64,000 nt of DNA from Flavobacteriales bacterium (lineage in GTDB: Bacteria; Bacteroidota; Bacteroidia; Flavobacteriales_D; CAJJDF01): the NCBI GenBank assembly GCA_965660305.1, contig CBFHZD010000002.1, positions 64,048 to 128,047 on the forward strand, given 5' to 3'. Below, piece by piece: positions 1-64,000 of this stretch; positions within the stretch are counted from its first letter, which is position 1, and the number at the start of each line of letters is the position of its first letter. Position numbers and translations under genes: made by a program. Under the pieces are notes generated by a model that was given only the letters and a program-made list of their open reading frames with translations, made no database searches and was not told the origin of the DNA.

Positions 1-480
1 CATGGCAGTTACATAGAATTACAAAACTTAACCGATAAAATAATTAACGTGTCCGGTTGGCGATTAATGAACCAAAATGGGCTTTATTTTGTTATTCCAG
101 AAGGAAGTATGCTAACATCAAAAGGTTTTTTTACTGTCTATCAGAGAAATGGTCCAAGCGAAAGATTAAATAGCTTGTTTAAGATTAAATCGAACGATAC
201 ACTTTTGCTTTATTCAAACACTGAAGAAGGGATAGACACGTTGGATTTGTCTCAGAACAAGTTTAAGAAAATGCAGGCACTTGAGTGGGTAGATGCAGCC
301 ATAAGAAAAGGATGGTTTGCCGTGAAAGAAGGTACGCCAAATGAAACAAACAGAAAACAGAAACAATCCGAAGAAGAAAATAAATATATCTGGATTGGGT
401 TTGTGGTTGGAATAGTATTGTTATTTTTGTTTGTTCTTTTCTACAAAAGAACGAATAGGCTCCGTGGCGCAACTGAATAG
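1..480 (+). CDS. Lamin-tail-domain (LTD)-like protein, C-terminal part. The 5' end lies upstream of the window. It has a single C-terminal TM anchor.
   Basis: Frame 1 is open from base 1 (HGSYIELQNLTDKIINVSGWRL...), so ORF-track entry 49..480 is only the tail of a longer ORF. The pattern YIELxN..lSGWxL..FxIPxGxxLxxxGFFTV is LTD-like. A hydrophobic helix IWIGFVVGIVLLFLFVLFY is followed by a basic tail. The last 23 nt overlap the tRNA. Confidence 0.6.
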   Translation, partial: HGSYIELQNLTDKIINVSGWRLMNQNGLYFVIPEGSMLTSKGFFTVYQRNGPSERLNSLFKIKSNDTLLLYSNTEEGIDTLDLSQNKFKKMQALEWVDAAIRKGWFAVKEGTPNETNRKQKQSEEENKYIWIGFVVGIVLLFLFVLFYKRTNRLRGATE

Positions 481-531
481 CGCATCAGATTTCGGCTCTG
501 AGGGTTACAGGTTTGAATCCTGTCGGGGTCA
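458..531 (+). tRNA. tRNA-Arg, anticodon UCG, 74 nt, no encoded CCA
   Basis: Hand-folded cloverleaf. Acceptor GGCTCCG/CGGGGTC (two G-U pairs). D stem GCGC/GCGC with loop AACTGAATA. Anticodon stem TCAGA/TCTGA with loop TT-TCG-GC. Variable loop of 5 nt. T stem ACAGG/CCTGT with loop TTTGAAT. Discriminator A. Confidence 0.8.
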
Positions 532-542
532 CAAAATATTGA

Positions 543-580
543 GGAGAACTGATCCAGAAACGATTCGTTCTCCTTTTTTT
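543..580 (+). terminator. Rho-independent terminator downstream of the tRNA and LTD gene
   Basis: Arms GGAGAAC(tg)ATC ... GAT(tc)GTTCTCC form a hairpin, followed by T7 (574..580). Confidence 0.7.
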
Positions 581-634
581 ATGAGATTATTAAAGGTGTA
601 ATAGCACTGAATAACAAACGGTATAAACATAAAA

Positions 635-660
635 AAGGCGCAATGTATTCATTGCGCCTT
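635..660 (-). terminator. Hairpin terminator for the minus-strand gene 681..1796
   Basis: Perfect 11-bp stem AAGGCGCAATG/CATTGCGCCTT with a 4-nt loop. On the minus strand it is followed by a T-run (the complement of AAAAAA at 631..636, whose last two bases also begin the stem). Confidence 0.6.
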
Positions 661-680
661 TGTATCTTTGAATGTTACTG

Positions 681-1796
681 TTACAAACTCACCAAGTTAA
701 GAGTGAGATTGATGTACGGCATAGGACTCATGTTATTGCTAAAAACATAAGTTTGATCCCCAAAAAATCCTCTGTAAAAATCTCTATCATCACGAGAATC
801 CAATTCATCTACATTGAGGTTGTAATTTACAATTACTCCAGCCTGAATTCCCACCCAAAGAAAGCCAACAAGCTGCCTTTGATAGTCTAATCTTGCTCTA
901 ATTTCGCTTCTACGCAGTTCCAAGCCTTTTGTGTTTAATTCAGTGTCATACAGGCGATATGAAGCACCTTCTAGTTCGTACCCTGCCAACAAAATGTTTC
1001 TTGGGTTGAATTTTCTTCTGTAATGAGCTTTTGCAGGAAATAATATTTCTGTTCCCCATTTTCGGTTTTTAGAGGTATAATTATACATCACAACCGGTAT
1101 ATAATTCATCTCACCAGCTCTAAAAGTTCTAGACATCCCTATCCCCCATTGCAACCTGTCATGCGGCCTTTTTCCGTAAAGAAGTGTGGCTGAAAACTTA
1201 GTGTTGGCTAAATCGGGTGTGGTGTTTTCTGTTTTGAAATCATAGTTACCATTCATTTCCGTCATCATTTGCAAGATCACAAAACTATTTTCATTCAAGG
1301 GTTTGAATAAAGTCGTGTTTAAGTTAACGCTTGTGAGGTTTTTGGAAATAGCATCTGACAATCTATTATGACCCAAATTAGTTCCGAGTTTTTCGTCATC
1401 AATAGTCATTCTTGATTGATTGATTCCTCCACCAAGTTGCCAAACAAATTTTGACAAAGAAATAACCGGAATGTTGGCGTTCAGGCGTAAACCATGGTAA
1501 GAAAGTGTAGAAGTTTGTGTTTGATTAATAGTTGCATCTGGGGCAAACTCCCCTTCGTCTGAAGTTGTAAAATCACCCCCAGGAGTGAAGTCGTAACCCA
1601 AAGAGACGAAACGATTTGGGCTGAGATCAAAGATTTTTGGGCTGCAATAAGTAATAATTGTTCCCACATCCTCAACGTCATCATACATGCTGTAATCCTC
1701 TTCTTCCTCTTGATAAGTTGAATCAACTTGTGTAATACCCAATAATGGGAACAAGAGAAAGTAAAAGAGAATATTTTGTTTACTAACGCTTTTCAT
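681..1796 (-). CDS. Hypothetical secreted protein, probably an outer-membrane beta-barrel
   Basis: 371-aa ORF with an N-terminal signal-like segment (ILFYFLLFPLLGITQ), alternating aromatic/polar beta-strand-like composition and a C-terminal hydrophobic strand. No specific family was recognised. Confidence 0.55.
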   Translation of the reverse strand: MKSVSKQNILFYFLLFPLLGITQVDSTYQEEEEDYSMYDDVEDVGTIITYCSPKIFDLSPNRFVSLGYDFTPGGDFTTSDEGEFAPDATINQTQTSTLSYHGLRLNANIPVISLSKFVWQLGGGINQSRMTIDDEKLGTNLGHNRLSDAISKNLTSVNLNTTLFKPLNENSFVILQMMTEMNGNYDFKTENTTPDLANTKFSATLLYGKRPHDRLQWGIGMSRTFRAGEMNYIPVVMYNYTSKNRKWGTEILFPAKAHYRRKFNPRNILLAGYELEGASYRLYDTELNTKGLELRRSEIRARLDYQRQLVGFLWVGIQAGVIVNYNLNVDELDSRDDRDFYRGFFGDQTYVFSNNMSPMPYINLTLNLVSL

Positions 1797-1797
1797 A

Positions 1798-2271
1798 TTA
1801 TTTTTTCTTTGATTTTAATTTTATTCTCTTCCAAGTATCTGTTCTGCCCAATGCTTTAATCCCAACATATCCTCTGATGTTTAGTACATCTCCATCTTTA
1901 TTAATGGTAGAGCTATAGGTGCTGCCACTTTCTGGATCGTAGATTGTGCCTCCTGTCCACTCATTATCTCCTGAGTAAACGAAGTCTTTCAACATTCGAA
2001 AACCTCTTAACGGTACGTTTCGTAGTGATTCTTCTGGGTTATTTTTGTCAGTCTTAGGTTTGTTTGTTTTTGGATCGATAGGTTCTCTTAGCCACACTAT
2101 TTTTCCAAAATATTTATTTCCAATTTTACTGATTTTAACTCTTGCTTTTCCACTGCTAGGTTCCCAAAGACCGATTATTGCGTCTCCTTCTTGGGCTACA
2201 AAGTTTGAGTTGAAGCTGGAAATTGTAAACACTAAAAATAGTAATGTTGTGATTGTGATAATTGATTTCAT
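1798..2271 (-). CDS. DUF2147 domain protein (secreted)
   Basis: Signal peptide, then GLWEP..GKARVKI...YFGKIVWLREP...DKNNPEESLRNVPLRGFRMLKDF...WTGGTIYDPESGSTYS, the characteristic DUF2147 pattern. Confidence 0.8.
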   Translation of the reverse strand: MKSIITITTLLFLVFTISSFNSNFVAQEGDAIIGLWEPSSGKARVKISKIGNKYFGKIVWLREPIDPKTNKPKTDKNNPEESLRNVPLRGFRMLKDFVYSGDNEWTGGTIYDPESGSTYSSTINKDGDVLNIRGYVGIKALGRTDTWKRIKLKSKKK

Positions 2272-2555
2272 ATTAATATAGGTTTTGATTAATTGAGTCT
2301 AATTTACGATTAACTTTTAAAATTTGTGTGTGTTTTTGTGTACATGTTTGATTTTTGAACCTTTTCAACTAAAATTTATAGCAGAAAGCCTAAAAACTCT
2401 TTTTTAAGCGATTTAAGGGGTGAAAATTAAAAAAACAAGCCCTAGCATTAGAAAAAGATAAAAAGCGATTAGAGCTCGCGCTGTGCAGAAACCCCCGAAA
2501 CCAACATAAACAACTAAAAAACAGGGTTTTATGTGTTTTTTCTTACAGTTTTATT

Positions 2556-2593
2556 AAAACCACTTGTGTTTCACGTGGAACACAGGTGGTTTT
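2556..2593 (-). terminator. Bidirectional hairpin terminator downstream of mnmG
   Basis: Arms AAAACCACTTGTGTT and AACACAGGTGGTTTT (15 nt, 1 mismatch) flank the loop TCACGTGG. T-runs follow on both strands. Confidence 0.7.
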
Positions 2594-2627
2594 GTTTTTG
2601 ATTGTGAAATGTTTCACGTGAAACGTG

Positions 2628-4502
2628 TTATCGTCCGAGGTAAATTAGTAAAATATTGATGTCGGTTGGTTTTATTCCAGATATTCTTGATGCTTGACCA
2701 ATAGTTTTGGGTGCGATTGTGGCAAGTTTTTCTTTGCTTTCGTTTGACAAGGAGCTGAGTTTTGAGTAGTCCATATCCGCAGGAATTCGTGTGCTTTCCA
2801 GTCGTACTATTTTGTCTGCCACGTTTTGTTCTTTTGAAATGTAGCCGTTGTACTTGATCTGTACTTCTGCTTGTTCCAACACCTCTTCTTGCAAAGAATC
2901 AAGAGTTTTGATTTTTTCAGTGAGTGTTTGTGAGGTTGGTAATACTTCCTTTAGTGAAATATTTGGCCTAGATACAATCTTGTCAAACTTCATTTTTTGA
3001 GAAATCTTGGCGCTGTTTTTGCTTTCTAAAATTGGATTGAGGGCCTCGAAATCTACGCTTGTATCTTTGAGCAACTGAATGAGTGAGTTTGTTTCTTTTA
3101 ACTTCTCTTCCACCCTTTTCATCCTTTCTTCAGAGGCAAGTCCGAGAACGTACCCTTTTGGTGTAAGCCTGATGTCTGCATTGTCTTGCCTGAGCAAAAG
3201 TCGGTACTCAGCTCTTGAGGTAAACATCCTGTATGGCTCTTCGGTTCCTTTTGTGATTAAATCATCAATAAGCACACCAATGTATGATTCGGCTCTGGTT
3301 AAAACAAACTCTTCTTTGTCGTATTTTTTCTGGTGCGAGTTTATTCCGGCAACTAGTCCTTGACAAGCAGCTTCTTCATAACCTGTTGTTCCGTTTATTT
3401 GTCCAGCAAAATAGAGGTTTTCAACCAGTTTCGTTTCTAACGTGTAGTTGAGTTGTGTGGGTGGAAAATAGTCATATTCAATTGCGTATCCTGGTCTGAA
3501 CATTTTGGCGTTTTCAAACCCGGGTATTAATCGCATAGCATTAAACTGAACATCTTCTGGAAGGGAACTTGAGAATCCGTTTACATAAACTTCGCAGGTG
3601 TCCCAACCTTCTGGTTCCACAAATATTTGATGTCTGGTTCGTTCTGCAAAGCGGTCTAGTTTGTCTTCAATAGAGGGGCAATACCTTGGTCCAGATCCCA
3701 TAATTCTACCGTTGAAAAGCGGTGATTTTTCGAACCCTTCACGCAACACATCATGAACTGCTGGGTTAGTATAGGTGATGTAACAACTTCTTTGTTTTTT
3801 AAGAGGTGTTGTTTCGGTCGAATAAGAAAACTTACCTGGGTTTTCGTCACCAGGTTGTTCTTCCATTTTGGAGTAGTCCAAACTTCTGCCGTCTACACGA
3901 GGTGGTGTTCCTGTTTTCATACGACCAGATTCAAACCCAACTTTGCGTAATCTCTCCGTAATTCCTGTTGAAGCTTTTTCTCCTGCTCTACCTCCGCCAA
4001 ATTGTTTTTCTCCCAGGTGTATGGTTCCGTTAAGAAATGTGCCGGCAGTAACAATGACTGAATGCGCTTTTATCTCTATTCCCATTCCTGTCACAACTCC
4101 TTCAATTTTGTTGTTTTCGATGATCAGATCCGTTACGGTATCTTGCCAAAAACTTACATTTGGTGTGTTTTCTAAAGCCATTCTCCAAGCTTCGGCAAAC
4201 CTTTTTCGGTCGCTTTGTGCTCTTGGACTCCACATGGCTGGGCCTTTAGATTTATTAAGTAATTTAAACTGAATCGCGGTTTGGTCTGTGATGATTCCGG
4301 AATACCCGCCTAAGGCATCTATTTCTCTGATTATCTGACCTTTAGCTATTCCGCCCATGGCAGGATTGCAAGACATTTGGGCAATGGTTTCCATGTTCAT
4401 GGTTACCAATAATACGGATGAACCGAGGTTGGCTGCTGCTGCTGCTGCTTCGCAACCCGCATGACCACCTCCTACTACTATTAAGTCGTACTTAGGATGC
4501 AT
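2628..4502 (-). CDS. mnmG: tRNA uridine-5-carboxymethylaminomethyl(34) synthesis enzyme MnmG (GidA)
   Basis: 624 aa. N-terminal FAD motif [15 protein letters not shown], and full-length GidA-like sequence ([21 protein letters not shown]). Confidence 0.97.
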
Positions 4503-4566
4503 AGTTAAATTTTTTTACAAAGATAACTAATAAAGGAATGACAAGTAAATTTGAACCTAGATTGAA

Positions 4567-5001
4567 TTAACTTATTGTTTCAATAAGGTCTATAGCTGCA
4601 TCTTCGGCTATTCTCATTTCTGTTTTTTCATCCTCCGACTTATCCTTGAATCCTATCAAATGAAGGACTCCATGGCACATAACTCTATGTAATTCAGTTT
4701 CGAAAGAAACCTGAAAGGATTGCGAATTTTCTTTAACTCTGTCTATGCTGATAAAGATATCTCCAGAAATTATTCCGGCATGGGTGTAGTCAAAGGTTAT
4801 GATGTCGGTAAGGGTGTCGTGGTTGAGGTGTTCAACATTCATTTTATGTAAATAGTCATCTGAGCAAAACACGTAGCTAATGTCGCCAGTAAGTTTGTCG
4901 TATGAGGTTATCAGCGCCTCTATCCATTTTGAGTAGGATACCGAGCCCTCTAGTTCAAAGTCGATTTCTTCTGAAAAAAATGAGATTTTGTCTTCTTTCA
5001 T
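4567..5001 (-). CDS. ybeY: rRNA maturation endoribonuclease YbeY
   Basis: HGVLHLIGFKD zinc-binding H-x-x-x-H-x-x-x-x-x-D/H motif and about 140 aa in size. The ORF track starts at 5016. The internal ATG at 5001 (MKEDKISFF) seems the more likely start. Confidence 0.88.
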   Translation of the reverse strand: MKEDKISFFSEEIDFELEGSVSYSKWIEALITSYDKLTGDISYVFCSDDYLHKMNVEHLNHDTLTDIITFDYTHAGIISGDIFISIDRVKENSQSFQVSFETELHRVMCHGVLHLIGFKDKSEDEKTEMRIAEDAAIDLIETIS

Positions 5002-5088
5002 AGGGCAAATGTACAAATCAATGATGATTTTTTGATTGAAAGCTTAACATACGGTTTTACTTTGGGCTAATTAATTGGCTTAAGGAAA

Positions 5089-8000
5089 CTATCGCACAGA
5101 ATTAAAGTACTCATTTACCCTGTTCTTATAGTAGGGAAGTAATGAGCCTGGTATGGTTTTTAATAACTCTGTTTCCTTTTCTTTCTGTTGTTGATATTCA
5201 AAGAATTCTTCGGGATTACTGATTAGCGGGTCTTTTACACCTTGTGACTCCCTCTTATCGTCAAGCTCTCTCTCCATGAGCGCTTTTTCTGACTTTAAGA
5301 GTCTAGTCATGATGTCTTTCTGGCGTTTTATTGTTTCAGAATCAACTTGGTTGTTAATAATATCTTCTTCAACTTTTTCTAATTCTTTATTGATCTTCTT
5401 TAGCTCATTTCCTAACCCTGTACCATCTCCATTGAGCTCTTGACTAAGTTCTTGTATGGCTTTTCTTAGCATGGCCTGTTCTGCAGCCATTTGAGCTAAT
5501 TCTTTGCTGTTTCCGTTTTTCCCTTTGCCCTCCGTTTTTCCTTTTTCTCCTTGTTTTTTTAATTTTTTTAGTGCTTCCCCTGCTTTTCCCTGAGCTTCTT
5601 TTAATCCAGGAAGTAGTCCAGGTTTTGGGTTAGAACCACCCGGATTGTTGCAAGATCCGCTACCAGGTTTTTTTTCGCCAGCGGCTTGTTTTTGTAACTC
5701 TTTCAGGGCTTCGTCCAGTAAAAGAGCCAAATTATTAATAGAAGTCATTGTGAATTGTTGCTGCTGTGCCGCATTTCTTGTCTTTCGCTCACCAATGTAT
5801 AGCAGTGAATTTTTAATCCCTTGGTTTATTTGATTCATTTCTTTATTCACAACTGACTGAATTTGCTCAATTCTTTTACTCAGAGCGAACAACGAATCTT
5901 CTATCATTTGTGCATCAGACTTTAGTTTTACTTGTTCTTGTCCCAGCACAACGTATTTCGGGTCATTCGTACTTGTTTGTTTAATTTCGGTTAGCACGGT
6001 TTCCTGATCAAAGGACAAGGTCAACAGATTTTCCAATAAGGCTCTTAAATCCTCCATGTTTTCTGCCGAACTGGAAGAACTAGAAGACATTTGTTTTTTT
6101 GCCTTAGCTGCTGCTGATTTCATTTTATCTGCTGCACTTTTTTGGCTGTCGTTAGCTTTTTCTTGCTTGTTTTTTTCAAGGCTTTCGGAGCTTTCGGACA
6201 TCTTTTCTTTGATTTCCTCTTTTTCTTGCTCCAATTCATTTAGTTCTTTTTTGTTTTCAAGACTTTCGTTTTTCTCTTTGATTTCCTTTAGTTCTTCTTC
6301 CGCTTTTTCAAATTCATCGTTCAGTTGTTCTTGCTCTTCTTCAGACTCTTCTTCTTTCTCTGATAACTCTTCTTGTTTTTCAGCAAGTTTTTCCATTCTA
6401 TCTGCAAATTCCTCTAACTTGTCATCCATCTCCATTTGCTTAAAAATTTCGAGCGTTCTTTCCATTTCTTTTTGCAAATCCATGTTTTCTAGATCCATCT
6501 TTTCCAAAGATTTTTGAAGCTCTTTTTTATCCAACTTCTCCATCATCTTTTCAAGTTTTTCATACAGCTTTTCCATCTCTTCGCTGTTCAACTCTTCCAT
6601 CAGCTTTTCCAATTTTTTTTGCTTGTCTTGGGAACGCTTACTCGCTTTATCAAACTTGTTTTTTTCTTGATTTTTTTTCTTCGTTTCGTTCAGTAGCGTT
6701 TTGTTCTGAGCATTCAACTCTTTATTTTGCTGAACAAGCTCTTTCATTCTTTTTTTATCCTGCCAAGTTGCACTTTTTTTGTTGAGCAAGGACTCCGTAA
6801 GCTGCTTAATTTGTTTTTGAATTTTCTCGGACTTCTCAATGTTCCTTTCCAGCTTGTTTTTTATCTGGTCACTCTTTTTCTCTTGCTCAGATTCAAACTC
6901 TTCAGCATTTGGCGTTTCAACTTTTTGAATCCCTGATCGAGCTGATTTGCTTCCGTTCACTTCATCGTTGTCCCAAACTTCAAAAAAGTATTCTACAACT
7001 TCTCCTAGTCCCAGGTTGAGTTCTGTAATATTTAAGATGTGATAAAAAGAAGATTGAGCGTACCCGCTCGAAAAATCAACGGGCACAGAGGTAAATTTAC
7101 GCCTTTCAGATGCGCTGTCTTTTTTATATTTTCTGTAGTTGAAGGAGAGTTTTGTAAATCCGTAATCGTCCGAAATATTTCCTTTGAAATAGATGAGCTC
7201 GGGGCTTATGCTATCTTGTTTCTGGTTGGCTATGATTTTAGGAAACTCATCTTTTTTAGACTGAACCCTGAACTCTAGGGTGTCTAAATTAGCCATGAAG
7301 TCATTCTCTACTTTTAACGAGAATTGTGATGAATTTTTGATTTGCTTTATGGCTTCATAAACTCCTTTATACGTCTCTTTCAAAGGCAAAGAAGACCCTT
7401 GTTCTGCAAACGAAATTACCGAAGTGTTTTTAGTTTTGAAGCTCCACGTTATTTGAGTTCCTTCTGGCACCGATACTTCATTTAGGTTGTCGTAGGTTAC
7501 ATCGGTTAAATCCGTATAACTAGGAAAATCTAACGAGATTTCGTACCCCATTACAATTGGTTTGATTACCGAGGAAAGCACATAGGTTTTGGAGTTGAAC
7601 CCGTTGGCTGTGAGCAAAAACTGTTTCTTTCCTTGTACGTTTTTAAACGTGTATTCGAATTGAGTTTTAGAAGTTTTTCGCAATTTGACTGAGTTTTCGC
7701 CCATTTTTAGGAAAACTTCATTTGGGGTTTCGCGTCCTGTAACCTCAATTTTCAATTCAAAATCTTCGTTTTCTACCACACTTAAATCTCTGTTGAGAAG
7801 GTTAAATTGAAAAGGTGCCTCAGGAATAAATTCTTGATTATAATTAATAATTCTTGTCGTTCCTTCTTTTAGTATTCTAGCATTTACAAAAAGAATAAAA
7901 AAGAAAAGAACAATAGGTGCCAGAGCAAATTTCAAGTATTTTTTGTTACCTGAAAAATCAACAGCATTTGAAAATTTGACAGGTTTTAATTCCTCAATTT

Positions 8001-8400
8001 TTTGATTAATACTGTATTCAATCAGGTCGTTTTCGGAGGATTTATCTTCCTGCATCAATTGGAGCGTGTTAATTAACCTATCCTTAACCTCTCCAAAGTG
8101 AGTTCCAATAATCGCAGCGGCTGTTTGGTGATCAATGAGCTTCCCTAGCTTATTTAACTTAAACAACGGTATCACAATAAACTTTGTAACTGTAGCAGCA
8201 GAAATAAGAATAAAACTAAAGAAAAGAACCGCTCTTAACAGAACGTCAAAATTTCCAAAATACTCCAACAAAACTAATGAGAGAAAGAACATGACAACAA
8301 TCGCGAAGGAATAGATAGCTCCTTTTATCAGTTGGTTTTTATAAAACTTTCTGACAAATTCGTCTAGCTTTTTGAGTAATATGGATTTGTTATCGGTCAT
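5089..8400 (-). CDS. Large membrane-anchored coiled-coil protein (DUF4175-like), 1103 aa
   Basis: The N-terminus has 3-4 hydrophobic helices. A central beta-rich region follows, then about 260 aa of extremely E/K-rich heptad-like sequence, a poly-Ser run (SSSSSS) and a G/K-rich tract. The family assignment is from memory of the architecture and was not searched. Confidence 0.7.
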   Translation of the reverse strand: MTDNKSILLKKLDEFVRKFYKNQLIKGAIYSFAIVVMFFLSLVLLEYFGNFDVLLRAVLFFSFILISAATVTKFIVIPLFKLNKLGKLIDHQTAAAIIGTHFGEVKDRLINTLQLMQEDKSSENDLIEYSINQKIEELKPVKFSNAVDFSGNKKYLKFALAPIVLFFFILFVNARILKEGTTRIINYNQEFIPEAPFQFNLLNRDLSVVENEDFELKIEVTGRETPNEVFLKMGENSVKLRKTSKTQFEYTFKNVQGKKQFLLTANGFNSKTYVLSSVIKPIVMGYEISLDFPSYTDLTDVTYDNLNEVSVPEGTQITWSFKTKNTSVISFAEQGSSLPLKETYKGVYEAIKQIKNSSQFSLKVENDFMANLDTLEFRVQSKKDEFPKIIANQKQDSISPELIYFKGNISDDYGFTKLSFNYRKYKKDSASERRKFTSVPVDFSSGYAQSSFYHILNITELNLGLGEVVEYFFEVWDNDEVNGSKSARSGIQKVETPNAEEFESEQEKKSDQIKNKLERNIEKSEKIQKQIKQLTESLLNKKSATWQDKKRMKELVQQNKELNAQNKTLLNETKKKNQEKNKFDKASKRSQDKQKKLEKLMEELNSEEMEKLYEKLEKMMEKLDKKELQKSLEKMDLENMDLQKEMERTLEIFKQMEMDDKLEEFADRMEKLAEKQEELSEKEEESEEEQEQLNDEFEKAEEELKEIKEKNESLENKKELNELEQEKEEIKEKMSESSESLEKNKQEKANDSQKSAADKMKSAAAKAKKQMSSSSSSSAENMEDLRALLENLLTLSFDQETVLTEIKQTSTNDPKYVVLGQEQVKLKSDAQMIEDSLFALSKRIEQIQSVVNKEMNQINQGIKNSLLYIGERKTRNAAQQQQFTMTSINNLALLLDEALKELQKQAAGEKKPGSGSCNNPGGSNPKPGLLPGLKEAQGKAGEALKKLKKQGEKGKTEGKGKNGNSKELAQMAAEQAMLRKAIQELSQELNGDGTGLGNELKKINKELEKVEEDIINNQVDSETIKRQKDIMTRLLKSEKALMERELDDKRESQGVKDPLISNPEEFFEYQQQKEKETELLKTIPGSLLPYYKNRVNEYFNSVR

Positions 8401-8499
8401 TAACGGTTTGGTGTATCACGTAAAATTAAGGTTTTTATTCGAAAAATGACCTGTAGAAAAACCCTTAATATTCAAACACCATTTCCAAGTTGCATTTAC

Positions 8500-8507
8500 T
8501 ATCTTTG
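8500..8507 (+). promoter_or_regulatory. Putative Bacteroidota -7 promoter box (TATCTTTG) for mfd
   Basis: Matches TAnnTTTG, 17 nt upstream of the mfd ATG. No good -33 TTG at canonical spacing. Confidence 0.35.
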
Positions 8508-8523
8508 CCACAATTAACACTGC

Positions 8524-11500
8524 ATGAAAACTGATTCTTCGTTAATCATTGAGAAGTATAAAAACTCCACCAATGTAATTGATCTCCAAAATTCGATTTC
8601 AAACAGGCAAGGCTACACCCATATCAAAGGTGTTGTTGGTTCGTCTATGGCCTTCATTTCATCAGCTATTTTTTCCGAAACGGAAGAGCTTCAGCTGTTT
8701 ATGTTTCAAGATAAGGAAGAGGCTGTTTATTTTTTCAACACGCTTGAAAACATTAATGAGGGAAACAAAAAGAAGAAGTTTTATTTTTATCCTGCCTCGT
8801 ATAAACGCCCCTATCAAATAGAATCTACAGACAATGCCAATGTGTTGCTCAGAACTGAGGTGTTGAATGCCATTTCAAAAAAAAGGCGAAATAGTGTTGT
8901 GGTTTCATACCCTGAAGCCATGGTAGAAAAAGTAGTTACAAAAAAATCATTACGAAAAAGCACGCTCGATATTCATGTGGGCGACAAGTATTCCATTGAT
9001 TTTTTAAATGAACTTTTCATCGAAAGTCATTTTCATAAAGTAGATTATGTGTACGAACCTGGTCAATTTTCTGTGCGAGGTGGTATTGTCGATGTTTTTT
9101 CCTTTTCATTTGATTTTCCTTTTCGGATTGAGTTTTTTGGAGATGAAGTTGATTCAATCCGAAGTTTCAATATAGCCGATCAGCTATCCATCAACACGCA
9201 CAAGAAAATAACCATAACACCCAATGTTCAGGCGGAGTTGTTGCAAGATTCTCGAACTTCATTCTTTGAGTTTATTTCTCAAAAGTCTGTAATATGGTTA
9301 CACGCCTTTTCTACTTCTAAAAAGAAAATAGAAAACGGCTTTGATAAAGCTCTGTACACTTTCAATCAGCTGGATAATGAGCTAAAAAGACTACCTCCCA
9401 ATGAGCTATACATCAACTCTATTGAGTTTGAAACTGAGCTCAAACAGTTTACAGGTGTAGAATTTGGAAATGAAAAGTACTTCAGTAACGAGACGGTGGT
9501 TTTTCAACAATCTCCTCAACCGTCATTCAATAAGAAGTTTGATTTATTGGCACAAAACCTCAAGGAAAACACCCAAGCCGAATATGAAAACTATTTGTTT
9601 TCGGATAACTCCAATCAAGTTCAAAGACTCGAGGATATTTTTGCCGACATCGAGAAAGAAGCCGATTTTACTCCTATTCACACCAGTATAGACAATGGTT
9701 TTATAGACAATGATTTAAAAATTACGTGTTACACAGACCATCAAATATTTGAGCGTTACCATAAGTTTAAAATAAAAGAGGGTTACAAACAATCCAAAGA
9801 ACAAGTTAGCTTAAAAGAGATTTATGGATTAAAAAAGGGAGATTACATTGTGCATATTGACCACGGAGTGGGGACATTTTCTGGACTTGAAAAAATTGAC
9901 GTAAACGGCAAAGAACAAGAAGCGATTAGGCTTTTATATGAAGGAGGCGATGTATTGTACGTGAGCATTCATTCTTTGCATAGGATTTCAAAGTTTTCAG
10001 GAAAAGACAGTAAAAAGCCAAAAATAAACAAGTTAGGCACTCCTGCTTGGAAGGCTTTGAAGGCCAAAACAAAAAAACGTGTTAAAGAAGTAGCGTTTGA
10101 CCTCATTCAGCTTTACGCTAAAAGAAGAATGAAGGAGGGATTCGCTTTTGCGCCCGACACTTATCTTCAGCACGAACTCGAAGCTTCGTTTATGTACGAA
10201 GATACTCCGGACCAACACAAAGCCACCTTAGCGGTAAAGGAAGACATGGAAAAAGACATTCCCATGGATAGACTTGTGTGCGGAGATGTTGGGTTTGGAA
10301 AAACAGAAATAGCAATTCGTGCTGCCTTTAAGGCTGTTGCAGACAGCAAACAGGTAGCCATTTTGGTGCCAACCACAATCTTGAGCCTACAGCACTTCAG
10401 GAGTTTCAGCGAAAGATTGAAAGATTTCCCTTGTAAAGTGGATTATTTGAACCGGTTTAAATCTCCAAAAAAAGTAAAGGAAACTTTAGAAAGGCTGGAG
10501 AAAGGCGAAATAGATATATTGATTGGAACACACAAAATTGCAGGAAAAAGTGTAAAATTCAAAGACTTAGGTCTGTTGATTGTAGATGAGGAACAAAAAT
10601 TTGGAGTTGGAGTAAAAGACAAACTTAAAACAATGAAAGAGAACGTAGATTCTTTGACCTTAACCGCTACTCCTATTCCCAGAACGCTACAGTTTTCTTT
10701 GATGGGTGCAAGAGATTTATCGGTAATAAATACTCCTCCCCCTAACCGCCAGCCAATTGACACACAAATTCATACGTTCAATGAAGAAACAATAAGAAAT
10801 GCTGTGTCGTATGAAATGCAAAGAGGAGGTCAGGTCTATTTTGTAAACAATAGAGTTCAAAACATAAAAGAAGTGGCAGGTATGATTCAACGATTGGTGC
10901 CTGATGCAAAAGTGGCCATCATTCACGGTCAAATGGAAGGCCAAAAGATGGAGGCGACTCTCATGGATTTTATCAACGGAATGTACGATGTGTTGGTTGC
11001 AACTTCAATTATAGAATCTGGGATAGATGTTCCAAACGCCAACACAATGATTATCAACAACGCCAATAATTTTGGATTGAGTGATTTACATCAAATGAGA
11101 GGAAGAATTGGAAGGTCAAATAAAAAGGCGTTTTGTTATCTCATCACCCCGCCACGCCACATGCTCAGTGACGATGCAACAAAAAGACTCAATGCCATTG
11201 AACAACATAGCGATCTAGGAAGTGGGTTTAATATAGCGATGAAAGATTTGGATATACGTGGAGCAGGAGATTTGCTTGGAGCGAGCCAAAGTGGCTACAT
11301 CAACGACATAGGTTTCGCTACCTATCAAAAAATACTCAACGAAACAATAGAAGAACTTAAAACAAACGAGTTTAAAGAATTATTTAAGGATGAAAAGAAC
11401 GACAAGTTTTTTGAAATAGAAGACTTCCAGTTGGAAACAGATTTAGAGTTATTAATTCCAGATACGTATGTAAATCAAATTGCTGAAAGACTCTCTTTAT

Positions 11501-11871
11501 ACCAGGAACTAGACGAAGTAAAAAACATCGGTGAGTTAGATTCATACAGAAAAAACCTAAAAGATAGATTTGGAGATGTTCCAGAAGAAACTTCGGAACT
11601 ACTGAAAACCATTAGGCTAAAATGGTTATCAAAAGAAATTGGGTTTGAGAAAATAATCTTGAAGCAAGAGAAAATGATTTGTTTCTTTCCATCCAACCAG
11701 CAATCCGCTTACTTTGAATCAGACGCGTTTACAAAAGCCTTGATGTTCATTCAAACAAACCCTCGAAATTGTAAAATGAGCGAACGGAACAACAAACTTC
11801 GTCTTGTTTTTACCGGAATTCGTTCTATTTCTGAGGCAATAGGTGAGTTGAGGAAGATCACAAAAAACTAA
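8524..11871 (+). CDS. mfd: Transcription-repair coupling factor Mfd
   Basis: 1115 aa. Superfamily-2 helicase motifs (GDVGFGKTE, DEEQKFGV, TATPIPRT, QMRGRIGRS) and a CarD-like KKGDYIVHIDHGVG segment. Confidence 0.97.
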   Translation: MKTDSSLIIEKYKNSTNVIDLQNSISNRQGYTHIKGVVGSSMAFISSAIFSETEELQLFMFQDKEEAVYFFNTLENINEGNKKKKFYFYPASYKRPYQIESTDNANVLLRTEVLNAISKKRRNSVVVSYPEAMVEKVVTKKSLRKSTLDIHVGDKYSIDFLNELFIESHFHKVDYVYEPGQFSVRGGIVDVFSFSFDFPFRIEFFGDEVDSIRSFNIADQLSINTHKKITITPNVQAELLQDSRTSFFEFISQKSVIWLHAFSTSKKKIENGFDKALYTFNQLDNELKRLPPNELYINSIEFETELKQFTGVEFGNEKYFSNETVVFQQSPQPSFNKKFDLLAQNLKENTQAEYENYLFSDNSNQVQRLEDIFADIEKEADFTPIHTSIDNGFIDNDLKITCYTDHQIFERYHKFKIKEGYKQSKEQVSLKEIYGLKKGDYIVHIDHGVGTFSGLEKIDVNGKEQEAIRLLYEGGDVLYVSIHSLHRISKFSGKDSKKPKINKLGTPAWKALKAKTKKRVKEVAFDLIQLYAKRRMKEGFAFAPDTYLQHELEASFMYEDTPDQHKATLAVKEDMEKDIPMDRLVCGDVGFGKTEIAIRAAFKAVADSKQVAILVPTTILSLQHFRSFSERLKDFPCKVDYLNRFKSPKKVKETLERLEKGEIDILIGTHKIAGKSVKFKDLGLLIVDEEQKFGVGVKDKLKTMKENVDSLTLTATPIPRTLQFSLMGARDLSVINTPPPNRQPIDTQIHTFNEETIRNAVSYEMQRGGQVYFVNNRVQNIKEVAGMIQRLVPDAKVAIIHGQMEGQKMEATLMDFINGMYDVLVATSIIESGIDVPNANTMIINNANNFGLSDLHQMRGRIGRSNKKAFCYLITPPRHMLSDDATKRLNAIEQHSDLGSGFNIAMKDLDIRGAGDLLGASQSGYINDIGFATYQKILNETIEELKTNEFKELFKDEKNDKFFEIEDFQLETDLELLIPDTYVNQIAERLSLYQELDEVKNIGELDSYRKNLKDRFGDVPEETSELLKTIRLKWLSKEIGFEKIILKQEKMICFFPSNQQSAYFESDAFTKALMFIQTNPRNCKMSERNNKLRLVFTGIRSISEAIGELRKITKN

Positions 11872-11876
11872 ATTTT

Positions 11877-12296
11877 ATGGAAAAGAAATTTGAGGTAAAG
11901 GACATAAAAGAATTGGTTGAGGTGGCGCAATTTATCAAGCAGCTATCTAGTGAGTACTCCCATTTTTGTTTGGACGCACCTATGGGGGCAGGAAAAACAA
12001 CCTTGGTGAATGAGGTTTGCAAAGTTTTGGGAGTTACCGAACACACTTCTAGCCCTACTTATTCGATAGTTAACGAATATAAAACCAAAGTTGGAGGTTC
12101 AATTTTTCATTTTGATTTATATCGATTGAAGGACGAAATGGAACTGCTAGATATTGGAGTTCTCGAAATTTTGGACAGTGGAAACCTTTGCTTTTTCGAA
12201 TGGCCAGAAAAAATTCATTCGTACTTAAACGAAAAATTTGTAAATTTAACTATTGAGGTAGCAGACACTACTCGAATCATCACTCTAACCTATTGA
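11877..12296 (+). CDS. tsaE: tRNA t6A37 biosynthesis ATPase TsaE
   Basis: 139 aa. Walker A APMGAGKTTLV, SPTYSIVNEY and HFDLYRL motifs. Confidence 0.9.
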   Translation: MEKKFEVKDIKELVEVAQFIKQLSSEYSHFCLDAPMGAGKTTLVNEVCKVLGVTEHTSSPTYSIVNEYKTKVGGSIFHFDLYRLKDEMELLDIGVLEILDSGNLCFFEWPEKIHSYLNEKFVNLTIEVADTTRIITLTY

Positions 12297-12297
12297 T

Positions 12298-13512
12298 ATG
12301 TCATCAGATGTACTAAAATCCCTGGCAAAAGAAGCACTTTTAGTGCCGCAAGAAAAACTGCAGCTAGCAGGAACAAAAAGCAAAAAACTTTTCATAGGGA
12401 TTCCCAAAGAAACTAGCTTTCAAGAAAACAGAGTTTCGCTTGTTCCTGAAGCAGTTTCGCTTTTAGTAAGCAACGGTCACAAAGTATGCGTTGAGACGAA
12501 TGCAGGAATCAATGCCAATTTTGTGGACAGAGATTACAGCGAAGTGGGTGCAGAAATATGTTACGATACTTCCGAGGTATTCAAAGCGGACATTATCATT
12601 AAAGTGGCTCCGCCAAGCAAGGAAGAGATTGAAATGATGTCGGGAAACCAAACTCTATTTGCAGCATTACAACTTTCTGTTCATCCCAAAAATACGCTGG
12701 AAATGCTCATGAGGAAGAAAATCACCGCCATAGCATGGGATTTTGTGAAGGATGAAGATGATGTTTACCCTGTTATTCGCTCTATGTCTGAGATTGCGGG
12801 AATAAAATCAATAGGAATTGCGTCTCATTATTTGAGTAACCTGAACAACGGAAGAGGAACTATTCTGGGAGGAATAGCTGGAGTTTCCCCAACTGAAGTA
12901 GTTATCGTTGGAGCTGGAACCGTTGGTGAATTTGCAGCAAAATCCGCCATAGGTTTAGGGGCTTCGGTAAAAATATTTGACAACGATGTGTATAAGCTCA
13001 GGAGAATTCAAAACGACCTGAACACCACGATTTGGACATCAATTATAAACCCCAAGGTATTGGAAAAAGCGCTGATGAGAGCAGACGTGGCTATTGGAGC
13101 TCTCAGGTCTAACAACGGAACGACCCCATGTGTTGTTTCCGAAGAGATGGTTGAAAACATGAAAGAAGGAGCTGTTATTGTGGACGTGAGCATTGACAAA
13201 GGAGGGTGTTTTGAGACATCAAAAGTAACCAACCACAAATCCCCTGTTTTTACCAAACACGGTGTGATTCACTATTGCGTTCCAAACATTGCCTCTTCAG
13301 TTTCCAGGACAGCCTCTTTTGCCTTGAGCAATATTTTTTCACCCTTACTGATCCAAATTGGAGAGGAAGGAGGGATTGCAAAAATGGTCAGAGAAAACAA
13401 AGGATTCAGACACGGAGTGTATGTTTACAAAGGAATGTTAACGAGCAAAACGCTAGGAGATGCTTTTAGTTTGCCTCACAAAAACATTGATTTACTTTTG
13501 ATGGCGATGTAG
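12298..13512 (+). CDS. Alanine dehydrogenase / PNT-alpha family NAD(H)-dependent dehydrogenase
   Basis: IGIPKE..ENRV N-terminal motif, Rossmann VVIVGAGTVG, 404 aa. Confidence 0.75.
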   Translation: MSSDVLKSLAKEALLVPQEKLQLAGTKSKKLFIGIPKETSFQENRVSLVPEAVSLLVSNGHKVCVETNAGINANFVDRDYSEVGAEICYDTSEVFKADIIIKVAPPSKEEIEMMSGNQTLFAALQLSVHPKNTLEMLMRKKITAIAWDFVKDEDDVYPVIRSMSEIAGIKSIGIASHYLSNLNNGRGTILGGIAGVSPTEVVIVGAGTVGEFAAKSAIGLGASVKIFDNDVYKLRRIQNDLNTTIWTSIINPKVLEKALMRADVAIGALRSNNGTTPCVVSEEMVENMKEGAVIVDVSIDKGGCFETSKVTNHKSPVFTKHGVIHYCVPNIASSVSRTASFALSNIFSPLLIQIGEEGGIAKMVRENKGFRHGVYVYKGMLTSKTLGDAFSLPHKNIDLLLMAM

Positions 13513-13552
13513 CAGCCCAAATCAGTAAGAAAACTATACCTTAGTAGTCAAG

Positions 13553-14683
13553 ATGAAAATTGCTATAAATACACGATTTTTACTCACCAAAAAACTTGAA
13601 GGCTTTGGCTGGTTCACCCACGAAGTAGCAAAAAGACTGGTTCAAAACCATCCAGAACACGATTTCTTCTTCTTTTTTGATAGAAAGTATGATGCTAAGT
13701 TCATTTACGGAGAAAATGTGACCCCAGTTGTGATTCATCCACAAGCACGACATCCCTTTTTGTATTATTTATGGTTTGAATTTGGCGTAAAAAGAGCATT
13801 AAAAAAATACGACATTGATGTTTTTTTATCTCCCGATGGATATTTGAGTTTAACCTCAGAAGTAAAGCAAATACCCGTAATTCATGATTTAAGTTTTGTC
13901 CATTATCCAAAAGATATTCCTTTTTGGAATCGGAACTACGTCAACTATTTTTTTCCAAAGTTTGCCCAAAAGGCGACTAAAATCTTAACAGTCTCGGAGT
14001 ATTCTAAACAAGATTTAGTGCAGAGTTTTGGTGTTGTTGAAGAAAAAATTCAAGTGGCACACAATGGAATTGGAGAAGTATTTCAGCCAATAAGTGAGCA
14101 GGAAAAATTCGAAACAAGAAGTAAATTTACGGAGGGAGCACCCTACTTTTTGTTCGTTAGTGCTCTTCACCCCAGAAAAAATGTTACAAACTTGTTCCAA
14201 GCTTTTGATCAGTTCAAAACCGAAACCAAAAGTGAAGTAAAATTACTGATGGTGGGAGAAAAATATTGGTGGAATAAAGAAATAAAACAGATTTTTGATG
14301 ACATGAAACATCAAGTCGATGTTATATTTACTGGTCACATTCAGTCCAGTGAACTCAACAAACTGTACGGTTCAGGTCTTGCCTTAACTTATGTTTCGTA
14401 TTTTGAGGGCTTTGGAATTCCATTGGTAGAGGCAATGAAATGTGAGCTACCTGTTCTATCTTCAGAGCTAACTTCCCTGCCCGAAGTGGGTGGAGATGCC
14501 GCAATTTATGTCAACCCTTTTTCTGTTGAAGACATAAAAAACGGAATGAAAAGAATGCTCAAAGACGACTCATTAAGACAAGAATTAATTGATCACGGAA
14601 CGGAAAGAGCCAACCTGTTTAGCTGGGACAAAACTGCCGAAACTGTTTGGAAAACGATTGTTGAGGTACATGAAAACGATTGA
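13553..14683 (+). CDS. Glycosyltransferase family 4 (GT-B fold)
   Basis: 376 aa. C-terminal [11 protein letters not shown] motif typical of GT4 enzymes. Confidence 0.85.
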
Positions 14684-14685
14684 TA

Positions 14686-15285
14686 ATGCTAGAACTTCAT
14701 TACGATAAAGCCAAAACAGAGGCAGGATGTGACGAAGCAGGAAGAGGGTGTTTGTCTGGACCTGTGGTGGCCGCAGCTGTTATATTGCCCAAAGATTTCA
14801 AGAATGATATATTGACGGACTCAAAACAGCTCTCAGAAAAAAAACGAGAACTACTTAGACCCATTATAGAAAAGGAAGCTTTAGCTTGGGGTGTTGGAAT
14901 CGTTTCACCCAAAGAAATTGATGAAATTAATATTTTGAACGCTTCATTTTTAGCGATGCACAGAGCCATAGATAAGCTCAAGGTGGCCCCGAATTTGTTG
15001 TTGATTGATGGAAACCGCTTTAACCCGTATAAGGATATAGAACACGTTTGTGTCATAAAAGGAGACGGAAAATACTTACCAATTGCGGCAGCATCTATCT
15101 TGGCCAAAACATACAGAGACGATATTATGAAGGAATACCACGAAGAGTTCCCTCATTTCGATTGGAACAAAAACAAAGGATACCCTACCAAGAAACACCG
15201 ACAAGCAATCCGCGAATTTGGTCCTACTTCCTACCATAGGAAAAGTTTTAGATTGTTACCTGAACAGCTTGAAATTGAGTTTTAA
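14686..15285 (+). CDS. rnhB: Ribonuclease HII
   Basis: [19 protein letters not shown] catalytic motif, DSKQLS, and about 200 aa. The ORF track starts at a TTG at 14680. The ATG at 14686 is preferred. Confidence 0.93.
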
Positions 15286-15304
15286 GCCACCACATTAGTG
15301 TGGT

Positions 15305-16852
15305 TCAGGAATGAGATTCATAGAGGTGAAGAGCAATTTTAATGTTTTCACTCTTTTTGTCTTTACGAGAGGACTTTGCCGTATCCGTATAAAACTGATG
15401 TGACTTTAAAAAGTTGAGTTGAGCCTTATGAAATTCAAACGGAGAATCAACAATTTCATTTTCAATGTATTCATTCATTAACTTGTTGCTTATTTCTCTA
15501 AAATCATGTCGGCCAAGATAATCTAAGTCAGCGTCTTTCATAATTTTTTCGAGTAAGTTTTTGGGCTCAAAGTTTGGTTCTGTTGCCAAAATGAGATTCG
15601 TTATTAGTTTTATTTGATTCGCATTGAAATTATAATCTGGTAAGATCAACTCCGCAAATTCTGCTCCTAAGCTCTCGTTGTGTTCGTATTGATTTAAAAA
15701 ACCTACATCATGCAGCAGAGCAGCTGTTTTAAGCAACAAAACATCTTCGGTATAGATTCCCTCCCCAAAAGCAATAAATTCAACCGCATTCATGACGTTC
15801 AGGGCGTGTTTTTCGTTATGATAATAAATCTTCTTGGGAAGCTCATTTTTTATTTTTTCTTTCACGGATTTAAACAAAGAAATATAATCTGGTTGTGAGT
15901 TTTTTAAGTTGTGTACATATTCCCAAAAGAATGAATTTGGAACCAGTCCGTCTGGATCTGCCGATAGCTCGGGTTTAATTCTGTTTACGAAGTACATAGG
16001 GATTTCACCCACGTTTTTTGTGTTTATTTCACCCCTTTCTTCACATTCGAAGTAGGGATAAATGTGTCTGTAAGTAGCTTCTGAGATGTTAACCTTTCCT
16101 GGAAAACCGGCTTCTTGTATACGACTAGCAACATTAACCGAACTTCCCCAAATATCGAACATTGGTCGCTTTGTATCTAAAACACCTGCTGCAATTTCAC
16201 CTGTTGTGATACCTATTCTAATTTGCCAATTTAGCTGAGAAGAAGCGTTTATTTTTCGGACTTCTTCTTGCATTTGAAGTCCAGATAAAACAGCATAAAT
16301 AGGGTTTTTTCTGTTTTTCTTAGGAACACCCCCAACAGCGAAATAACTATCCCCAATAGTTTTTATTAAAATCATATTGTTTTCAGTTATAACTGAATCA
16401 AACTTTTTGAAATAAACATTCAATGTATCCACCAGTTGATTGGCAGTTAAAAAGGGAGTTATTTTTGAAAACGAAACAATGTCTGCAAATAACACGGATG
16501 CTTTTTCATAATACTCTGGCTCAATTTTCCCTTTATTTTTTAAAACTTTTACAATTTTATTCGGAAAAATATCTTTCAGTAATTCGTCTGATTTTTGGTG
16601 TTCATACTCCAGGAGTGCTTTTTGTTCTTCTATTTTTTGTTTTTGGTTTATGATGGTAGTTGTCCTTCTCTCCATAAAAGAACGTATTTTTCTTTTTTGT
16701 TTTCTCCCAGAAAAAATGATATAAATAAGCGCTAGGACAAGAACTAAGCTTATCAATTGCCAGTAAAATGAGGCATTAAGGAAGTTGTTGTTTGCTAATG
16801 AAAACAACACTAATGGATTCAGTTTACTCACTGAAAAGAGGTTCCAATTCAT
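15305..16852 (-). CDS. Membrane-anchored class III adenylate/guanylate cyclase fused to a C-terminal HD phosphohydrolase domain
   Basis: An N-terminal TM helix (LISLVLVLALIYIIF) and a coiled segment. Cyclase motifs VLFADIVSFS, IKTIGDSY and WGSSVNVASRIQ. Then HD-superfamily residues H(EKHALNV)...LLHDVGF...KDADLDYLG. Confidence 0.85.
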   Translation of the reverse strand: MNWNLFSVSKLNPLVLFSLANNNFLNASFYWQLISLVLVLALIYIIFSGRKQKRKIRSFMERRTTTIINQKQKIEEQKALLEYEHQKSDELLKDIFPNKIVKVLKNKGKIEPEYYEKASVLFADIVSFSKITPFLTANQLVDTLNVYFKKFDSVITENNMILIKTIGDSYFAVGGVPKKNRKNPIYAVLSGLQMQEEVRKINASSQLNWQIRIGITTGEIAAGVLDTKRPMFDIWGSSVNVASRIQEAGFPGKVNISEATYRHIYPYFECEERGEINTKNVGEIPMYFVNRIKPELSADPDGLVPNSFFWEYVHNLKNSQPDYISLFKSVKEKIKNELPKKIYYHNEKHALNVMNAVEFIAFGEGIYTEDVLLLKTAALLHDVGFLNQYEHNESLGAEFAELILPDYNFNANQIKLITNLILATEPNFEPKNLLEKIMKDADLDYLGRHDFREISNKLMNEYIENEIVDSPFEFHKAQLNFLKSHQFYTDTAKSSRKDKKSENIKIALHLYESHS

Positions 16853-16886
16853 AGTTGCAAGTGGAGTTTATTCAAATTTGACCCAT

Positions 16887-17828
16887 TCAACTTTTGGGCT
16901 TTGTTTTTGGTTTTTCAGACATTTTTTGTCCTACAAAAGTACCTTCAATAATTTGTTGCTGAAAATCTTTCATGCCTCCTGGCGAATGCGGAACAAGAAT
17001 GGTGTTGTTCCCTTCTTTTGTTCCAATGCTGTTTAGGGTGTCAAAGTATTGAGTAAGTAAAACGAATTGCATTACTTCCGTAGAGTTTATTTCGTCCAAA
17101 GAATCCTTAAAATCTTCTATCGACTCCTTGAATCCTTTGACGATAGCAATCCTTTGTGCAGCAACACCTTCACCCTGAAGTCTTTTGCTTTCGGCATCTG
17201 CTTCAGCCTCTTTTACAATCGTGATTTTTGTTGCCTCCGCTTCTTGAAGTGCCGCTTCTTTATCCCTTTTGGCAGCATTAATCCTGTTCATGGACTCTTT
17301 TACGTTTCTATCAGGGTCAATATCGGTAATCAATGTTTTAATGATTTCGAATCCGTAATCATCCATAGAGGCCGAAAGACTTTGATTCACAGCGTTGGCA
17401 ATGTCGTCTTTTCGAGAAAACACCTCATCCAGTTCGAGTTTTGGAACTTCAGCACGAATAACGTCAAAAATAAAGGAGGATATTTGCCTGGATGAGTCAT
17501 CCAAGCTATAAAAAGACTCTTTCGTTTTGTTCGGTATTACTTTATACTGAACAGAAGCTTGCATAACAACAAATACATTGTCCATGGTTTTGGTTTCTAC
17601 ATGCACATCCAGTTGCAGCACCCTGAGATTTACTGTTCCTGCTACAGAGTCTATAATAGGAACTTTGAAGCTTAGTCCCGAATTCGCAATTCGATTAAAC
17701 TTTCCAAGTCTTTGTATTACTTTTGCAGACTTTTCTGGAACAATGACTAAAGAAAGGATTAAAAACAGAACTAAAAAGGCGATAAGAGCAATTACAGCAG
17801 GGGAAGACATAGCGGATAAAAAGATCAT
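16887..17828 (-). CDS. SPFH / band-7 (stomatin-prohibitin-like) membrane protein
   Basis: An N-terminal TM, then VIQRLGKF.....GLSFKVPIIDSV...LRV..LDV typical of the SPFH domain. The tail is coiled-coil and rich in A and E. Confidence 0.9.
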   Translation of the reverse strand: MIFLSAMSSPAVIALIAFLVLFLILSLVIVPEKSAKVIQRLGKFNRIANSGLSFKVPIIDSVAGTVNLRVLQLDVHVETKTMDNVFVVMQASVQYKVIPNKTKESFYSLDDSSRQISSFIFDVIRAEVPKLELDEVFSRKDDIANAVNQSLSASMDDYGFEIIKTLITDIDPDRNVKESMNRINAAKRDKEAALQEAEATKITIVKEAEADAESKRLQGEGVAAQRIAIVKGFKESIEDFKDSLDEINSTEVMQFVLLTQYFDTLNSIGTKEGNNTILVPHSPGGMKDFQQQIIEGTFVGQKMSEKPKTKPKS

Positions 17829-17987
17829 AATGGGTTTGTTTTTCGGTTATAATTAATAGTGTGAGGTTAATTTACAAATAATTTTGGCTTTATTGGTCCT
17901 TTTCAATAAAAACTAACAGATGTCTTATTCTTTGATTCTTTACTTCAAATAATAGATTATTTTTAGGACAATCACCCCACACATTCT

Positions 17988-17995
17988 TATATTTG
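17988..17995 (+). promoter_or_regulatory. Putative -7 box TATATTTG immediately upstream of the aldehyde dehydrogenase ATG
   Basis: Exact TAnnTTTG match ending 3 nt before the ATG at 17999. This implies a very short or absent leader. Confidence 0.3.
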
Positions 17996-17998
17996 ATT

Positions 17999-19438
17999 AT
18001 GCTAAAAATTGAAAACTATATTGGCGGAGAACTGGTAGCTCCAATTGATAATGCTTACATTGACAATTACAACCCTTCTAAAGGAGAGGTGTACAGTCTT
18101 ATTCCTAATTCTCAAAAAGAAGATGTGGAACGGGCAGTAAATGCTGCGAGCGCTGCTTTCCCCGAATGGAGTAAAATGGAAAAGAACAAAAGGTCGCAAG
18201 TTTTGGTGCGTTTGGCTGACTTGATTGACGAGAATTTAGATGAATTGGCGAAGGCTGAAGCAATGGATAACGGAAAGCCATATAAGTTAGCGACAAGGGT
18301 TGATATTCCTAGAGCAAGTGCCAACATTCGGTTTTTTGCCACAGCTATTTTACATAATTCTTCTCAGTCTCACCATATGGAGGAGGGCTATACCAATTAT
18401 ACGCTAAATCACCCTCTCGGAGTTGTTGGCTGCATTTCTCCTTGGAATTTACCTCTGTATCTATTTACCTGGAAAATAGCGCCCGCTATTGCTTCTGGGT
18501 GCACCGTAGTTGCCAAACCATCTGAGGTTACACCGATGACGGCTTATTTGTTTTCCAAACTGTGTATTGAGGCAGGCCTACCAAAAGGAGTCCTGAATAT
18601 TGTTCACGGATTGGGAGCTCACGCAGGGGACGCTATTGTTTCTCACCCAAAAGTAAAGGCAATCTCATTTACGGGAGGAACTACAACAGGTAGAATAATT
18701 GGAAAAAAAGCCGCAGAGTCATTCAAAAAAACATCATTAGAGTTAGGAGGTAAGAACCCAAACATCATTTTTGAGGACTGTGACTTTGACGTTATGTTAA
18801 AAACCACGGTAGCTTCATCCTTCGCAAACCAGGGTCAAATTTGCTTGTGCGGATCAAGAATATTTATTCAAAAATCCATCTACGAAAAATTTAAAAAAGC
18901 GTTTTTGCACCAACTATCCCAACACAAAGTGGGCGACCCTTTTGATGAGAAATCAAAAATGGGCGCTATTGTTTCTCAGGATCATTTAGAAAAGGTATTA
19001 AGCTACGTAGAGCTCGCCAAAGAAGAGGGAGGAACTGTGTTGTTTGGAGGAAAACAATTAACAATTGAAGGTAGCGAAAACGGTTATTTTATGGAGCCAA
19101 CAGTCATAGAAGGGTTAGACTTTACGTGCAGAACAAATCAAGAAGAGATTTTTGGGCCGGTGGTTACCTTAACTCCTTTTGAAACAGAAGAGGAAGTATT
19201 GGGGATGGCAAACTCCACAGAGTACGGTTTGGCGGCAACGGTTTGGACAGAAAACTTGTCGCGTGCTCACCGTGTTTCTCAACAGTTGGAATCAGGCATA
19301 GTTTGGGTAAACTGCTGGTTAGTGCGAGATTTAAGGACACCATTTGGTGGTGTGAAAAACTCTGGACTTGGTCGTGAGGGTGGGTTTAGAGCCTTAGAGT
19401 TTTTTACTGAACCTAAAAATGTATGTGTAAAAATTTAA
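17999..19438 (+). CDS. NAD(P)-dependent aldehyde dehydrogenase (ALDH8 / aminomuconate-semialdehyde dehydrogenase-like)
   Basis: LELGGKNP (catalytic Glu) and QGQICLCGSRIF (catalytic Cys) motifs, about 480 aa. The ORF track begins at a TTG at 17993. The ATG at 17999 is preferred. Confidence 0.9.
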   Translation: MLKIENYIGGELVAPIDNAYIDNYNPSKGEVYSLIPNSQKEDVERAVNAASAAFPEWSKMEKNKRSQVLVRLADLIDENLDELAKAEAMDNGKPYKLATRVDIPRASANIRFFATAILHNSSQSHHMEEGYTNYTLNHPLGVVGCISPWNLPLYLFTWKIAPAIASGCTVVAKPSEVTPMTAYLFSKLCIEAGLPKGVLNIVHGLGAHAGDAIVSHPKVKAISFTGGTTTGRIIGKKAAESFKKTSLELGGKNPNIIFEDCDFDVMLKTTVASSFANQGQICLCGSRIFIQKSIYEKFKKAFLHQLSQHKVGDPFDEKSKMGAIVSQDHLEKVLSYVELAKEEGGTVLFGGKQLTIEGSENGYFMEPTVIEGLDFTCRTNQEEIFGPVVTLTPFETEEEVLGMANSTEYGLAATVWTENLSRAHRVSQQLESGIVWVNCWLVRDLRTPFGGVKNSGLGREGGFRALEFFTEPKNVCVKI

Positions 19439-19520
19439 TGACTGACACTGTTAGAATCTTCAAGGGGCATATTTTGGGCTAATGTTCAGATCGCAATTGG
19501 CCTGAAAGAGTCAATAGGAT

Positions 19521-20822
19521 TTAACTTGCCTCGAGTGCTTCCAATGAATCTGACTCTTCAGAAATGGTATCTAACACAGGAAACTGGATTTTATCTAGAA
19601 GAGGTTTTACGGAATCCACGTATTTCAAATATTTTGGAACGTGAGTTTCTTTCATAGGTTTTGCACTGTTGAAGGTCTGTTTCCTAGAATCTACTTGTTT
19701 TCCGTCCTTCCAAAAACGGTAGCAAACATGGTTACCAGAAGAAGAACCTGTGCTCCCGACATATCCGATAATCTCTCCTTGTTTCACGTATTTCCCTACT
19801 TTAATTCCTTTGGCGATACGCGACATGTGTAGGTATTGGGTTGAGTACTGCTTGTTGTGCTTTACCTTTACAAAGTTTCCGTTTCCTCTTCCGTATCCAG
19901 CTCTTGAAACTGTTCCATCTGCAGTGGTCCAAATTGGGGTTCCGTAGGGCGCTGCATAATCTGTTCCCAAGTGAGGTTTTACTCTTCCGTATAGCTTGAT
20001 GTATCGCTTTAGGTTGTAACCCGAACTCATCCTAGAATATTTCAATGGAGCCGACAAAAACATACTTTGCATTCGTTTTGCTTTTTCTGTGTAAAAACTA
20101 TACACCGAATCTACAGAGTAACCAAAAGCGTAAAAGTCTCTGTTTTTGTGATTAAACAAGATCGATTTTACTCTTCCAATTCCTATGGCTTCGTCACCAA
20201 CTGTCCTCTCTTCATAGATGATTTTTAACTTATCGTCAACTTGCAGGTGAAAAAAATCAATAGACCAAGAATAAATGTTTGCAATTTCATCTACCAGAGG
20301 ATAGGTAATGGTAGGGTTTTGTACTTGTCTGTCTATCGCAAAAGATAAGTTTCCTCCTTTTCTTATTCGCGCACTGATTTCTTTCTCAACAAGGGTTACT
20401 TTTTTTCTCTTTGCCTGTACAGCAACTGTATCGTTAAAATCAAAAACAAAATACTCGACAGGGTTTTTTATGTAGATAGCATACTGTAAATTGTTTACCG
20501 AATCATTATCTATCCTACAAAGCATGTAGTATTCCTTGTTGGGTGAGATGTAACTTAAATCTAAACTATCTTTGGATATGACGTAGGCTTCATTAATATC
20601 AGCCTGAGATACATCATAGTTAGCAAAAAGGTGACTCAATGTCCAATTCTTTTCCACTAATCCTTCTTGTACATCAAAATTATTGAAATCGAATCCAAAC
20701 CTCATGTCTGGAGTTACAACTTCTACTTCATCGGGAAACTCTTGTGTTTGGGGTTTTTCTTCGTTGCAAGACCAAAGCAAAACGGTAACCAAAAGCGTAA
20801 AGGAAATAAATGTATTTGTCAT
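19521..20822 (-). CDS. M23 family metallopeptidase (secreted or lipoprotein)
   Basis: HLGTDYAAPYGTPI...GNGNFVKVKH...YLHMS...GYVGSTGSSSGNHVCYRF, the HxxxD / HxH signature of M23 peptidases. An N-terminal signal with Cys (LLWSC). Confidence 0.9.
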   Translation of the reverse strand: MTNTFISFTLLVTVLLWSCNEEKPQTQEFPDEVEVVTPDMRFGFDFNNFDVQEGLVEKNWTLSHLFANYDVSQADINEAYVISKDSLDLSYISPNKEYYMLCRIDNDSVNNLQYAIYIKNPVEYFVFDFNDTVAVQAKRKKVTLVEKEISARIRKGGNLSFAIDRQVQNPTITYPLVDEIANIYSWSIDFFHLQVDDKLKIIYEERTVGDEAIGIGRVKSILFNHKNRDFYAFGYSVDSVYSFYTEKAKRMQSMFLSAPLKYSRMSSGYNLKRYIKLYGRVKPHLGTDYAAPYGTPIWTTADGTVSRAGYGRGNGNFVKVKHNKQYSTQYLHMSRIAKGIKVGKYVKQGEIIGYVGSTGSSSGNHVCYRFWKDGKQVDSRKQTFNSAKPMKETHVPKYLKYVDSVKPLLDKIQFPVLDTISEESDSLEALEAS

Positions 20823-20844
20823 TAAAATTAGTTGTTCTATTTTC

Positions 20845-23316
20845 TTAATTCATGGTTTTGTATGCTTCTAGTCCACACTTCAAGAAATCAGCGTAAAAAC
20901 CAGCACCTCCACCTTTCTTTATATCAGCATAACTGATGGGGTTGTTTAACAGGGTTCCGTTTTCAGAAAGCAAAATATACCTGGGTTGAGCATTGTTTTT
21001 GAATACGATTGTCTCGAATGTAAACCATTTGTCACCAACGGTTTTAATCTTCTTTTTTTTGACCTTACCATTGTCGTATTTAATGTCAACCACCCCTTGT
21101 TCTTCTTTTGGAAGCTCAATGTCCTCATCTACATAAAGAGAAACCAAAATATATTCCTCGGAAATCAATTTCATGACTTCCTCATTTGGCCAAATGTTCT
21201 CCTCTACTTCTCTACAATTTACGCACGCCCAGCCTGTAAAGTCAATGAGCATTGGCTTTCCTTGTTCTTTGGCTGCTTTTCTACCTTCTTCATAATCTTT
21301 GTAAGCATGGAACATTTCACCACCAAAGTAACTGTAATGCATTGGTGGAGGGAAACCACTTACCAGCTTTCTATTTGCATTTTCCCCTCCTGTTAATCCG
21401 GGTATTAAATACACTACAAAAGCTAATATCATTATAGCAAAAGATACTCTGAAAAACGACAGTTTTGTTTTTCCATGGTCATGAGGAAACTTAATTAATC
21501 CAAACAAGTAGGCTACTAATCCAAGCCCAATTATAATCCATAAAGCAAAGAATACCTCTCTTTTAATTAATCCCCACTGCATCACTAAATCTGCATTTGA
21601 AAGGAACTTGATAGCAAGCGCTAATTCTAAAAACCCGAGGACTACTTTTACTGAGTTCAACCAACCACCTGAGGAAGGCAACTTTTTCATTAAACTTGGG
21701 AAGGCTGCAAAAATGGCAAAAGGCAATCCTAGCGCCAATCCAAAACCCGACAATGCCACGGTGAGCGGAAGCGGGCCGTCTTTCAAGACTCCTGCTAGCA
21801 CCGATCCCAAAATTGGCCCAGTACAAGAAAACGAAACAAGGGCAAGGGTTAGAGCCATTAAGGCAATTCCAACTATTCCTCCTACATTGGAGGCTGAATC
21901 CACTTTGTTGCTCCACTTAGAGGGAAGAGTAAGCTCGTAGTAGCCCAAAAATGAGAAGGCGAAGAATACAAAAACAACAAAAAACACCAAGTTCAATATG
22001 GGGTTTGTTGCTATTCCATTCAGCACTTGAGGATCGGCATCAGTAAACCAAAAGGGTAGGCTCAATGAAGTATAGATTAAAAATATGAACAAACCATATA
22101 GCGCAGCTTTACCAAACCCTCCCTTGGAGTCCTGACCTCCTTTGGTGAAGAAACTCACAGTTAAGGGTATCATAGGGTACACACAGGGTGTTAATATAGC
22201 AAATAGGCCTCCTCCAATTCCGAGTAGAAACAGCATCCAAAGGCCTTTTTTTTCCTCAGAATTAGTTGATTCTCCTCCACAGTCTGCAATGGGATTGTCC
22301 AAATCAAAATTCTCCATTGCCGGTAAAATGTCTAAAGTGTTTTGGTTGTCGGTACTAGCATCCTCCTCTTTAATGATGTTACCCGAAGCCACATCGATTT
22401 TGATCTCTTCGTAAGTTGGAGGCAAACAGTGGCTCGTATCGCACAACATGTAGGACAATTCAATGACAAAATTACCTCTTCCTTCAGCCGAGTACAATTG
22501 TTGTGTAAAAGTCACTTCATTCTCATAGTAACGGCTATCTGCATCATTAACTTCCTCATATACTTCGTGAATTTCTCCAGACTCTTTCATATCTCCCTCA
22601 AGTCTTCCCATTGTGTCAGCAATGTAGTACTCTGTTGGAATAATCATATCGCTCACTTGCTTATTTGCATAAATATGCCAATGCTTATCAAGCTTTGCTG
22701 TAGCAGATATTTCAAATAAATTTTCTCCTAGCTTTTTTGAGGTAATCATCCACTCAACAGGATCTTCTATACCGGAACCGGTGTTTGATTCTTCTTGTGT
22801 TGCCTCCTCATCTCCCTCTACAAGTTTTAGAACTGGCGTCTCGGCTTTTTCTTGGGTTGATTTATTTTGATTGACCTCAAAATTGTGACTTTCATCACTA
22901 GGGGGCAAACACATAGATTCGTTACACACCATAAAATAAACTCCACCTTCAATGGTGAAAGGTTCGTCCGATTTTAACTTTATTTTTTGTTTTAAAACAG
23001 CTTTGGTCTTAAAAAAAGTAAGGTTCATTTCAAAGTTGGGATCATACTCCTTGTAAGTTTTAGATTCAGTAGTTTTACCTACCAATTCATAGTTTGGATT
23101 AGGACTAAATGTTACCTCCGTGGCAATAGGCCCATCGTCACTTTCAAGTATCTGCGAATATACATGCCAACCTTCTTCTATCGAGGCAGTGAAAATTAAG
23201 GTTGCTTCGTCTCCATTTTGCTCCACTGAATATTCCCAATCTACAGGATCATATACTTGTGAAAATCCAACAAAGGCTAGTAAGGCAAAAATAATTGACG
23301 CAAAGATTGTTTTCAT
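20845..23316 (-). CDS. DsbD-family protein-disulfide reductase with two tandem N-terminal DsbD-alpha-like domains, a membrane core and a C-terminal thioredoxin domain
   Basis: Two repeats (DPVDWEYS...EGWHVYS...MVCNESMCLPP and DPVEWMIT...KHWHIYA...MLCDTSHCLPP). A multi-TM core has Cys in CVYP and FSCTGP. The C-terminus carries WACVNCR (CxxC). Confidence 0.88.
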   Translation of the reverse strand: MKTIFASIIFALLAFVGFSQVYDPVDWEYSVEQNGDEATLIFTASIEEGWHVYSQILESDDGPIATEVTFSPNPNYELVGKTTESKTYKEYDPNFEMNLTFFKTKAVLKQKIKLKSDEPFTIEGGVYFMVCNESMCLPPSDESHNFEVNQNKSTQEKAETPVLKLVEGDEEATQEESNTGSGIEDPVEWMITSKKLGENLFEISATAKLDKHWHIYANKQVSDMIIPTEYYIADTMGRLEGDMKESGEIHEVYEEVNDADSRYYENEVTFTQQLYSAEGRGNFVIELSYMLCDTSHCLPPTYEEIKIDVASGNIIKEEDASTDNQNTLDILPAMENFDLDNPIADCGGESTNSEEKKGLWMLFLLGIGGGLFAILTPCVYPMIPLTVSFFTKGGQDSKGGFGKAALYGLFIFLIYTSLSLPFWFTDADPQVLNGIATNPILNLVFFVVFVFFAFSFLGYYELTLPSKWSNKVDSASNVGGIVGIALMALTLALVSFSCTGPILGSVLAGVLKDGPLPLTVALSGFGLALGLPFAIFAAFPSLMKKLPSSGGWLNSVKVVLGFLELALAIKFLSNADLVMQWGLIKREVFFALWIIIGLGLVAYLFGLIKFPHDHGKTKLSFFRVSFAIMILAFVVYLIPGLTGGENANRKLVSGFPPPMHYSYFGGEMFHAYKDYEEGRKAAKEQGKPMLIDFTGWACVNCREVEENIWPNEEVMKLISEEYILVSLYVDEDIELPKEEQGVVDIKYDNGKVKKKKIKTVGDKWFTFETIVFKNNAQPRYILLSENGTLLNNPISYADIKKGGGAGFYADFLKCGLEAYKTMN

Positions 23317-23389
23317 ATCTAGAAATTTTTCAGAAGAGTAAAGTTAGTTTTTTTGGAGGTTTTTAATCGATTTCAAATACAGAATTTGT

Positions 23390-26086
23390 TTATTCTATTT
23401 CAAAACCAACCTTTTTCTTTTTTTCTTCTTCTCCTTTTAATTTGTCGAGCCAAGTTTTTTTCTTTTTTTCTTTGCTCTCTTTTTCCTCCTTTTTCTGCTC
23501 TTTTTCCGAGGTTGTTGAGGTGTCTTTCCCTTCTTCCCAGTTTACCTCAAATTTTGGTTTGGCCTCAGGTTTTTCTTCTGTTTTTTTAGCGGTGCTGTCC
23601 TTTTTAAAAAGCCCAAACTCCTCTTTCAAAATTCCTTTTACATTTCCTTTTTCTTCGGCACGCTTTTGCTCTTTGTATGCTTTTCTTCCCTCTTTATCTA
23701 GTTTAAAAATTGGCTTGTCAATTGTTCCGGTCATCAACAAAAATAAACGGGCCCCACTACCGTCATCCTTTATATACCCATACTCTGTATCTTTCTTTTT
23801 TGTCAATATATCCTTCAGCCTAAGGTTTATTCCGTAATTAATATCAAAATCAAAACTTTGGGTTCCGTAAAGTCCGATATCCATGGCAGATGTTTTGATT
23901 GACATGGATGGGATGTTGATCATTCTGTCTTTGATTTCAAGCGTGTTACTGAACTCCGAAAACTTCACCAGTTTTAGTTTTTTGGAGAGTTCGTCCACTT
24001 TTACGATGCTTTTCGAAATCACATTAGATTTGAGGTAATCGCCAATTTCGTCAAACAACTCCAAGTTTTTTATTTCTCCTTCTGAAATGGAATATTCTGC
24101 ATTTACAATCAGCGAGTTTAAATCTAGTTCTAAGTGTTGATTTAGGTTAGACTGAATGGCAACAATGGCATTGGCTCTTCCGGATAAGTGTTCGCTGCGC
24201 AATATATTTTGCTCAAAATTATTGAATCGCAATAACAAATCACTCATATCTATTTGTCCAAGGATAATGTCCGAGCTTAATCTAAACCCCTCATCATTGG
24301 CCATCAAACTTCCTTTTAAGTTCACACGACCTTTATTAGAAACAAAGAGTAAGTCATTCGTTTTGACCCCACTTTCATTCATAGAAAGCGAACCAGCGAC
24401 TTGTTTTAGCTCGTGCTTTTGATAAGTCAGTTTTTCTACCGAAACTCTAAGAGTTGCTGTAATTTTATTTGGTAATACAACACCCGTTGTGTCACGACCT
24501 TCCTCTACTTCAGACTTTTCGTTTCCGAGTAACTCATCTAACTCTAAAAACTTAGATTGAACATAGATATTGGCATTTAGTACTTGATTATTTACCAAGT
24601 AGGGTATAAAATTGGAAAATTGACTGCTAATTGAGAGGTCTGAATTTCCGTAACTCCCGGTTAAATTAGCACTCGATTTGAATCTATTGAAAGCAAAGTC
24701 TCCATTAAAATCAGAGTAACTTTTTTTATTGTTTTTAAATTTCAGCGTGGCAGCTTTCAGTTTTGCACTCCCCAAAAACTCGGTGACAGATAGTTCCCCT
24801 TTTCTCAAACTCCCTCTAAACTCGTTGTCTATAGAAAGAGTTCCGCCCATTGATTCAATGTTTTCAAGATTAAGAAATTGAGCCAGCTTATCTAACTCGA
24901 ATTCACCTTTTATTTGTGTGACAATAGTTTGGATAGAAGTTCCTAATAGCTTTCCTTTCAATTCGAAGTCGCCTCCGCTTAATTTACCCTTACCTTTGGT
25001 AAGTTCTATTCTCTGATTAAATGGTGATAAATCATAATTCCCTTCAAGGGCTAACTCTCGTAGTTGAACTCCCGAATTACTTTCTGTAATGGTACCTTCT
25101 TCAATGTAAAAACTTGCGCTTATTCTAGGAGTTTTTTCCTTTTTATTTGTTGTTATTGCAACATCTCCATTTACAAACCCATCAGTTTTATAGGCTTTGA
25201 GACTTTCGCTTACCTCGCTGGGCATCAGAGAAAACACTTCGGATATTTCCACATTTTTGGCCACAGCGTTTACGGTGTTTTCTTGATTAGTTAGGTTAAA
25301 AAAAGCATTCACGTTTACTGACATGTCACCTACTTTTAGGCTTCCTTTTTCAAGCTTTACCTTTTGGTCATCAAATACAGCCCTCTCTATAGACAACAGG
25401 CTCGGCTTTGCATCAAAATATACGGCACTATCATTTTGTATGGTCGATATCCAAAGGTCAGAGTTAATGGAAACTACTGAGGAGTCCGATTCGAAATTAC
25501 CAGCAAATTTTGCTGAATTGAGTGTGAAGGCAGCAAAGTTATTGTTTTGTTCATTCGTGTAGCTCACTGCTACTCGGTTCAGGTTCACTTCTTTTAAACT
25601 AAAAGTTATCGGAGCTTCAGAGGAATCCGTTTTTTCCGTTGTTTTCCAAAAAATATAATTTTCGTCTCCTTTTTTGTTTATGATTAAATTGAGTTTTGCA
25701 TCATCTAAGTCAATTTCGTTGACCTCATAGTTTCCAGAAAAAAGAGAGCTTAAACCAAATTCTAAAGAAAAGTTTTCTGCAAAAAGAAGCGTGTCTTCTG
25801 AGTTTTCGGCCTCAATAAGCAAGTTGGAAAAATTTAGACTGGCATTTGGGAATTTTTTGAAAAAAGAAAAAGACACATTATCTTCCTCAATTTTTAATTT
25901 AGCCTTGAGGTATGTATTTACCTCGTCTATGGCGTATTTTTTTATCTCCTTTTCATACACCTTGGCGAGAACAATTCCAGAAATCACTACCAATAAAAAA
26001 AGGGAGACAAAAACCAAGGCTATTTTTTTTAGCCTCTTCCATCTACTTTTTGGAACTACTGATTCTATTTGGGGTTGATCTTCCAT
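23390..26086 (-). CDS. AsmA-family (AsmA/TamB-like) envelope protein
   Basis: 898 aa. An N-terminal TM anchor, then a long beta-rich region with an AsmA-like N-terminus (..FKKFPNASLNFSNLLIE..), and a K/E-rich C-terminal tail. Confidence 0.72.
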   Translation of the reverse strand: MEDQPQIESVVPKSRWKRLKKIALVFVSLFLLVVISGIVLAKVYEKEIKKYAIDEVNTYLKAKLKIEEDNVSFSFFKKFPNASLNFSNLLIEAENSEDTLLFAENFSLEFGLSSLFSGNYEVNEIDLDDAKLNLIINKKGDENYIFWKTTEKTDSSEAPITFSLKEVNLNRVAVSYTNEQNNNFAAFTLNSAKFAGNFESDSSVVSINSDLWISTIQNDSAVYFDAKPSLLSIERAVFDDQKVKLEKGSLKVGDMSVNVNAFFNLTNQENTVNAVAKNVEISEVFSLMPSEVSESLKAYKTDGFVNGDVAITTNKKEKTPRISASFYIEEGTITESNSGVQLRELALEGNYDLSPFNQRIELTKGKGKLSGGDFELKGKLLGTSIQTIVTQIKGEFELDKLAQFLNLENIESMGGTLSIDNEFRGSLRKGELSVTEFLGSAKLKAATLKFKNNKKSYSDFNGDFAFNRFKSSANLTGSYGNSDLSISSQFSNFIPYLVNNQVLNANIYVQSKFLELDELLGNEKSEVEEGRDTTGVVLPNKITATLRVSVEKLTYQKHELKQVAGSLSMNESGVKTNDLLFVSNKGRVNLKGSLMANDEGFRLSSDIILGQIDMSDLLLRFNNFEQNILRSEHLSGRANAIVAIQSNLNQHLELDLNSLIVNAEYSISEGEIKNLELFDEIGDYLKSNVISKSIVKVDELSKKLKLVKFSEFSNTLEIKDRMINIPSMSIKTSAMDIGLYGTQSFDFDINYGINLRLKDILTKKKDTEYGYIKDDGSGARLFLLMTGTIDKPIFKLDKEGRKAYKEQKRAEEKGNVKGILKEEFGLFKKDSTAKKTEEKPEAKPKFEVNWEEGKDTSTTSEKEQKKEEKESKEKKKKTWLDKLKGEEEKKKKVGFEIE

Positions 26087-26202
26087 TTTTACATTACCTT
26101 TCGGGCTGTTTTTACGCTCAAGTTGAACGCAAATTTAATGGAATAATTGCTCCAACTGAGCCAGAAAATGAGTAAGATATTAAAGGTGTACTTTTAACAA
26201 AA

Positions 26203-26412
26203 TCACTCTTCTTCTCGTGATTTTATCAATATGGCATAGGCCTTTTCAAAATCAGATTCATGTACTTTTAATTGAACATTTGGCTTATAGCCATCTGCGG
26301 TAACTGTAAATAAGGTTTCGTTTTGCACGTGGCTTTCTATTCCGTTTTCATCCAGAAGTGACTTGTCGATGTAGCATTCGTGCAAATGAAAATATTCTCC
26401 TACAGTTTTCAT
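26203..26412 (-). CDS. Small DUF2007-like protein (putative signal-transducing, PII-like fold)
   Basis: 69-aa ORF with a clean start and a pattern resembling DUF2007 (..LLDENGIES.V.NE......). Weak assignment. Confidence 0.45.
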   Translation of the reverse strand: MKTVGEYFHLHECYIDKSLLDENGIESHVQNETLFTVTADGYKPNVQLKVHESDFEKAYAILIKSREEE

Positions 26413-26511
26413 GATTAAAACTTGATTTTGTTTTTATGCCAGAGATGTTGAATCGCAACTCTTATTTGATCCGCTGTGAAGCTTTACCAGCTCATAAAAA
26501 CTTGTAATGAA

Positions 26512-26823
26512 CTACATAAACCCGAGATCAAGCTGGGCTTCTTCGCTCATCATGTCCTTGGTCCAGGTGGGGTCAAACACGACCTGAACTTTTGCCGATT
26601 TTACTTGCTCAATACCGGCTATTTTTTCTTCAACTTCCACAGGCAAAGTCTCTGCCACAGGGCAAGAGGGCGAAGTTAAAGTCATATCCACAGCTACATT
26701 AAACTCTTTGTCAATGCGCACATCATAAATTAAACCCAACTCATAAATATCTACAGGAATTTCTGGGTCAAAAATTGTTTTGATAACCGAGATTATAACG
26801 TCTTCTAATTCACTCTTTTTCAT
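26512..26823 (-). CDS. DUF59/SufT-like Fe-S cluster assembly protein
   Basis: DPEIPVDIYELGLIYDV....V.MTLTSPSCPVAE, the classic DUF59 (MIP18) motif, adjacent to sufE. Confidence 0.85.
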   Translation of the reverse strand: MKKSELEDVIISVIKTIFDPEIPVDIYELGLIYDVRIDKEFNVAVDMTLTSPSCPVAETLPVEVEEKIAGIEQVKSAKVQVVFDPTWTKDMMSEEAQLDLGFM

Positions 26824-26831
26824 TTTCTTCT

Positions 26832-27251
26832 TTATGAGGGTTGCTGCATTAGTAATGCATATACTTTCATTTGTTTCACCATGCTCACCAATCCATTGGA
26901 ACGAGTTGGTGATAAATGTTCTTTTAGTCCTATTTCGTCAATAAATGCAAGCTTTGCATCTACAATTTCCTTTGGGTCTTGATGGTTCAATACTCTTATC
27001 AGAAGAGCTATAATTCCTTTGGTAATAATGGCATCGCTGTCCGCAGAATAGGAAATAATCCCATTTGCTTTTTCTGCATGTAGCCATACTCTTGACTGAC
27101 AGCCTTTAATTATATTCTCGTCTGTTTTTTGTTTTTCTGCTATGATTGGCAATTCTTTTCCAAGCTCAATAATGTGCTCATACTTCTCCATCCAGTCGTC
27201 AAACATCGAAAACTCATCAATAATTTCATTTTCTATTTCTGAAATGCTCAT
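26832..27251 (-). CDS. sufE: SufE-like cysteine desulfuration (sulfur acceptor) protein
   Basis: 139 aa. IKGCQSRVWL motif containing the conserved acceptor Cys. Confidence 0.85.
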   Translation of the reverse strand: MSISEIENEIIDEFSMFDDWMEKYEHIIELGKELPIIAEKQKTDENIIKGCQSRVWLHAEKANGIISYSADSDAIITKGIIALLIRVLNHQDPKEIVDAKLAFIDEIGLKEHLSPTRSNGLVSMVKQMKVYALLMQQPS

Positions 27252-27352
27252 GCCCTTATTTATTTTGATTCAAAATTAGTAAAAATTGAATCGTAGTGCA
27301 ATAGAAACTAGGGATTAAAAAGCTGTCTCAACCTTTATATGCCTTGAGTGGA

Positions 27353-28786
27353 TTAGTTTGCCTCTTCTTTTTTGTCTATTTTTTTTGCCCCAAAGGTTAG
27401 GTTAAGTCCAAAGTGAATGTGGGTTTTTTTACTGTTGGCGGGATACGAAAATAAATTAACTTGTTGGCTGGCATCGCCAGTCTGAAATTGAGTCATTCGT
27501 GAGGCAAACACATTGTCCATTGCTGCAAACAACTGAACGGCACCTAGGTTTGCGCTAAATCCTAGCCCTAGATTATTAAATCCGCGATTGACCATAGAAT
27601 ATGAAACACTGGCATTAAGCCAACTTCCCACCTTTTGGTTGTAGGACAAGGTGAGCGAAGGTCTTATTTCTGTATTGTAAATTTCTGCCTGAAGTAGGAC
27701 CCCTGCCTTCCCTCCTAATTTACTCGATTTAAATAAACTGTAGGTTCCTCCAACATGCAACCTGGTTAAGAGCATTTTTCTGTAGGAATCCTTGTTCTCA
27801 GAATACCCCAAATCATCTTCTGCAGCCTCTCTTAAACGATCAAAAGCAGCATTTAGAGAATCTCCGGCTGCGGAATCGGCAGCATATATAATCTCGGTTA
27901 AGTCGACACCTGTCACAGTAATAGTCGCATCATTGGTTCCAATAGAATTGATTTCACTTGCCCAATTAATAAACCCTAAATCAACTACACTTGCATTTAC
28001 AGAAATCTTTTCTGAAATTTTGTAGGAAAGGCCAATGTCAATGGCTACTCCATTATTTTCAGAGTTCATCAAATACTCTTGTGCATTGCCTTGTCTTAGG
28101 TTTCCTGTGCTATCAAAACCTGATGAACGAAAGTCTAGCTCTCCGCTAATTGTCCAATCATAATTATCTGGATTGGTTTTCAACTGAAAACTATTTTTCT
28201 TTACCCAAATGTTGGACAATCCTGTCAGGTATTTTACTCTTGCTCCTACATCTAGCTTATCAGATACTTTTCTTTGCCATCCAAAACCGTATTCTCTGTA
28301 ATGCGACAAGTTCAGCCCTGTGTTACTCATGTCAATATTTCCTCCGTGGTGATTAAAATCCGCGTTTCCATAGAGAGGAAGTTCTAAAAACCCTTTGGAT
28401 AAATTGATTCGGCCAACTATGTTTTCGGAAATATTGAAGCTAAAGAAGTTTTTTTTGAGCTGAATTCCCAAAGAGAATAAATCAATTTTTGTGCTCAACC
28501 CCAGATAGTTGTTGTCTTGAATGTTATCCTTGAGCTTGTCCAAGGTTAAACTCGTTACATCATTATTTGTTTCAAACAAATTGGCTGGAGTGAAGGTGGT
28601 GTTCAAATGATCTAAATAAATGGAGGATATTACGGGCAACCCAATATTAACTTTAGAGTTTGGCCTGAACGAAGGGTTCAAATATTGCCTTTGTGGAACA
28701 TTTTCTAAATAATAAAGCGTGAGGTCTTGCTGAGAATTACCCATCAATGTTAAAATAAGCAAACTATATAGGCTGAGATGTTTCAA
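27353..28786 (-). CDS. Hypothetical outer-membrane beta-barrel protein with a PorP/SprF-like N-terminus
   Basis: Signal peptide, then QQDLTLYYLENVPQRQYLNPSF, which is reminiscent of the PorP/SprF start. Alternating beta-strand composition and a terminal aromatic segment (HFGLNLTFG). Confidence 0.55.
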   Translation of the reverse strand: MKHLSLYSLLILTLMGNSQQDLTLYYLENVPQRQYLNPSFRPNSKVNIGLPVISSIYLDHLNTTFTPANLFETNNDVTSLTLDKLKDNIQDNNYLGLSTKIDLFSLGIQLKKNFFSFNISENIVGRINLSKGFLELPLYGNADFNHHGGNIDMSNTGLNLSHYREYGFGWQRKVSDKLDVGARVKYLTGLSNIWVKKNSFQLKTNPDNYDWTISGELDFRSSGFDSTGNLRQGNAQEYLMNSENNGVAIDIGLSYKISEKISVNASVVDLGFINWASEINSIGTNDATITVTGVDLTEIIYAADSAAGDSLNAAFDRLREAAEDDLGYSENKDSYRKMLLTRLHVGGTYSLFKSSKLGGKAGVLLQAEIYNTEIRPSLTLSYNQKVGSWLNASVSYSMVNRGFNNLGLGFSANLGAVQLFAAMDNVFASRMTQFQTGDASQQVNLFSYPANSKKTHIHFGLNLTFGAKKIDKKEEAN

Positions 28787-28798
28787 TTTGTGTAGGTT

Positions 28799-30454
28799 TT
28801 AGTTGATGGATAGTTTCAGATCGATTTTTGCAGAAACCTTTAATTCAATGAAGTTATTCGGCATGACCTTAACGTTTTTACTGGAATTTCCTCCTATTGT
28901 CTTTAATGTTGTGTGATAGGCTATTTTTGATTGTCCATTAGAAATCAAACTCTGATATTGCTCTTTGGTCAAAGTAACATCAAATGTTTTACTAGAGGGA
29001 GAACTGACTTGACCATAATTAGGGTCCGAGGTTGGAACAGAAAAGTTAACAGTTCCTGGCATAAGAATAGAATTAATCCCCGAAGTGAATAATGAGTCTA
29101 GGGCAACATTGCTGCTATCCATAAAATAAACCTGTAGGCCTGCCTCAATAGGCAATCCGTTGGTTGCGACAACTCTAATAGTGACAGATCTAAGGCTTTC
29201 TGAGTCCGCAGAATCTAATCCAATAATGTCTTCGAGTTGGGCGCTACTTGTATCGTTTATTTTAAACCCAACCCCATAGAAATCAAGAGGTAAAGCAATT
29301 TTTGCATTTGCTTTTATTTGAGAAGATTTAGCAATAAAGTTTTTAGCAAAACCTCCCGGGTTCATTTGAACAGAAGTAGCATAAGCTATTTGATCGGGTT
29401 GTTCATCCAAAATTGTGGTAAGCGTGGGGATTGTATTGGCGTTGTTTATAGTGTGGTTTGTAACTGTAGAATCACCAATGAAAGCAGCAGCTCGAATTAA
29501 GGGTATCGAAGTAAGTCCAGGACCTCCAAGATTTTGATTTTGCGTGTTTTGCAGAGCAGTAATTGAAGTGAATTTGGCATCAAAGGAAATCCCAGCAGAA
29601 TTTGTGAGTTTCATCTCTATTCTGGGGTCGGCAAAGCTGACCGTTCCACCTAATATATCATCAAAAATTTCAGTTTCTAACGTGTCATTTTGAGTTAGAT
29701 TTTGGTTTCCAAAATAGCCGTAGACCTCTTCTAAATCGTTTATCTCTATGGTTGTATTAAACCCTATGGATTCTAATGTTGTTGCAGGTGTCGCTCCCTT
29801 TGTTAATGTTGTGTTGTAGCTTATTCTAATCGTGTTATTATTGGAACCTCCATCAGTAAGGTCCAAACTGTATCCAGCAAGAGATAAGTTAACCATTTTA
29901 GTTACCGGAACAGTACCCGAATAGTTTAACACTATGGTGCTGGTGTAGCTAACACCGTTTGATTTAAGAGAGGGAATGGTTACTACAATAGACAAAGAAT
30001 GAGTGTAATTAGACGAAATGGAGAATCTTAAATTCCCGCTATTGATAAGAACAGAATCAAGTTGCTGGGAACCTGGTACAGAAAAGCTAGAGACGTTACT
30101 TGTTTGAAAGCTATAAGAAGAGCCCGTTGGAACTGAATTAAATGCAGCAACTTCTGAGGCGCCCATAGAAACTGACGAGAAAAAAGACTGATTTTGAACA
30201 AGGTTAAAATCGCTGAGCCCGTATGAAAAACTTGGCGCGTCAAAAGTTAATTCTAATAGCCCGGTGGAAGGATTTAGTTCAAAAAAGTTATTAGTTTCAG
30301 AATTTAACCGTCCAATTTTTAAATTGGCAGTTCCTATAGGTATGGCAAAACTTGGGTTAAAAGCATCAGAATTTAAATTATCCAGATTGACTTCTTCCTT
30401 CATACAACTTGCCACCATTACTAATAAAAGTAGGGCTGTGGTTATGTTTTTCAT
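28799..30454 (-). CDS. Hypothetical surface lipoprotein (551 aa), S/T/N-rich
   Basis: Lipoprotein signal LLLLVMVASC. No family was recognised. There are 12 nt between its stop and the start of the downstream barrel gene. Confidence 0.6.
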   Translation of the reverse strand: MKNITTALLLLVMVASCMKEEVNLDNLNSDAFNPSFAIPIGTANLKIGRLNSETNNFFELNPSTGLLELTFDAPSFSYGLSDFNLVQNQSFFSSVSMGASEVAAFNSVPTGSSYSFQTSNVSSFSVPGSQQLDSVLINSGNLRFSISSNYTHSLSIVVTIPSLKSNGVSYTSTIVLNYSGTVPVTKMVNLSLAGYSLDLTDGGSNNNTIRISYNTTLTKGATPATTLESIGFNTTIEINDLEEVYGYFGNQNLTQNDTLETEIFDDILGGTVSFADPRIEMKLTNSAGISFDAKFTSITALQNTQNQNLGGPGLTSIPLIRAAAFIGDSTVTNHTINNANTIPTLTTILDEQPDQIAYATSVQMNPGGFAKNFIAKSSQIKANAKIALPLDFYGVGFKINDTSSAQLEDIIGLDSADSESLRSVTIRVVATNGLPIEAGLQVYFMDSSNVALDSLFTSGINSILMPGTVNFSVPTSDPNYGQVSSPSSKTFDVTLTKEQYQSLISNGQSKIAYHTTLKTIGGNSSKNVKVMPNNFIELKVSAKIDLKLSIN

Positions 30455-30588
30455 TGGTAAATGATTTACTGTTTAATGTTTTTTTAAGACAAAAAACTTT
30501 GATTCAGGTATAAATATACTAAAAATCAAATAATTAGAAGGTTTTCGACTTGGTTGTATGGTAAAATTGAAAAAGAACCAGCAATTTA

Positions 30589-30621
30589 TTATGCAAGCAT
30601 AACAAATTATTCTTATATTCG
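30589..30621 (+). promoter_or_regulatory. Putative marR-fad promoter: palindrome TTATGC-AA-GCATAA plus a -7-like box TATATTCG
   Basis: Perfect 6+6 inverted repeat at 30589..30602, 11 nt upstream of a 7/8 TAnnTTTG match (30614..30621). The marR ATG is at 30636. Confidence 0.35.
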
Positions 30622-30635
30622 TTCAAATCAAAAAA

Positions 30636-31109
30636 ATGAAACCAGAAGAAACCATCGATTTTAACATAAGATCCACTTGGCATAAAATTTCTAGAATGTA
30701 TAACATTCAGGCGGCAGAGCACGGAGTGAGTATGGCAACCGGAATGGTTTTATTGAACATAGATTTGAAGGAAGGAACTCCTTCTACGAGTTTGGGTCCC
30801 AAAATGGGAATGGAGTCAAGAAGTTTGACCAGAACACTCAAAAACCTTGAAGATGAAAAGATTATTTACCGACAAGCGGACAAAAAAGACAAGCGGAAAG
30901 TGAGGATTTTCTTGACAGAACTAGGAAAAGAAAAAAGAGAAATTTCGAAAGAAAAAGTGATTCAATTTAATGAACATTTAAGAAGCAACCTTGATAAAAA
31001 AGACTTGAATACCTTCTTTAAGGTAATGGAAAACATAAACGAATTAATAGACGAAAACAATATTTTTTTAGCTCAGCAGCTTCCCGAAAAAGGAAGTTTT
31101 GACAACTAA
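30636..31109 (+). CDS. MarR-family transcriptional regulator
   Basis: 157 aa. Winged-helix segment (LGPKMGMESRSLTRTLKNLEDEKIIYRQADKKDKRKVRIFLTELG). Confidence 0.85.
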   Translation: MKPEETIDFNIRSTWHKISRMYNIQAAEHGVSMATGMVLLNIDLKEGTPSTSLGPKMGMESRSLTRTLKNLEDEKIIYRQADKKDKRKVRIFLTELGKEKREISKEKVIQFNEHLRSNLDKKDLNTFFKVMENINELIDENNIFLAQQLPEKGSFDN

Positions 31110-31128
31110 TTGATAAAACACCTTAATA

Positions 31129-33516
31129 ATGAAAAGAAATATAAGAAGAGTAGCGGTAATTGGATCGGGAGTGATGGGCTCGCGAATTGCTTGTCATTTT
31201 GCTAATGTAGGGTTAGATGTTTTGTTATTGGACATTGTGCCAAACGAAGCCAAAGATTCAAATAGTAAAATGGAAAGAAACAAAATAGTGAATGATGCAC
31301 TAAAATTTGCTTTAAAATCAAACCCTTCACCTATTTACAGTAAAAGTTACGCAAATAGAATTACAACTGGAAACCTGGAGGACGATTTACATTTGGTTTC
31401 AAAAGCTGATTGGATTATTGAGGTTGTGGTGGAAAGGCTAGAAATTAAACACCAAGTTTTTGCCAACATTGAAAAACACAGAAAGCCAGGAACCATTATT
31501 TCATCCAACACATCAGGAATTCCAATTCACATGATGTTGGAGGGAAGAAGTGAAGATTTTCAAAAACATTTTTTAGGAACTCACTTTTTTAATCCTCCGA
31601 GATATCTGAAATTATTTGAAGTAATCCCTACTCCAAAAACTGACCCGGCTGTGGTTGATTTTTTGATGGATTATGGATCCAAAATATTAGGAAAAACTAC
31701 CGTTTTGGCAAAAGACACTCCTGCGTTTATTGCCAACAGAGTTGGAGTATTTTCTATCCAAGCTTTGTTCCATACAGTTGAAGAAATGGGATTAACCGTA
31801 GGTGAAGTGGATAAATTGACTGGCCCAGTGATGGGAAGACCAAAATCTGCCACGTTCCGTACTTGTGATGTGGTGGGACTTGACACATTAGTTCACGTAG
31901 CAAATGGAGTGAAAGCCAATTGCCCAAATGACGAAAGAAGTGATTTGTTTGAAATACCAAGTTATGTTTCCAAAATGGTGGAAAATGGTTGGCTTGGAAG
32001 TAAATCGAAACAAGGTTTTTACAAAAAGGTTAAAAATGCCGAAGGTAAAAGTGAAATTCTTGAATTGAATTTAAAAACGTTGGAATATCAGCCAAAAACG
32101 AGAGGGAACTTTCCAACCCTTGAAATGACAAAATCTGTCGATAATTTGAAAGATAGAACCAAAATGTTGTACAACGGAATGGATAAAGCTGGTGAGTTTT
32201 ACAAAAAATCGTTCAACGGAGTTTTTCAATATGTAACAAACCGTATTCCAGAAATATCTGATGAATTATACCGAATTGATGACGGACTTAAAGCAGGATT
32301 TGGTTGGGAACTAGGGCCATTTGAGTCTTGGGATGCAATTGGAGTAAAACCTGCCATCAAACACATGGAAAAAGCAGACTTAAAGCCTGCACAATGGGTT
32401 TATGAGATGCTTGAGGCTGGAAACGAAACTTTTTATAAGGTAGAAAACGGAACAAGGTTATATTATGATATTCCTAGTAAATCTTACAAAGTAATTCCTG
32501 GTACTGAAAACTTAATTTCTCTTGAAAACTTGAGAGACTCCAATACAGTTTGGAAAAATGCTGGTGTACATATTATTGATTTAGGAGATGGAGTATTGAA
32601 TGTAGAATTTCATACCAAAATGAATACCATTGGAAGTGAAATTCTTCAAGGATTGAACAAAGCCATTGATTTAGCTGAAACCGACCCGCAATGGAAAGGA
32701 ATTGTGATTGCCAACGAAGGTCAAAACTTCTCGGCTGGGGCCAACGTAGGTATGATTTTTATGATGGCAATTGAGCAAGATTGGGACGAATTAAATTTTG
32801 CTGTCAAAACTTTTCAAAACACCATGATGAGGTTGAGGTATTCTTCTATCCCAGTGGTGGCTGCTCCTCACGGAATGGCACTTGGTGGAGGTTGCGAAAT
32901 TTGTTTACACGCAGACAAAGTAATTGCCAATGCAGAAACCTACATGGGATTAGTAGAGTTTGGAGTTGGATTAATCCCTGGTGGAGGTGGAACCAAGGAG
33001 TTTGTTGTTCGTTTGAATGACGAATTAAAAGAGGGAGACATCAGAACAAACCAATTAAGAAATAGATTCTTGACAATTGGTCAAGCCAAAGTTTCTACCT
33101 CAGGAAAAGAAGCGTTTGAATTGGGTTATTTGAGAGAAGGTCAAGACGAAGTAATTGTGAGTAGAGCTCACCAAATTGGCTATGCTAAGCAACAAGTATT
33201 GTTAATGGACGCCAAAGGTTATGTAGAACAACCGCAAAGAACTGACATCGAAGTAATGGGGAACGAAGGAATAGGAATTGTGTATGTGGGAGCTCACTCA
33301 ATGAAATCTGGAAACTACATTTCTGATCATGATCAGTTAATTTCTGAAAAACTTGGGACGGTAATGTGTGGAGGAGAATTATCGAAGAGGACGAAAGTCT
33401 CTGAGCAATATTTATTGGATTTGGAAAGAAAAACGTTCTTGGAGTTGTGCATGCAGGAAAAGACCTTGAAAAGGATTGAGAGTATTTTGAAGACGGGGAA
33501 GGTTCTGAGGAACTAG
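31129..33516 (+). CDS. fadN: Fused 3-hydroxyacyl-CoA dehydrogenase / enoyl-CoA hydratase (FadN/FadB-like)
   Basis: 795 aa. N-terminal Rossmann VAVIGSGVMGSRIA and an HFFNPP motif. A C-terminal crotonase-like region (NFSAGANVG, ALGGGCE). Confidence 0.92.
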   Translation: MKRNIRRVAVIGSGVMGSRIACHFANVGLDVLLLDIVPNEAKDSNSKMERNKIVNDALKFALKSNPSPIYSKSYANRITTGNLEDDLHLVSKADWIIEVVVERLEIKHQVFANIEKHRKPGTIISSNTSGIPIHMMLEGRSEDFQKHFLGTHFFNPPRYLKLFEVIPTPKTDPAVVDFLMDYGSKILGKTTVLAKDTPAFIANRVGVFSIQALFHTVEEMGLTVGEVDKLTGPVMGRPKSATFRTCDVVGLDTLVHVANGVKANCPNDERSDLFEIPSYVSKMVENGWLGSKSKQGFYKKVKNAEGKSEILELNLKTLEYQPKTRGNFPTLEMTKSVDNLKDRTKMLYNGMDKAGEFYKKSFNGVFQYVTNRIPEISDELYRIDDGLKAGFGWELGPFESWDAIGVKPAIKHMEKADLKPAQWVYEMLEAGNETFYKVENGTRLYYDIPSKSYKVIPGTENLISLENLRDSNTVWKNAGVHIIDLGDGVLNVEFHTKMNTIGSEILQGLNKAIDLAETDPQWKGIVIANEGQNFSAGANVGMIFMMAIEQDWDELNFAVKTFQNTMMRLRYSSIPVVAAPHGMALGGGCEICLHADKVIANAETYMGLVEFGVGLIPGGGGTKEFVVRLNDELKEGDIRTNQLRNRFLTIGQAKVSTSGKEAFELGYLREGQDEVIVSRAHQIGYAKQQVLLMDAKGYVEQPQRTDIEVMGNEGIGIVYVGAHSMKSGNYISDHDQLISEKLGTVMCGGELSKRTKVSEQYLLDLERKTFLELCMQEKTLKRIESILKTGKVLRN

Positions 33517-33542
33517 ATGTTCAGACTGACGGATATTCGGAC
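33516..33542. repeat. Left terminal inverted repeat of the four-helix-bundle cassette
   Basis: The reverse complement of GATGTTCAGACTGACGGATATTCGGAC matches 34052..34078 at 23 of 27 positions (manual alignment). It overlaps the last base of the fadN stop codon. Confidence 0.75.
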
Positions 33543-33682
33543 TTTCAGACTTTGGATTCTCTGAAAGACTTTCGGATTGTCAGATTCTCAGATGTTCAGA
33601 CTTTTGTCTCTTTGAAAAAAATTCGGATTTTCAGAAGCTGATGTAGAATATAAATGAATGGTAATAAATTAAAAGAAACGAG

Positions 33683-34033
33683 ATGCACAATTACAGAGAA
33701 TTGAAAATATGGCATAAGGCAATTGATTTTTCTGTTGATATCTATGAACTTGTTGCTGATTTTCCAACTGATGAAAAATTTGGTTTGTTTTCGCAATTAC
33801 GTAGAGCCTCTGTTTCAGTTCCCTCTAATATTGCAGAAGGTTCTAGTCGAGGCACAGAGAAAGATTTTGCTCGATTCTTGACTATGTCTTTAGGTTCTTT
33901 TTTTGAAATTGAGACACAATTAATCATTTCTCAAAGAGTTAATTACATCAAAAATGATGAGCTAGAAGAATTTAAAACTAAAATAACTGATTTAATAAGA
34001 ATGATAATGGCTTTTAAAAAGCATATAAAATAA
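33683..34033 (+). CDS. Four-helix-bundle protein (23S rRNA intervening-sequence protein family)
   Basis: 116 aa. LKIWHKAIDFSVDIYELVADFPTDEKFGLFSQLRRASVSVPSNIAEGSSRGTEKDFARFL..GS..E..TQL, the hallmark pattern of this family. Confidence 0.85.
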   Translation: MHNYRELKIWHKAIDFSVDIYELVADFPTDEKFGLFSQLRRASVSVPSNIAEGSSRGTEKDFARFLTMSLGSFFEIETQLIISQRVNYIKNDELEEFKTKITDLIRMIMAFKKHIK

Positions 34034-34051
34034 AAACTTGTTCGTTTTTCG

Positions 34052-34078
34052 GTCTGAATATCCGAAAATCTGAACATC
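34052..34078. repeat. Right terminal inverted repeat of the four-helix-bundle cassette
   Basis: GTCTGAATATCCGAAAATCTGAACATC, the inverted partner of 33516..33542. Confidence 0.75.
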
Positions 34079-34110
34079 AGAAAATCTAAACATCAGAAAA
34101 TCTAATAAAC
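34065..34110. repeat. Tandem 16-nt repeat AAAATCT(G/A)AACATCAG, about 2.9 copies, ending at the fadA ATG
   Basis: Direct reading gives AAAATCTGAACATCAG AAAATCTAAACATCAG AAAATCTAATAAAC, then the ATG. Confidence 0.8.
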
Positions 34111-35289
34111 ATGAAAGATTCATATATAGTAGCAGGATACCGAACCGCAGTGGGAAAAGCACCAAGAGGAATGTTTAATTTCTACCGAGCAGATGATTTA
34201 TCGGCAGATGTAATTAGGCATTTGATGAAAAATGTACCGAATGTGGCAGCTCAACAAATTGACGATGTCATTGTAGGGAACGCAACCCCGGAGGCTGAAC
34301 AAGGACTAAACATTGGAAGAATGGTTTCATTAATGGGGCTAGATTCTGAAAAAGTTCCAGGAATGACAGTAAATAGATATTGCTCTTCCGGATTGGAAAC
34401 CATTGCAATTGCCTCTGCCAAGATAAACTCTGGAATGGCAGATTGTATCATTGCGGGCGGAGTAGAAACGATGTCGCCAATTCCTTTTGGAGGTTGGAGA
34501 TTAGTTCCTAATGCAAGTGTTTCGAAGAAAAGCCAAGAATGGTATTGGGGAATGGGATTAACTGCCGAAGCAGTTGCTAAACAATATGGGGTTACCAGAG
34601 AAATGCAAGATGAATTTGCTGTAAACTCTCATGCGAAAGCTGAAAAAGCAATTGATAGTGGAAGATTTCAAGAGGATATTGTTCCCATATTCATCAAAGA
34701 AACTTATTTGGATGAAAACGAAAAGCAACAAACTCGTGATATTGTTTGTGAAACTGACGAAGGAGTAAGAAGAGGAACAAATATGGAAGGTTTGGCAAGA
34801 TTGCGCCCAGTATTTGATGCGAGAGGAACGGTTACGGCCGGAAATGCCTCTCAAACTTCGGATGGAGCGGCATTTGTAATGGTAGTTTCTGAAAAGTTTT
34901 TGAAAGAAAACAACTTAACTCCTATTGCTCGTTTAGCTTCATATGCTGTTGCTGGACTTGAACCAAGAATCATGGGGATGGGTCCTTTGTATGCAATGCC
35001 AAAAGCATTGAAACAAGCGGGACTTTCTATGAATGATATTGAGCAAATAGAATTAAACGAAGCTTTTGCATCACAATCGGTGGCAGTAATAAATGAATTA
35101 GGATTAAATCCAGATATCGTGAATGTAAATGGAGGTGCAATTGCACTTGGTCATCCACTTGGATGTACTGGAGCGAAATTATCTGTTCAGTTATTTAACG
35201 AAATGAGAAAAAGAGGACAGAAATATGGGGCTGTAACAATGTGTGTGGGAACTGGGCAAGGTGCTGCTGGGATTTATGAGTTGCTTTAA
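34111..35289 (+). CDS. fadA: Acetyl-CoA C-acyltransferase (3-ketoacyl-CoA thiolase)
   Basis: 392 aa. Active-site motifs NRYCSSGLE, GHPLGCTG and CVGTGQG. Confidence 0.95.
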   Translation: MKDSYIVAGYRTAVGKAPRGMFNFYRADDLSADVIRHLMKNVPNVAAQQIDDVIVGNATPEAEQGLNIGRMVSLMGLDSEKVPGMTVNRYCSSGLETIAIASAKINSGMADCIIAGGVETMSPIPFGGWRLVPNASVSKKSQEWYWGMGLTAEAVAKQYGVTREMQDEFAVNSHAKAEKAIDSGRFQEDIVPIFIKETYLDENEKQQTRDIVCETDEGVRRGTNMEGLARLRPVFDARGTVTAGNASQTSDGAAFVMVVSEKFLKENNLTPIARLASYAVAGLEPRIMGMGPLYAMPKALKQAGLSMNDIEQIELNEAFASQSVAVINELGLNPDIVNVNGGAIALGHPLGCTGAKLSVQLFNEMRKRGQKYGAVTMCVGTGQGAAGIYELL

Positions 35290-35290
35290 C

Positions 35291-35418
35291 AAAGTTGGGC
35301 TTCGAGACAATTTTTCTTACAGAAAAACCCCTCAGCCAACAGACTTTGCACAAAACTGAACCCTGAGGGTTTTGTTTCTTTTTCAGAAACAAAATGTCTC
35401 GAAGGGTGGACTTGAGAA
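35291..35418. repeat. Nested-palindrome intergenic element (AAAGTTGGGCTTCGAG family)
   Basis: Outer inverted repeat CTTCGAGACA (35300..35309) / TGTCTCGAAG (35395..35404). Inner inverted repeat CCCCTCAG / CTGAGGG. The 5' 16-mer AAAGTTGGGCTTCGAG recurs exactly at 45061..45076. Confidence 0.6.
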
Positions 35419-35513
35419 AAACAAATTGAATTAAAACCTAACAGGAGAAAAAATATCTGTTTGGATATGAAAACACTAAAGACTGAATACTAACGACTAA
35501 ATACTTGAATAAA

Positions 35514-37289
35514 ATGGAAGCAATAAAAGGAGGTGAGTTTATCATCAGAGACACGAAAGCAAACGAAATTTTTATCCCAGAAGAGTGGACGGAAGAGCAA
35601 AAAATGCTAGCCGATATGTGCAAAGATTTCATCAAAACTGAAATCATGCCACACTTGGATAGAATGGATTCTATGGAAGAAGGATTTATGCCTGCACTCA
35701 TGGACAAAGCCGGTGAATTAGGCCTACTTAGTATTTCAATACCCGAGGAATTGGGAGGAATGGGAATGGATTTTAAAACGAGTATGCTTGCAACCGAAGC
35801 ATTGGGAGGAAGCTACTCTTTCTCAGTAGCTTACGGGGCACATACTGGAATTGGAACACTTCCTTTGTTGTATTATGGAAACGAGGAACAAAAAGCAAAA
35901 TACATCCCAAAATTAGCTTCAGGAGAATGGAAAGCTTCTTATTGTTTGACAGAACCAAGTGCAGGAAGTGACGCCAACTCTGGAAAGACGAAAGCTGTTT
36001 TGTCAGAAGACGGAACGCACTACGAAATTACAGGACAAAAAATGTGGATTACCAATGCTGGTTTTTCTCATTTGCACACTGTTTTTGCAAAAATTGATGA
36101 CGATGAAAAGCTAACTGCTTTTTTAATTGAAGCGGATAGCGAAGGAATTACGTTGAATGCCGAAGAAAAAAAGATGGGAATCAAAGGTTCTTCTACGCGA
36201 CAAGTATTTTATAATAAAGTAAAAGTACCCGTTGAAAACATGCTTTCTGAAAGGGAGAACGGATTCAAAATCGCTTTGAATATTCTGAATATTGGTCGAA
36301 TCAAATTATCTATCGGTACAACTGGAGCTGCGAAAGAAATTGTAACTGAGTCAGCAAAATATGCTAACGAAAGAGAGCAATTTGGAAGATCCATTGCTAA
36401 ATACGGAGCAATCAGAAACAAGCTAGGAAAAATGGCAGTTTCTATTTTTGCGAGTGAATCTGCAAATTATAGAGCGGCACAAAATATTGACGATGCCATC
36501 AAAGCATTGACAGAAGGAGGGATGAGTAAAGAACAAGCAACCCTGAAAGGAATTGAGCAGTTTGCACCCGAATGTGCTCTGCTTAAGGTTGTAGGTTCTG
36601 ATTGTTTAGATTTTGTTGTAGATGAAGGGGTTCAAATTCATGGAGGAATGGGATATTCTGCCGAAACCTTGGTCGAGAGAGCATACCGAGACGCGCGAAT
36701 CAATAAAATTTTTGAAGGAACGAATGAAATTAACAGACTTCTTTTGGTTAATATGATTCTGAAAAAAGGAATGAAAGGAGAAATAGATTTGATGGGACCA
36801 GCGATGAAAGTTGCAGATGAATTGATGTCCGTACCGAGTTTTGAAGAAGGAGAAGGAGGATTATTTGCTGTACAGAAAAAATCCTTAACTGGGTTTAAAA
36901 AAGCTATTTTGATGGTTGCAGGATCTGCGGTTCAGAAACTAATGGCAACTCTAGCCAAAGAACAAGAAATTTTGATGAACAATGCAGACATGATTATTGA
37001 CACCTATTTGGCTGAATCCATCATGCTAAGAGTAGAAAAATTAGTGGAACAGAAAGGAGAAGAAGCTTGCTCAGTTCAAATAGAGATGGTAAAAGCGTTC
37101 TTTTATGAGGCTTCTCAGCGCATAAATAAATCTGCTACAGACGCTTTAAACTCTTTTGCAGAAGGTGATGAACTCAAAATGATGTTGATGGGATTGAAAC
37201 GATTCACCAAACACGAACCTCACAATATTAAATCTTCTTACCAGAAAATTGCGTTAAAAATAATTGAGGAGAACGAGTATTGCTTTTAA
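35514..37289 (+). CDS. fadE: Acyl-CoA dehydrogenase (long FadE-type)
   Basis: About 590 aa with typical ACAD motifs (CLTEPSAGSD, GGMGYS, RINKIFEGTNEI). The ORF track starts at a TTG at 35505. The ATG at 35514 is preferred. Confidence 0.92.
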   Translation: MEAIKGGEFIIRDTKANEIFIPEEWTEEQKMLADMCKDFIKTEIMPHLDRMDSMEEGFMPALMDKAGELGLLSISIPEELGGMGMDFKTSMLATEALGGSYSFSVAYGAHTGIGTLPLLYYGNEEQKAKYIPKLASGEWKASYCLTEPSAGSDANSGKTKAVLSEDGTHYEITGQKMWITNAGFSHLHTVFAKIDDDEKLTAFLIEADSEGITLNAEEKKMGIKGSSTRQVFYNKVKVPVENMLSERENGFKIALNILNIGRIKLSIGTTGAAKEIVTESAKYANEREQFGRSIAKYGAIRNKLGKMAVSIFASESANYRAAQNIDDAIKALTEGGMSKEQATLKGIEQFAPECALLKVVGSDCLDFVVDEGVQIHGGMGYSAETLVERAYRDARINKIFEGTNEINRLLLVNMILKKGMKGEIDLMGPAMKVADELMSVPSFEEGEGGLFAVQKKSLTGFKKAILMVAGSAVQKLMATLAKEQEILMNNADMIIDTYLAESIMLRVEKLVEQKGEEACSVQIEMVKAFFYEASQRINKSATDALNSFAEGDELKMMLMGLKRFTKHEPHNIKSSYQKIALKIIEENEYCF

Positions 37290-37542
37290 TCTTCGGGTTA
37301 AAATTAGTGGAAGAGACAACGTTTCATTTTAGGGCGACTGGGGACATAGACTTGAGAGTCATTTAAGAGTGATAACACAGTTCTTTTTGAGGGTTCTAAG
37401 AAAAGAACTGCGTTGTCGTTTAAGAACTACTATTAGGAGACTCGTCACTTGTTGTAAACGAAGCAAATAAAGCCTTTTGCCTCCCAATCGGAAACAATAT
37501 GGCTAACCCTGTCAAAACTGGTTTTTTTGAATCAAAGCATAA

Positions 37543-38556
37543 CTATGCTTTGTCCAAAGTAAAAGAAAATATCGTTCCTTTATTTAGGTCACTTTCTATC
37601 TTAATGTTTTGATTGTGAGCTTCTACAATGTGTTTTACGATGGCCAGCCCAATTCCTGAACCACCCTGATTTCTATCACGGCTTTTCTCAACTCGATAAA
37701 ACCTCTCAAACAGTCGAGGTAAATGCTCTTTAGCTATTCCTATCCCATTGTCCTCCACTTTTACAAGTATTTTTCCTTTGGCAATTTCTCTTGCAGAAAT
37801 CACTGAACGTCCTCCTTGTTTACCGTAGTAAATAGAATTCGATATGAGGTTTGTAATTACTTGCTCAAGCCTCAGCTTATCTGCTGTTACAAAAATTTCT
37901 GCTACAGAGGGTTTTTCCAAACTAAGAGTTATGTCGTGATTCTCTGCTAGATCTTCCAGTTCCGAAAGGATATTTTTTATTAGCTCGAACAAGGAAATTC
38001 TTTTTAGATTTAGCTTTAAGTTTCCTGATTCAATTTTGGTAATCGTATCCATGTCGGCAATGACATTCGTAATTCTATCAATTCCTTTCGCTGCTTTATT
38101 CAAGAATTTTCTGTTTATAGATTCATCCTCTAAACCTCCTTCAAGCAAAGTCAAAATATAGCCCTCTACACTAAAAACAGGAGTTTTAAGTTCGTGTGCT
38201 AAGTTTCCAAAAAACTCTCTGCGGTAGGCTTCTGTAGATTTTAGTTTTTGAATTTCTGTTGTTTTTTTATTCAACCAATTTTCTATTTCGAGCTGAGCGT
38301 CTTTTCCGAAAATATCACCGTTTTTTTCATACACAATCCCAATAGATCGATATATTTTTTTGAACTTCTTTTTGGTATAGATTCGTAAGGCAAAGTAAGA
38401 AACAGTGAAAACTAGTACTCCTATGATAGCAGAAATGATGAGCACCATAAATTCCTCATCAGGATCATTTAATACAACATAAACACCCAGTGTTGCAATC
38501 ACAAAAGACAGCGCTCCTAAAACGAATGAGAAAAATATGCCAGAAGAAAATTTCAT
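37543..38556 (-). CDS. Sensor histidine kinase (two N-terminal TM helices, HisKA + HATPase_c)
   Basis: H-box FGNLAHELKTP, an N-box, and a G-box GGSGIGLAIVKHIV. No adjacent response regulator. Confidence 0.9.
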   Translation of the reverse strand: MKFSSGIFFSFVLGALSFVIATLGVYVVLNDPDEEFMVLIISAIIGVLVFTVSYFALRIYTKKKFKKIYRSIGIVYEKNGDIFGKDAQLEIENWLNKKTTEIQKLKSTEAYRREFFGNLAHELKTPVFSVEGYILTLLEGGLEDESINRKFLNKAAKGIDRITNVIADMDTITKIESGNLKLNLKRISLFELIKNILSELEDLAENHDITLSLEKPSVAEIFVTADKLRLEQVITNLISNSIYYGKQGGRSVISAREIAKGKILVKVEDNGIGIAKEHLPRLFERFYRVEKSRDRNQGGSGIGLAIVKHIVEAHNQNIKIESDLNKGTIFSFTLDKA

Positions 38557-38672
38557 AGGGTAAAGGTATAGCTTTTTAAGAAACCCAATGTTAAGATAAG
38601 GTTGTCTTCACTTATTAACACTCCGCTCGGAATAATTAAAACGAAAGTTAGAAACAATAGAGCAGAAACCCT

Positions 38673-38680
38673 TAACTTTG
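38673..38680 (+). promoter_or_regulatory. Putative -7 box TAACTTTG upstream of the enoyl-CoA hydratase gene
   Basis: Exact TAnnTTTG match 28 nt upstream of the ATG at 38708. Confidence 0.35.
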
Positions 38681-38707
38681 AAATACAGTTAAAAAACCTT
38701 AAATATC

Positions 38708-39484
38708 ATGTCAGAAAGCAATATTATCATCCAAAACATCGATTCTGTAAGAACAATAACAATCAACAGACCTAAGCAATTGAATGCGCTAAATTCGCAA
38801 ACAATTAGCGAATTGTCAGAGACATTAAAGTCAGCTGAAGAAGACAATAGTGTAAAGGTCATTATCTTGACAGGGTCAGGAGAAAAGGCGTTTGTGGCTG
38901 GTGCGGACATTAAGGAATTTGCATCATTTTCGGTAGAAGAGGGGAAGAAGCTGAGTAAAGTAGGACACGATAAATTATTTGATTTGGCCCAAAACTTAAC
39001 TACACCAATAATTGCAGCCGTAAATGGCTTTGCACTGGGTGGAGGATTGGAATTAGCCATGTCTGCCCACATTCGAGTGGCATCAGACAATGCAAAAATG
39101 GGACTTCCAGAAGTATCTCTAGGAGTAATACCTGGTTACGGAGGAACACAAAGATTGGCTCAGCTAGTGGGAAGAGGAAAAGCAATGGAAATGATCGCAA
39201 CTGCAGGAATGATTTCTGCGGATGAAGCTCACAAATGGGGACTTGTGAATCACGTAACATCTGCTGAAGGATTGATGGAAAAATGTCATGAAATTGCCGG
39301 TAAAATTTTAAAAAACTCCTCCTCGGCAATTGGTTTGGCGATTAAGGCTGTAAATGCAAATTTTACGGATGGTGAAAATGGATTTGAAACAGAAATCGAA
39401 GAGTTTGGAAACTGTTTTGGAACAGAGGATTTTAAAGAGGGAACAACGGCTTTCATCGAAAGAAGAAAGGCGAATTTTAAGTAA
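38708..39484 (+). CDS. Enoyl-CoA hydratase (crotonase family)
   Basis: 258 aa. FVAGADIKEF and ALGGGLELAMSAH motifs. Confidence 0.92.
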   Translation: MSESNIIIQNIDSVRTITINRPKQLNALNSQTISELSETLKSAEEDNSVKVIILTGSGEKAFVAGADIKEFASFSVEEGKKLSKVGHDKLFDLAQNLTTPIIAAVNGFALGGGLELAMSAHIRVASDNAKMGLPEVSLGVIPGYGGTQRLAQLVGRGKAMEMIATAGMISADEAHKWGLVNHVTSAEGLMEKCHEIAGKILKNSSSAIGLAIKAVNANFTDGENGFETEIEEFGNCFGTEDFKEGTTAFIERRKANFK

Positions 39485-39498
39485 AAAAACAATCTCAG

Positions 39499-40998
39499 TT
39501 GAGTGTAATAAAAAAGTTAGCAGGGCAAACGGCAATCTACGGAGTGAGCAGCATGTTTGCTCGTATTCTTAATTTTTTGTTGACACCCCTTTACGTTACT
39601 AGTTTTAGTACTGCGCAATATGGTGAAGTTTCCGAACTTTATGCCAATGTAGCTTTTTTTATGGTTTTGCTGGGTTTTGGAATGGAAACAGCGTTTTTTA
39701 AGTATTCAAAAACCGAAAAAAACGAGTCAACAGTTTATGGCACAGCCCTTACTTTTATTGCTGCGTCTAGTGGTTTGTTTATTTTGATGGGCTTCTTATT
39801 TACTCAACCTATCGCGGATTTAATAGGGTATGCCTCGAGGCCAGATTTTATTATTTACTTAGCCTTAATTCTTGGACTAGATGCTTTTGCAACAATTCCA
39901 ATGGCGAAATTGAGAAATGAGAGCCGAGCTAAGAAGTTTGCTCAAATCAACCTGATTAATATTGGAACCAATATCTTTTTCAATATCTTGTTTATTGCCT
40001 TTGCTAAAACTAGCTTCGACAATGGCAATAAAACGGCCTTGGTAGAGCTCATATATGATCCAGCCATAGGTATTGGGTATATTTTTATTTCTAATTTGAT
40101 AGCTACTTGTGTAAAACTTATTTTGTTATACCCAGAAGTGATTAAAGTAAAGTGGCAAATAAACAGAAAACTATTGGCAAACATGCTCATTTATTCTCTG
40201 CCCTTGATGTTGGGAAGTTTTGCAGGAATAATAAATGAAACATTTGACAGGATTCTTATTCGAAGAATTATAGAACCAGAGCAAGGAATAGAGGTGGCCA
40301 AACAACAAGTTGGTATTTATTCTGGGGTTTATAAACTGTCGATTCTAATCTCTTTATTTATTCAGGCTTTTAGGTATGCAGCTGAACCTTTTTTCTTTGC
40401 AAGGGCCAAAGAAAAAAACGCGAATCAAACCTACCGAACGGTCATGAACTATTTTATATTGGCAGTTTCGGTCATGTTTTTATTCATTCTCATGTACCTC
40501 GAGGTATTCAAGTGGCTGTTGCCAAAAAGAGAATATTGGGAAGGTCTTCATGTTGTTCCTATCCTCCTCGTTGCGAATATATTTTTAGGAATTTATTACA
40601 ATCAATCCATTTGGTACAAGTTATCTGGTCAAACCAAATTTGGGGCTTACATTGCAATGGGCGGAGCTGTCCTTACCGTTACGCTTAATGTGCTATTCAT
40701 TCCAATTTTAGGTTATGTGGCTTCTGCTTGGACTACGTTTGCGGTATATGGAGGAATGATGGTTACGTCTTATTTATTGGGTCAAAAACATTATCCCATT
40801 CCTTACAATATAAAAAAAGGAAGTTTCTTCCTAGTGTTTGCCGTTGCACTGTACTTTCTGAGTGTAGGATTTAAGTTTATTTTTCCAGGTTCGGTTGTCC
40901 TTATTTTAGGATTTAATACACTACTTTTTGTCTTTTATATTTGGTTCATTTACAACTTGGAAGGAGTAAATTTAAAAGAAATCCTAAAGAACGATTAA
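39499..40998 (+). CDS. Polysaccharide/oligosaccharide flippase (MOP/Wzx-type, multi-TM)
   Basis: 499 aa with about 12-14 TM helices. The N-terminus xVIKKLAGQTAIYGVSS is typical of Bacteroidota polysaccharide biosynthesis protein flippases. The start is a TTG. Confidence 0.78.
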   Translation: MSVIKKLAGQTAIYGVSSMFARILNFLLTPLYVTSFSTAQYGEVSELYANVAFFMVLLGFGMETAFFKYSKTEKNESTVYGTALTFIAASSGLFILMGFLFTQPIADLIGYASRPDFIIYLALILGLDAFATIPMAKLRNESRAKKFAQINLINIGTNIFFNILFIAFAKTSFDNGNKTALVELIYDPAIGIGYIFISNLIATCVKLILLYPEVIKVKWQINRKLLANMLIYSLPLMLGSFAGIINETFDRILIRRIIEPEQGIEVAKQQVGIYSGVYKLSILISLFIQAFRYAAEPFFFARAKEKNANQTYRTVMNYFILAVSVMFLFILMYLEVFKWLLPKREYWEGLHVVPILLVANIFLGIYYNQSIWYKLSGQTKFGAYIAMGGAVLTVTLNVLFIPILGYVASAWTTFAVYGGMMVTSYLLGQKHYPIPYNIKKGSFFLVFAVALYFLSVGFKFIFPGSVVLILGFNTLLFVFYIWFIYNLEGVNLKEILKND

Positions 40999-41696
40999 GC
41001 CGATTTTTCAGTTCGAAAACCTTTATACACCCACATAACGATTAACAACATCATTAAGTTATAGACGCTATCCTCTATTGGGATTGTGAGAACTCGTATT
41101 CCTAAAACCTCCTCAGGATTGTAGTTTACAACTGGATGTTGAATTAGCGAACCAGTAAGTATTCCATTTACAAGTAAAAAAGGAACGAGGCTAACAAAGT
41201 AAGTCAACAAGAACCTTCCCAGCCATTTTGGATTAAAGTAGGCTGTGATTAGCCCCAAAACACCAGTGGATAAGAAAGTAACAAAAGGATACAAAAGGTC
41301 TGAATTAAGAATAGAAAACACAATAAGAACCAAAGAAAACAGAGTTAAAAAGGGACGAGCAAAGTTGGCTAAATGGTCTTTTTTGATAAAATAATGAAGC
41401 ACTTCGTAAATAAAGAAACACGCGAATGGAATGATAACAAAGAATAACCATTCTTCTATCGGTAAAAGGAAAATTCGCAATCCAGAAGTGTAATCCTCAT
41501 TGAACCACCAAACACCTTTGTGGGTAAACCACACATCCCACGGAACAAAAATTGCCATCATAATTGCAATCCCTACAAATAGTTTTTTCCATTTTTTGTA
41601 ATAGGAAATGCGGTGCTCAAAACTCTGCGCCAAAGGATAGGACAAAGCAAACAGCAAGATATAAAAATACAGGTATTTTGATTCAAGAAACCCCAT
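40995..41696 (-). CDS. Fused lycopene-cyclase-domain protein (CrtYc/CrtYd-type, two domains)
   Basis: 233 aa, polytopic. Two copies of the PxE(E/D) motif (LPIEEWLFF and IPIEDSVYN) characteristic of the lycopene cyclase domain. Confidence 0.65.
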   Translation of the reverse strand: MGFLESKYLYFYILLFALSYPLAQSFEHRISYYKKWKKLFVGIAIMMAIFVPWDVWFTHKGVWWFNEDYTSGLRIFLLPIEEWLFFVIIPFACFFIYEVLHYFIKKDHLANFARPFLTLFSLVLIVFSILNSDLLYPFVTFLSTGVLGLITAYFNPKWLGRFLLTYFVSLVPFLLVNGILTGSLIQHPVVNYNPEEVLGIRVLTIPIEDSVYNLMMLLIVMWVYKGFRTEKSA

Positions 41697-42334
41697 TACA
41701 CAACTAGATTTAAGATCATAAAAAAGACAGTTTGAGTTCCAAAAATAACGAAACTAATTTTGCTGTTAATTCTCGGTGAAAAGGCATGAATAAGTCCGTG
41801 AATAAAAAGGCTAGTAGCAAACCACATCAGGTAGTTTTGAGCGGGTATTACATCATTTTTCCAGCTCCAAAAACCTAGCTTCATGGCCACTGGCTCTACT
41901 AAGTAATCGAGTCCTACCATCAACAACGGAGGAAAGGTCACCAGCCAAAAAGCTTTTTTAGTAAATGTTTGTACTATGCCATAGGAACTGAGAGCCAAAA
42001 ACAGCCAGTTTACTCCTATCATAACCGGTGTGTCAAAAACCTTGAACCCAAAAGGAGAGCCATAAGAGTAACTGCCGAATAATACTCCAGTTGCCACACC
42101 CGCGGCCTCTACAGAAAAACCAATGAGAAAAACAAGAAGAGAAAGCAGCAATAGTTTTCCGCTAAAGTCCTTATTTACTTTATAAAATGTAACCAGTGTA
42201 AGCAATAAATTAAGCGGAGTTAGAGGCAAGAAAAAGTGCCTAAAATTAGGTAAACTAAGACCAATTAAGCCCACAAAATGAACAATTATGAGGACAGAAA
42301 CCCAGCGGCTTTCTTTGGAAATATTCTTCATCAT
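41696..42334 (-). CDS. Carotenoid biosynthesis membrane protein (DUF422, CruF-like carotenoid 1,2-hydratase)
   Basis: 212 aa, polytopic. GFSVEAAGVATGVLFGSYSYG..FGFKVFDTPVMIGVNW resembles the CruF family. The gene is embedded in the crt cluster. Confidence 0.6.
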   Translation of the reverse strand: MMKNISKESRWVSVLIIVHFVGLIGLSLPNFRHFFLPLTPLNLLLTLVTFYKVNKDFSGKLLLLSLLVFLIGFSVEAAGVATGVLFGSYSYGSPFGFKVFDTPVMIGVNWLFLALSSYGIVQTFTKKAFWLVTFPPLLMVGLDYLVEPVAMKLGFWSWKNDVIPAQNYLMWFATSLFIHGLIHAFSPRINSKISFVIFGTQTVFFMILNLVV

Positions 42335-43794
42335 TTAATCAGGTTATCAATTATTTTTGCTGAGCTCAATGCCAATGGAATTCCTCCTCCTGGATGAACA
42401 CTTCCTCCACAGAAATACAAATTCTTGTACTCAGAAGAGAAATTTTTATGTCTAAAAAAAGCTGCAAATCGGTTGTTGCTTGATGTTCCGTAAAGCGATC
42501 CTTTGTATGAGTTTGTTTTGTCTTGTATGAGTTGTGGAGTTAATTTGTCCTCAAACTCAATGAGCTTTTCAATGTCTTCCCCTAAATTTCGCGATATTTT
42601 AGCCAAGATTTGTTTCCGAGCCTCGGCAACCATTGTGTCCCAATCTTGTCCGTAAACAGAAGGAACGTTAATCATGACAAACCAGTTTTCTTTTCCTTCT
42701 GGGGCATCTTTTTTTAGATGTTTACTCGTAATATGGATGTAGACTGTTGGATCTTCGTAAATCGTTTTGGAATCAAAAAGATGATCAAACTCTTTTTTAT
42801 AATCTTCGGTAAATAGAATATTGTGAACGTCCAATTCAGGAAATTCTTTGCCAATTCCCCAGTAAAAGATGAGCGCAGAGCTTGAACGTTCTTGGTTGTC
42901 TACTTGTTCTAGTTTCTTAGCCGAAGGAATGAGTTTTTCATAAACGGTGTGAATATCCGCATTACACACAATTAAATCTCCGGCAAAGGTTTCTAATTGG
43001 GTCACCACAGAAGTTGCTTTGTTCCCCTCGGTTTCTATGGCGGTTACTTCTTGGTTAAAATGAAATTCCACTCCAATCTCTTTAGCCAGTTTCACCAAAC
43101 AGTTGGTGATTTCATGCATTCCTCCCTCGGGTAAATAAGCGCCTAACCCAAATTCTAGGTGAGGAATTATATTCAAAATTCCAGGTGCTTTGTAGGGATT
43201 GGAACCATTGTAGGTTGCATACCTATTAAATAACCTAATAGTTTTGGAGTCGGTAAGTGCCTTTTCATTTACCTGATTCATAGAACTAAAAATGTGTAAA
43301 AAAGGAAGTTTGAGAATAGAAATTACTGTGTTTAGGGAAAGAAAAGACTTTGCCTTGTGCAATGATTTATTTAAGAATTGTTGGTTGGTAGCACGATAGA
43401 TATACCTACTTTTTCTAAGGTGTTTTTTTACTTTTTCGGCAGAATCTGTCGTTTTTTGGTCAATTTCGTCCGCAAAACGATCAATATCTGAATGGGCAGA
43501 AATTCGTGTTCCGTCTTCATAAAAATAATTACAAAGGATATCTAGTCGTTTGTAATTGAAATAATCTGTTGGTTTTTTGCCCGAGATTTCGAATAATTCT
43601 GTGACTAAATTGGGCATTGTAAAAAGAGAGGGACCCGCATCAAATCGATATCCATTTCCTTGTAGCACAGTAAGTTTACCGCCAGGATAGGAGTTTTTTT
43701 CTAACACCCGAACAGAATATCCTTTGTTTTGCAATCGAATGGCCGTGGCGATTCCGGCAATTCCAGAACCTACAATTACAGCATTTTTTGACAT
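42331..43794 (-). CDS. Phytoene-desaturase-family FAD oxidoreductase (CrtD-like by context)
   Basis: 487 aa. The N-terminal dinucleotide motif VIVGSGIAGIATAIRL...LEKNSYPGGK and the C-terminal GGSVHPGGGIP are typical of the CrtI/CrtD family. Confidence 0.85.
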   Translation of the reverse strand: MSKNAVIVGSGIAGIATAIRLQNKGYSVRVLEKNSYPGGKLTVLQGNGYRFDAGPSLFTMPNLVTELFEISGKKPTDYFNYKRLDILCNYFYEDGTRISAHSDIDRFADEIDQKTTDSAEKVKKHLRKSRYIYRATNQQFLNKSLHKAKSFLSLNTVISILKLPFLHIFSSMNQVNEKALTDSKTIRLFNRYATYNGSNPYKAPGILNIIPHLEFGLGAYLPEGGMHEITNCLVKLAKEIGVEFHFNQEVTAIETEGNKATSVVTQLETFAGDLIVCNADIHTVYEKLIPSAKKLEQVDNQERSSSALIFYWGIGKEFPELDVHNILFTEDYKKEFDHLFDSKTIYEDPTVYIHITSKHLKKDAPEGKENWFVMINVPSVYGQDWDTMVAEARKQILAKISRNLGEDIEKLIEFEDKLTPQLIQDKTNSYKGSLYGTSSNNRFAAFFRHKNFSSEYKNLYFCGGSVHPGGGIPLALSSAKIIDNLIK

Positions 43795-44252
43795 TATGCT
43801 CGGGCTTTTTTAAGTTCGTTTCTTAAGTATTTCCAAGGTACGATTAGCATTCCAAAACACTCACCATCTTCTTTCCCTGTGTGTTTGTGGTGCATTTTGT
43901 GAGCTCGTCTTATTGCTCTTAAATATACATTGTCACTATTCCTAAACCACTTTAGACGCTGGTGAATAAAAACTTCATGAACTAAAAAATAGGCTATTCC
44001 GTAGGTCAAAATACCGAAACCAATGTACATCACCGACCAAGCTCCAAACATAGATCCGAGCATGATACACAACCAAGAAGGTATGGCATAAATGAGGAAA
44101 AACGCATCGTTTTTTTCAAAAAAACTATCTTTATTTGGAACATGATGATCTAAGTGTAAACTCCACAAAAATCCGTGCATGACAAACTTGTGTGTAAACC
44201 AAGCCATAAATTCCATCCCCCAGAATGTTGCAAAAACGATTAGTAATCCCAT
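43794..44252 (-). CDS. crtZ: Beta-carotene hydroxylase CrtZ (fatty-acid-hydroxylase superfamily)
   Basis: 152 aa. Histidine boxes HKFVMH, HLDHH, HEVFIH and HKMHHKH. Confidence 0.85.
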   Translation of the reverse strand: MGLLIVFATFWGMEFMAWFTHKFVMHGFLWSLHLDHHVPNKDSFFEKNDAFFLIYAIPSWLCIMLGSMFGAWSVMYIGFGILTYGIAYFLVHEVFIHQRLKWFRNSDNVYLRAIRRAHKMHHKHTGKEDGECFGMLIVPWKYLRNELKKARA

Positions 44253-44322
44253 TTCTTTATTTTTTAAAAGCTCAAAAAGCGAATAAACGGCAGTTTAATT
44301 TTTCATCTCCCTTTTATTCATC

Positions 44323-44348
44323 GTCATCCTGAATTTATTTCAGAATCT
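44323..44348. repeat. GTCAT-hairpin-GAATCT palindromic element
   Basis: GTCATCCTGAAtttaTTTCAGAATCT. The same architecture occurs at 44986..45010. Confidence 0.5.
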
Positions 44349-44507
44349 CACAAAGAATATTTTACACTGTACTGTCATTTCTTCGAAACCGATGTTCTTA
44401 ATGCGAGAATAAAGGTAATAAATAATAAAATTAAGAGCATAATTTTCTTCCATTCCCTTTGCAATTGAAAAGAAAACAGGCAAATTTGTATCATTCACAA
44501 CAGCACT

Positions 44508-44942
44508 ATGAAAATAGAAATAATCAATAACTCACAACACGAGTTACCACATTACGCCACTTCGCAATCTGCAGGATTGGATTTGCGCGCAAACCTCCAG
44601 GAATCAGTTACTTTAAAACCTCTCGAAAGAAGATTGATCCCAACAGGATTGCACATTGCTTTACCGGAAGGATACGAAGCACAAGTTCGCCCCAGAAGTG
44701 GATTGGCTTACAAAAAAGGAGTGACAGTATTGAATGCGCCAGGAACGATTGATGCAGACTACCGAGGAGATATTGGAGTAATTCTTATCAATATGAGCAA
44801 CGAAGATTTTGTGGTTGAAAACGGTGAAAGAATAGCTCAGTTAGTCATAGCTAAATATGATCAGGCCGAATGGGTTTCGGTAACTGAATTATCCGAAACA
44901 AATAGGGGAGAAGGTGGTTTTGGAAGTACAGGTGTGAAATAG
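44508..44942 (+). CDS. dut: dUTP diphosphatase (dUTPase)
   Basis: 144 aa. Motifs [24 protein letters not shown] and the C-terminal motif [11 protein letters not shown]. Confidence 0.95.
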
Positions 44943-44985
44943 GTCGTAGGACGACAGCCATTTTGTTTTCAATACAAGTTTCATT

Positions 44986-45010
44986 GTCATTCCCGCAAAG
45001 TTGGGAATCT
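44986..45010. repeat. GTCAT-hairpin-GAATCT palindromic element
   Basis: GTCATTCCCGCaaagTTGGGAATCT, with stem ATTCCC/GGGAAT. Confidence 0.5.
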
Positions 45011-45178
45011 TAACATAGCTTATCACCACTATTCGGAAAGAATGTTACGATTTATATTTTAAAGTTGGGCTTCGAGCCATTTTGTCTCGAAAAGTCGGGA
45101 CAAAATCCTCAGCCCGCAGATTTGAGAGTAACGTGGAGAAATGATATAAAGTAAATTCTTTAAGGATTTTATACTTTT

Positions 45179-45205
45179 CCTAACAGGTGTTGTTTTCCTG
45201 TTAGG
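45179..45205. repeat. CCTAACAGG-N9-CCTGTTAGG hairpin (copy 1 of 4)
   Basis: Perfect 9-bp stem with loop TGTTGTTTT. Confidence 0.7.
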
Positions 45206-45259
45206 TATGCTTACCAGAAGCAAACTCAAAAACACCATTTCATTTAAAATAACATCACT

Positions 45260-45553
45260 CTACTTCAACCTATATTTCACATCCATTCTTTGGTGAAGAA
45301 TTCTAATTATCTCAATACAATCACTATCTGTTTTTCTGTAAAAAATAAGGTGAGATTTTATTTTTGTGAACCGGTAGTTTTTACGAATATCCTCAATTGA
45401 TTCGCCCGACATTGGTTGGGATGCAACAAACTTAATTTCTTGAATAATTAGCGAAAAATATCTATCTGCCTGTTTTCTAGACCATTTGTTTTTCGTGTAA
45501 ACCCAAATGTTTTTCAAGTCTTTTTCAGCCTCTCGACTTATTTTGTACTTCAT
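45260..45553 (-). CDS. parE: Type II toxin, ParE/RelE family
   Basis: 97 aa. A..DL..IW.Y......W....A.RY...I...I..........G...........R......H.IFYR.......IEIIRILHQRMD pattern. A 4-nt overlap with the upstream antitoxin gene. Confidence 0.85.
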   Translation of the reverse strand: MKYKISREAEKDLKNIWVYTKNKWSRKQADRYFSLIIQEIKFVASQPMSGESIEDIRKNYRFTKIKSHLIFYRKTDSDCIEIIRILHQRMDVKYRLK

Positions 45554-45792
45554 AGGTTTTCGCTATGAATTTCTTTCAAAAGATTGTCAGGGTTAAAATC
45601 CTCTACAAAACCACTTTCTTCTCCTACTTCAAGAGCTTTTATCAACTCCATTTCCTTTTTTTCTTCTCTTTCTAGCAACCTTAAAGCGGAACGAATAACC
45701 TCACTCACAGAGCCATATTTTCCAGATTTCACTTCTTCTTTAATGAAATTTTCAAAATGATTCCCTAATGATATTGATGTGTTTTTCCCCAT
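45550..45792 (-). CDS. parD: Type II antitoxin, ParD family (ribbon-helix-helix)
   Basis: 80 aa. KNTSISLGNHFENFIKEEVKSGKYGSVSEVIRSALRLLEREE is the typical ParD/COG3609 N-terminus. Confidence 0.85.
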   Translation of the reverse strand: MGKNTSISLGNHFENFIKEEVKSGKYGSVSEVIRSALRLLEREEKKEMELIKALEVGEESGFVEDFNPDNLLKEIHSENL

Positions 45793-45812
45793 TTTTTAAC
45801 GTTGTTTATCTT

Positions 45813-45833
45813 CAAATGTACCAAATCTTGGTA
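45813..45833 (-). promoter_or_regulatory. Putative parDE promoter (-7 box TACATTTG) overlapped by the palindrome TACCAA-N3-TTGGTA
   Basis: The minus strand reads TTACCAAGATTTGGTACATTTG. The inverted repeat is at 45819..45833 and the TAnnTTTG box at 45813..45820, 20 nt upstream of the parD ATG. Confidence 0.4.
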
Positions 45834-45850
45834 ACACAAGCAAATTATCC

Positions 45851-45898
45851 AAAACAAACAGCGGAGAAGGTGGTTTTGGAAGTACTGGTGTGAAATAG
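45851..45898 (+). pseudogene. Orphan duplicate of the last 15 codons plus stop of dut
   Basis: Translates [15 protein letters not shown], against [15 protein letters not shown] at the true dut end. There is no upstream ORF in frame. Confidence 0.8.
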
Positions 45899-46078
45899 GT
45901 CGGAGGGCGAAAGCCATTTTGTTTTCAGTACAAGTTTCACTGTCATTCCCGAAAAGTCGAGACAAAATCCTCAGCCCGCAGATTTGAGAGTAACGTGGAG
46001 AAATGATATAAAGTAAATTCTCTAAGGATTTTATACTTTTCCTAACAGGTATTGTTTTCCTGTTAGGTGTGTTTACCA
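45852..46078. repeat. Right copy of the long direct repeat bracketing parDE
   Basis: See 44896..45216. Confidence 0.85.
46041..46067. repeat. CCTAACAGG-N9-CCTGTTAGG hairpin (copy 2 of 4)
   Basis: Perfect 9-bp stem with loop TATTGTTTT. Confidence 0.7.
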
Positions 46079-46314
46079 TTTGCAAGCCAGAGAATGTTAA
46101 AAACTCAAAGTGATGTATTTCTTTTAGATTTAAAAGAGGAAAAACACCTGATTGGAAGATTAAAAAGAGTTCCTATTTAATTTGACTTCTTTCTTTTGTA
46201 ATGCTTTCTTGAATTAAGCTTTACCTCCTATTTTTTTCTCGAAAGGGTAGTTCTTAAAACTTTATATAATTAAAGTAAAGGATTGCTTATATTTAAACTT
46301 CCAAAATAAAAGAA

Positions 46315-47421
46315 ATGAAACTCCAAGAAATCACCAGAATTTTAGAACATATAGCACCACTTTCTTACCAGGAATCCTATGATAATTCGGGACTGCTAAC
46401 AGGAAATAATCAGCTAGAGGTTTCTAAGGTTTTACTTTGTTTAGATTGTATAGAATCTGTTGTGGACGAAGCAATTGAAAAAGGATGCGAATTAATAATA
46501 GCCCACCACCCGATAGTATTTAGTGGATTAAAAAAGCTAAACGGCAAAAACTTCATTGAGCGAGTTCTCATAAAAGCTATAAAAAACGACATAGCCATTT
46601 ATGCTTGCCACACCAATTTGGATAATGTCCTGAAAAGTGGAGTAAACCAAAAAATAGCGGAGAAATTAGGACTTGAAAACACTACAATTTTGTCACCCAA
46701 ACACAATTTGATGAGCAAATTGGTGGTGTATTGCCCAAGTGACAAACCTGAAACTGTAGTGCAAGTGCGAGAAAATTTATTTGCAAACGGAGCTGGTCAC
46801 ATCAGTGATTACTCCAATTGTAGCTTCAATAGCTCAGGCAAAGGAAGTTATTTGCCAGGAGAAAATACGAATCCAGCTTATGGAGAAAAAGGCAAAACTA
46901 ACTTTATGGACGAAACTAAAATAGAGGTTTTAGTAATGAATCAGGATGTAAATCGAATTGTAGCTGAGGTGAACAAAGTACATCCTTACGAGGAGGTTGC
47001 CTATGAAATCCTTCCTATTTCAAATCCAAATCAGCAAATTGGGTCGGGGATGATTGGAGAGCTGGAAAACGAAATGGACACCAAAGAGTTTTTATCATTT
47101 TTGAAAAGAGAAATGAAAACGGACTGTATTCGCTACACCAACATTCATAAAGAAAGAGTGAGAAAAATTGCTGTATGTGGTGGTTCAGGTAGTTTTTTGT
47201 TGAACGATGCAAAACGCCAGCAAGCCGATATTTTTATTACGGGTGATTATAAATATCATCAGTTCTTTGATGCCGAAAACGAGATCATTATTGCAGATAT
47301 CGGACATTACGAAAGTGAGCAATTTACTATTGATTTGTTTGAAGAAATTCTTAAACCTATTTCTCAACAAGTGAGTTTATTGAAAACCACTATCAATACA
47401 AATCCTGTTAATTATTTATAA
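46315..47421 (+). CDS. Nif3-like dinuclear metal centre protein (YbgI/YqfO family)
   Basis: 368 aa. DNSGLL, IIAHHPIVF and YACHTNLD motifs. An inserted middle domain and a C-terminal GHYESE. Confidence 0.9.
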   Translation: MKLQEITRILEHIAPLSYQESYDNSGLLTGNNQLEVSKVLLCLDCIESVVDEAIEKGCELIIAHHPIVFSGLKKLNGKNFIERVLIKAIKNDIAIYACHTNLDNVLKSGVNQKIAEKLGLENTTILSPKHNLMSKLVVYCPSDKPETVVQVRENLFANGAGHISDYSNCSFNSSGKGSYLPGENTNPAYGEKGKTNFMDETKIEVLVMNQDVNRIVAEVNKVHPYEEVAYEILPISNPNQQIGSGMIGELENEMDTKEFLSFLKREMKTDCIRYTNIHKERVRKIAVCGGSGSFLLNDAKRQQADIFITGDYKYHQFFDAENEIIIADIGHYESEQFTIDLFEEILKPISQQVSLLKTTINTNPVNYL

Positions 47422-47483
47422 AAACAAATAGATTCTAAAAATTTGGCATAAATCCTGTTGAGTAAATAAAAAGCCCCCCCAAT

Positions 47484-48437
47484 ATGATGCAATTCACAAA
47501 AGCTATAACAGTCTTCTCACTTATTACTCTTTCTATCGCTGGTTTTAGCCAAAGAAAAGTGTATCGAGCGGGCGAAACCACACCGTCAGCAGAGATTGCT
47601 CTGGACACCACAGATAAAAGGCCACAAAAAGTGAGGCAAACAGGGAATCGCGAGCAATTTTGCGATTGCAACAATGACTTGTCTTTTGATCCAACGACCA
47701 ACATTGCATTGAATAAAAATAAACCAGGAAATCCTCCGTTTACAGGAAAATGTGTTGCTTTCTTTCCAAACAAAAAACTAGAAATGCAGTTGTCTTTTCT
47801 GAATGGAAAAGAGGAGGGAACTTGGATATTCTTTTACGAATCGGGCGATCCCAAAATGATAAAAAATTATGCAGAAGGTAAGCCACATGGCACATGGACT
47901 GCTTTTGAGAAGGATTCTGCCGTGTTTTGGAAAAATAATTATCAATACGGAGTCAAGCACGGGAAACAATTCTATTATTTTTCAGGAGGAAAGTTAAAAA
48001 AAACGGAAGAGTATGTGGGCGGTGAAAAGAACGGTGTTTTTCAAGAGTTTTATTCAAATGGTGCTTTAAAAAGAACTGTTCATTATAAAAAGAATAAATT
48101 TGACGGGCTTTATCAAAAGTTTTTGAGAGATAGCACCTTGATTATTGAAAAGGAATACACGCAGGGTGAGATTGACGGAAAAGATCACTCCTATTTTGAT
48201 GACGGAAGTATAAGTTACAAGACCTTTTACAAAATGGGAATACCGGATGGAGAATGGATTTTCAATTTTGAATCAGGCGCACGGTACAAAGAGGAGTCTT
48301 ATAAAAAAGGAAAGAAAGAAGGGATTTGGAAAGAATACCACAACAACGAGGTATTAAAAAGTGAAATAGAATATAAAAAAGATCAAATAGTTACTGCCAA
48401 GTATTATGACAAGTTTGGAGAGCTAATTGAAAAATAG
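47484..48437 (+). CDS. Secreted MORN-variant repeat protein (YwqK-like repeats)
   Basis: Signal peptide, then about 9 repeats of the G.W..(F/Y)Y..G..k....Y..G..hG type. Confidence 0.8.
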   Translation: MMQFTKAITVFSLITLSIAGFSQRKVYRAGETTPSAEIALDTTDKRPQKVRQTGNREQFCDCNNDLSFDPTTNIALNKNKPGNPPFTGKCVAFFPNKKLEMQLSFLNGKEEGTWIFFYESGDPKMIKNYAEGKPHGTWTAFEKDSAVFWKNNYQYGVKHGKQFYYFSGGKLKKTEEYVGGEKNGVFQEFYSNGALKRTVHYKKNKFDGLYQKFLRDSTLIIEKEYTQGEIDGKDHSYFDDGSISYKTFYKMGIPDGEWIFNFESGARYKEESYKKGKKEGIWKEYHNNEVLKSEIEYKKDQIVTAKYYDKFGELIEK

Positions 48438-48449
48438 AAAAAACAAAGA

Positions 48450-50051
48450 ATGAAGAAAGTTATACTATTCGTTGCTGCGATTTTTATGTCCTACTCCATA
48501 GGAGTCTCGCAAGTGGAAACCGACAGAAATAAAACCACCTACAAAGTAGCTAAGCTGATAGATATCATCGAGCAACTCTACGTAGACTCAGTGAATTCTC
48601 CAGAACTAGTGGATGAAGCAATAAAAGCAATGCTCGAAAAGCTTGATCCGCACTCGGCTTATATCCCAGCCAAAAATGTGGAAGCTGTTGAAGCCCCACT
48701 CAAAGGAAATTTTGAAGGTGTTGGAGTTCGGTTCCAAATATTAAATGACACCTTATTGGTCGTTCAAGCAATTCCAGGAGGACCTTCAGCTAAAGTTGGA
48801 GTTTCGGCAGGCGATCAAGTCATAAAAATAGACGAAGAATTAGTCGCTGGAACTGGTTTGCAAAACTCTGGAGTGAGAAAAAGATTACTTGGAAAGAAGG
48901 GTACAAAAGTAGTCATGACCATAAAAAGAAGTGGAGAAGATGAGTTGATAGAATTTGAAATTACCCGAGATAAAATACCAATCCACAGTGTAGACGCTGC
49001 CTATATGATTAATGACGAGATTGGCTACATTAAACTCAACGCTTTTGCTAAAACAACACAAGCAGAGATACAAAAGGCTCTTGGTAAGTTGAAGCAACAG
49101 GGAATGGAGTCATTAATTTTAGATTTACAAAATAATGGTGGAGGTTACCTAGACCAAGCATTTAAATTAGCTGACGAGTTTCTTCCGAAGAAAAAAATGA
49201 TTGTTTACACAGAAGGGAGAAGCTATCCTAAAAAAGATTTTTTATCGACACAAAGAGGACTTTTTCAAAAAGGAAAGCTGGTCGTTTTGGTAAATGAAAG
49301 TACCGCCTCTGCTAGCGAAATTGTATCGGGAGCGGTTCAAGATTGGGACCGAGGTGCAATTGTGGGAAGAAGAACTTTTGGAAAAGGTTTGGTACAACGC
49401 CCAATACCTCTTACGGATGGAAGTAAAGTAAGAATTACTACTCAACGTTATTACACCCCATCAGGACGTTGTATTCAAAAATCCTACGAAGACGGAACCA
49501 AAGCTTACAGAAAAGAAAAATACCAACGATACTTGAACGGTGAATCGTTCTCAAAAGACAGTATAAAAATACCAGATTCCTTGGTTTTTAAGACTTTGGA
49601 GAAAGGACGAGAGGTTTATGCTGGAGGAGGAATTATTCCAGATGTATTCGTTCCTGTTGACACTACGGGCACATCGCCTTATTTTTTGAGCTTGGTACGT
49701 AAGGGAATTATGAATCGGTTTGCATTGGAGTATGTAAATCAAAACAGAGACTGGTTGGATAGTAATTATTCCGATTTTCAGCATTTTAAATCAGATTTTG
49801 AGATAGATAGTGCTTTGTCTCAAATGATTGAATATGCAGAAGCAAAAAAACTAGAGTTTGATCAAGAACAGTTTGACGAGGCAAAGGAGGCGACAACTAT
49901 CAGGTTGAAAGCATTAATTGCTCAAAACTACTGGGGATTTAGCGAATTTTACGAAATCTTTAATGAATTGAATCCGACATACAAAAAAGGGATTTCTCTG
50001 CTTAAAGACAAGCGCGAATATAAGAACCTTGATTTGTCAAAAATGTACTAG
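48450..50051 (+). CDS. S41 family C-terminal processing peptidase with a PDZ domain
   Basis: 533 aa. PDZ segment (GGPSAKVGVSAGDQVIKID), LILDLQNNGGG, a catalytic Ser region NESTASASEI and RTFGKGLVQ. Confidence 0.92.
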   Translation: MKKVILFVAAIFMSYSIGVSQVETDRNKTTYKVAKLIDIIEQLYVDSVNSPELVDEAIKAMLEKLDPHSAYIPAKNVEAVEAPLKGNFEGVGVRFQILNDTLLVVQAIPGGPSAKVGVSAGDQVIKIDEELVAGTGLQNSGVRKRLLGKKGTKVVMTIKRSGEDELIEFEITRDKIPIHSVDAAYMINDEIGYIKLNAFAKTTQAEIQKALGKLKQQGMESLILDLQNNGGGYLDQAFKLADEFLPKKKMIVYTEGRSYPKKDFLSTQRGLFQKGKLVVLVNESTASASEIVSGAVQDWDRGAIVGRRTFGKGLVQRPIPLTDGSKVRITTQRYYTPSGRCIQKSYEDGTKAYRKEKYQRYLNGESFSKDSIKIPDSLVFKTLEKGREVYAGGGIIPDVFVPVDTTGTSPYFLSLVRKGIMNRFALEYVNQNRDWLDSNYSDFQHFKSDFEIDSALSQMIEYAEAKKLEFDQEQFDEAKEATTIRLKALIAQNYWGFSEFYEIFNELNPTYKKGISLLKDKREYKNLDLSKMY

Positions 50052-50060
50052 AAAATAGCG

Positions 50061-50092
50061 TTGCAATCTTGAAATAACTTTTTTTATATTTG
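50061..50092 (+). promoter_or_regulatory. Putative promoter, TTG-N21-TATATTTG, for the DUF1573 gene
   Basis: A -33-like TTG at 50061..50063 and an exact TAnnTTTG at 50085..50092. The ATG is at 50118. Confidence 0.45.
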
Positions 50093-50117
50093 TACATCAA
50101 AAAAACTTTGAAGAACT

Positions 50118-50669
50118 ATGAAAAACAATAACTTATTGATTGGTGCATTAGCCATTATTGGAGCGCTTACTTTATTTAACACCTACAAGGTGATGACAAA
50201 CGATGGAGGTAGAACGATAGCTCCACCAACACCAACTGCTGCAATGCAGCCCAACAACCAAGGGGCAAATTTCCCAAGCACTTTGCCACAAAATCAAGCT
50301 CAACCTGGTCAGCAGCCAGCAGTAAAGCAGCCAACTAAACCAGCGTTGCCTGCAACGTCCATCAACTTCAAGGAACCAAAGAAGAATTTTGGAAAGGTAT
50401 TAGCTTCTTCTACCAACAAACATACTTTTGTGTTTACAAACACTGGAACTGAGCCATTGGTAATTTCTAATGCCAAAGGATCTTGCGGTTGTACAGTACC
50501 AAAATGGCCAAAAGAACCAATTGCTCCAGGAGAAACGGGCGAAATTAGCGTAGAGTACAAGCCAGCAGGACAATCCGGTGTACAAACAAAATTTGTAACG
50601 ATTACGGCAAATACAAACCCAGCTACTACCCAGCTTACAATTACGGGAGATATTCAGCCAGCAAGCTAA
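50118..50669 (+). CDS. DUF1573 domain protein with an N-terminal membrane anchor and a P/Q-rich linker
   Basis: FVFTNTGTEPLVISNAKGSCGCTVPKWPKEPIAPGETGEISVEY is the DUF1573 signature. Confidence 0.85.
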   Translation: MKNNNLLIGALAIIGALTLFNTYKVMTNDGGRTIAPPTPTAAMQPNNQGANFPSTLPQNQAQPGQQPAVKQPTKPALPATSINFKEPKKNFGKVLASSTNKHTFVFTNTGTEPLVISNAKGSCGCTVPKWPKEPIAPGETGEISVEYKPAGQSGVQTKFVTITANTNPATTQLTITGDIQPAS

Positions 50670-50700
50670 AACTAGAAAGATTTAATCCATATTTTTTAAA

Positions 50701-50731
50701 ACTCGATACTGTAAAGGTGTCGAGTTTTTTT
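50701..50731 (+). terminator. Rho-independent terminator after the DUF1573 gene
   Basis: 9-bp stem ACTCGATAC/GTGTCGAGT (one G-U) with a 7-nt loop, followed by T6. Confidence 0.65.
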
Positions 50732-51073
50732 GTTTTATAGGGAAGGGTTAGGGTTTTAGAAGTTGCCCAACTGAATATCGCTTTATGAATAATCCCCAAT
50801 CCTTTACCGAAATATGTAACCATTACGGTAAAATGGTGTACAACATTTCTCTTTATTAATTTTTCTTTTTCTAAGTTGGTATAATTTTAGCTTTGAATTA
50901 GGTTACGGGGTTAAACGAAAAAACAGTAGAGATATTTAAATCTTCCAGTTTTTTAAACTCCGGAACATTTGGGTTAATACCCAAACTCATTATTATACAA
51001 CAATTAACATTTTTTTAGTGGAGATACTCCTCTGAAAACCTTATTTTTAAGGATTAAGCCGAAAAACAATTTT

Positions 51074-52243
51074 ATGACCAAGATATTAGTAGTTGACGAT
51101 GAAAGACCGATTCGAAGTGTGCTTCGAGAAATACTAGAAAACGAAAAGTACAAAGTAGATGATGCAGAAAATGGCAAAATAGGTTTTGACCTAGCCTCTA
51201 AAAACAATTACGATGTGATATTGTGCGACATCAAAATGCCTGAAATGGATGGAGTTGAGGTGCTAGAAAAATTGCAAGAAAAGGGAATTGATACTCCGGT
51301 AATCATGATTTCGGGTCATGGAACGATTGATACAGCGGTAGATTGTTTGCAAAAAGGAGCTTATGATTTTATTCAAAAGCCGTTGGATTTAAATAGAACT
51401 TTAGTCAGTATTAGAAATGCTTTTGAAAGAAGCGATTTGGTTGAAGAAACCAAAGTGCTCAAGAGAAAAATCCACAAAGGAAAAACCACTGAGATTATTG
51501 GTGAATCCAAAGCGATAAAGGACATCAAGGAAATGATAGCAAAAGTAGCCCCGTCAGATGCACGAGTTCTGATTACTGGCGGAAATGGAAGTGGAAAAGA
51601 ATTGGTGGCTAGGCAACTACACGAACAAAGCGGAAGAGCAAAAGCTCCGTTTATTGAAGTAAACTGTGCTGCGATTCCGGCTGAATTAATAGAAAGCGAG
51701 TTGTTTGGACACGAAAAAGGAGCGTTTACTTCGGCAATTAAACAACGAAAAGGGAAGTTTGAGCAAGCCGAGGGCGGAACCATTTTTTTGGATGAGATAG
51801 GCGATATGAGTTTGCCCGCTCAAGCAAAAGTGCTGAGAGCATTGCAAGAACATAAAATCACAAGAGTAGGTGGTGACAAAGACATCAAAGTGAATGTGCG
51901 TGTATTAGCTGCTACCAACAAAAATTTGAAAGAAGAAATAGCTGAGAAGAAATTTCGCGAAGATTTATACCATAGATTGGCAGTTATTCTAATTCATGTT
52001 CCTTCGTTGAACGAAAGAAAAGATGATATCCCGCTACTAGCGGAACATTTCTTGGGAATAATATGCGAAGAGCAGTCTATTCCAAAAAAATCCTTTTCCA
52101 AAGAAGCATTGCAGGAAATGAAGAAAATTGACTGGACCGGAAACATCAGAGAATTAAGAAATATTGTGGAACGATTGGTCATTTTATGCGGAAACGAAAT
52201 TCAGGGGAATGAGATTAAATTATATGCAAACCCTACGAAATAG
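51074..52243 (+). CDS. Sigma-54-dependent response regulator (REC + AAA+ activator) without a recognisable C-terminal HTH
   Basis: REC domain (ILVVDDE..., phosphoacceptor in ILCDIKMPEMDG). AAA+ motifs GGNGSGKE, GAFTSA (a GAFTGA variant) and IFLDEIGD. The protein ends about 30 aa after the sensor-II region. Confidence 0.88.
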   Translation: MTKILVVDDERPIRSVLREILENEKYKVDDAENGKIGFDLASKNNYDVILCDIKMPEMDGVEVLEKLQEKGIDTPVIMISGHGTIDTAVDCLQKGAYDFIQKPLDLNRTLVSIRNAFERSDLVEETKVLKRKIHKGKTTEIIGESKAIKDIKEMIAKVAPSDARVLITGGNGSGKELVARQLHEQSGRAKAPFIEVNCAAIPAELIESELFGHEKGAFTSAIKQRKGKFEQAEGGTIFLDEIGDMSLPAQAKVLRALQEHKITRVGGDKDIKVNVRVLAATNKNLKEEIAEKKFREDLYHRLAVILIHVPSLNERKDDIPLLAEHFLGIICEEQSIPKKSFSKEALQEMKKIDWTGNIRELRNIVERLVILCGNEIQGNEIKLYANPTK

Positions 52244-52295
52244 ATGAGCTAAACCCGGAAGGTTGGATGAAATAGTTTAGCTATGGACGGTCCTT

Positions 52296-52322
52296 CTAAC
52301 AGGTGTTTTTTCTCCTGTTAGG
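52296..52322. repeat. CTAACAGG-N10-CCTGTTAG hairpin (copy 3 of 4)
   Basis: 8-9-bp stem with loop TGTTTTTTCT, 50 nt downstream of the response regulator stop. Confidence 0.65.
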
Positions 52323-52415
52323 TTTGAAATAAAAGTTAGGCGTTACAACATAGATTTTGCTTCAACCAAATGAATAGTTGCTAAAAAAACATTACGTTAC
52401 AAGCGTGACAGCAAA

Positions 52416-52441
52416 CCTAACAGGAAGAAAGACCTGTTAGG
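52416..52441. repeat. CCTAACAGG-N8-CCTGTTAGG hairpin (copy 4 of 4, loop inverted relative to copy 3)
   Basis: Perfect 9-bp stem with loop AAGAAAGA, roughly the reverse complement of the T-rich loops of the other copies. Confidence 0.65.
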
Positions 52442-52546
52442 ATATGAATAGAAAAGAACAGCATAGAGTGAAAAAATCTCGTACTTTTGAATAACAAACT
52501 CAATAGGTTTTAAAAACCTTCCAGGTCTGAGAAATAAAACAACTAC

Positions 52547-54481
52547 ATGAATAAACAAAAACCATACTGCAACAGTACCACTCATTATTCTCGAATGACA
52601 ACGAGAGAGGTAAAAGTGGGAGAAGTAGGAATTGGAGGAGACAACCCGATTCGGGTTCAATCGATGACTACTGCTGATACGATGAACACCGAAAAATCGG
52701 TAGAAGAAACCATTAGCTTGGCAAAAGTAGGTTCTGAACTTGTGAGGCTAACAGCCCCAAGTAAAAAAGACGCTGAAAACTTACGCGAAATAAAGAGATT
52801 GGTGCGAGAAGCAGGTTACACTGTTCCTTTGGTGGCAGACATTCACTTTACTCCCAATGCAGCTGAGGTGGCTGCAGGAATTGTTGAAAAAGTGAGAGTA
52901 AACCCGGGGAATTATGCAGATAAAAAACAATTCAACGAATACGAATATACCGATGAAACTTACAAAGAAGAACTAGAAAGAATCAGAAGTAAATTTACGC
53001 CACTTGTATTGTTATGTAAAGAGAATGGGGTGGCCATGAGAATTGGAACCAACCACGGTTCTTTGTCAGATAGAATTTTGAGCAGATATGGAGATACGCC
53101 TCTTGGAATGGTGGAATCTGCCATGGAGTTTATCCGAATTTGTAGGGACAACGATTACCACGATTTGGTGCTTTCGATGAAAGCGAGTAATCCAAAGGTA
53201 ATGGTTCAGGCATATCGAATGTTGGTGGCTACCATGCTGGAGCAAGGGATGAGCTATCCGCTTCATTTGGGTGTAACCGAAGCAGGAGAGGCAGAGGAAG
53301 GAAGAATAAAATCAGCCGTAGGAATCGGGGCTTTGTTAGAAGACGGAATCGGAGATACGATTCGTGTTTCGCTTACGGAAAAAGCAGAAGCAGAAATTCC
53401 CGTGGCTCAAAAATTAGTGGCGAGATATGAAAATAGAGCCAAGCACAAAGATTTTCCATTGGTGTTTCCAAATTACATCAATCCCTTTGAATACTCACAC
53501 AGAGAAACCAATAAAGTGATGAATATTGGAGGAGGAAATGTGCCCGTTGTTATGGCCGACTTTTCATTAAAAAATGAGGTAAAACCAGCTAATTTATTTG
53601 CCTTGGGTTACAATTATTCAGTGCAATTGGACAAATGGAATTTAACGGATCAGGCATGTGATTACATCTTTTTGAATAAAAACACGATTGATTTTGAAAT
53701 CCCAGGAACATTGGGGTTGGTTTATGAATATGAAACCTGGAAAACCCAGCAAGACAAGCCTCGTTCGTATCCTTTTATAGATGCCAAACTGTATCAAACT
53801 GATTGTGAAAAGCATCCCCACTTGAACTTTATTTATACGTTGCTGGAGGATTTAACCGAGGAATTTGCAGCTCAAATTAAACGAGATGTTACGGCTGTGT
53901 TAGTAATCGACACCTACAATGATCACGGAATGGCAGAGCAACGACAAATCTTTAATGGATTGGCTCACTACGGTTGTAAAACTCCGGTTGTGGTAGGTCG
54001 AGCTTACAAAGATTTGGATAATGAAAGCCTACAAGTAGATGCAGGAACCGACATGGGCGCATTGTTTGTAGATGGATTGGGAGATGGAATTTTTATCGCT
54101 GCAGAAAATTGTGGAGGAGATAAATTTGTAAATGAAGTAGGATTTGGAATTTTGCAAGCTACCCGAACTCGAATTTCCAAAACTGAATATATTTCATGTC
54201 CTTCTTGCGGAAGAACCTTATTTGACTTACAAGAAACCACCGCAAAAATAAGAGCTAAAACGAGTCACTTGAAAGGACTGAAAATTGGAATTATGGGTTG
54301 TATTGTAAATGGACCTGGCGAAATGGCAGATGCAGATTACGGCTACGTAGGAACTGGAAAAGGAAAAATCACTTTGTACAAAGAAAAATCGGTAGTGAAG
54401 AAGAACATTCCTGAAGATGATGCTTTAGATGAGCTGATTGGATTGATAAAAGAATATGGCGATTGGGTGGACGTGAAGTAA
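52547..54481 (+). CDS. ispG: 4-hydroxy-3-methylbut-2-en-1-yl diphosphate synthase IspG, long form with an inserted domain
   Basis: 644 aa. N-terminal TIM-barrel motifs (IRVQSMT, VRLTAP, RVNPGN, IGTNHGSL). A large insert. The C-terminal 4Fe-4S motif SCPSCGRT ... GCIVNGPGE. Confidence 0.95.
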   Translation: MNKQKPYCNSTTHYSRMTTREVKVGEVGIGGDNPIRVQSMTTADTMNTEKSVEETISLAKVGSELVRLTAPSKKDAENLREIKRLVREAGYTVPLVADIHFTPNAAEVAAGIVEKVRVNPGNYADKKQFNEYEYTDETYKEELERIRSKFTPLVLLCKENGVAMRIGTNHGSLSDRILSRYGDTPLGMVESAMEFIRICRDNDYHDLVLSMKASNPKVMVQAYRMLVATMLEQGMSYPLHLGVTEAGEAEEGRIKSAVGIGALLEDGIGDTIRVSLTEKAEAEIPVAQKLVARYENRAKHKDFPLVFPNYINPFEYSHRETNKVMNIGGGNVPVVMADFSLKNEVKPANLFALGYNYSVQLDKWNLTDQACDYIFLNKNTIDFEIPGTLGLVYEYETWKTQQDKPRSYPFIDAKLYQTDCEKHPHLNFIYTLLEDLTEEFAAQIKRDVTAVLVIDTYNDHGMAEQRQIFNGLAHYGCKTPVVVGRAYKDLDNESLQVDAGTDMGALFVDGLGDGIFIAAENCGGDKFVNEVGFGILQATRTRISKTEYISCPSCGRTLFDLQETTAKIRAKTSHLKGLKIGIMGCIVNGPGEMADADYGYVGTGKGKITLYKEKSVVKKNIPEDDALDELIGLIKEYGDWVDVK

Positions 54482-54543
54482 AAGCTCTATTCTAAGCAAC
54501 TCTTTCTGACCAACTTCCGTTTAAAGTTTAAGGAGACAATACC

Positions 54544-56562
54544 ATGAAAAGAATACTCTACTTCATACTGTTCACTTTTATCTGTTCACCCAATTTTTCT
54601 CAAGAGATTTGTAACAACGGGATAGATGATGATTTGGATGGTTTAGTTGATTTGCAAGACACAGCTGATTGTTTTTGCTCAATCTCTAAAGCTGATTCTT
54701 CAACCAGTTCATTAATCCCAAATCCTTCTTTCGAGCAAAGAACCTGTTGCCCATCAGCTGCAAGTCAACTGAACTGCGTTGACAACTGGATACAAGCTAC
54801 AGGAGCAACAGCCGATTATTTTAACACTTGTGGGATCTTAGCTGTAGGTACATTTCCTCCACCGCCTTTACCTTTGCCAAATGGCAATGGATACGTTGGT
54901 TTTTTCGATAATTTTGGAACACTTAACCTTCCATACAAGGAATATGTTGGAACCTGTTTGCTGGACACCTTGAAGGCGGGAGTAAATTATGAGCTTGATT
55001 ATTCTTTAGCTAATTCTTTTGGAAACTTAACGACAGAAATTGCAATTTATGGAACTACAGACTGTGCAAATTTACCATTTGGGTCTCTTTTAAACACCCC
55101 TTCAAGCTTTTGTCCAACTTCCGTTGTTCCTTCGGATTGGACTTTATTAAAAATAGACACTGTCACCTGTCTTACCTCCTCTTGGGTAAGGTCATCATTA
55201 AATTTTACGCCTACACAAAATTATACAGCCATTGTAATTGGCGGTAGCTGCAACAATAACTCAGGTTCCAGTTATTATTACATGGATCATTTAATTCTCA
55301 AGGAATCGGGACTTTTTTCACCTTCCCTTGCAATAAACGATACAGGGAACTACTGTCAAAATAATTTAGTTTTGGAAGCAGTATTTGATTCAATTCCTCT
55401 TTCTTTTCAATGGTATAAAGACAGCATCGCAATTGTGGGGGCAACAGGGTCTTCCTATTCGGTGCCTAACGGACAGCTAGGCGATTATCAAGTCCTGGCC
55501 TCCTATGATACATTGTGTGTTTTGAGTAGTCCTTTTGTACTGGACACCACCCTTATCACTTTTAACTCAATTACCTCTGGAACCTGCCTTTTTGGAAATC
55601 AGACTGGCGAGATAATCGTTGCAAACACAAATGGAGGTACAACACCGTACGTCTATCAATTGGGAAATTCTGGATTTGTTTCTGATTCTATGTTTAGGAA
55701 TCTATCCGCTGGAATTTATTCAGTTACAGTGCAAGATTCCAATGGGTGCGAAGGAATACAAACTGCAGTAGTAGATACTTTTCCTGCACCACAGGCTAGT
55801 TTTTTGGCGGATACTGTATGCTTGGGTCAAGTAACCTCATTTACAAATCAATCCACTATTTCTGTGGGTAGCATACCAAGCTATCAATGGAGTTCACCTT
55901 TAAACTCCTCGTCTCAAAACACCACATTTACATTCTCGTCTGACGGAACTTTTCCCATAACACTCACCGCTGTTTCCGATTCAGGATGCGCAGATGACAC
56001 GACAATTTCCGTTCTTGTTAATCCTCTGCCAGTAGCTAATTTTACTTTTTCACCTTCTGAATTGTACACGTTCAATCCAGAAGTGTGTTTTACCAACCAA
56101 ACTATTGGGGCTAGTTCTTACTTCTGGGATTTTGATTTTACAGGTCCAACCGGAACTTCAAACCAAGAAAACCCATGTACTATTCTTTTTCCGACAAATA
56201 CGGCTAGAGAATATCAAATTACATTGATTGCAGAAACAGACTTAGGTTGTTTGGATTCAGCTTCACGTTTTCTATCTGTTTTAGATGAGTTTCTGTTTTA
56301 CATTCCCAATGCCTTTTCACCCAACGATGATGGAATCAATGATGAATTAATAGTGGTTTCTGGAGGTGTTGAAAGCTATTCCTTCACTCTTTTTAACCGT
56401 TGGGGAGAAATCATTTTTGAGTCAACAGATACGACCGAAAAATGGGATGGAACCTTTAAGGGAACAAAAGTTCCCCAAGGAGTTTATGCCTACAGAGCTA
56501 TTCTACAGGGACAAAATGGAGTGGTGAAGGAACAGATTGGACATATTTCTCTGGTGAGGTAG
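54544..56562 (+). CDS. Secreted multi-domain protein with PKD-like repeats and a T9SS type B (gliding-motility-associated) C-terminal sorting domain
   Basis: Signal peptide. An N-terminal CNNGIDDDLDGLVD Cys-rich motif. The C-terminus FYIPNAFSPNDDGINDEL....F.LFNRWGEIIFES....WDGTFKG...PQGVYAY is diagnostic of the type B CTD. Confidence 0.85.
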   Translation: MKRILYFILFTFICSPNFSQEICNNGIDDDLDGLVDLQDTADCFCSISKADSSTSSLIPNPSFEQRTCCPSAASQLNCVDNWIQATGATADYFNTCGILAVGTFPPPPLPLPNGNGYVGFFDNFGTLNLPYKEYVGTCLLDTLKAGVNYELDYSLANSFGNLTTEIAIYGTTDCANLPFGSLLNTPSSFCPTSVVPSDWTLLKIDTVTCLTSSWVRSSLNFTPTQNYTAIVIGGSCNNNSGSSYYYMDHLILKESGLFSPSLAINDTGNYCQNNLVLEAVFDSIPLSFQWYKDSIAIVGATGSSYSVPNGQLGDYQVLASYDTLCVLSSPFVLDTTLITFNSITSGTCLFGNQTGEIIVANTNGGTTPYVYQLGNSGFVSDSMFRNLSAGIYSVTVQDSNGCEGIQTAVVDTFPAPQASFLADTVCLGQVTSFTNQSTISVGSIPSYQWSSPLNSSSQNTTFTFSSDGTFPITLTAVSDSGCADDTTISVLVNPLPVANFTFSPSELYTFNPEVCFTNQTIGASSYFWDFDFTGPTGTSNQENPCTILFPTNTAREYQITLIAETDLGCLDSASRFLSVLDEFLFYIPNAFSPNDDGINDELIVVSGGVESYSFTLFNRWGEIIFESTDTTEKWDGTFKGTKVPQGVYAYRAILQGQNGVVKEQIGHISLVR

Positions 56563-56622
56563 ATTTTTTGGCCCTTTGCAATTAATTAAGCGTGTAAATT
56601 CAAGTATTGTAAACATTTACCT

Positions 56623-56630
56623 TACCTTTG
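56623..56630 (+). promoter_or_regulatory. Putative -7 box TACCTTTG for typA
   Basis: Exact TAnnTTTG match 22 nt upstream of the ATG at 56652. Confidence 0.4.
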
Positions 56631-56651
56631 CCCAAAATTTAGTTAAAGTAC

Positions 56652-58454
56652 ATGTCACAAGAAATCAAAAACATCGCCATCATTGCCCACGTAGATCACG
56701 GGAAAACTACCTTAGTAGATAAAATGATTTTGGCCGGAAAATTATTTTCAGATCACGAAACTCCAGGAGAACTCATCATGGATAACAACGATTTGGAAAG
56801 AGAAAGAGGAATTACCATTCTTGCCAAAAACGTATCAGTTAATTATAAAGGGGTTAAAATCAATATCATTGACACACCAGGTCACAGTGATTTTGGAGGA
56901 GAAGTAGAGCGTGTGATGAACATGGCTGACGGAGTATTGTTATTGGTAGATGCTTTTGAAGGTCCAATGCCACAAACAAGATTTGTGATGCAGAAAGCTA
57001 TTGAAGCTGGACTAAAACCAATTGTGGTTGTAAATAAAGTGGACAAAGAAAACTGTACACCAGATATCGCTTACGAAAATGTATTTGATTTGATGTTTAG
57101 TGTAGGTGCCTCAGAAGAACAACTCGACTTTCCAGTAATTTATGGTTCTGCCAAAAATGGATGGATGAGTGAAGATTGGCAAAAACCAACCGAAGACATT
57201 ACACCATTATTGGACTGTGTGTTGGAAAACATTCCAACTCCAGTTTTTGAAGAAGGAACAACTCAATTGTTGATTACTTCATTGGATTACTCAGCTTACG
57301 TAGGAAGAATTGCAGTAGGAAGATTACAAAGAGGATCAATCAAGGAAGGACAAAACATTTCGTTGGTAAAAAGAGACGGAAGCATAGTAAAATCTAAGGT
57401 AAAAGAGATTTTTGTATTCGAGGGAATGGGAAAAATGAAAGTTACCGAAGTTCAAACTGGAGACATTTGTGGAATTGTAGGGGTAGAAGGATTTGAAATT
57501 GGAGATACCATTGCAGATTTTGAAAACCCAGAGGCTTTACAAACCATTAAGATTGATGAGCCAACAATGAGTATGATGTTTACGATTAACAACTCACCGT
57601 TCTTTGGTAAAGAAGGAAAATTTGTTACTTCTCGTCACATCAAAGACAGATTGGACAAAGAGCTCGAAAAAAACTTGGCTCTTCAGGTAAAGGATACAGG
57701 TTCTGCCGATTCATTTATGGTATTTGGAAGAGGGATTCTTCACTTGTCAGTTTTAATAGAAACGATGAGAAGAGAAGGATATGAGTTACAAATTGGGCAA
57801 CCTCAAGTGATTATAAAAGAAATTGATGGAAAGAAGCATGAGCCAATTGAGGAGTTGACAATTGATTTGCCAGAGGTAGTTTCTGGTAAAGCCATTGAAA
57901 TGGTGACCACAAGAAAAGGAGAAATGTTGAACATGGTACCTAAAGGAGACCGTGTAACTATCGACTTTGAAATCCCATCAAGAGGAATTATTGGATTAAG
58001 AAATTACTTGCTTACTGCCACTGCAGGAGAAGCAATTATGAACCACAGATTTAAAGAATTTGCGCCTTACAAAGGAGAAATTCCTGGAAGGTCTGCTGGA
58101 TCGTTGATTTCTTTGGAGCAGGGAAAAGCAATACCTTTCTCTTTGAACAACTTGCAAGATAGAGGAAAATTCTTTGTAGCACCAAACGAAGAGATTTACG
58201 AAGGACAAGTAATCGGAGAAAACTCAAGAGACAATGACCTTACGGTAAACGTAACGAAGACAAAGAAAATGAGTAACATGCGTTCTTCAGGGGCGGATGA
58301 TAAAGTAAAATTGGCACCACCAATTAAGTTTTCTTTGGAAGAAGCATTGGAGTACATCCAGGAAGACGAGTACGTTGAGGTGACACCAGTAAGCTTAAGA
58401 TTGAGAAAAATATTATTGAAAGAGAATGAAAGAAAAAGAGCTGGAAGAAACTAA
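56652..58454 (+). CDS. typA: Translational GTPase TypA/BipA
   Basis: 600 aa. G motifs [14 protein letters not shown] and NKVD, with overall EF-G-like domain order. Confidence 0.96.
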
Positions 58455-58478
58455 GACCAAGAGGTTTTAATTAATTTT

Positions 58479-58513
58479 GAGTCGTTCCTAAAAAGTGGAA
58501 CGACTCTTTTTTT
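58479..58513 (+). terminator. Rho-independent terminator after typA
   Basis: Perfect 10-bp stem GAGTCGTTCC/GGAACGACTC with an 8-nt loop, followed by T7. Confidence 0.8.
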
Positions 58514-58534
58514 GGAGTTATATTTTGTAAATTT

Positions 58535-58957
58535 ATGATTACAATGAGCAAAAAGGTCCTTTTATCAGATTTTGAGTACGATTTCCAGTTGATAGGAATT
58601 AGTTCTCATGCAAAGGATTATAGACTCTCTTGGGAAATAAACAAAAGATTTGGTATCAATCTAATAAAAGAAGAGGAAGTGATTTTTTCCTCAAAAAAAG
58701 GAGGAGACAGAGAGTTTTCCATGTATTTTTACCAAGACGATATAGAAGAAAGAGACGTGCGATTAATCGGAAACAAAAGTGGAGGAAGCTGCTTAGTTCC
58801 CGAAAAAAAAGCGGCAGATTTTTTCCTGATGTTGTACGACTACAATTCCCTTGAAATAAGTGAAATGATGCGTGAAATAAGGAAAATTAATGTTGTATTA
58901 ACAGCCTTTGAAATGGATGTTAATACCTTAAAGTCTAAAGAGAATTTACTGTTTTAA
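58535..58957 (+). CDS. Small conserved hypothetical protein, possibly IPExxxVDY family
   Basis: 140 aa. The motif VPEKKAADFF resembles IPExxxVDY. Its position just upstream of pyk matches my recollection of this family. Weak functional call. Confidence 0.5.
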   Translation: MITMSKKVLLSDFEYDFQLIGISSHAKDYRLSWEINKRFGINLIKEEEVIFSSKKGGDREFSMYFYQDDIEERDVRLIGNKSGGSCLVPEKKAADFFLMLYDYNSLEISEMMREIRKINVVLTAFEMDVNTLKSKENLLF

Positions 58958-58974
58958 CAAAATTAGAAAGAAGA

Positions 58975-60393
58975 ATGAGAAAGACTAAAATTATAGCAAC
59001 TATTGGCCCAGCCACAGAATCGAAAGAAATGTTGGGGTCAATTATTGATTTGGGAGTGAATGTATGCCGACTGAATTTTTCACATGGTTCTCACGAGAAT
59101 CACCGCAATGTATTGAAAAACATCAGCGAGATTAATAAAGAGAAAGGCACTCATATCGCTACTTTGGGTGATTTGCAAGGTCCTAAATTGAGAGTAGGGA
59201 AAATGGAAGATAACACCCTGCTTGTAGAAGGAAACGAAATTGTATTTACCAACGAGGATTGCCTAGGAAATGCCGATAAGGTGTACATGAACTACGAAAA
59301 CTTTGCTAACGATGTAAAGAAAGGTGAGTTCATAAGATTGGATGACGGAAAACTAGAGCTTGAAATATTGGAAACCAACGGAGTGGATACCGTAAGAGCC
59401 AAAGTAACCCAAGGAGGAATTTTAAAGTCAAACAAAGGTGTAAACCTTCCCAATACAGTTATTTCTTTGCCTTCTCTCACAGAAAAGGATTTGGTAGATT
59501 TGGAATTTGCGCTTGAGCATAACATCGACTGGATAGGCCTTTCTTTTGTTCGTTCTGCGAGAGACATTATAGAGCTGAAAGGAATGATTGCCGCTAAAAA
59601 CAAAAAAGCAAAAGTAATTGCAAAAATAGAAAAGCCTGAGGCTGTTGAGAACATTGAGGAAATAATAAAAGAGGCAGATGCCATTATGGTAGCAAGAGGA
59701 GATTTAGGAGTAGAAATACCGATGCAGAAAGTTCCTATTGTTCAAAAAATGATCGTAGAAAAATGCATCAAATACTCCAAGCCTGTAGTAATCGCTACCC
59801 AAATGATGGAAAGCATGATAGAGTCATCTACCCCAACAAGGGCAGAGGTGAATGATGTGGCTAATGCCGTATTGGATGGTGCTGATGCTGTGATGTTGAG
59901 TGGAGAAACCTCCGTAGGAAAGTATCCAAATTACGTCATTGATGCTATGGTAAAGATTTTGGAAGAAACAGGGGATTTTAGATTCAAAGAAATTTTACAA
60001 GAGAAGAGTCCAGAGCGAAGTCCAGAAAGATTTATAACGGACTCTATCTGTTTTAATGCAAGTAACTTAGCCGATAAAACCAAGGCAAAAGCCATTGTTA
60101 CAATGACTTTTTCGGGATATACCGCATTCAAGATATCTTCTAAAAGACCAAAAGCTTCTATCTTTGTATTCTCCGGAAACAAAGAGCTTCTTACCAAGCT
60201 GAGTTTGGTTTGGGGTGTAAGGACTTTCTATTACGACAAAATGGTAAGCACAGACCATACCATAGCAGACATTCATTATATACTGAAAAAGCAGGGCTAT
60301 GTGAAAGAAGGAGATCTAATAATCAATACAGCGAGTATTCCGCTGGAAGAAAGTGGGAAAACAAACATGCTGAAATTAAGCTACATAGATTAA
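58975..60393 (+). CDS. pyk: Pyruvate kinase
   Basis: 472 aa. RKTKIIATIGPA, NFSHG, MVARGDLGVEIP and MLSGETS motifs. Confidence 0.96.
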   Translation: MRKTKIIATIGPATESKEMLGSIIDLGVNVCRLNFSHGSHENHRNVLKNISEINKEKGTHIATLGDLQGPKLRVGKMEDNTLLVEGNEIVFTNEDCLGNADKVYMNYENFANDVKKGEFIRLDDGKLELEILETNGVDTVRAKVTQGGILKSNKGVNLPNTVISLPSLTEKDLVDLEFALEHNIDWIGLSFVRSARDIIELKGMIAAKNKKAKVIAKIEKPEAVENIEEIIKEADAIMVARGDLGVEIPMQKVPIVQKMIVEKCIKYSKPVVIATQMMESMIESSTPTRAEVNDVANAVLDGADAVMLSGETSVGKYPNYVIDAMVKILEETGDFRFKEILQEKSPERSPERFITDSICFNASNLADKTKAKAIVTMTFSGYTAFKISSKRPKASIFVFSGNKELLTKLSLVWGVRTFYYDKMVSTDHTIADIHYILKKQGYVKEGDLIINTASIPLEESGKTNMLKLSYID

Positions 60394-60394
60394 G

Positions 60395-61477
60395 ATGATG
60401 AGAAAAATAGGAATAATTATACCGCTTGTGTTATTGTGTGCTATTGGAAACACCCAAATACCTCCTGGCTATTACAATGCAGCAACGGGACTAACGGGAT
60501 ATCCATTAAAAACAGCCCTAAAAACAATCATAACAAATGGGCACAATGACCGAGGTTACGGAAGTTTGTATTCAGGATACATGACGGCCGATGCCGATAA
60601 TTTTTACGACAATGACGGTTCTGTATTGGATATGTATTCTGAAAATCCAACAGGAGCAGACAACTACTTTTATACCCACAACAACCGAAAATGTGGAAAC
60701 TATAACAGTGAGAACGATTGTTACAACCGGGAACATTTAATGCCACAAAGTGTATTTAATAGTGCGAGCCCGATGAAAAACGACATTCATTTCGTGGTTC
60801 CTTCTGATGGATACGTAAACGGACAAAGGAGTAACTTGCCATTTGGTGAAGTCACTTCCACTACCTGGACAAGCCAAAATGGATCAAAGAAAGGGCCTTG
60901 TACTTTCCCTGGATATTCTAATATAGTGTTTGAACCGATTGATGAATTCAAAGGAGACATAGCAAGATGCATGTTGTATTTTGCAACCCGATACGAAAGT
61001 CAAGTTTCTTCATGGAGTTGGGGTCCTCTTAATGGAACTTCATCCCAAGTTTACGACCAATGGTTTGTCAATTTGTTGGTAAAATGGCATTTGCAAGATA
61101 CCGTGAACCAAAGAGAAATAGTAAGAAACAACGCATCTTACACCTACCAAGGAAATAGAAACCCATACATTGATCACCCAGAATGGGTTACAGAAATATG
61201 GACCAGCACCCTCTCTAATGTTTCCATAAAAGAGGAGCGTTTCTCTCATTTGTCTATTTTTCCTAACCCAACTGCAAATCGCTCAGCTAGTATATCCAAT
61301 GATTTCCCTATCGATGCTGTATCGGTTTATACCATTCTAGGAAAAGAAATAACAGAATTCACTCTCCAAAAAAAATCCACAAATTCAATTGAGCTATCGG
61401 GATTGCCTGCAGGAGTTCTTGTATTAAAAATAGAGAGTAAGGAAAGTACGGCTATCAAAAAACTGGTCGTTCAATAA
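60395..61477 (+). CDS. Extracellular endonuclease I family nuclease with a T9SS type A C-terminal sorting domain
   Basis: Signal peptide. NREHLMPQS and NPYIDHPEW motifs of endonuclease I. The C-terminal 80 aa (LSIFPNPTANRSASI....VYTILGKEI.......LPAGVLVLKIES) resemble the Por secretion CTD. Confidence 0.85.
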   Translation: MMRKIGIIIPLVLLCAIGNTQIPPGYYNAATGLTGYPLKTALKTIITNGHNDRGYGSLYSGYMTADADNFYDNDGSVLDMYSENPTGADNYFYTHNNRKCGNYNSENDCYNREHLMPQSVFNSASPMKNDIHFVVPSDGYVNGQRSNLPFGEVTSTTWTSQNGSKKGPCTFPGYSNIVFEPIDEFKGDIARCMLYFATRYESQVSSWSWGPLNGTSSQVYDQWFVNLLVKWHLQDTVNQREIVRNNASYTYQGNRNPYIDHPEWVTEIWTSTLSNVSIKEERFSHLSIFPNPTANRSASISNDFPIDAVSVYTILGKEITEFTLQKKSTNSIELSGLPAGVLVLKIESKESTAIKKLVVQ

Positions 61478-61495
61478 CCACTAAATCGCGTTGCT

Positions 61496-61789
61496 ATGAA
61501 AAGCAATCCTCATAAGTTGAGAGGAAGTATTTACACTTTCCTTGGAGTTGTTTTTGGTCTTGTATCCTTGATTGGAATCGCATTGCTTACTTTGTTTTTT
61601 TTCATGGATTCCATGACTTGGGAAAACTTTTTTCAATACCTCATATTTTTGGTCTTATACGTTGCAATAGGAGTTATTGCTTTGATTCTTTATGGATCAG
61701 GGAAAGTTTATTTGAATGGTCCTTCGCCCGAAAGAGAGGAATTTGAAAGGATAAGAAAAGAAACCAACAGAACCAGAAATCAGTTGTAA
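61496..61789 (+). CDS. Small hypothetical membrane protein (two predicted TM helices)
   Basis: 97-aa ORF with two long hydrophobic helices and a basic C-terminal tail. No family was recognised. Confidence 0.55.
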   Translation: MKSNPHKLRGSIYTFLGVVFGLVSLIGIALLTLFFFMDSMTWENFFQYLIFLVLYVAIGVIALILYGSGKVYLNGPSPEREEFERIRKETNRTRNQL

Positions 61790-61848
61790 AGAAAAGTCAT
61801 GGGTTTTAATTTATTTCAGTATCTTGTTAGATAACCGAAATTAAAATT

Positions 61849-63387
61849 ATGTTAGTAAAGACCTATGGATGTGCCGTTTTTGGCATAGAAGCCACTATCA
61901 TTACTGTGGAAGTAAACATAACCAATGGGGTTAATTTTTTTCTTGTAGGATTGCCCGATAGCGCTGTAAAAGAAAGTCAACAAAGGATACAGGCAGCACT
62001 CAAAAACAACGGGTATAAAATTCCTGTGAAAGAAATTACCGTAAACATGGCGCCAGCAGATATTCGCAAAGAAGGATCGGCTTATGACCTCACATTGGCT
62101 ATCGGGATTTGGGCCGCAACAGAACAAATTCAATTCGATAAAGTGGGAGAATACTTAATTATGGGAGAACTTTCCTTAGACGGAAGTTTACAACCCTTGA
62201 AAGGAGTTTTACCCATAGCCATTGAGGCACGCAATCACGGATTGAAAGGAATAATATTACCCAAGCAAAATGCAAGAGAGGCTGCCATTGTGGACGAACT
62301 AGAGGTGTATGGTGTAGAGAACATCAAAGAGGTGATAGACTTCTTTAATGAAGAAATAGAATTAGAAAAAACAGTAGTCAATACACGCGAGGAGTTTTAT
62401 AATAAACTCATGTCGAGCGAACTCGATTTTAAAGACGTAAAAGGTCAACAAAACATCAAACGGGCATTTGAAATTGCAGCGGCTGGCGGTCACAACATTA
62501 TTTTGATTGGTCCTCCAGGCGCTGGAAAAAGCATGTTGGCAAAACGATTACCCACCATTTTACCTCCTTTCACTCTTCAGGAATCGCTCGAAACCACCAA
62601 GATTCATTCGGTTACAGGAAGTTTGGACTCTAACGAGGCACTGATGTCTGCTCGCCCTTTCCGAAAGCCCCACCACACCATCTCGGATGTTGCTTTAGTT
62701 GGAGGTGGAGCTTTTCCTCAGCCGGGCGAAATTTCTTTGGCGCACAATGGAGTATTGTTTTTAGACGAATTGCCCGAATACAAACGAACCGTGTTGGAAG
62801 TAATGCGTCAACCGTTAGAAGATAGAAAGGTAACCATTTCTAGAGCAAAATTTACGGTAGATTATCCAGCTAGCTTCATGCTTGTAGCTGCCATGAATCC
62901 TTGTCCATGCGGCTATTACAATCACCCAGAAAAAGACTGTGTGTGTTCGCCAGGGGTAGTGCAAAAATACCTGAACAAAATTTCGGGGCCTTTGTTGGAT
63001 AGAATTGATTTGCATGTGGAAGTAACTCCTGTAAATTTTGACGAATTGGCGAGTTCAGAAAACACCGAAAACTCTTCCTCAATTAGGGAGAGAGTTATTG
63101 CAGCTAGGGAGATTCAGGAGAAACGATTTGAGGAATCGGACCATGTATTTGCTAATGCACACATGGAATCTAAAAAACTAAGGGAAGTGTGTCAGATTCA
63201 AACAGATTCTGTGGCTTTGCTCAAAACTGCCATGGAAAGATTGGGACTTTCGGCTAGAGCTTACGATCGAATCCTGAAGGTGTCGCGAACCATAGCCGAT
63301 TTGGCTGGTTCAAAAGACATCAAAGCCGATCACATTGCCGAAGCCATACAATATAGAAGTTTGGATAGAGAAAACTGGGCGGGATAG
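61849..63387 (+). CDS. yifB: YifB/ComM family Mg-chelatase-like AAA+ ATPase
   Basis: 512 aa. An N-terminal Lon-like ChlI domain, Walker A GPPGAGKSM, Walker B LFLDELPE, and a Cys-rich NPCPCGY insertion. Confidence 0.95.
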   Translation: MLVKTYGCAVFGIEATIITVEVNITNGVNFFLVGLPDSAVKESQQRIQAALKNNGYKIPVKEITVNMAPADIRKEGSAYDLTLAIGIWAATEQIQFDKVGEYLIMGELSLDGSLQPLKGVLPIAIEARNHGLKGIILPKQNAREAAIVDELEVYGVENIKEVIDFFNEEIELEKTVVNTREEFYNKLMSSELDFKDVKGQQNIKRAFEIAAAGGHNIILIGPPGAGKSMLAKRLPTILPPFTLQESLETTKIHSVTGSLDSNEALMSARPFRKPHHTISDVALVGGGAFPQPGEISLAHNGVLFLDELPEYKRTVLEVMRQPLEDRKVTISRAKFTVDYPASFMLVAAMNPCPCGYYNHPEKDCVCSPGVVQKYLNKISGPLLDRIDLHVEVTPVNFDELASSENTENSSSIRERVIAAREIQEKRFEESDHVFANAHMESKKLREVCQIQTDSVALLKTAMERLGLSARAYDRILKVSRTIADLAGSKDIKADHIAEAIQYRSLDRENWAG

Positions 63388-63440
63388 GGACCCCAATGCC
63401 AAGCGCTCACGCACATTTCGTTCATGGGACTAAGGCAGGA

Positions 63441-64000
63441 TTAATTTCCTAAATAGATAAATTTGTTTCCAATATCAGTTGTAGCAGAAGCTCTGCCTTC
63501 TACGATTAATTGTGAAGGAATGATAGAACCACCTGTATCTGTATTCCAAGATACTTGAGTTGTAGTGGTTTCGGCTTGGGTAACACGAACTACACCATCA
63601 TCATTTTGTGTGTTTACTGTAGCCACAGGTTTGTCAATAAATGCCTCGGGAAATATAAAAATTTCGTTACCTGAATTTGAGGTTCTCTCGTCAATGATAT
63701 ACCGGATATAATTTTTACCTCTAATTTTAGTATAATCAATGGTGGCCCCAGTAATACTCACGCTGGTGTGTCTTGTTATAATTTGGTCTCCATTATCAAC
63801 TAAATTGGGCAAATTGGTGCCAAAACCCAGTGATGTTGCCTGCGCTTGTTGGCTAGTTGTTAATGTGCTAATGGCTCTTCCGTCAAGTTGAACCCAACCG
63901 TTATGATCGGTAGTTTTATAGTCTGTTTTCGTTTCTCCATAATCATGTTTCGGAGTGGTATCTTGCACAATGGTATTGATTACCAAATTGCTGGCTGTGC
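63441..64000 (-). CDS. Hypothetical protein, C-terminal part (the ORF is open to the window edge), with a possible divergent phage-tail-collar-like segment
   Basis: The reading frame continues past 63986 to base 64000. NGWVQLDGRAISTLTTSQQAQATSLGFGTNLPNL loosely resembles the W..CDG..L......L...G.....LP.L tail-collar pattern. Confidence 0.5.
   Translation of the reverse strand, partial: TASNLVINTIVQDTTPKHDYGETKTDYKTTDHNGWVQLDGRAISTLTTSQQAQATSLGFGTNLPNLVDNGDQIITRHTSVSITGATIDYTKIRGKNYIRYIIDERTSNSGNEIFIFPEAFIDKPVATVNTQNDDGVVRVTQAETTTTQVSWNTDTGGSIIPSQLIVEGRASATTDIGNKFIYLGN

Follow-up and report, generated by a model that had tools for sequence, protein, structure and literature searches.

The 594-nt spacer between fadN and fadA in the window (the whole 64,000-nt stretch of DNA analysed here) is taken up entirely by one element, an apparently promoterless four-helix-bundle (4HB) gene of family PF05635 set between two complementary arrays of short tandem repeats. 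With a probability of about 0.6, we consider it a complete 4HB cassette of the 23S rRNA intervening sequence (IVS) type, tolerated in its host operon through pairing of the two arrays in the transcript. The repeats and the complementarity of the two arms at this spacer exceed chance, and the cassette belongs to a large Bacteroidota class found at operon junctions, in tRNA gene gaps and in phage genomes.

The layout of the cassette and of the surrounding fad genes is given in Table 1. The first base of the 5' arm is the last base of the fadN TAG stop, which the initial annotation had recognized together with the 594-bp length of the spacer. Also borne out are its match of the left edge, GATGTTCAGACTGACGGATATTCGGAC (33516-33542), to the reverse complement of 34052-34078 at 23 of 27 positions, and the 16-nt unit that it had seen repeated about 2.9 times downstream; this repeat, at 34053-34103, measures 3.2 copies of period 16 with 91% matches and an 8-nt sub-period. 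What had been described as 27-nt terminal repeats turned out to be arrays of 8-nt units, TCTGAANA and TCAGAAAA, over some 120 nt (5') and 55 nt (3'). The second copy of GATGTTCAGAC, at 33591, had been taken for an inverted one and is a direct repeat of the left-edge motif, both copies lying on the + strand and none on the - strand. The 5' arm contains a 51-nt internal duplication (33515-33565 and 33566-33616), and 6 of the 11 forward matches to TTCRGAYT in the 64 kb fall within 33520-33622. The spacer also holds longer imperfect inverted pairs (39 nt at 79%, 36 nt at 81%).

Table 1. Features of the fad block and its cassette, in window positions
Feature	Position	Strand	Evidence or description
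MarR-family regulator	30636..31109	+	Pfam MarR E 2.9e-9; first gene of marR-fadN-fadA-fadE block
fadN, 795 aa, 3-hydroxyacyl-CoA dehydrogenase and enoyl-CoA hydratase fusion	31129..33516	+	Pfam 3HCDH_N, 3HCDH, ECH_1
fadN stop codon TAG	33514-33516	+	sequence
Cassette	33516-34110	+	5' array, leader, 4HB ORF, 3' array, 7-nt remainder
5' arm	33516..33636	+	~15 degenerate 8-nt units (TTCRGAYN); G-rich, C-poor; about 120 nt
Leader of 4HB gene	33637..33682	+	A-rich, non-repeated; without TAnnTTTG -7 box
4HB protein gene, 116 aa, intact	33683..34033	+	PF05635 / TIGR02436
3' arm	34049..34103	+	array complementary to 5' arm; TCYGAANA units; C-rich, G-poor; about 55 nt
Spacer remainder AATAAAC, 7 nt	34104..34110	+	between 3' arm and fadA ATG
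fadA ATG	34111	+	sequence
fadA, 392-aa thiolase	34111..35289	+	Pfam Thiolase_N, Thiolase_C
fadA-fadE spacer	35290..35504	+	different small non-coding element, then heptamers
Small non-coding element in fadA-fadE spacer	35291-35470		distinct from 4HB cassette
Five heptamers directly before fadE start	35471-35505		no 4HB gene alongside
fadE-like acyl-CoA dehydrogenase, 594 aa	35505..37289	+	Pfam Acyl-CoA_dh_N, _M, _1, _C

When the two arms were joined by GAAA in place of the ORF, they folded at -62 kcal/mol (z -4.2), a value equalled in 0 of 200 shuffles, and the arm-arm duplex of the cassette reached z -5.3. Folding had been put forward in the initial annotation as a check on the stem, and its outcome is mixed: the fold of the full 626 nt does contain the long-range closing stem, with an energy that is unexceptional (z -1.6) because the AT-rich ORF dominates it.

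The assignment of the 116-aa product to the four-helix-bundle family of 23S IVSs, already made in the initial annotation, is firm. The ORF (33683-34033) hits PF05635 at E 6e-38 (129.7 bits against a cut-off of 33.8) over model positions 1-105 of 106, and TIGR02436 with 128 bits (cut-off 24); a profile search also matched the solved homologues 2GSC (E 3e-33) and 2RLD in the PDB. The family is characterized by a homopentameric toroid of four-helix bundles; both entries hold five identical chains, and Xcc0516 has been described as a homopentamer (PMC4990558). The length of the protein fits the ~110-130 aa of the family, and it carries the conserved motif S[VI]xSNIAEG..R, with S45, N49, E52 and G53 invariant and S48, I50, A51 and R56 nearly so in 21 sequences. 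Relatives of the gene occur in phages, in tRNA gene gaps and downstream of panB. A role as a dedicated fad-operon component was rejected on these unrelated contexts and on the lack of the gene in close relatives, and one as an anti-phage defence component because no PADLOC defence-family model matched the protein at E up to 0.01.

The marR-fadN-fadA-fadE order is repeated in related loci. Neither a Bacteroidota -7 box (TAnnTTTG) on the + strand from 31395 to 35908 nor a terminator-like hairpin in the fadN-fadA spacer was found, and the 4HB gene is therefore likely to be co-transcribed with the fad operon. Promoter calls are based on this box, in place of a sigma-70-type scan whose matches were no commoner than in shuffles and whose model is unsuited to Bacteroidota. 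Given the contents of the fadA-fadE spacer (Table 1), the neighbouring junction is occupied too; Rfam returned only sub-threshold noise on both spacers. Transcribed within the fad mRNA, the two arrays, G-rich at the 5' end and C-rich at the 3' end, would form some 50-60 bp of imperfect duplex, looping out the 4HB cistron and setting the fadN stop beside the fadA start, and the operon would therefore tolerate the insertion. By analogy with 23S IVSs harbouring the same gene family, this long duplex would be a plausible RNase III substrate, and it may be bound by the 4HB protein itself.

The same architecture recurs well beyond this locus. We analysed 148 4HB ORFs from Bacteroidota and their phages, a metagenome sample included, and 112 non-redundant 4HB cassettes were compared for arm complementarity. 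Cassettes are found at operon junctions and in phage genomes, as well as in gaps between tRNA genes and within a methyltransferase ORF. Tandem arrays are ~9-fold enriched within 150 nt of 4HB ORFs, with a repeat period of 7 nt in most cassettes and of 8 nt in a minority. With arm boundaries taken from TRF arrays, as RNAduplex coordinates over-extend into coding sequence, arrays begin a median of 1 nt past the stop codon upstream, and a median of 7 nt separates their end from the start codon that follows. The 5' arm is G-rich and the 3' arm C-rich in all families. Mononucleotide shuffles and non-cognate arm pairs served as controls for arm pairing: the median z of arm duplexes is -3.3, the Watson-Crick-only ungapped score has a median of 14 for cognate arms versus 7 for non-cognate ones, and cognate arms lie above the non-cognate 95th percentile in 81% of cases and outperform all 15 random partners in 75%. 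The unit sequence varies between cassettes, yet over ~100 of them each cassette's own arms stay complementary. At the level of sequence comparison, then, the arms are complementary, and this complementarity is conserved and covaries across cassettes; that the pairing takes place in RNA is what we infer.

Whether RNA is the relevant molecule can be asked of the mismatches. Those in the arms comprise 68 G:U and 75 A:C on the sense strand, and with no excess of G:U it may be DNA, and not RNA, in which the pairing is preserved. The IVS-like reading offered by the initial annotation is partly supported: its 4HB gene and its complementary flanks in an operon junction stand, and complementarity is kept across ~100 cassettes, while the G:U test brought no RNA-specific signal. 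It is possible, if somewhat doubtful, that the inverted arrays act as a cruciform or single-stranded DNA hairpin during replication or recombination. The hairpin would then drive insertion, excision and deletion, the RNA stem being a by-product, and template switching between the arms rather than selection on an RNA stem would keep them complementary. The missing G:U versus A:C asymmetry would fit this, transitions being equally enriched on both strands, and so would the antisense cassettes. Their own promoter is situated inside the 5' arm, so that the arms have no way to act in the 4HB mRNA itself and are left with the host transcript or DNA, and arms are kept around these cassettes even so. 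Hairpin-mediated deletion would be expected to leave hairpins without an ORF, as well as a clean empty site of 31 nt, such as those described below. Array copy number is likewise unstable, the 5' arm of the window being ~70 nt longer than in sister cassettes and L026 having 11 units on one side, and same-unit arrays recur at neighbouring junctions. Four observations weigh against a purely DNA-level role: the 3' arm, invariant at 41 of 45 columns over six sister cassettes, has changed far less than synonymous sites have over a dS of ~1, which points to function and not mere homogenization; the arms abut stop and start codons with nucleotide precision; the G-rich/C-rich polarity held in all families suggests a constraint on transcripts; and no recombinase is associated with the 4HB cassettes.

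The near-invariance of the 3' arm exceeds what base pairing needs, and this arm may have a role as fadA leader or as protein-binding site. The latter can be extended to an alternative that we regard as unlikely, in which the arrays are iterated binding sites, arm complementarity is secondary, and the binder is either the putatively pentameric 4HB protein (in autoregulation, or in protection or packaging of the transcript) or a host single-strand-binding factor. The strict 7- or 8-nt periodicity would suit such sites, as would the pentamers mentioned above and the purifying selection on the 4HB gene (dN/dS 0.10-0.15). The 4HB homologue Avd has been reported to bind stem-loops in the RNA of diversity-generating retroelements (DGRs) (bioRxiv 10.1101/2023.10.23.563531), and heptamer arrays before start codons have been proposed to bind a post-transcriptional regulator (MacGregor 2015, PMC4679880). 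However, the unit sequence varies widely while the proteins keep the same conserved residues, and a pure binding-site model does not require the complementarity that cognate arms display.

Further evidence comes from the fadN-fadA junction of relatives, where the filled or empty states considered in the initial annotation are both found. The junction is an empty 31 nt in four close relatives (L001, L004, L006, L042), and holds the window's cassette type in L003, L007, L009 and L051-54. L005 and L010 carry there a 45%-identical 4HB gene with TAAAGACT-type arms, L008 a third type of 4HB cassette, L017 a truncated ORF, and L050 and L023 hairpins without ORF (z -3.7 and z -6.7). Other inserts fill the junction in some further relatives, and in many genomes it is shorter than 20 nt. 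Empty, filled and replaced states are scattered across the host tree: sister lineages have lost the cassette, cut it to an ORF-less hairpin or swapped in unrelated 4HB cassettes. One might see in the ORF-less inverted arrays of L050 and L023, in the heptamer array that precedes the fadE start of the window with no 4HB gene, and in the strong conservation of the 3' arm directly upstream of fadA the signs of a host regulatory spacer, whose hairpin and G-poor repeat leader set the relative stability or translation of fadN and fadA and whose ORF is an incidental passenger. We find this quite improbable, considering that a 31-nt unstructured junction suffices in close relatives and fewer than 20 nt in many genomes, that the same architecture surrounds 4HB genes in unrelated operons, tRNA gene gaps and phages, that the ORF is under purifying selection, and that arrays are so enriched beside 4HB genes.

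The dS of the cassette (0.75-1.15) is about that of the flanking genes (0.76-1.3), which argues for vertical descent; judging from these divergences, the cassette is an old, vertically inherited resident of a genus-level group of marine Flavobacteriales. The initial annotation had further proposed a non-autonomous mobile cassette with possible copies elsewhere, and neither idea was upheld. A classical MITE-like transposon mobilized in trans through 27-nt terminal repeats, to which the inverted termini and the filled or empty site lend some colour, is largely refuted, since the 64-kb window holds no second arm copy, the 71-94%-identity homologues whose context was examined all lie at fadN-fadA, with none outside the fad junction, and have co-diverged with it, filled and empty junctions compared show no target-site duplication, and the arms take the form of tandem arrays and vary from cassette to cassette, including cassettes of a single genome (L016, L020, L074).

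Among known systems, the IVS-type reading has its closest counterpart in the 23S rRNA IVSs with S23p / PF05635 of Coxiella, Leptospira, Brucella and others, which encode the same protein family. As in these, complementary termini bracket the ORF and form a long stem, the ORF lies in the same orientation inside a longer host transcript (a likely one in the case of the cassette), and the element occurs sporadically among close relatives at a conserved site, with no recombinase. In Coxiella, the 23S IVS has a 28-bp terminal stem that RNase III cuts in vitro (PMC4990558); for the 4HB cassette, excision by this enzyme would be predicted by analogy. Unlike the IVSs, which interrupt a helix of a 23S (or 16S) rRNA gene, the cassette is hosted by a protein-coding operon, with related cassettes between tRNA genes or in phages, and its arms consist of tandem 7-8-nt units, whereas the IVS stem is a unique sequence of ~28 bp. 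Its flanks are fadN and fadA, and no Rfam rRNA match was obtained here or, in a gathering search, in 12 related loci with large ORF-free flanks, where the only matches were two tRNAs of L129. Cassettes of this class are mostly co-oriented with their surroundings (in the metagenome sample, 48 of the 55 4HB ORFs whose two neighbours were both called share the orientation of both). Antisense cassettes have a TAnnTTTG box of their own in 8 of 12 cases, as against 3 of 69 for those that are co-oriented.

What rRNA IVSs and their S23p/4HB protein do, and where they come from, was called unclear in papers of 2016 and 2024 (PMC4990558, PMC11270868). Our results indicate that the gene-plus-stem unit is common outside rRNA, in mRNA operon junctions, tRNA gene gaps, a methyltransferase ORF and phages, with a stereotyped architecture of paired arrays abutting the neighbouring stop and start and a promoter only where the gene is antisense to its neighbours. 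The IVS question can thereby be moved to genetically tractable Flavobacteriia and non-essential operons, in which arms and ORF are freely mutable. The cassettes are probably a frequent unannotated source of long RNA duplexes in Bacteroidota operons, with possible effects on mRNA processing, operon polarity and metagenome assembly. A literature search, not an exhaustive one, returned no description of 4HB genes with flanking repeat arrays. A more speculative proposal, to which we give rather little credence, is that 4HB genes with inverted heptamer or octamer arrays make up an unrecognized class of guest elements that maintain themselves in bacterial transcription units. The 4HB protein, taken to be a pentamer, would recognize the duplex or the repeats of its own arms and control processing of the host transcript; it might also direct the copying of arm arrays and cassettes into new junctions, with the help of host RNase III, recombination or a reverse transcriptase. 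Under this proposal 23S rRNA IVSs would represent a particular instance of the class, the heptamer arrays known from Bacteroidota, Cyanobacteria and Beggiatoaceae would count as its satellites, and Avd of the DGRs, which works with RNA of paired flanks, would descend from it by domestication.

Avd itself has a homologous four-helix-bundle fold, Pfam bAvd weakly matches close relatives, and segments up- and downstream of the template pair in the RNA of Avd, as the cassette arms may do. An identification of the protein as this DGR accessory factor was nevertheless rejected: the NCBIfam Avd model NF033474 gives 19.2 bits where its cut-off is 80, and the genes beside the cassette are fad genes, a reverse transcriptase and template or variable repeats being absent. 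REP/REPIN elements with their RAYT gene also place a small gene between inverted hairpin-forming repeats, and share with the cassettes the presence of ORF-less hairpins in other intergenic spacers; the 4HB protein, however, is not an HUH/Y1 transposase, and its repeats are cassette-specific instead of one family per genome. Drosophila Foldback (FB) transposons have long terminal inverted repeats of tandem short units with variable copy number and arms of kilobases, a resemblance in form only, as they are eukaryotic and unrelated in sequence and proteins. The heptamers of cyanobacterial STRRs and those of sequence TAACTGA form similar direct-repeat arrays, and TAACTGA- or STRR-like units occur in some cassette arms (L137, L078). 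TAACTGA direct repeats precede start codons in Beggiatoaceae, Cyanobacteria and some Bacteroidetes (MacGregor 2015, PMC4679880), a paper in which, supplement included, the 4HB family is not mentioned. Like the cassette arms, these arrays are intergenic tandem units of ~7 nt that end a few nt before a start codon and are present or absent between close relatives; the 3' arm of the window, with its 8-nt unit in forward orientation, ends 7 nt before the fadA ATG in the same manner. The window's units differ from TAACTGA, and TAACTGA arrays have been described as single sets with no partner and no connection to 4HB genes, whereas the 4HB arrays are complementary pairs around a gene. The cassettes offer a possible explanation for some of the heptamer arrays found before start codons.

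The fadN-fadA spacer of the window, which lies within a block of four co-oriented genes recognized by Pfam (see table), measures 594 nt from the fadN stop codon (TAG, 33514-33516) to the fadA ATG, as the initial annotation had it. It is occupied by a cassette made of a four-helix-bundle (4HB) gene and two flanking arrays of short repeats, hereafter called arms. The gene predicted between the arms held up well: its product is a member of PF05635/TIGR02436, the 23S rRNA intervening sequence (IVS) protein family, and, among solved structures, 2GSC and 2RLD match a profile built from this protein and its relatives. This 4HB gene and its clusters of arm units are the only ones found within the 64-kb window.

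The 27-nt inverted pair initially described in this spacer was recovered, with 23 of 27 positions matching, and represents the best segment of a larger structure formed by two complementary arrays. The 16-nt repeat noticed downstream corresponds to the 3' array, while the supposed second inverted copy at 33591 (GATGTTCAGAC) proved to repeat the left-edge motif in direct orientation. When a tetraloop takes the place of the ORF, the folding energy of the arms is -62 kcal/mol (z -4.2; none of 200 shuffles as good), and the arm-arm duplex reaches a z-score of -5.3. Folding of the full spacer region (626 nt) does produce the expected long-range closing stem, but its total energy is unremarkable (z -1.6).

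Coordinates of the cassette, its neighbours and related elements; loci other than the window (L-numbers: other genomes, metagenome or viral contigs) have their own coordinates
Feature	Locus	Position	Description
MarR regulator	window	30636-31109	co-oriented block; Pfam
FadN	window	31129-33516	3-hydroxyacyl-CoA dehydrogenase/enoyl-CoA hydratase fusion; co-oriented block; Pfam
5' array	window	33516-33636	about 15 degenerate 8-nt units TTCRGAYN; 51-nt duplication inside
4HB ORF	window	33683-34033	116 aa; PF05635 E 6e-38; TIGR02436 'four helix bundle protein' 128 bits
3' array	window	34049-34103	TCYGAANA units, complementary to 5' array; TRF period 16, 3.2 copies
FadA thiolase	window	34111-35289	co-oriented block; Pfam
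fadA-fadE spacer element	window	35290-35475	non-coding
Heptamer array	window	35471-35505	ACTAAAG, ACTGAAT, ACTAACG, ACTAAAT, ACTTGAA
FadE-like acyl-CoA dehydrogenase	window	35505-37289	co-oriented block; Pfam
Hairpin module copies	window	52296-52445	two copies, about 100 nt between
Non-coding insert	L002	3759-3991	233 nt, fadN-fadA junction
Truncated 4HB ORF	L003	3582-3869	95 aa
Truncated 4HB ORF	L185-L187	2501-2788	95 aa
ORF-less array	L051	4588-4812	fadA-fadE spacer; type-A-like
ORF-less array	L137	400-480	STRR/TAACTGA-like heptamers CAGTGGT / ACTGACA
ORF-less array	L167	3975-4100	
4HB cassette between tRNA genes	L129	1230-1851	TTTAGTA / TACTAAA arms
Methyltransferase-embedded cassette	L175	403-3486	4HB ORF 2459-2860
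Methyltransferase-embedded cassette	L153	1-3480	4HB ORF 2495-2851
Second, divergent PF05635 gene	L153	3508-3897	E 2e-16

This single locus is modest, yet it reveals an architecture that is widespread, stereotyped and apparently undescribed. A protein search returned 3009 relatives (E ≤ 1e-10); in context look-ups, fadN-fadA was again the site of the closest (53-78% identity), and others (54-57%) were located downstream of panB. Cultured carriers include Aureibaculum sp. 2210JD6-5, with a cassette at fadA-fadE (L033), Algibacter luteus and Polaribacter, with one at panB (L068/L070), and Flavobacterium columnare, with one at gmk-nadD (PMC5524665). Profile scans supplied 80 metagenome loci and 32 viral-contig loci, and an HMM run over all loci identified 148 4HB ORFs. 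Nearly every cassette lies between two mutually complementary arrays, one 5' and one 3', whose units vary from cassette to cassette, the two arms covarying: TAGATTGC/GTCTAAAA, AAGACAAA/TTTGTCTT, GAATAGA/TCTATTC, GGTGTTGG/CCAACACC and GGCAGAA/TTCTGCC are examples of 5'/3' pairs. The median z-score of the arm duplex energy is -3.3, with values below -2 in 73% of the metagenome sample. When only Watson-Crick pairs are scored, ungapped, cognate arms reach a median of 14 and non-cognate pairs one of 7; cognate arms exceed the non-cognate 95th percentile in 81% of cases, and all 15 random partners in 75%.

Array layout is equally regular. The autocorrelation maximum lies at lag 7 (0.40-0.42, background about 0.28), lag 8 being a minor class that includes the window, and within 150 nt of 4HB ORFs the arrays detected by TRF are about 9 times as dense as in the remaining sequence. 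They start at a median of 1 nt past the upstream stop codon and end at a median of 7 nt short of the downstream start codon. All sequence families show a 5' arm rich in G and poor in C, mirrored by the 3' arm, a polarity that, in an inverted repeat, reads alike on either strand. Where one genome carries two cassettes (L016, L020, L074), their arms are unlike each other, which argues against a single trans-acting factor reading the arms by sequence.

Cassettes generally follow the orientation of their surroundings: in the metagenome sample, 48 of the 55 whose neighbours on either side were called read in the direction of both. One 4HB cassette (L129) lies between genes for tRNA-Met and tRNA-Glu, co-oriented with both, and therefore within a tRNA transcription unit. 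In the window, no Bacteroidota -7 box (TAnnTTTG) occurs on the + strand over 31395-35908 and no terminator-like hairpin between fadN and fadA, so that the cassette looks promoterless and is probably co-transcribed with the fad operon. More generally, the box is present in the 60 nt before the ATG in 3 of 69 co-oriented cassettes, against a background of 2% of windows, and, among cassettes that run antisense to the genes on both sides, in 8 of 12. On viral contigs most cassettes are antisense; box-bearing examples are L152, L163-166, L170, L171, L176, L178 and L182. The position of the box in antisense cassettes is stereotyped, 22-27 nt before the 4HB ATG (about 20-30 nt for the viral loci listed), in the 5' arm or between arm and ATG. 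This distribution suggests two modes of expression for the 4HB gene, read-through from the host unit and transcription from a promoter of its own. In the latter case the 5' arm would fall outside the 4HB mRNA, and the arms could pair only in the host transcript or in DNA.

A comparison of empty and filled sites, advised in the initial annotation, showed the fadN-fadA junction to be polymorphic. A FadA scan with one genome per species yielded 50 loci, 11 of them from close relatives, which are marine Flavobacteriales/Crocinitomicaceae MAGs sharing 94-98% identity in FadA and about 86-89% in the flanking DNA. The junction is empty, with a 31-nt G-free unstructured spacer, in L001, L004, L006 and L042. 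It holds the cassette type of the window (type A) in L003, L007 and L009, and also in L051-54, obtained from the protein search. In L005 and L010 it holds another cassette (type B), whose 4HB protein is just 45% identical and whose arms consist of TAGTCYTA / TAAAGACT units; L008 has a third type with ATCTAANA-type arms, and L002 a 233-nt non-coding insert unrelated to the cassette. Neighbour-joining trees built on the flanking genes mix these states: the sister of filled L009 is the empty pair L004/L006, that of type-A L003/L051 is type-B L010, and L002 and L007 are sisters, so that several gains, losses or replacements are needed.

In distant Bacteroidota, 4HB cassettes with other arms occupy fadN-fadA or fadA-fadE (L012, L016, L018, L020, L023, L033, L037, L039, L047). 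One locus (L017) retains a truncated 4HB remnant between intact arms, and others have hairpin-forming inverted arrays with no ORF (L050, z -3.7; L023, z -6.7). A further occupant is a MORN-like ORF: in another Bacteroidia group (L022, L024, L025, L027, L049) the junction is about 620-770 nt long and an ORF of about 195 aa, with a signal-peptide-like N-terminus and weak MORN_2 repeats, stands in place of the 4HB cassette, with short repeat arrays between it and fadA in L022 and L049. Two Bacteroidetes MAGs (L021, L045) present GC-rich inverted repeats of a different kind at fadN-fadA (GCCCTCTCCCGACCTCCCC ... GGGGAGGTTGGAGAGGC).

All relatives of the window protein at 71-94% identity with context looked up are at fadN-fadA. 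Between the window and L007, L009, L051 and L054, the dS of the 4HB gene (0.75-1.15) equals that of adjacent fadN/fadA segments (0.76-1.3) and its dN/dS is 0.10-0.15; these values point to vertical co-divergence under purifying selection rather than a recent transfer. In one type-A sub-lineage the arms are intact but a premature stop shortens the protein from 116 to 95 aa; its presence on nine contigs indicates that the truncated form persists. In the 3' arm, 41 of 45 columns are identical in six cassettes although synonymous sites are about half saturated; at this level of conservation the arm is functional rather than a decaying scar. The 5' arm has conserved units in variable copy number, and is about 70 nt longer in the window.

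At larger distances, cassettes relocate. Contexts are homologous in 70/70 pairs of 4HB proteins with ≥90% identity, and unrelated in 5/26 pairs at 70-90% and 22/51 at 60-70%. Relocated pairs keep similar arm units (L070 with L093; L033 with L087/L088), which indicates that the moving unit is the arms plus the ORF. Exact 13-mers of a cassette's own arms were found again in the same locus (±2.5-4 kb) for 32 of 112 cassettes (29%), against 5.6% in unrelated loci, which hints at local spread of arrays, with genome-specific oligonucleotide usage left in by this control. Neighbouring junctions of three loci (L051, L137, L167) contain ORF-less arrays whose units are those of the cassette arms in the same locus.

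We propose that pairing of the arms within the fad polycistron loops out the 4HB cistron and brings the fadN stop beside the fadA start, so that the insertion would be tolerated; the 3' arm, poor in G, would also act as the fadA leader. By analogy with the Coxiella 23S IVS, for which RNase III cutting was shown and which has a gene of this family and a terminal stem of 28 bp (PMC4990558), the arm duplex might be cut by RNase III. It may also be bound by the 4HB protein, since Avd, the accessory protein of diversity-generating retroelements (DGRs), is reported to bind DGR RNA stem-loops, needing paired flanking segments (bioRxiv 10.1101/2023.10.23.563531). A serious rival to an RNA-only view is foldback at the DNA level, in which template switching would homogenise the arms and hairpins would mediate deletion: among arm mismatches, sense-strand G:U is not favoured over A:C (68 vs 75), and antisense cassettes retain their arms. 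Both roles may coexist. Arms acting as protein-binding (iteron) sites would account for the periodicity of the units and the invariance of the 3' arm, but leave unexplained both why the arms are complementary and why their units are so diverse when the protein core is conserved.

Taken as an IVS-like, polymorphic and probably co-transcribed cassette, the element conforms to the initial proposal, given its complementary arms, variable junction and lack of -7 box or terminator. Its mode of action would resemble that of an rRNA IVS, but its location outside rRNA excludes it from that class. The proposed non-autonomous transposon with terminal inverted repeats (TIRs) finds no support, and a MITE is very unlikely, there being no multicopy TIR within the 64-kb window and no target-site duplication; a DGR (no adjacent reverse transcriptase, Avd model far under its cut-off on the window protein) and a listed defence gene (no PADLOC family matched) are rejected. 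One-sided heptamer arrays before start codons, similar to the 3' arms, were described by MacGregor 2015 (PMC4679880), whose text and supplement do not include the 4HB family. The open-access papers and preprints searched contained no account of 4HB genes flanked by paired repeat arms at operon junctions. The architecture makes an old question testable, namely what IVS elements and their protein do.

Other small elements accompany these loci. The fadA-fadE spacer of the window is filled by a second non-coding element, with conserved blocks GTTGGGCTTCGAnACAATTTTTCTT ... CCTAACAGGAG ... CTGTTnGGAnATGAAAA, which is homologous to the L002 insert and has no match in Rfam; its hairpin module, CCTAACAGG-N-CCTGTTAGG, has two more copies in the window. 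Five heptamers abut the fadE start with no 4HB gene near; their unit resembles the type-B 3' arm of L005/L010 (ACTAAAGACT), and they may have been left behind by a lost cassette or form a leader array in their own right. On viral contigs, an ORF for an Eco57I/PglX-like N6-adenine methyltransferase runs through an entire 4HB cassette (L175, L153, and probably L154 and L172), gaining about 140 extra aa. The embedded 4HB gene is on the same strand in a different frame, and the methyltransferase frame is open across the cassette in two diverged examples (GC 0.38 and 0.53). In L153, a second, divergent PF05635 gene, with the core GANYRAA rather than SNIAEG, directly adjoins the 3' side of the cassette-containing methyltransferase.

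Follow-up and report, generated by a model that had tools for sequence, protein, structure and literature searches.

The DNA analysed here, referred to as the window, is a stretch of 64,000 nt from a Flavobacteriales bacterium, in which an intact dUTPase gene (dut) is followed by a convergent toxin-antitoxin (TA) pair, parE and parD, and then by a gene of the DUF34/NIF3 family (nif3), the pair being bracketed by two direct copies of the dut 3' end. The features of the locus are the following:

44508..44942, + strand: dut, intact dUTPase gene, 144 aa (Pfam PF00692, E=2e-34, residues 12-142)
44887..45216, + strand: left repeat copy, comprising the dut 3' end, the stop codon and 274 nt of intergenic DNA, including 94 nt (44994-45087)
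44943..45009, + strand: post-stop element ('hp' GTCGTAGGACGACAGCC plus hairpin 'B' ATTCCC..GGGAAT), conserved directly 3' of dut in relatives
45066..45116, + strand: long hairpin (-25.5 kcal/mol, z = -4.2), intact in the left copy only
45179..45205, + strand: 9-bp perfect hairpin CCTAACAGG-N9-CCTGTTAGG of the left copy, with a twin at 46041-46067
45260..45553, - strand: parE, toxin gene, 97 aa (Pfam PF05016, E=1.7e-19, residues 3-91, profile 1-88/89)
45550..45792, - strand: parD, antitoxin gene, 80 aa (Pfam PF03693, E=2.6e-28, residues 1-79)
45813..45844, - strand: putative parDE promoter/operator TTTG-N5-GTTACCAAGATTTGGTAcATTTG, a motif conserved at equal spacing in six loci
45843..46078, + strand: right repeat copy, comprising an orphan dut 3' fragment (45843-45898), a decayed post-stop element and intergenic DNA, with a 94-nt deletion
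46315..47421, + strand: nif3 (DUF34/NIF3), 368 aa (Pfam PF01784, E=6.8e-81)

The pair is assigned to the type II ParDE toxin-antitoxin systems on the presence of both a full-length ParE/RelE-fold toxin domain and an RHH ParD domain. The antitoxin gene comes first in the operon, and its stop codon overlaps the start codon of parE (ATGA, 45550-45553). The first-pass annotation had recognized only parE and parD in the 635 nt between the repeat copies (45217..45851), which is borne out, both being full-length Pfam matches; the cassette consists of the putative promoter/operator, parD and parE, about 610 nt, and has no other content. A database entry (P0001) is 100% identical to the window ParE.

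Upstream of parD, the elements TAnnTTTG and TTTG are presumably the parDE promoter boxes, an assignment that we take from general knowledge of the Bacteroidota promoter consensus. A putative operator palindrome, TACCAA-gat-TTGGTA, overlaps the TAnnTTTG -7 box, and the -33 TTTG of the predicted promoter adjoins the first bases of the orphan fragment; two of the six loci sharing the motif lie at unrelated genomic sites. Scans with sigma-70 and terminator consensus sequences returned nothing above shuffled controls, as expected in Bacteroidota. The long hairpin at 45066..45116 likely represents the terminator between the convergent dut and parE genes, and it has a homologue with a different inner stem in L002 (labels of this form denote loci of other genomes). 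In L081 and L091, the parE stop codon adjoins the dut hairpin. Rfam scans of positions 44000-47000 and of L003 found no relevant RNA family.

In a gapped alignment, the left (44887-45216) and right (45843-46078) copies share 236 aligned nt with 14 mismatches (5.9%), distributed over a block of 107 nt with nine mismatches (44887-44993 and 45843-45949) and a block of 129 nt with five (45088-45216 and 45950-46078). The blocks are separated by a 94-nt gap, the left positions 44994-45087 being missing from the right copy, and the difference in divergence between them is not significant (Fisher p = 0.17). A repeat search returned matches of 44887-45006 to 45843-45962 (120 nt, 90%) and of 45085-45223 to 45947-46085 (139 nt, 94%), and similarity trails weakly to about 45230 on the left and 46109 on the right; the longest exact runs shared by the copies measure 61, 28 and 23 nt. 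The realignment agrees with the repeat first described at 44896..45216 and 45852..46078, with about 13 mismatches over 227 positions and a 94-bp indel, and moves its start 9 nt upstream.

The final 56 nt of dut open the left repeat, and the intact gene uses this copy, as had been proposed (144 aa, full dUTPase match). The right copy translates into 17 residues followed by a stop codon at 45896-45898, lacks an in-frame start codon and differs from dut by the substitutions E>K and, in motif V, R>S; translation thus confirms the earlier description of an orphan copy of the dut motif V end and stop codon.

Within the 64-kb window and the related loci, the duplicated sequence is specific to this locus. 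A repeat-derived 32-mer occurs exactly twice in the 64-kb window versus zero expected, a repeat-derived 24-mer had zero matches in metagenome scans, the post-stop element is not dispersed, and, when the window and the related loci were searched, the repeat sub-motifs were restricted to the dut-parDE locus. The first-pass annotation had considered that a common dispersed element might make the association with dut coincidental; within the 64-kb window and the related loci this reading is ruled out, the motifs occurring nowhere else.

The arrangement of dut, convergent parE-parD and an orphan dut 3' end is also found, in independent metagenome assemblies, in three related lineages (L081-83, L085-89 and L091), whose ParE proteins are 70 to 72% identical to that of the window and each of which has a second dut 3' fragment, running to the stop codon, beyond parD. 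Their within-genome repeats measure 54 nt at 87% identity, 96 nt at 86% and 90+21 nt at 92/90%. An orphan dut 3' fragment of this kind beside parD marks the locus and does not represent another dut gene. Furthermore, L003, which lacks parDE, retains a 33-nt orphan remnant (17+16 nt) whose first dut position coincides with that of the L091 orphan and lies only a few nucleotides from that of the L085 orphan. When the dut end of each locus was used as a BLAST query within 5 kb, a second dut coding piece was found in one of 80 parDE-less dut loci (L003) and in none of the other 79, which are more distant. The ORFs 3' of dut in the 80 loci resemble, in sizes and order, conserved housekeeping synteny.

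Empty sites are represented by L098 and L002, which hold the repeated sequence once (dut end plus post-stop element) and lack parDE; these relatives are different species, with NIF3 proteins 83 to 84% identical, and the polymorphism is shown between species. Synteny in related loci shows that the variable interval is consistently bounded on its right by nif3, and the occupied or scarred sites are spread over three separate branches of the NIF3 tree. The comparison of the dut-nif3 interval that the first-pass annotation had recommended accordingly returned occupied, scarred and empty states, compared across species. A fresh capture in the window's lineage does not agree with this picture, since at least three other lineages share the arrangement with very divergent alleles, which makes the event old and clade-wide. 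L001 has two copies of the post-stop element; a degenerate orphan read there by eye was rejected, its alignment score being no better than those of shuffled sequences.

Homologous parDE pairs at other sites, namely between yidC and pcm (L099-106), in L084 and in L090, have no bracketing repeat, and in L107 a 79-nt repeat is present but does not abut the cassette. A metagenome scan with the ParE protein returned one locus, at 61% identity and with no flanking repeat.

The synonymous distance (dS) is saturated for every pair of parDE alleles, and dN/dS ranges from 0.02 to 0.11 across four alleles (0.03 to 0.08 for parE and 0.02 to 0.11 for parD, against the alleles of relatives), values indicating that the parDE alleles are under purifying selection and lending indirect support to the predicted function as a growth-arresting toxin with its neutralising antitoxin. 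Because all alleles stand at saturated synonymous distance, the insertion appears to be old and patchily retained, and because related bacteria share the arrangement, it is to be read as an old inherited scar instead of a recent or active jump. The earlier view that the duplication is not very recent, drawn from a divergence of about 6 percent, is supported; the divergence was measured as 5.9%, and the duplication is shared with relatives. Moreover, L081 and L091 differ in dut by a dS of 0.18, yet their parDE genes are saturated, identity falling about 70 nt inside parE, which indicates that parDE alleles have been reshuffled between lineages. The orphan of L085 encodes the AEWIQVT form of other lineages while its own dut has AEWNLVT, and import accounts for this foreign-type orphan no less well than vertical descent does.

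The 5' boundary of the orphan varies by lineage (-56 versus -90/-96 nt), as does the left junction (+20, +105 and +317 nt), and the combinations of boundary and junction do not follow one tree. Given this variation, a single insertion event needs later deletions and recombination to fit, and the sequence is too old for the original insertion mechanism to be recovered.

The shared ancestral duplication, as detectable in relatives, extends over about 56 to 111 nt, and since this is shorter than the window's 236(+94)-nt repeat, the latter, at 94% identity, needs a later homogenising step. In particular, two features, the insertion GTTTTCAaTACAAGTTTCA and the codon ggT before gtgaaatag, are present in both window copies and missing from relatives; the noncoding part of the copies is 96% identical, and intergenic DNA between species is largely unalignable. 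The most likely source of the long repeat is sequence copied at a later time from one of the two copies to the other, and we infer gene conversion from derived characters shared across short sequences. A homologue of the 94-nt segment is present in L002, and the indel is therefore read as a loss from the right copy.

We propose, with moderate confidence, that the locus derives from an old insertion of parDE at the dut 3' end with long target duplication, which was inherited and later homogenised. In an ancestor shared by Crocinitomicaceae-like Flavobacteriales that form a genus-level group, the parDE cassette would have been inserted at the 3' end of dut, in the terminator region, duplicating on insertion the last 56 to 96 nt of the gene and the downstream hairpin element, with the upstream copy keeping dut whole and the downstream copy becoming a non-coding orphan. 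No recombinase would be acting now, and none would necessarily have been required at insertion. Vertical inheritance would have followed, with alleles exchanged among lineages via ordinary homologous recombination; in several lineages the cassette may have been cleanly lost, as recombination between the repeats would do, and in others it may have been trimmed. In the window's lineage, the two copies would have been homogenised more recently over the dut-to-hairpin interval by gene conversion or unequal exchange, which would explain why 236 nt are still 94% identical, and the right copy would afterwards have dropped 94 nt between two short similar motifs. The anatomy, the distribution, the sequence divergences and the lack of mobility genes in the regions covered are observed; we infer the order of events, and likewise that the predicted ParE/ParD killing of cells deleting the cassette would help it to persist. 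The footprint of insertion into the 3' end of dut, as first described, is supported by the orphan end and by the occupied, scarred and empty sites.

The footprint had also been ascribed to the remnant of an integrated island, and we consider unlikely such a CIME-like origin, whereby an integrase-borne island hit the dut 3' end, brought a replacement end (attL/attR) and later eroded to its addiction module. The direct repeats do run across a housekeeping gene's stop codon, a situation seen in many islands that target 3' ends, the exact runs of 23 to 61 nt could contain a core, and trimming to the exact functional limits of the TA pair is the product expected from deletion bias plus addiction. 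However, no recombinase or transposase was found between the repeats or among the tested ORFs of at least 150 aa in 34 kb of the window (27-61 kb), and no recombinase was found among the called genes of ten related loci, so that the description of the element as lacking an integrase holds. No second dut end lies within 5 kb at other parDE-less dut loci, the L003 remnant excepted, and no intact island was seen at dut in the related loci, in a search that reached 5 kb. Furthermore, the repeats are long (at least 110 nt, here up to 330 nt), their extent depends on the lineage, and the copies are 6 to 14% diverged instead of sharing one defined core; viral and phage collections contain no close ParE homologue, and plasmid homologues are at most 46% identical. 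The island remnant finds no positive support, neither a recombinase nor an intact island having been found at any related dut locus. A recombinase-free mobile cassette, in which RecA recombination between the repeats would release parDE with one repeat as a circle of about 0.9 kb and a single crossover at the highly conserved dut end would re-insert it into related chromosomes, regenerating the repeats, is rather unlikely. The entering DNA would be the circle itself or transforming DNA that carries it. This reading draws on the conflict between the parDE and dut phylogenies, on the patchy distribution with constant site and orientation and on L085, where the orphan is of the foreign dut type and the intact dut native-like, as a single crossover gives; a similar life cycle has been hypothesised for repeat-flanked restriction-modification units (PMC2853133). 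Against it, all allele pairs are saturated and the nearest ParE is 72% identical, which means that no recent transfer is visible; double-crossover exchange with the dut and nif3 flanks accounts equally for the discordance, and the parDE homologues at yidC-pcm, L084 and L090 have no abutting repeats. The TA cassette may, as suggested earlier, move by recombination between the repeats, but no recent spread is seen. It is doubtful that the dut-end repeats are working parts of a recombinase-free mobile addiction cassette, with re-entry into any related chromosome at the near-invariant motif V coding end and with killing that penalises loss.

That the dut end and the intergenic region were duplicated in tandem in this lineage alone, in an event that captured the TA pair or was split by it, is very improbable, even though the long (236+94 nt), 94%-identical repeat is unique to the window and the repeats of relatives are much shorter. 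The same cassette ends, orientation and orphan recur in three lineages, with a remnant in a fourth; it follows that the basic event predates the window's lineage and that a local origin would need repeated accidents. The local tandem duplication that had been suggested is not supported in this lineage, where it survives only as a secondary step lengthening or homogenising the repeat, and is otherwise largely refuted. It is hardly credible that the assembly is at fault, or that a common dispersed repeat flanks the pair by chance. Repeats carry a general risk in draft assemblies, and nothing more speaks for such an origin; the 14 differing positions and the 94-nt indel show that neither collapsed nor duplicated reads account for the copies, matching architecture is seen in independent assemblies of other samples, and the motifs are absent elsewhere in the 64-kb window. 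Judged by copy divergence and these assemblies, the assembly error against which the first-pass annotation had cautioned does not apply.

For the old insertion with long target duplication, the closest known pattern, by analogy, is that described for restriction-modification gene complexes (Nobusato et al. 2000, Gene 259:99; Furuta, Abe and Kobayashi 2010, PMC2853133), here with TA cargo. In those cases, the flanking direct repeats measure 46 to 423 bp, far exceeding transposon target duplications, often cover the start or stop of an adjoining ORF and correspond to a single copy at the related empty site; most of the published cases are intraspecific and recent, with near-identical repeats, and restriction-enzyme DNA breakage has been suggested by the authors as a common cause (PMC2853133). 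Furuta et al. 2010 look for addiction genes in a segment of <20 kb without a mobility gene, flanked by repeats of >30 bp that are unique and present as a single copy at a related empty site. At the parDE locus the segment is 635 nt, the repeats comprise 236 aligned nt with 14 mismatches (54 to 111 nt in relatives) and are unique within the 64-kb window and related loci, and the empty sites L098 and L002, which belong to other species and not to other strains, hold a single copy. Like the restriction-modification insertions, parDE is, by analogy, a small post-segregational-killing module with long direct repeats and no mobility gene; different from them, the locus is old and cross-species, its repeats are 6 to 14% diverged and its cargo is a type II TA pair. 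ParE poisons gyrase and does not cut DNA directly. In the literature searched, no report of long target duplication of a TA pair was found.

CIMEs and genomic islands, known from the ICESt1/ICESt3 literature, integrate at the 3' end of genes with attL/attR repeats, and integrase-less remnants are possible. The parDE locus resembles them in that a housekeeping gene contributes its 3' end to the repeats, with dut intact and an orphan end on the far side; it differs in its size (about 0.6 kb), in its longer repeats of variable extent and in that neither a recombinase or integrase nor an intact parent island was found here or in the relatives examined. Exact runs that might form an att core are present (61, 28 and 23 nt), with repeat boundaries differing between lineages. 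The TA cassettes of chromosomal integrons, such as those of Vibrio superintegrons, are minimal units, each with a promoter of its own, and are credited with stabilising the DNA around them. The window's parDE is likewise a discrete minimal unit with its own predicted promoter; unlike these cassettes, it has no attC-type inverted repeat at its end, no integron integrase among the nearby ORFs tested and no array, and it is flanked by target-gene copies and not by recombination sites.

When a circle integrates by a single crossover (insertion-duplication), the resulting order is repeat-cargo-repeat, and homology-facilitated illegitimate recombination is said to have been described in transformable bacteria by de Vries and Wackernagel in 2002. 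Both mechanisms, which were defined in the laboratory, involve foreign DNA with one or more host-homologous flanks and no dedicated recombinase, and either may have had a role here. Finally, the pair shares with the ParDE of RK2 and with chromosomal ParDE systems the full-length domains, the antitoxin-first order and the overlapping genes, and the palindrome at its predicted promoter may correspond to their operator; unlike the RK2 plasmid ParDE, it is chromosomal, lies in a core-gene neighbourhood and has plasmid homologues at most 46% identical.

Chromosomal TA pairs are assumed to arrive horizontally, but seldom show how they were inserted. The minimal parDE unit described here retains a clear trace of its entry in the form of a long duplicated target gene end, which can be traced through occupied, decayed and clean empty states across related species. 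The locus offers a natural test of whether, as has been proposed for restriction-modification systems, no dedicated recombinase is involved when addiction modules enter genomes, and of whether addiction protects a cassette lying between repeats that would otherwise delete it. For annotation, an orphan dut 3' fragment next to parD flags this locus. If the mobile-cassette reading were true, the cycle 'invade by long duplication, excise, reinvade', so far only hypothesised for restriction-modification systems, would extend to TA pairs.

parE and parD lie between dut and nif3 and are convergent to dut. A repeat search identified two direct-repeat blocks bracketing the pair (120 nt at 90% and 139 nt at 94% identity), and gapped alignment resolved them into the segments listed here. 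The list also gives the four hairpin elements that lie inside the repeat, 3' of the dut stop codon.

Features of the dut-nif3 region in the window
dut, 44508-44942, plus strand, full-length Pfam match
parE, 45260-45553, minus strand, full-length Pfam match
parD, 45550-45792, minus strand, full-length Pfam match
nif3, 46315-47421, plus strand, full-length Pfam match
repeat segment 1, left copy 44887-44993 and right copy 45843-45949, 107 nt, 9 mismatches
left-only segment, 44994-45087, 94 nt, missing from the right copy
repeat segment 2, left copy 45088-45216 and right copy 45950-46078, 129 nt, 5 mismatches
short hairpin GTCGTAGGACGAC, first of the four elements
second hairpin (B), ATTCCC..GGGAAT, after GTCGTAGGACGAC
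long hairpin, 45066-45116, -25.5 kcal/mol, z = -4.2
perfect 9-bp hairpin, 45179-45205

A 32-mer of the repeat occurs exactly twice in the 64-kb window, against 0 expected, and a window search located further repeat sub-motifs at the dut-parDE locus only. The right copy carries, beyond parD, a noncoding second dut 3' end (the orphan), which translates into 17 residues followed by a stop and is devoid of an in-frame start; compared to dut, it features the replacements E>K and R>S, the latter at the conserved arginine of motif V. The first-pass annotation had described a parDE cassette bracketed by direct repeats of the dut end, and repeat search, gapped alignment and translation confirmed this description to within a few bases.

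A Dut protein scan with one genome per species retrieved three close relatives (L001 to L003), which are MAGs carrying the label Flavobacteriales or Crocinitomicaceae, have a DNA identity of about 80% and all lack parDE. The dut-nif3 spacing is about 300 nt in L001, a Zn-peptidase gene separates the two genes in L002 and L003, and, among the relatives found via NIF3, L098 presents a clean dut-hairpin-nif3 site and L092 to L097 the order dut, 161-aa gene, Zn-peptidase gene, nif3; the interval is therefore variable. In L002, L003, L081, L085 and L092 it variably holds Zn_peptidase_2, an uncharacterised 161/172-aa gene and a 448-aa CarboxypepD_reg-domain gene, all missing between dut and nif3 in the window, L001 and L098. 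In the window, the DNA immediately before dut carries, on the other strand, a carotenoid cluster (lycopene cyclase, Caroten_synth, phytoene desaturase-like oxidase and hydroxylase; 40995-44252), also found in most relatives; in L081, two PA14-domain genes (5752-7293) take its place. The dut-nif3 spacer of L001, the closest relative, holds the post-stop element (short hairpin plus hairpin B) twice, at 5435-5498 and 5578-5640; the second begins at the position of a would-be stop codon, and the intervening 80 nt do not resemble dut significantly, so that the pair is at most a possible scar of a lost cassette.

The single 100% ParE match is evidently the window's own genome, and the next-closest homologues are just 70 to 72% identical. 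In all of the latter with readable context (L081 to L083, L085 to L089 and L091), parDE is convergent to dut, and a second dut-end fragment (11 residues and a stop) lies just past parD; each of these cassettes is bracketed by direct repeats, which measure 54 nt (87%), 96 nt (86%) and 90 plus 21 nt (92 and 90%). When the dut end of each locus was compared by BLAST with its own flanks, a second dut coding piece emerged in only 1 of 80 dut loci without parDE, namely L003, where, 540 nt past dut, 17 nt of the orphan start run straight into 16 nt from the post-stop hairpin. This remnant starts at the same dut position as the L091 orphan and within a few nucleotides of the L085 orphan. Thus, being present with parDE, vestigial after its loss and missing elsewhere, the orphan is tied to parDE. 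The approximately 540 nt between dut and the remnant in L003 (5436-5974), the slot of parDE in the sister lineage L085, contain no recognisable gene or RNA family and may represent different cargo in the same repeat-bracketed slot; within them, 41 nt (5905-5943) match, at 92.7%, the DNA upstream of parD at an unrelated locus, L084.

The Rfam scan of the repeat region gave no match. Hairpin elements follow dut in related genomes and occur in no other place among the loci examined, where they are not a dispersed element; they probably constitute the terminator region of the locus, where dut and parE converge. The long hairpin, destroyed in the right copy, looks like a compensated, conserved structure and is probably a terminator. 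Between the window and L002 (1537-1580), its outer stem is kept (GGGC..GCCC, GAG..CTC) and its inner stem is wholly different. On the opposite side of dut in L085, between dut and the hydroxylase gene, there is a second copy of the B motif (4665-4701; GATCC..GGATGACAATGA), and the small element therefore has some tendency toward local duplication.

Intergenic DNA between genomes of these species is largely unalignable, and the two noncoding repeat copies of the window are 96% identical. Both share characters missing in relatives, namely, an inserted GTTTTCAaTACAAGTTTCA and the codon ggT ahead of gtgaaatag. Furthermore, the two post-stop elements of L001 are closer to each other than either is to those of the window, and the orphan remnant of L003 is identical to L003's own dut. 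We infer repeated copying between the left and right copies, by gene conversion or unequal exchange, which would explain why orphans are better preserved than expected of neutral DNA. A homologue of the 94-nt segment exists in L002, where the outer stem is shared and the inner one differs; the right copy has therefore lost this segment, by a deletion between CCCGcAAAGTtGgGA and CTCGAAAAGTCGGGA.

The sequence upstream of parD is kept in all four dut-linked loci and in two homologous cassettes at unrelated loci (L084 and L090). It features the motif TTG-N5-GTTACCAAGATTTGGTAtATTTG, including a palindrome that overlaps the -7 box of a predicted promoter, which we take to be of the Bacteroidota type. 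Conservation is limited to the stretch from this promoter motif to the parE stop codon, and in L081 and L091 the dut and parE stops are 18 nt apart; the cassette is minimal. No recombinase or transposase was found between the repeats, among the called genes of related loci or among the 24 ORFs tested at 27 to 61 kb of the window (150 aa or longer), which are ordinary housekeeping genes. L107 holds a parDE homologue (ParE 68% identical) flanked by two lipoprotein-like ORFs, one of 114 and one of 163 aa. A direct repeat of 79 nt (82%; 2402-2480 and 3468-3546) is common to the 5' parts of both ORFs and does not abut the cassette, and a second ParD-like gene lies ahead of the 114-aa ORF. At L100, an exact 55-nt yidC 3' end including the stop (2431-2485) is repeated 155 nt downstream (2586-2640), immediately before a parDE homologue; L099, identical in all other respects, has a single copy, and the L100 repeat is a tandem duplication or an assembly artefact.

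The dS of parDE is saturated for every allele pair and dN/dS ranges from 0.02 to 0.11, which marks both as old genes under purifying selection. L081 and L091 share 96% of dut nucleotides (dS of 0.18), whereas their parE and parD are just 76% and 82% identical, identity falling off some 70 nt into parE. Lineages have therefore exchanged cassette alleles. Near-identity of L081 (reverse-complement 4534-5070) and L091 begins exactly 14 nt ahead of the dut start and runs to that point, and further upstream their sequences are unrelated, with PA14-domain genes in L081 and a YgaP-like gene in L091; thus, both dut flanks are recombination or rearrangement boundaries, L091 being a low-coverage 1.5-kb contig and a possible chimera. 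In the NIF3 tree, occupied or scarred sites fall on three separate branches with clean empty sites between them. The simplest reading of these sequences would be an old insertion with homologous allele exchange and several losses, some clean, as repeat-repeat recombination would give, and others messy, as in L003. Relative to the stop, the orphan begins at -56 nt in the window and L081 and at -90 to -96 nt in L091, L085 and L003, and the gap between the dut and parE stops is 18, 98 or 317 nt; such reticulate junction combinations point to later deletions and recombination.

The known pattern that fits best is insertion with long target duplication, which was defined for restriction-modification modules (PMC2853133). 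There, a killing module devoid of mobility genes is flanked by direct repeats, tens to hundreds of bp long and often including the neighbour's stop codon, and an empty site in a relative holds the repeated sequence once. The dut-parDE locus shows every testable feature of this pattern, although the empty sites here belong to other species, not strains. The literature searched yielded no report of it for a toxin-antitoxin pair; PMC2654758 and PMC3874152 merely cite the long-target-duplication work. A remnant of an island integrated at the dut 3' end has no positive evidence in its favour, since neither an integrase nor a parent island was found in the window stretch and related loci examined and the repeat boundaries are variable. 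A recombinase-free cassette still active in excision and re-entry through homologous recombination is an attractive possibility, the L085 orphan being of a foreign dut type next to a native-like intact dut, but recent transfer is not visible and bracketing repeats are missing from related cassettes at other loci. A purely local tandem duplication is refuted by the relatives, and an assembly artefact by the divergence between the copies and by independent assemblies.

The initial interpretation, the footprint of an element integrating at the dut 3' end, was on the right track but missed the age and later history of the arrangement: the dut-parDE locus is an old, clade-wide, decaying and recombining scar, probably homogenised secondarily in the window's genome.
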